A stretch of DNA of 11,572 bases from Promethearchaeota archaeon (lineage in GTDB: Archaea > Asgardarchaeota > Lokiarchaeia > Sigyniarchaeales > SOKP01). The position numbers and the translations under genes are program-made. The stretch spans positions 1 to 11,572 of the forward strand of contig JAHLWH010000139.1 in NCBI GenBank assembly GCA_019058015.1. Reading direction: 5' to 3'. Of the stretch, positions 1 to 11,572 are shown piece by piece. Each line of letters opens with the position of its first letter. Position 1 is the first letter of the stretch. The notes under the pieces were generated by a model. That model searched no databases, had not been told where the DNA came from, and saw nothing but the letters and a program-made list of their open reading frames with translations.

Positions 1-1125
1 CATTATAGCTTGTAAAATTCCGCCGAGCATACTTATTGCACTTAAAACTGTAGCCCTATTCTCTGATTCAATCTGTTTGTTGATTCCATCTGCAAAAATT
101 AATCGACGCGAAAATCCGAAACCCAAAATGATCATAATTAAAATTATACTTATAGGGACTATCATCGTGAAACTCATAAAAATAAATGCAACACCTGTCA
201 TCAATGTGCTAAATATTAAGTATCTCTTACCTTTCTTGAACCATTTCATGAATTTTGGAACAAGGTTAAAAAACACCATCTCTGTAAATGTCATCATAGC
301 CAATATGAAACCGAAATAAACCATTGGTACATTAAGCGCTTCTAAGTATAATTGATAAGTCCAAATTATGAAGAATGCTAATACATTAAATGAAATCATG
401 TCAATAGCTAATAATTTTATAATCTTATTTTTTCTTAATTGCGCAAAACCTTCTTTTAATATATTTAAGTATCTCTTTGATTCTTTCACTAAATCAGAGT
501 TAGGTTCCTTGAAAGTAAATGACACTATCGTAGCCATCATCATTGGGAAAAAGCATAATGTCATTGTTAATTGCAATGAAATATATTCTGCAATCATCGA
601 ACCAATTGGACCACTGATCATTATTCCAATTATCGACATGCTATTTGCCCGACCCCAGATCTTAGTAAATCTCTCCTGCTTATTCATTTTCTTCAATGTA
701 TCATATATAAAAGCTTCATTTGCGCCAGAAGATAAAGCTGCTCCTAATGCCCAAAGAGTTTCTCCAATTACAAAAATGAATATATTTGGAATACTCGAAT
801 AAACCAATGTAGCCAATGCAGTCACAATAGCCGAAATTATCATAGCAAGCTTACGTCCTAAAAAATCTGCAATCGCACCACTTGGAACTTCAAACACAAA
901 TATCATGAACATGAAATAACTCTGCAAAAACATTACTTCAACAAACGTTATTTGACCCCAATCTAGAAAAAAGGGAACTAACACTCCGCTGACTGTGTGC
1001 ATGCTAATGAAAAGATTAAATAAGTAAAATTTCAGCACGTTTCTACTGTAATCTATCTCATTCACTTTTTGTTCCATTGCAGGGTGGAAATATTCCTTTC
1101 CATTTTTACTTTCTGAATTGTTCAT
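1..1125 (-). CDS. MFS transporter, 3' end truncated by the window edge
   Basis: Manual translation from ATG at 1125, with AGGTG RBS-like motif upstream: MNNSESKNGKEYFHPAMEQK...NVLKFYLFNLFISMHTVSGVLVPFFLDWGQITFVEVMFLQSYFMFMIFVFEVPSGAIADFLGRK (MFS motif A)...RATVLSAISM. Hydrophobic throughout and in frame to position 1. Missing from the ORF track because its stop lies outside the window. Confidence 0.93.
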   Translation of the reverse strand, partial: MNNSESKNGKEYFHPAMEQKVNEIDYSRNVLKFYLFNLFISMHTVSGVLVPFFLDWGQITFVEVMFLQSYFMFMIFVFEVPSGAIADFLGRKLAMIISAIVTALATLVYSSIPNIFIFVIGETLWALGAALSSGANEAFIYDTLKKMNKQERFTKIWGRANSMSIIGIMISGPIGSMIAEYISLQLTMTLCFFPMMMATIVSFTFKEPNSDLVKESKRYLNILKEGFAQLRKNKIIKLLAIDMISFNVLAFFIIWTYQLYLEALNVPMVYFGFILAMMTFTEMVFFNLVPKFMKWFKKGKRYLIFSTLMTGVAFIFMSFTMIVPISIILIMIILGFGFSRRLIFADGINKQIESENRATVLSAISMLGGILQAIM

Positions 1126-1269
1126 TTTTTTTAACACCTATTTTTTTTGTAATAAAACCAACTCTATTTGAAAGAAATCCGTAGAATTATAATATAGAAA
1201 AAGAATATCAAAGATCTAAGAAAAATAAAAGAAATGCAAGAATATAGAAGGTAATAATAATAAGATGTA

Positions 1270-1401
1270 AAAGAGAGAAGTCGTTGATTTTGTAATCGAA
1301 TCATAAAAAAATCAATGTCGCTACACAAGTCAAATTGATAGACGGCATACTATGTACTTTGAGTAGTCCGATAATTTTATTCCATCTATCTTGACTATAT
1401 A
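1270..1401 (-). promoter_or_regulatory. Structured leader upstream of the MFS gene: two hairpins followed by a pyrimidine tract
   Basis: Stem 1 pairs 1337-1345 with 1382-1390, 1328-1333 with 1391-1396, and 1322-1326 with 1397-1401; its three mismatches are all G-U pairs on the minus strand. Stem 2 pairs 1284-1291 with 1308-1315 and is followed by CUUCUCUCUUUU. Confidence 0.5.
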
Positions 1402-1416
1402 ACATAAATTACTCAT
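1330..1416 (-). CDS. Putative 28-aa leader peptide MSNLCYIVKIDGIKLSDYSKYIVCRLSI
   Basis: ATG 1416 to TGA 1330. Lies about 37 nt downstream of a TATA-like box and overlaps a long hairpin upstream of the MFS gene. Confidence 0.35.
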   Translation of the reverse strand: MSNLCYIVKIDGIKLSDYSKYIVCRLSI

Positions 1417-1452
1417 CAATTTTTAATGATTAAAAACAAAATTAACGCATTG

Positions 1453-1468
1453 AATATAAACTTATCGG
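1453..1468 (-). promoter_or_regulatory. Candidate archaeal BRE/TATA promoter for the leader and MFS transcript
   Basis: Minus strand reads CCGATAAG-TTTATATT, with the TATA box at 1460-1453. Confidence 0.35.
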
Positions 1469-1594
1469 AAGATGGGACATTTCTTGTGCAATTTATGGGC
1501 AAAAAATGGGAGAAAAAACTCATTCCAATAAAAGTAAAAAGATAAGACTTCTCATACAGATAAAAGAAATAATTAAAAAAAGATGTTAAGATAA

Positions 1595-3283
1595 TTATTT
1601 TTGAACTGCCTTAATTAATCTCTCTATCTCGGCCTGTACTTCTTGTGGTGTTTTATCCAATACTCCCTTAGCTAATTGCTCCTCAATATGTGGACGATGT
1701 ATGGTGTTGTGCGCGCAAAATGGAATTTCTAAAACCTTTGATGGATCTGATGGATCTATCACACCATAGTGAACTAAACAGCGCGATACTCGCTCCAAAT
1801 CAAAATTATAGGCATCTTGAAAATGCATCGCGGAAATCATTAAATTCTTCGATTGCAAAAAGGCTCCTGCAGCCTGCAATCCCGGTTTGAAAATAAGACC
1901 TGTAAACCTTTGCAAAGTTTTTGAAGTAAATATTTTTTCTGGATTTTTAACATATCTAACAAGACCTGCGAAAAAATAAGCTCTCATTAAATTTCTATAA
2001 GCTGCATCAGCCATTCCATCAATAAAATCACCAATGACATTTCCTATTTTACCTAAACTTTTGATGTCAAAACTTCCAAACATATTCGTAGGTTTTGGCA
2101 TTTCTTTACTCTCTACCATATCCCAAACTTTATTTGCCCACCTGATTAACCCCTCAACATCAAAATACTTTTCAATAGGTTCCCATTCACCATGTTCGTT
2201 AAGAGGTACGATAGTAGCAAACCCACAGTCTTGGTGAGAAAGCATAGAGAATTGTGGCATGTCATCAAACCAGGCAAGTAATCTAGTGAATTTTCCTGTT
2301 GTTGCGATTGGGTAAAAATACGTAATAGCTCCACCTGTACATTCGTTAAGTGCAACTTTCAAATCACTTGTAGTGTATCTCATATCCATTAATTCTTCAT
2401 AGCTAATCCTTCCGCATAGAGATACTGGTTGAAAGATAACACCGGCAATTATATCAGTATTCTCCTTAGCATAATTCATGATATTTCCAATTTCATGGTC
2501 ATTCATTCCTTTACATACCGTTGGAACAAGCATTACACCTGCTAAACCAACTTCTCTGCAATTTTCAATTACTTTTTGTTTTAAAGGCCACAAATTTACG
2601 CCTCTTATTTTCTTATAAGTTTCGGGTGTGCAACCATCAAATTGTAAATAGACTGCATCACAATTGGCTTGTTTTAATTTTCTACAATATTCTACAGACT
2701 TTCCTAACTTTACTCCATTGGTAGTGAGCATTACTTCGGTAAATCCAAGTTCGTGCCCTTTTCTTATTATATCAAATATGTCATCTCTCAATGTTGGCTC
2801 CCCACCAGATAATTGAAGCATAACTGGTGGTACCGGTTTCATCGATCTAAAGTGTTCCATAATTTGAACTATTTGATCATATGTGGGTTCTACAACATAT
2901 CCTGCAGCATTTGCATTAGCAAAACAAACAGGACAAACCAAATTACATCTATTTGTTACATCGATTAACCCAATACAAGGAGCCGATTTATGGTTCTCGC
3001 AGATGCCACAATCATAAGGGCAACCGTTCCTTCCTTCTTTAATACCTGAACAAACAGAATCTGGTTTTGTAGTTGTTAAAGTTGAGCCAACATCATTACA
3101 GAAATTTTGACCCCAAACATAATCTTCCTTATTAATTGATAACTTATCCTTGAATGCACCATGAGTTTTACATTCTTTTCGCATCATAACCCATTGTGTC
3201 TTATCATCAACATATATCTCGGCTGGAATTTGTTGAAGACATTCCGGACAGATACTTGTAGTATTTCTAATTACTTCAGTCAT
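1595..3283 (-). CDS. tes: Tetraether lipid synthase (Tes / GDGT-macrocyclic archaeol synthase, MJ0619 family) radical SAM enzyme
   Basis: N-terminal CPEC...CKTH rubredoxin-like site; CPYDCGICENH auxiliary-cluster motif; radical SAM motif VTNRCNLVCPVCFA; SGGEPT; YLQFDG; C-terminal HQDCG, MHFQDAYNFDLERVSRCLVHY and IPFCAHN. GAGGT RBS upstream. Confidence 0.88.
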   Translation of the reverse strand: MTEVIRNTTSICPECLQQIPAEIYVDDKTQWVMMRKECKTHGAFKDKLSINKEDYVWGQNFCNDVGSTLTTTKPDSVCSGIKEGRNGCPYDCGICENHKSAPCIGLIDVTNRCNLVCPVCFANANAAGYVVEPTYDQIVQIMEHFRSMKPVPPVMLQLSGGEPTLRDDIFDIIRKGHELGFTEVMLTTNGVKLGKSVEYCRKLKQANCDAVYLQFDGCTPETYKKIRGVNLWPLKQKVIENCREVGLAGVMLVPTVCKGMNDHEIGNIMNYAKENTDIIAGVIFQPVSLCGRISYEELMDMRYTTSDLKVALNECTGGAITYFYPIATTGKFTRLLAWFDDMPQFSMLSHQDCGFATIVPLNEHGEWEPIEKYFDVEGLIRWANKVWDMVESKEMPKPTNMFGSFDIKSLGKIGNVIGDFIDGMADAAYRNLMRAYFFAGLVRYVKNPEKIFTSKTLQRFTGLIFKPGLQAAGAFLQSKNLMISAMHFQDAYNFDLERVSRCLVHYGVIDPSDPSKVLEIPFCAHNTIHRPHIEEQLAKGVLDKTPQEVQAEIERLIKAVQK

Positions 3284-3859
3284 TATTTTAACCTCTCATA
3301 CTGGGGGAATAATTGTATGATATAAGAGTTATTTATTTAAATAAACATTTTATTAATTTAAAGATTATAAGATAACTAATAATTGGATTGATATTTTTTA
3401 TTAAAATTAAGTTAATTTTTTAATAAATTGATTGAAAATACCCAATAACTGATTATTTTTTGATCAGACGTTAATTGACTTTTTTTTACATTGAAAGATT
3501 TCTTTTTTATTAACATTATTCAATTTGTTCTAAATGAGTAATATTAGAACTTATTAATTTGATTTTAGAATAAGCTCTTTATATTCAAAATCTCAATATT
3601 AAATATATAAATAATAAATATTCCAAAATATTTGAGATTATTCCCTTTAGAATTTCATTTTTTCATTTAAATTGGGATATAAAGATTCTTTTAAAACTTT
3701 GTATTCTAATAGAGTACACTTCTATTCGATTTTTTTTAAAAAAATAAAATAGAGGTCAGTTTAAAATATAAAAAAGTCCAATTAGAATTAAAAAATAAAA
3801 ATTTAAAAAGAGAACTCCTACTTAATTAATTTTATATATCATAAAGTTTTGTAAAGCTT

Positions 3860-4055
3860 TACGTAGCGTAAATCTCTACGTAGCGAGGCTATTTTTTGAA
3901 AGGTGGATCCCTGCCACAAATAAATAGGGGGAGGAGGAGGGCGAAAATAAGTGTAGACTATATTCTACACCAACCAAAAGACAAAAATCCAGAGTGGCAG
4001 GGATCTTATTTTTGGTTTTTATTCCTATTTAATTTTTGCCTTTAATATTCCTCCA
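3860..4055 (+). ncRNA. Candidate structured non-coding RNA or cis-element of unknown family
   Basis: GC-richer island in an otherwise very AT-rich spacer. Perfect 12-bp inverted repeat at 3906-3917/3994-4005, internal hairpin at 3951-3970, TTTATATA at 3831-3838 upstream and T-tracts at 4009-4020 downstream. Strand is uncertain. Confidence 0.45.
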
Positions 4056-4368
4056 ATCAATTTCTACAGAATTATCGTTCAAATTTTTATACTTAAATTT
4101 ATGTTAATCTCTTAATTAAACTTTTTAAAGATTCAAGTTTTATGTCTTATTTAATATATATATGTAATTCTATTTAAATAATCTTTTCTGTTTAATTGTG
4201 ATCCTCATGAGAAAATATTTTTTCTTTTAAATATAATTTCGAAAAAAATGTCGAATTTTGATAATTTTGATTATATTTTTTATTGATTTTATATTTTTAA
4301 GGAATTTTTTAAATAATTTATAATTTTATATCATATAAGTTCTATTAATTAGTCTAATTAGAGATAAT

Positions 4369-4743
4369 ATGCCACAAAACCAAAGATCTGAATCTAATAA
4401 TGGTAATAAATTTAGAAATGATTTCTTTTTGGTATTCTATTATATAACAGGTTTTGTAATTTCTAATATTAATATGTATATAATAGTATTATCAATGGAA
4501 GTATGGGCTTATTTATTAATCATCTTTTTAATTATAATCCCTGCAATCATTATTGGATTAAGGTTACGAATATGGTCATATGGATATATGATTGGATATT
4601 CTACTGCCGGAATCTTGGGAATATTTATATATGATCTTTTTATTGGTGCTTATACAGTAGCCGTTTCGATTTTCATTTTTGTAATTTTATGGTTAATTTT
4701 TTTTAAGACGTGGCGTTCAATCTCAAAAATTAAAGTAGAGTGA
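4369..4743 (+). CDS. Small integral membrane protein (about 4 TM helices), hypothetical
   Basis: 124-aa ATG ORF with four hydrophobic segments and a basic C-terminal tail. Confidence 0.8.
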   Translation: MPQNQRSESNNGNKFRNDFFLVFYYITGFVISNINMYIIVLSMEVWAYLLIIFLIIIPAIIIGLRLRIWSYGYMIGYSTAGILGIFIYDLFIGAYTVAVSIFIFVILWLIFFKTWRSISKIKVE

Positions 4744-4773
4744 GTAATGTTTTCAAAATTATTTCGATATAAT

Positions 4774-6162
4774 CTATTCTTGTTTTTTTAGTAAGAATGT
4801 GGGATTCTTGCATCCTACATCGATATCTCTTAAGAGGGTTTTTACATTTGGTTCTAATATATTTCTCATTAAAATTGATATAAAATTAGATTTTGGATTA
4901 AGAGTTTTTTGATATTTCACAATTGATTTATTCCAATAATTATGGTAGCAAAGTTTTCCCAAACTGCTTCTCGGCGGTGGCTTGGGATAATTTTTACTAT
5001 AACCTAATACTATAAGAGAACATAAATGCCAATCATTAGGGCATTTTATTATTTCTTTTGTTTTTTTTCTTGAAAAGCTTCCAACCCAACAAGTACCTAT
5101 TCTCAATGAATAGGCTCTTAATAATATCAGTTGAATAATGGCTCCTACGTCAATTTTTGCATAAAAAGCAGTAGAATTTTTAGCTTCAAATGCAAATAAA
5201 ATAATTAGAGGTACTTGCTGGACATGAGATTGTTTTACAAATACAATTTTAGCTAAATTTGCAATTTTTGAGAGCACTTTGGGATTATCTATTACAATAA
5301 TTTTAATAAAAGGCTTATTTATAGTTGGGGGTATATATAATCCTGACTTTACAATTTTAAGCATATTTGATAAAGAAATTTTATAGTTATCTCCTTCATG
5401 ATAATTCCTTATCGAGCGCCGATCAAGAATTGCATCAATTGTATATATATTATATTCTTCTTCCTTAATTTTTTCTAATAAATCTTGTTGATTTTTTAAC
5501 GGATTTTCCCATAGATTATGAGATAGAAAATATTCAAGATTTAATTGTTTTTCAGGGATATTTTCCTCAAGCTCAATTGAAAAGCCCAATGCAAGAATCG
5601 AATCAATTGATATATGTTTTGGGATTTTAAATTTCTCTCTAACATAATCTCGATTAAAAATTCTTATCCATCTAGTAGATAATCCCCTTTCATTTGCAAC
5701 TAATATCATATTAATTATAGCAGCGCCTATTTCAGTTTCTCCAAAAACTTTTCCGGTCAACCTATTAGAATGGCAGCAAATTATAAATATAGGCGCAGAT
5801 TGAGCACTTATAACATCAATTTTATGCATCTTTTGCATTTCAGATTGATACAGGTCTTGCTCAACATTGAAATAGGATTCATCAAATCTAAAACTTGCCT
5901 TATTTACATCATCTTCCTTAATTTTTTTAATAACTGATAATCTTTTAATTAACCGAGGATCTCCATCTTTTATGGCTTCTTTGATGAGTTTTATTTTATC
6001 AGCATTATTTATAGTGATAAATTTCCAAACTTGTTGATTTTGAGCGGAAGGAGCCCAACGTGCCGCTTCAAGGATTTCTAAAATAGTTTCTCTCTTAATT
6101 TTTTTATTAGAATCAAATTTTTGGGCATTTTTGAGTGATCTTAAATTGTCTATTAATTTCAT
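4774..6162 (-). CDS. Nitroreductase-family (FMN-dependent) protein with two tandem domains
   Basis: Domain 1: ILEAARWAPSAQNQQVWKF...GLSTRWI...LALGF. Domain 2: AILDRRSIRNY...DVGAIIQLILLRAYSLRIGTCWVGSF...LIVLGYSKNYPKPPPRSSL. Confidence 0.92.
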   Translation of the reverse strand: MKLIDNLRSLKNAQKFDSNKKIKRETILEILEAARWAPSAQNQQVWKFITINNADKIKLIKEAIKDGDPRLIKRLSVIKKIKEDDVNKASFRFDESYFNVEQDLYQSEMQKMHKIDVISAQSAPIFIICCHSNRLTGKVFGETEIGAAIINMILVANERGLSTRWIRIFNRDYVREKFKIPKHISIDSILALGFSIELEENIPEKQLNLEYFLSHNLWENPLKNQQDLLEKIKEEEYNIYTIDAILDRRSIRNYHEGDNYKISLSNMLKIVKSGLYIPPTINKPFIKIIVIDNPKVLSKIANLAKIVFVKQSHVQQVPLIILFAFEAKNSTAFYAKIDVGAIIQLILLRAYSLRIGTCWVGSFSRKKTKEIIKCPNDWHLCSLIVLGYSKNYPKPPPRSSLGKLCYHNYWNKSIVKYQKTLNPKSNFISILMRNILEPNVKTLLRDIDVGCKNPTFLLKKQE

Positions 6163-6189
6163 AACAAATCATAAGAATAATTAATGAAA

Positions 6190-6399
6190 TTATAAAAAAA
6201 ATGGAAGTTTGCATTTAATACATGATTTACCTTCAAGACTGGCTTTTTTTGCACACTCTAAGCAATATAGTTGGCTGCATTTTTTGCATTCATAGATTTC
6301 TCCCTTAATTTGCCCCTTATGAAATAAGCAAAAATCTTTTTTGATTTCAATCGGAGGAGGCATTTCTGGAGGAGGAGGGATTTGCTTTTCATTACTCAT
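6190..6399 (-). CDS. Small Pro-rich RING/PHD-like zinc-finger protein
   Basis: Eight potential ligands: C24-x2-H27-x10-C38-x2-C41-x4-C46-x2-C49-x10-C60-x2-C63. N-terminal IPPPPEMPPP. GAGGT RBS upstream of the ATG. Confidence 0.85.
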   Translation of the reverse strand: MSNEKQIPPPPEMPPPIEIKKDFCLFHKGQIKGEIYECKKCSQLYCLECAKKASLEGKSCIKCKLPFFL

Positions 6400-6439
6400 A
6401 AATTTAACCTCTCAGGAAATTGTAAATTTCAAATTAAAT

Positions 6440-6895
6440 CTAAATAAGAGGAATATCTTCAATCATTACCTTATTAATCCTAGGAATATTAGAAAAATCT
6501 TCCTTAATTTTTTCAAGAGTTATATTAATTTCATTTAAATTAGCGATATTTATATAAGTTTCATAATAACAAAATTCTTCGGCGTAGCAGATACCTGTAG
6601 TATGCAGAATAAAATCACTTAAATTCAAATCTTTTAAAATAGTAGATATACTATTTACCAACTCTGGGGAAAAATCTGTTAAATTTATTAAAATTTTTTT
6701 GATTGTTTTATTTTCTATTGGGAATATATTTATTTTCACGATGTCTTCCCGTATTATATAAATCAATAAAAAATAAGGCTTCTTTTCCAAGGATTGGATT
6801 ATTTCTTTTGGAATAATTTTATTTGAAACAATATCTTCATTTTTAACAATTAATCCTATAGAAACTTTTTTTCCTTTATCATCGTTTAACACCAT
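6440..6895 (-). CDS. Hypothetical protein with a possible C-terminal ACT/ferredoxin-like fold
   Basis: 151-aa ORF. The C-terminal pattern looks like beta-alpha-beta-beta-alpha-beta (KILINL..PELVNSISTILKDL..ILHTTGIC..CYYETYI..LEKIKEDFSNIPRINKVMIEDI). The fold is inferred. Confidence 0.75.
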   Translation of the reverse strand: MVLNDDKGKKVSIGLIVKNEDIVSNKIIPKEIIQSLEKKPYFLLIYIIREDIVKINIFPIENKTIKKILINLTDFSPELVNSISTILKDLNLSDFILHTTGICYAEEFCYYETYINIANLNEINITLEKIKEDFSNIPRINKVMIEDIPLI

Positions 6896-7043
6896 TTCTA
6901 CATATAACTCTTGTTTTTTTATAATATAATTACAAATCTTTATTGAATAGGTAATTGTTAGTTTTAAATTTTCTGATTTTTAATATTTTCTATAATACTT
7001 GGGTATTATTTGATTTAATATTCGATATTCTTAATGGGTATTT

Positions 7044-7589
7044 TTGGAGATACTATCAAATTTAAAACCATTTTTATACACTGGAGTAATTTTATTGTAT
7101 TCTGATAATAGGATTTCAAAAAACAGATATTCAATTATTGATAACATATCTGACAGATTTCACGCTATATTCCTAATTGATGCTAAAACTGGCTTAACAT
7201 TTTTAAGTAAAAAGTTCTCAAAAAACTTTAATAAATTTAATTCAGATAATGAAGATTTAATTTCAGGATTCTTAAATGCTCTTAATTATTTTGTGAAAGA
7301 ACTTGATTTTGAAAATGAATCAATAGAAGAAGTGAATTTTAAGAATAATAGAATTTTATATGAACAAAAAGGGCGTTTAATGGCAATAGGTATTTCAAAA
7401 AAAACAAATATTGAAATTGAACGAAAATTTCTTTCTATGATTATTAATGATTTTTATCTTTCTTTTAAAGTTAATATTGAAAACTTTTGTGGAGACGTGA
7501 GAATATTTGAAAAATTTAAATCCAAATTAGATTTATATAAGATACCCAGTATTATTCAACCAACACATTCAAAAATAATACCTGGGTAA
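7044..7589 (+). CDS. Longin/roadblock-like domain protein (Asgard-type); true start may lie further downstream
   Basis: FHAIFLIDAKTGLTFLSKKF...EDLISGFLNALNYFVKEL...IEEVNFKNNRILYEQKGRLMAIGIS...FLSMIINDF...FCGDVRIFEKF fits longin-fold topology and the Asgard 'DLISGFLxAL..F' signature as I recognise it. Confidence 0.8.
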   Translation: MEILSNLKPFLYTGVILLYSDNRISKNRYSIIDNISDRFHAIFLIDAKTGLTFLSKKFSKNFNKFNSDNEDLISGFLNALNYFVKELDFENESIEEVNFKNNRILYEQKGRLMAIGISKKTNIEIERKFLSMIINDFYLSFKVNIENFCGDVRIFEKFKSKLDLYKIPSIIQPTHSKIIPG

Positions 7590-7602
7590 ATTTTTGATTT
7601 AT

Positions 7603-8784
7603 TTATTCATTATTTTTTTCTGTTTCTTTAGTTTTTATCTCATAAAATTTTTTTTCGACTGTTTTTTCGATTTGTTTGCCCTTTCCTTCTATATCTGCAT
7701 CAATAGATTTACGTAGTTCATCTCTCTCCTTTTGTCTATCTCTATAAAATGCCTTCTCAGCAATGGTTTTTTCAATTACTCCCTTTTTACTTTCAATATC
7801 TGCTTTTATTTCAAATCTTTCCTTATCTTTTTCCTTTAATTTCTCCATTTTATATGCTTTATCGGCTATAGTCTTCTCTAATTCACTTTGTTTTCCTTCT
7901 ATATCAAGTTTTATATCTCTACGTTGTTGGTCTCGCTCCCTTTGTCGTTCAATCATAAACTTCTTTTCATCAACACTCTTTTCAATTTCTTTTTGCGACC
8001 CTTCGATATCTGGACTTATATCTTTACGTTGTTGTTCTTGCTCTCTTTGTCGTTCAATCATAAATGCTTTCTCCGCAATTGCTTTCTCAATTTGTTTTCC
8101 GGTGCTTTCGATTTTTGGCTTCATTGAAGCGATTTGTTTATCCCTTTCCTTCAGTTTTTCAATTTTGAAAACTTTCTCTTCCAAACTCTTCTCAATATTT
8201 TTACCTACACCTCCAATATCTGTTTGCATGGCTTTACGTTGTTCTTCTTGTTCCCTTTGTCGTTCAATCATGAATGCCTTTTCGGCTACTTTTCCCTCAA
8301 TCTCCTTTTTTGTCCTTTCTATATCAGGACTTATTGCTTTGCGTTGTTCATCTCGTTCTTTTTGTCGTTCAATCATAAACGCCTTTTCGGCTACCTTTTT
8401 TTCAATTTCTAATCCTGTCCCAATAATTCTCGGTTTTACTGATGTTCTTATGTTATCCTTTTCACGACGTATATCCATACGAAATGCTTTATCTGCGATA
8501 TTACTGGCAATTGCTTTCTCAATTACATTTAAATCCGGCTTAATACTGGCTCTCATTTCAGCTTCTGATTTCATTCTCTCAGAAATAAAAATTTTATCAG
8601 CAACAGTTTTAGCAATCTCTTTTTTACTCCGCTCAAATGATTCCTTTCTTTTTTCTTCAGTTTTGTCTAAATATTCCTTAATCTCGTTCTTTTCTTTTTG
8701 AATGAGTTTCTTTAACATCTCCTTTTCTTTTTCGATTTCTTCTGGTGTTTTTTTATGAATATTTTCATCTTCCAAATTTTTCAC
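7603..8784 (-). CDS. Charged helical protein made of about 9.5 tandem 35-aa repeats
   Basis: GTG start with AAGGA upstream. Repeat consensus KxIEKxIAEKAFxxERQ(R/K)ERDxQRKxIxPDIEGxx. No TM segment and no Cys. Confidence 0.9.
   Translation of the reverse strand: MKNLEDENIHKKTPEEIEKEKEMLKKLIQKEKNEIKEYLDKTEEKRKESFERSKKEIAKTVADKIFISERMKSEAEMRASIKPDLNVIEKAIASNIADKAFRMDIRREKDNIRTSVKPRIIGTGLEIEKKVAEKAFMIERQKERDEQRKAISPDIERTKKEIEGKVAEKAFMIERQREQEEQRKAMQTDIGGVGKNIEKSLEEKVFKIEKLKERDKQIASMKPKIESTGKQIEKAIAEKAFMIERQREQEQQRKDISPDIEGSQKEIEKSVDEKKFMIERQRERDQQRRDIKLDIEGKQSELEKTIADKAYKMEKLKEKDKERFEIKADIESKKGVIEKTIAEKAFYRDRQKERDELRKSIDADIEGKGKQIEKTVEKKFYEIKTKETEKNNE
7630..8620 (-). repeat. Degenerate 105-bp coding tandem repeat with a 315-bp higher-order unit
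   Basis: The 16-mer TTTGTCGTTCAATCAT (plus strand) recurs at 7941, 8046, 8256 and 8361, with spacings of 105, 210 and 105. Confidence 0.9.
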
Positions 8785-8884
8785 GTTCCTTATTCGAAAT
8801 TAATAATAAATGGATAATTAGGAATTAAATTATTTCTGTATTTAAAATGAAAATAATTCTTAATAAAATTAGGTAAATTTAATA

Positions 8885-9625
8885 TTATTTTATGGGAATC
8901 GGTGCAATATCATCAGCTACAGAATCCATCAAACTCAATAATGTAAATTTAAGCATAAGCATTTCATTTACCTCATTCATTAATCTTATATATTGGTCAG
9001 TTCCCTTTTTGATTTTATATTCCATAATTAAATTTTCAAATTCTCGAATTAATTGGAATCGTAACTCTTCTTGTTGATTTAAATTTAATCTTTGTCTAGA
9101 AATCCACTTATCAATTCTACTTTTTATTTCAATCTCTTTATTATCTCCTAAAACATAAGATACTTCTACCTGCTCTAAATTCTCAATCTTCTTAACATAA
9201 CTTAAATCGGCATATATAGGTTTTACCATCAATCCCAAATTAATAATTAATGGTTGCAATTGCAAACCTTCAAAACTCCCGGTTAAATAATCTAAAACAA
9301 AATCCTTTCGAGAAAATTGTTGATACTCAATAAATTCCTGAAGGAGCTTAAAAAGTGTTGTCTTTAATAATAGCTCATCATATTCATTAATGTTTTCTGT
9401 AGTGATTTCCAATGTTTGATGAATACAATTATAAACTGTTTTCATAAAAGGTTTAATGGTTTTAAACATGTCAAAGAGATCAATGAATTTTAAGATTTTG
9501 TCGAGGATTGTAATTTTATCCTGAGCTGAAAAAAAATATCGGTTAATAATATCTTCCAGATCAAAAAATTCATTCGGAATCGAAAGAAAACTCTGTATTT
9601 CCTCAAACTTTGAATAGATTCTCAA
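8885..9625 (-). CDS. Hypothetical helical protein
   Basis: 246-aa ORF with TTG start (uncertain) and typical composition. No motif recognised. Confidence 0.78.
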   Translation of the reverse strand: MRIYSKFEEIQSFLSIPNEFFDLEDIINRYFFSAQDKITILDKILKFIDLFDMFKTIKPFMKTVYNCIHQTLEITTENINEYDELLLKTTLFKLLQEFIEYQQFSRKDFVLDYLTGSFEGLQLQPLIINLGLMVKPIYADLSYVKKIENLEQVEVSYVLGDNKEIEIKSRIDKWISRQRLNLNQQEELRFQLIREFENLIMEYKIKKGTDQYIRLMNEVNEMLMLKFTLLSLMDSVADDIAPIPIK

Positions 9626-9728
9626 AAAATGATATCCTCAAACTTGAATATAATAACATCCGATCTTACTATATTTAATACTTTTCATATCTCAAAAAAA
9701 AAAGAAAAGAGAAAAAATTTACTTAATA

Positions 9729-11071
9729 TTAAAATATACTTGGAATCAGAGCCTTTGAACCATATAATATCCCCGCTATTGCATAATATAATAATTTCCA
9801 TATTGAAAAGCCTGGGGAAATACATCAAGAGCCTTTACATTCATCAATTTAAATAAAGCGTTAATGGTTTCAGCTAAATTATTGCAATTATGCGAAAAGA
9901 ACACATTTTTTTTACCGAATTCTTCCCTCAGTTTTTCTCCAACCTCGTCTATAGCACAAAACCCAGCTACAAGACCTTTGGTATATCCCTCGTTTTTTAG
10001 TTGTTCTACTAAGTCATCATCAAAACCTTTTCCCATCACTATGAAAAAACCTCCTTTTCCTTGATTAACAAGCCAAAAACATTGCATTGTCGCTAATGGA
10101 TTATTTTTGCAACCCTGTTGACAAAGTAATTCTTTACCTTTGATTATTTTTACATCTTCTGGAAATTCCTGGAGTAAATCTGTGGGATATTTTTCTTTAT
10201 ATTCATCTAAAGATTTTCCAATCACTTTAATTTTACTTAAATCACCCTCTCCAAGCCCTCGTTCATTTGCGATTTTCAAATGTGGAACATCATCCAAAGT
10301 TAAACCAAAAATTCTTGCACCGACCACATCAACTGAAACTGTATCTCTTCCACCAATTAAAATATTGAATTTTTTAACAAGTTTGTCCACTAATGCAGTC
10401 GGAGGATAGTGTCCATGAATTGTGCTCTCAATTCCATCTATTATTGTAATATCCGGCTGAATGTATTCATAAACATCCACAATTTTTGAATGGAGATTGA
10501 AATTATGGTCAATTCCTCTCATTTTATGTTCTGGGAAACCCCATTGGTTTTTCAAACCTAAGGTTACCCCTGCCATACTATGTGTCTTTAATTTAGGTAT
10601 ATTAATATACGTATATTCGTCTCTATTTTTCATTATTTTTATTATAGTTTTAGGCAAACTAAAGGTTTTTAACATATATCCTTCTTTAGGATCTTATTCT
10701 ATTGAAGGTTTTCCTTTAAAGGTGAAAATTTCTGTTTTTTCCTCATCTAAATATATTGGTTTCGCTCCAGTTTTTTTACATACTTTCTTATATCCCGTTA
10801 TTGCAAATACGATTCTGGTCATATTTCCTTGCGTGGAATTCTCCATGACATAAATCTTTTTTACACCAATCTTTTTTAGATACTCTATTACTTCCTCTAA
10901 AACTTCTGGACTTGTATGGCGGTGTTTTTTAAAATCAATGCCATTAACCTTAATATAAACCTCTTTCGAACTTTTCAGAATTGGTTTTCCTCCCTTTTCA
11001 AGAAAAGAAAACATTTCCTTAACTGTAGGCTTTATCCCATGGGTAGTATCAACAATAAAAACATCAGAAAT
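9729..11071 (-). pseudogene. DUF362-family (Fe-S associated) protein, disrupted by an in-frame TAA and a probable C-terminal frameshift
   Basis: ORFs 10694-11014 and 9776-10675 are in the same frame, joined as GAA-TAA-GAT-CCT-AAA-GAA-GGA-TAT-ATG. DUF362 motifs occur on both sides: VYIKVN...HTSPEVLEEVIEYL...VMENS and INIPKLKTHSMAGVTLGLKNQWG...PDITIIDGI...GRDTVSVDVVGARIFG. The frame extends upstream to ATT at 11071, behind GAAGTGAT. Confidence 0.8.
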
Positions 11072-11337
11072 TTTTAATCACTTCTTTCTAAAATTATTTA
11101 GATTTTATTAATTATAAGACGTAATATTAAAAAAAATAAATTTTATTGCTTAGCTCTTTAAATCTTTATAATATTGAATACATTATTGAAAGTTTTCCCA
11201 ACTACCAAAAATTGCTAAAGCCTGATCAGTTGCTTCCGGATTATTCATAATTTTCACATCTAAAAAGAATTTAATTTTTAAATTTTTTTTTAATACTTAT
11301 TTAATTTTTATATTTTTAATTATTTTGCCTTGAGAGA

Positions 11338-11572
11338 TTAGATGTTGAATATATTGCCTGTATTATATAAAGCTTCATCTATACTAATCTTTACCGACCC
11401 ACCAGAAGCAATTTCCAATGCATTGTTTATACCGACTAATACTTTTTTTATTAAAAATTCGAATGCATTAAAACATTCATTAAGTTGAGTTAAATTATTA
11501 TCCGAGAAACATTTCGACATTGCTGGAATTAATTCAGGTATAAAATCATTGTTAATCATGATTTCCTCCGCA
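11338..11572 (-). CDS. C-terminal part of a hypothetical protein, 5' end truncated by the window edge
   Basis: The frame stays open past ATG 11559 to the window end (…AEEIMINNDF…). Stop at 11338. Confidence 0.65.
   Translation of the reverse strand, partial: AEEIMINNDFIPELIPAMSKCFSDNNLTQLNECFNAFEFLIKKVLVGINNALEIASGGSVKISIDEALYNTGNIFNI

Follow-up and report, generated by a model that had tools for sequence, protein, structure and literature searches.

The analysed window is a stretch of 11,572 nucleotides from a Promethearchaeota archaeon, and it contains a gene for a tandem-repeat protein on its reverse strand (positions 7603–8784, (−) strand). The open reading frame list and the translation give 393 codons, running from a GTG start (8784–8782) to a TAA stop (7603–7605). 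The N-terminal region (residues 1–51; 8632–8784, (−) strand) is non-repetitive and corresponds to a predicted K/E-rich helix, according to an alignment of 13 orthologues (A1) and AlphaFold2. It is followed by nine complete units of 35 amino acids or 105 nt (residues 52–366; 7687–8631, (−) strand), which were delimited by offset analysis, a unit list, an identity matrix and the predicted helix. Units 1 through 9 lie on the (−) strand at 8527–8631, 8422–8526, 8317–8421, 8212–8316, 8107–8211, 8002–8106, 7897–8001, 7792–7896 and 7687–7791, respectively. A terminal half-unit with a charged tail (residues 367–393; 7606–7686, (−) strand), recognized by comparing orthologue tails, completes the protein. 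Upstream is an AT-rich spacer of 100 nt (8785–8884, (−) strand), assigned by reading the sequence only. The spacer includes a TATA-like element, TTTATTATTAA (8800–8810, (−) strand), and the tetranucleotide AGGA (8787–8790, (−) strand) immediately ahead of the GTG codon; TTTATTATTAA may act as a promoter element and AGGA as a ribosome-binding site.

The gene is real and under purifying selection, with a dN/dS of about 0.2 (0.19–0.25 in 6/6 orthologue pairs), and orthologues at 85–91% identity are equal in length to the repeat protein. It is single-copy in its genome. An antisense ORF of 312 amino acids (7763–8701, (+) strand) is not regarded as a gene, since one congener retains just 157 codons of it and, across 61 orthologues, the median length of the longest antisense frame is 0.33 of that of the sense frame. 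The protein has a mass of about 47 kDa and would extend up to about 59 nm if helical throughout. Neither its sequence nor the 61 orthologue tails showed a signal peptide, a transmembrane segment or an added domain.

The first-pass annotation had described about 9.5 indel-free repeats of 35 amino acids, and the offset analysis bears this out: nine full units without any indel are followed by a partial tenth, and the self-identity of the protein is 38.5%, 38.7% and 39.9% at offsets of 35, 70 and 105, versus an average of 14.4% and a maximum of 17.8% for the best offset in 200 shuffles of the protein. At the DNA level, TRF detects the 105-nt period at 7911–8100 and 8231–8420, with 80% matches. 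The repeat unit quoted in that annotation and its lone ADKAYK copy are both present, and the A-[DE]-K-A-[FY]-like motif that it assigned to each repeat is found, in the form [AED]-[DE]-K-x-[FY], in 9/9 full units and in a shifted position in the partial one. Its statement that many repeats carry PDIE was overstated, as only two of the nine units here carry the exact sequence and five have Pro at that place. Units 1 and 2 are the most degenerate, and units 3, 4, 6 and 7 the most canonical.

The period is kept across the family. Over 77 loci, 573 of 641 motif-to-motif spacings are exactly 35 residues, seven are 70 and eight are 32. The 32-residue units occur at six loci and represent a rare length variant of −3 residues; a distant homologue in another family has 37-residue units. 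Copy number ranges from 4 to 12 in 52 proteins, with clusters at 10 (20/52) and 12 (14/52). The N-terminal 51 residues have conserved residues of their own in alignment A1 (PEEIEK, YL, EE-RK and F50). The readable C-termini of 61 complete orthologues consist of a similar degenerate half-unit and then a short charged tail, with no anchor or extra domain common to the 61 tails. A Trp-containing helix was discarded as a shared C-terminal anchor, being found in only 1/61.

Each unit is built from a core, a spacer and a junction. The 17-residue core, I6-x-K8-x-[IV]10-x-E12-K13-A14-F15-x-I17-E18-K19-x-R21-E22, is the most conserved part: in 408 units I6 and K13 are conserved at 99%, F15 at 96% (the aromatic position being Phe in 392/408), A14 at 88%, and E12 and E22 at 87% each. 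The spacer of about 12 residues is rich in E/R/K/Q, has no hydrophobic core residue and tolerates a three-residue deletion. The junction reads I30-K-P32-D33-I34-E, followed by a variable Gly/Ser/Thr/Ala linker, with family-wide conservation of 72–80% for P32 and 75–90% for D33, the 408 units giving 80% and 90%, respectively. The information content is 3–4.2 bits in the cores versus 1–3 bits in the charged spacer segments. On a helical wheel the strongly conserved residues fall at 0, 40, 60, 80, 160, 180, 220, 240, 300 and 340 degrees, and the conserved core residues thus occupy every face of the helix, not one side: an Ile/Ala stripe runs along one side, and Lys and Glu surround the near-invariant Phe on the opposite one. 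There is no positional orthology of units between genera, yet the consensus is kept; therefore, selection acts equally on every unit and maintains each of them while the arrays turn over.

Charged residues make up 50% of the protein and hydrophobic ones 24%, the net charge per unit is 0.0, and opposite-charge pairs at i/i+3 and i/i+4 are enriched (128 observed vs 98 ± 8 in shuffles, z 3.7). AlphaFold2, run on four units (3–6) with a gapless alignment of 102 sequences, predicts a single helix over residues 2–135 of 140 (pLDDT 77.8), with pLDDT peaking in the cores and reaching its minimum at the junctions. The run with 13 full-length orthologues yields long helices with breaks at some junctions and nowhere else (pTM 0.20), the most confident part being the N-terminal helix of residues 14–80 (pLDDT about 76–92). 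No fold-back, helical bundle, hairpin or solenoid was found in the AlphaFold2 models (pTM 0.20–0.25); a self-contained bundle or solenoid, named by the first-pass annotation as evidence against its proposal, does not appear. If the helix were ideal and continuous, each core would be turned by 260 degrees relative to the one before; only breaks at the junctions or supercoiling of the rod would then let the cores face a straight partner from a single side.

These properties would suit a passive spacer or tether, in which a single α-helix fixes the distance between things bound at the N-terminal domain and the C-terminal tail, and the repeats are a by-product of growth by duplication. The charge content, the enriched pairs and the predicted single helix are in line with such a role, as are the separately conserved and most confidently modelled N-terminal 51 residues and a copy number of 4 to 12. 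A spacer, however, does not need an invariant Ile, Lys and Phe in each unit, nor cores that are conserved far better than the charged segments. The hydrophobic content is well over that of classic ER/K helices, and the C-terminal tail is short and lacks conservation between genera. We regard a purely passive role as quite improbable.

A second possibility is a self-assembling fibrous protein, whose Ile stripes would pair or bundle as a segmented coiled coil of five heptads per unit while the exposed Phe faces cause the rods to pack side by side in a staggered fibre or lattice, in analogy to intermediate-filament-like or striated-fibre proteins. At 3.5 residues per turn, 35 residues complete ten turns exactly, and the Ile stripes would thus be in phase only in a left-handed supercoil. 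A shift of −3 residues is the classic coiled-coil stutter, which the rare length variant matches. AlphaFold2 monomer runs on coiled-coil proteins often return one long helix, and the models obtained here resemble these; weak PDB profile matches, in turn, include designed antiparallel coiled-coil barrels (E 0.02–0.03). Against self-assembly, the best of seven heptad registers has only 48% hydrophobic occupancy of a/d, with 4/10 positions above 50% hydrophobic, and the hydrophobic power at period 3.5 (24.7) is no higher than at 3.89 (24.0). Residues 18–29 of every unit contain no core residue, Pro is 80% conserved at position 32, and the near-invariant charged K13 (99%), E12 and E22 would be unusual where polarity alone would do. 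The protein is a poor canonical coiled coil, and the five-heptad coiled coil that had been put forward as the simpler alternative is poorly supported. A two-copy co-fold of residues 1–191 with alignment A1 scored 0.00 in both runs and counts neither way. Self-assembly is, on balance, unlikely; even if the protein does nothing else, it is a clean natural helical repeat of exact period, with >570 indel-free spacings.

Database searches place the protein outside named families. Pfam gives 0 families for it at E ≤ 1 and at E ≤ 10, and neither NCBIfam nor the PDB gives a significant match. For the 13 orthologues, 38 Pfam families matched at E ≤ 10; Nebulin, tropomyosin and WH2, the families with which the first-pass annotation had proposed a comparison, are absent among the 25 listed, and each of the remaining 13 matched at most one of the 13 orthologues. 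A word-indexed homologue search yielded 0 of 7,999 scored candidates at E ≤ 0.001, and the homologue set used here comes from an exhaustive search and genome scans that replaced it. A protein atlas gave a best score of 0.76 and no usable match for either the repeat protein or the 246-aa protein encoded upstream. In a sequence-cluster look-up, two representatives of the repeat family are singletons without names. The Asgard papers searched by term yielded no family like this 35-aa-repeat protein, with the supplementary tables of PMC12962969, PMC13734099 and PMC13364712 as places that could mention one, and no paper was found that joins 'nebulin-like' with 'archaea'.

The best PDB profile match, which is non-significant, is ApoA-IV (3s84; E 0.015 for the whole chain, i-Evalue 1.3 for the best stretch). 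This match, the Pro-punctuated tandem helices and the very hydrophilic composition are what would be expected if amphipathic helices bound lipid or membrane surfaces in the manner of apolipoproteins or perilipin, or if the protein were an LEA-like, stress-protective hydrophilin. The hydrophobic stripe is only one residue wide and covers half of each unit, however, and the invariant Phe lies on the opposite, polar face. An 11-residue period (3.67 per turn) keeps amphipathic surface helices in phase; 35 is not a multiple of it, and the hydrophobic power is equal at 3.5 and 3.89. A hydrophilin would not be expected to conserve its charged residues so strictly. Both variants are very unlikely.

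The phyletic range is narrow: the gene is present in 113/161 genomes of its class, nearly all in one family. The protein was not found in two whole genera of that family (0/7 and 0/2 genomes) or in 13/14 genomes of the neighbouring family. The host had been called a probable Asgard archaeon, which is corroborated by an actin that matches Pfam Actin at 444 bits, by gelsolin domains and by orthologous loci in Promethearchaeota/Promethearchaeia. The genome carries two other actin-family proteins. Lokiactin-type actin was found in 41/41 relatives searched, including whole genera without the repeat protein, and every homologue found belongs to an actin-bearing lineage; homologues mainly in lineages lacking actin, which had been named as evidence against an actin role, were thus not found.

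The genomic context is uninformative as to function. The orthologues are flanked by a 181-aa gene (67/67 loci), a 151-aa gene (62/63) and a 246-aa gene (58/66). In eight genomes without the repeat gene, the 246-aa and 181-aa genes are adjacent and convergent, 44–214 nt apart, and a functional tie to this pair was rejected since it persists there; the 181-aa protein has 3–13 paralogues per genome. The homologue with a 37-residue period has unrelated neighbours (a hydrolase, HTH regulators, an MBL-fold protein and Dus). No actin-related neighbours occur in either context.

Taken together, a semi-rigid, charge-stabilized rod serving as a multivalent periodic docking scaffold or ruler is the explanation that we prefer, as a plausible but tentative one; this estimate includes the more specific actin case considered below. 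The protein would be a cytoplasmic, all-α rod, with an N-terminal helix of about 51 residues and then nine exact 35-residue modules (mostly 10 or 12 in the family). Intrahelical salt bridges would stabilize the semi-rigid helix and an identical candidate docking site would be displayed every ~5.2 nm along it. Subunits of a polymer, or many copies of one small protein, might grip each core or hold it between them, much as nebulin works on actin, centrin with Sfi1, and light chains with IQ-motif lever arms. The binding role of the cores, the monomeric state of the rod and all that concerns its partner are inferences. Against the scaffold, the period is not universal, given the 32- and 37-residue units, and the 260-degree turn from core to core would carry the sites away from a straight partner. 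The ten turns at 3.5 residues per turn are also what supercoiled self-assembly would favour. A conserved, lineage-restricted rod that repeats one site at ~5.2-nm intervals over ~50 nm would be well suited to measuring, bundling or decorating a periodic structure, and knowing its partner might uncover a component of Asgard cell architecture without a eukaryotic homologue.

The actin case is a narrower form of the scaffold: a side-binding ruler or stabilizer of an Asgard cytomotive filament (Lokiactin or another actin-family protein), evolved independently of nebulin and tropomyosin and convergent with the former, with one 35-aa module per subunit along the long-pitch strand. The Lokiactin-type actin in the host and all 41 relatives searched and the module length, which equals that of nebulin, favour such a binder, and a helix lodged between two subunits would be in keeping with cores that are conserved on opposite faces. 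Nebulin is strongly basic, and the units of the repeat protein have no net charge. The lack of homology to nebulin, tropomyosin or WH2, the absence of SDxxYK and of the Lifeact/ITPKA-type motif from all 408 units and the Phe lying opposite the hydrophobic stripe instead of on it also count against actin, as do the genera and neighbouring-family genomes in which the protein was not found and actin is kept where checked, and the absence of actin-related neighbours. The first-pass annotation had noted that 35 helical residues, at about 5.3 nm, come close to the actin spacing of roughly 5.5 nm, an argument that loses force on closer calculation: with the Lokiactin filament parameters of PMC9834061, the path per same-strand subunit is 56.2–58.4 Å versus 52.5 Å per fully helical unit, and register would therefore be lost unless each junction unwinds. 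Pro and Gly are found at the junctions, where the AlphaFold2 confidence dips or the helix breaks, so that 2–3 residues per unit could unwind and cover a shortfall of 3.7–5.9 Å; the junctions would absorb the mismatch of ~4–6 Å at one module per filament subunit, and the typical 10–12 units would cover about 56–67 nm of filament. According to PMC13716822, published Asgard actin regulators are mainly profilins and gelsolins, and a side-binder role would therefore be without a known occupant. If true, it would be the first protein known to read filament length or a filament lattice in archaea. We consider the actin case distinctly unlikely, and a link to actin is unsupported by the present analyses; the interpretation of the first-pass annotation is partly supported, in that its actin-bearing Asgard host and strictly periodic helical array are borne out.

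Compared with known systems, the repeat protein appears from its sequence to belong to no known protein family; its own family is unnamed and matches no Pfam, NCBIfam or PDB entry. Nebulin (PF00880), the vertebrate thin-filament ruler, is likewise built from many helical tandem modules of 35 residues, with an acidic residue ahead of a conserved aromatic one and a copy number that differs between species. The motif of the nebulin module is SDxxYK, and no sequence relationship to the [ED]-K-A-F of the repeat protein is detectable. SDxxYK is absent from the repeat protein and from all 408 family units, a relaxed [ST][DE]..[YF]K occurs in 1/408, and Lys follows the unit aromatic in only 9/408. The acidic residue stands three, not four, residues before the aromatic. 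Nebulin also forms a helix plus loop, in contrast to the continuous helix predicted here, and a specific nebulin likeness beyond the module length is not supported.

Tropomyosin and other two-stranded coiled coils share the elongated, all-helical rod and a period divisible by seven; the repeat protein differs in its conserved junction Pro, its low a/d hydrophobicity and the absence of a Pfam or PDB match. Tropomyosin spans about 39–40 residues per actin, in agreement with the 37.4–38.9 helical residues computed per Lokiactin subunit and not with 35. The short linear F-actin-binding motif (SFM) of the Lifeact/ITPKA type is given in PMC13364712 as V-x-x-L-x-x-x-F-E, with V/L/I and F/Y equivalents. 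It resembles the units in being a short helix with a Phe, essential in SFM, flanked by charged residues. As defined there, its strict, relaxed and no-Glu versions match 0/408 units: the motif needs hydrophobic residues at F-7 and F-4, whereas the units have Lys at F-7 (279/408) and Gly (194/408) or otherwise Glu, Ser, Asp or Ala at F-4, and Glu does not come after the Phe.

The α-solenoid proteins (TPR, PPR, HEAT and Sel1) consist of stacked hairpins, in contrast to the one helix predicted across four units, and no such Pfam match was found. Exchangeable apolipoproteins such as ApoA-IV share Pro-punctuated tandem helical repeats, with a period of 22/11 residues and a broad hydrophobic face as opposed to 35 residues and a one-residue stripe. 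ER/K single α-helix (SAH) domains, exemplified by myosin VI/X and caldesmon, have in common with the repeat protein ~50% charge, enriched i/i+4 pairs and a predicted long isolated helix. They lack a periodic invariant hydrophobic or aromatic core, whereas I6, K13 and F15 recur here at 96–99% every 35 residues. Sfi1 centrin-binding repeats and IQ-motif lever arms, with units of about 23–33 residues versus 35, are likewise long helices with evenly spaced short motifs. By description, the repeat protein may be likened to them in that its motifs are conserved around the helix, as if a single copy of a small partner enclosed each of them.

The repeat gene is a 393-codon open reading frame on the minus strand (7603-8784) with a GTG start. 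When its product, P0001, is laid out in rows of 35, nine 35-aa units without an indel occupy residues 52-366, preceded by a separate K/E-rich segment (residues 1-51) and followed by a truncated tenth unit (residues 367-393), all encoded on the minus strand. The self-identity of P0001 is 38.5% at an offset of 35, 38.7% at 70 and 39.9% at 105, against shuffled controls (n = 200) in which the best offset averages 14.4% and reaches a maximum of 17.8%; TRF detects a 105-nt period at the DNA level in two stretches. The indel-free 35-aa repeats described in the first-pass annotation are thus confirmed, and its example unit and the sole ADKAYK copy are both present. The one overstatement concerns PDIE, said to occur in many units: the exact motif is found in two of nine, with Pro at that position in five of nine.

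The gene is single-copy in the host genome (3.84 Mb, 283 contigs, 94% complete), and dN/dS is 0.19-0.25 in all six pairs formed by four congeneric orthologues of identical length. A 312-aa Phe/Ser/Leu-rich ORF on the opposite strand (7763-8701, +) was considered as a gene and rejected, as it is not conserved and is reduced to 157 codons in one congener. In 61 orthologues, the median length of the longest antisense frame is 0.33 of that of the sense frame, and the mirrored ORF is an artefact of the AAA/GAA-rich Lys/Glu codon bias.

The period is strongly maintained, with 573 of 641 motif-to-motif spacings from 77 loci being exactly 35. Seven spacings of 70 correspond to one degenerate motif skipped, those of 26 or less (n = 45) to sequences that resemble the motif within the N-terminal domain or the tail, and the remainder to isolated irregularities, among them a run of X and an ORF picked in error. 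Eight spacings are 32, and in these units the 3-residue deletion sits in the charged spacer; a homologue from another family has 37-residue units, in which the junction is two residues longer and lacks Pro. Among 408 units, conservation is highest at I6 (99%), K13 (99%), F15 (96%), D33 (90%), A14 (88%), E12 (87%), E22 (87%) and P32 (80%); position 21 is nearly always basic (R/K), and variation is seen at positions 1-5, 23, 25 and 28-29. The unit count of complete proteins ranges from 4 to 12, with 10 (20/52) and 12 (14/52) the commonest. Between genera no positional orthology of units is found, and the median unit identity within one protein is 0.54, indicating that the arrays turn over with every unit kept to the consensus. 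A passive spacer or tether is an improbable role for an array with this conservation pattern; no common C-terminal anchor was found in the readable tails of 61 complete orthologues, all of which consist of a degenerate half-unit and a short charged tail.

An AlphaFold2 model built with 13 full-length orthologues is all helix (mean pLDDT 67, pTM 0.20), with the highest confidence in the N-terminal helix and with breaks at 81-84, 116-123, 219-226 and 255-261, which are unit junctions. A second model, for which 102 four-unit windows were aligned without gaps, is a single helix over residues 2-135 (pLDDT 77.8), the confidence peaking at the cores and dipping at the junctions. Neither model contains a hairpin, bundle or solenoid; a self-contained bundle or solenoid would have spoken against a filament side-binder in the first-pass proposal. 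Plotted as a helical wheel, the unit shows a stripe one residue wide made up of I6, I10, A14 and I17, and F15 lies on the opposite face, encircled by K8, E12, K19 and E22; residues 18-29 have no hydrophobic core residue. A 5-heptad coiled coil, previously offered as the simpler alternative, fits these units poorly, as the best heptad register has 48% hydrophobic a/d positions and the hydrophobic power is equal at periods of 3.5 and 3.89. A segmented coiled coil or fibre formed by self-assembly is accordingly unlikely, although designed antiparallel coiled-coil barrels are among the PDB matches of the four-unit profile (E 0.02-0.03, not significant). P0001 is 50% charged and 24% hydrophobic, with a pI of 9.1; the family net charge per unit is 0.0, and pairs of opposite charge spaced i/i+3 and i/i+4 are in excess (z 3.7). 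Lipid-surface or hydrophilin roles, in favour of which stand this composition and a non-significant match of the profile to apolipoprotein A-IV (E 0.015, or 1.3 for the best stretch), are very improbable. A plausible, if tentative, reading is that the repeat protein acts as a multivalent periodic docking rod, the case of a Lokiactin side-binder included. Such a rod would be about 50-59 nm long, for the most part one helix stabilised by its charges, and would offer a copy of the same 17-residue site at intervals of ~5.2 nm, with a partner touching each copy on more than one face. The architecture, period, conservation pattern, predicted helix and distribution are observed features, and the role of the cores as binding sites, the oligomeric state and the partner belong to the interpretation.

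An exhaustive HMMER search of 1.84 billion representative proteins gave 25 matches at E<=0.001, five of them at E<=1e-10, and all ten among the matches listed contain the 35-residue unit of P0001. Three metagenomic representatives (P0011, P0019 and P0024) have one to three units joined to unrelated sequence, the foreign parts being a TPR-like tail, a Gly/Ala-rich tail and an unrelated N-terminus; either chimeric assembly or real fusion may account for them. Of 161 genomes of the class, 113 contain the family according to the four-unit profile: 109/134 in the window's own family (the window's genome excluded), where two genera have none (0/7 and 0/2), 1/14 in a neighbouring family, 2/4 in a third and 0/8 in four others. 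In the species-level genome collection, the records with orthologous loci bear the titles Promethearchaeota, Promethearchaeia or 'uncultured archaeon', and a few have other Asgard labels. One locus, L080, belongs to a record titled Nanopelagicaceae bacterium (an actinobacterial MAG) and encodes a full-length orthologue (501-aa ORF, 12 motif copies); it is likely a mis-binned Asgard contig, the gene being otherwise Asgard-only. The host encodes an actin (444 bits to Pfam Actin), two other genes of the actin family and six matches to gelsolin domains, of which four exceed the cut-off; together with the orthologue records, this bears out the earlier assignment to a probable Asgard archaeon. The Pfam Profilin search gave no match in the host genome and was uninformative, its control being equally silent. 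Actin was found in 41/41 relatives searched, including the genera and families counted above; thus every homologue resides in an actin-bearing lineage, and none of the actin-lacking hosts that would have counted against the first-pass idea was found, yet many actin-bearing lineages have no repeat protein.

Neighbours were counted over orthologous loci with enough flank. A 181-aa gene (7044-7589, +) is convergent and downstream in 67/67 loci, with a 151-aa gene beyond it in 62/63; upstream on the same strand lie a 246-aa gene (8885-9625, -; 58/66) and, further, a DUF362 gene (9776-11014, -; 50/62). A functional link of the repeat gene with these neighbours was rejected, because eight genomes without the repeat gene keep the 246-aa and 181-aa genes as adjacent convergent neighbours with 44-214 nt between them. 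Conservation of the pair extends over at least two families of the order, whether or not the repeat gene, a lineage-restricted occupant of the gap, lies between the two; the 37-residue-period homologue is located elsewhere, among unrelated genes. The 181-aa protein has only a weak, sub-threshold longin-like Pfam match (E 0.11), and its family has 3-13 copies per genome, some within proteins of >1,000 aa; the 246-aa protein matches no Pfam or NCBIfam family. The DUF362 frame is open throughout except for an in-frame TAA (10694-10696) that separates a 106-aa ORF (profile positions 1-78) from a 299-aa ORF (positions 96-200), and in a relative, L008, a single ORF spans the junction without a break; a nonsense mutation, an error in sequencing and a gene that is genuinely split are all possible explanations. 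Elsewhere in the window, a 562-aa radical-SAM protein (1595-3283, -; Pfam PF23545, PF04055) has a zinc ribbon of the HMPTM type at its N-terminus, an architecture known from the archaeal group of pterin methylases and tetraether-lipid synthases; in 50/77 loci it is encoded no more than 4 kb from the repeat gene. A 462-aa protein with two nitroreductase-type domains (4774-6162, -) has homologues in only 3/77 orthologous loci, and a 69-aa Cys-rich zinc-ribbon-like protein (6190-6399, -) is conserved in 43/77. The ~1.1 kb at 3284-4368 has no ORF of 60 aa or more, a G+C of 0.18-0.28 and a 17-nt direct repeat (3851-3885). No tRNA or Rfam family was found in the whole window.

The repeat family is new and unnamed, and its general kind, a tandem alpha-helical rod, is familiar. 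No source looked up gives it a name, and no archaeal nebulin-like protein or comparable family was found in searches of the literature and of the text of Asgard papers. In the family databases P0001 has no Pfam match at E<=10 and no NCBIfam match, and no PDB chain scores better than E 0.1. The nebulin likeness noted earlier receives no backing from profiles: Nebulin, tropomyosin and WH2 are not among the 25 listed of 38 weak Pfam families for 13 orthologues (E<=10), and the four-unit profile finds no nebulin or tropomyosin chain at E<=10 among all PDB sequences. The nebulin motif SDxxYK occurs in 0/408 units.

The proposed match to the actin subunit spacing is also weakened for a continuous helix. 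PMC9834061 gives the Lokiactin filament a rise of 27.9 Å and a twist of -167.7 degrees, from which a one-strand path of 56.2-58.4 Å per subunit at radii of 15-40 Å follows, equivalent to 37.4-38.9 helical residues. A helix of 35 residues covers 52.5 Å and, if continuous, would fall out of register by 3.7-5.9 Å per unit on these parameters, so that a ruler needs 2 or 3 residues unwound at each Pro/Gly junction. Such unwinding to restore the register is possible; as one case of the docking rod, and within the probability given to it, Lokiactin side-binding is nonetheless improbable. Only the demonstration of a filament partner would make the rod highly interesting. The short F-actin-binding helix motif of PMC13364712, VxxLxxxFE, is absent from all 408 units (0/408), relaxed forms included. 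This motif needs hydrophobic residues where the repeat units carry Lys and Gly, and the Phe of the repeat unit lies opposite the hydrophobic stripe, not on it.
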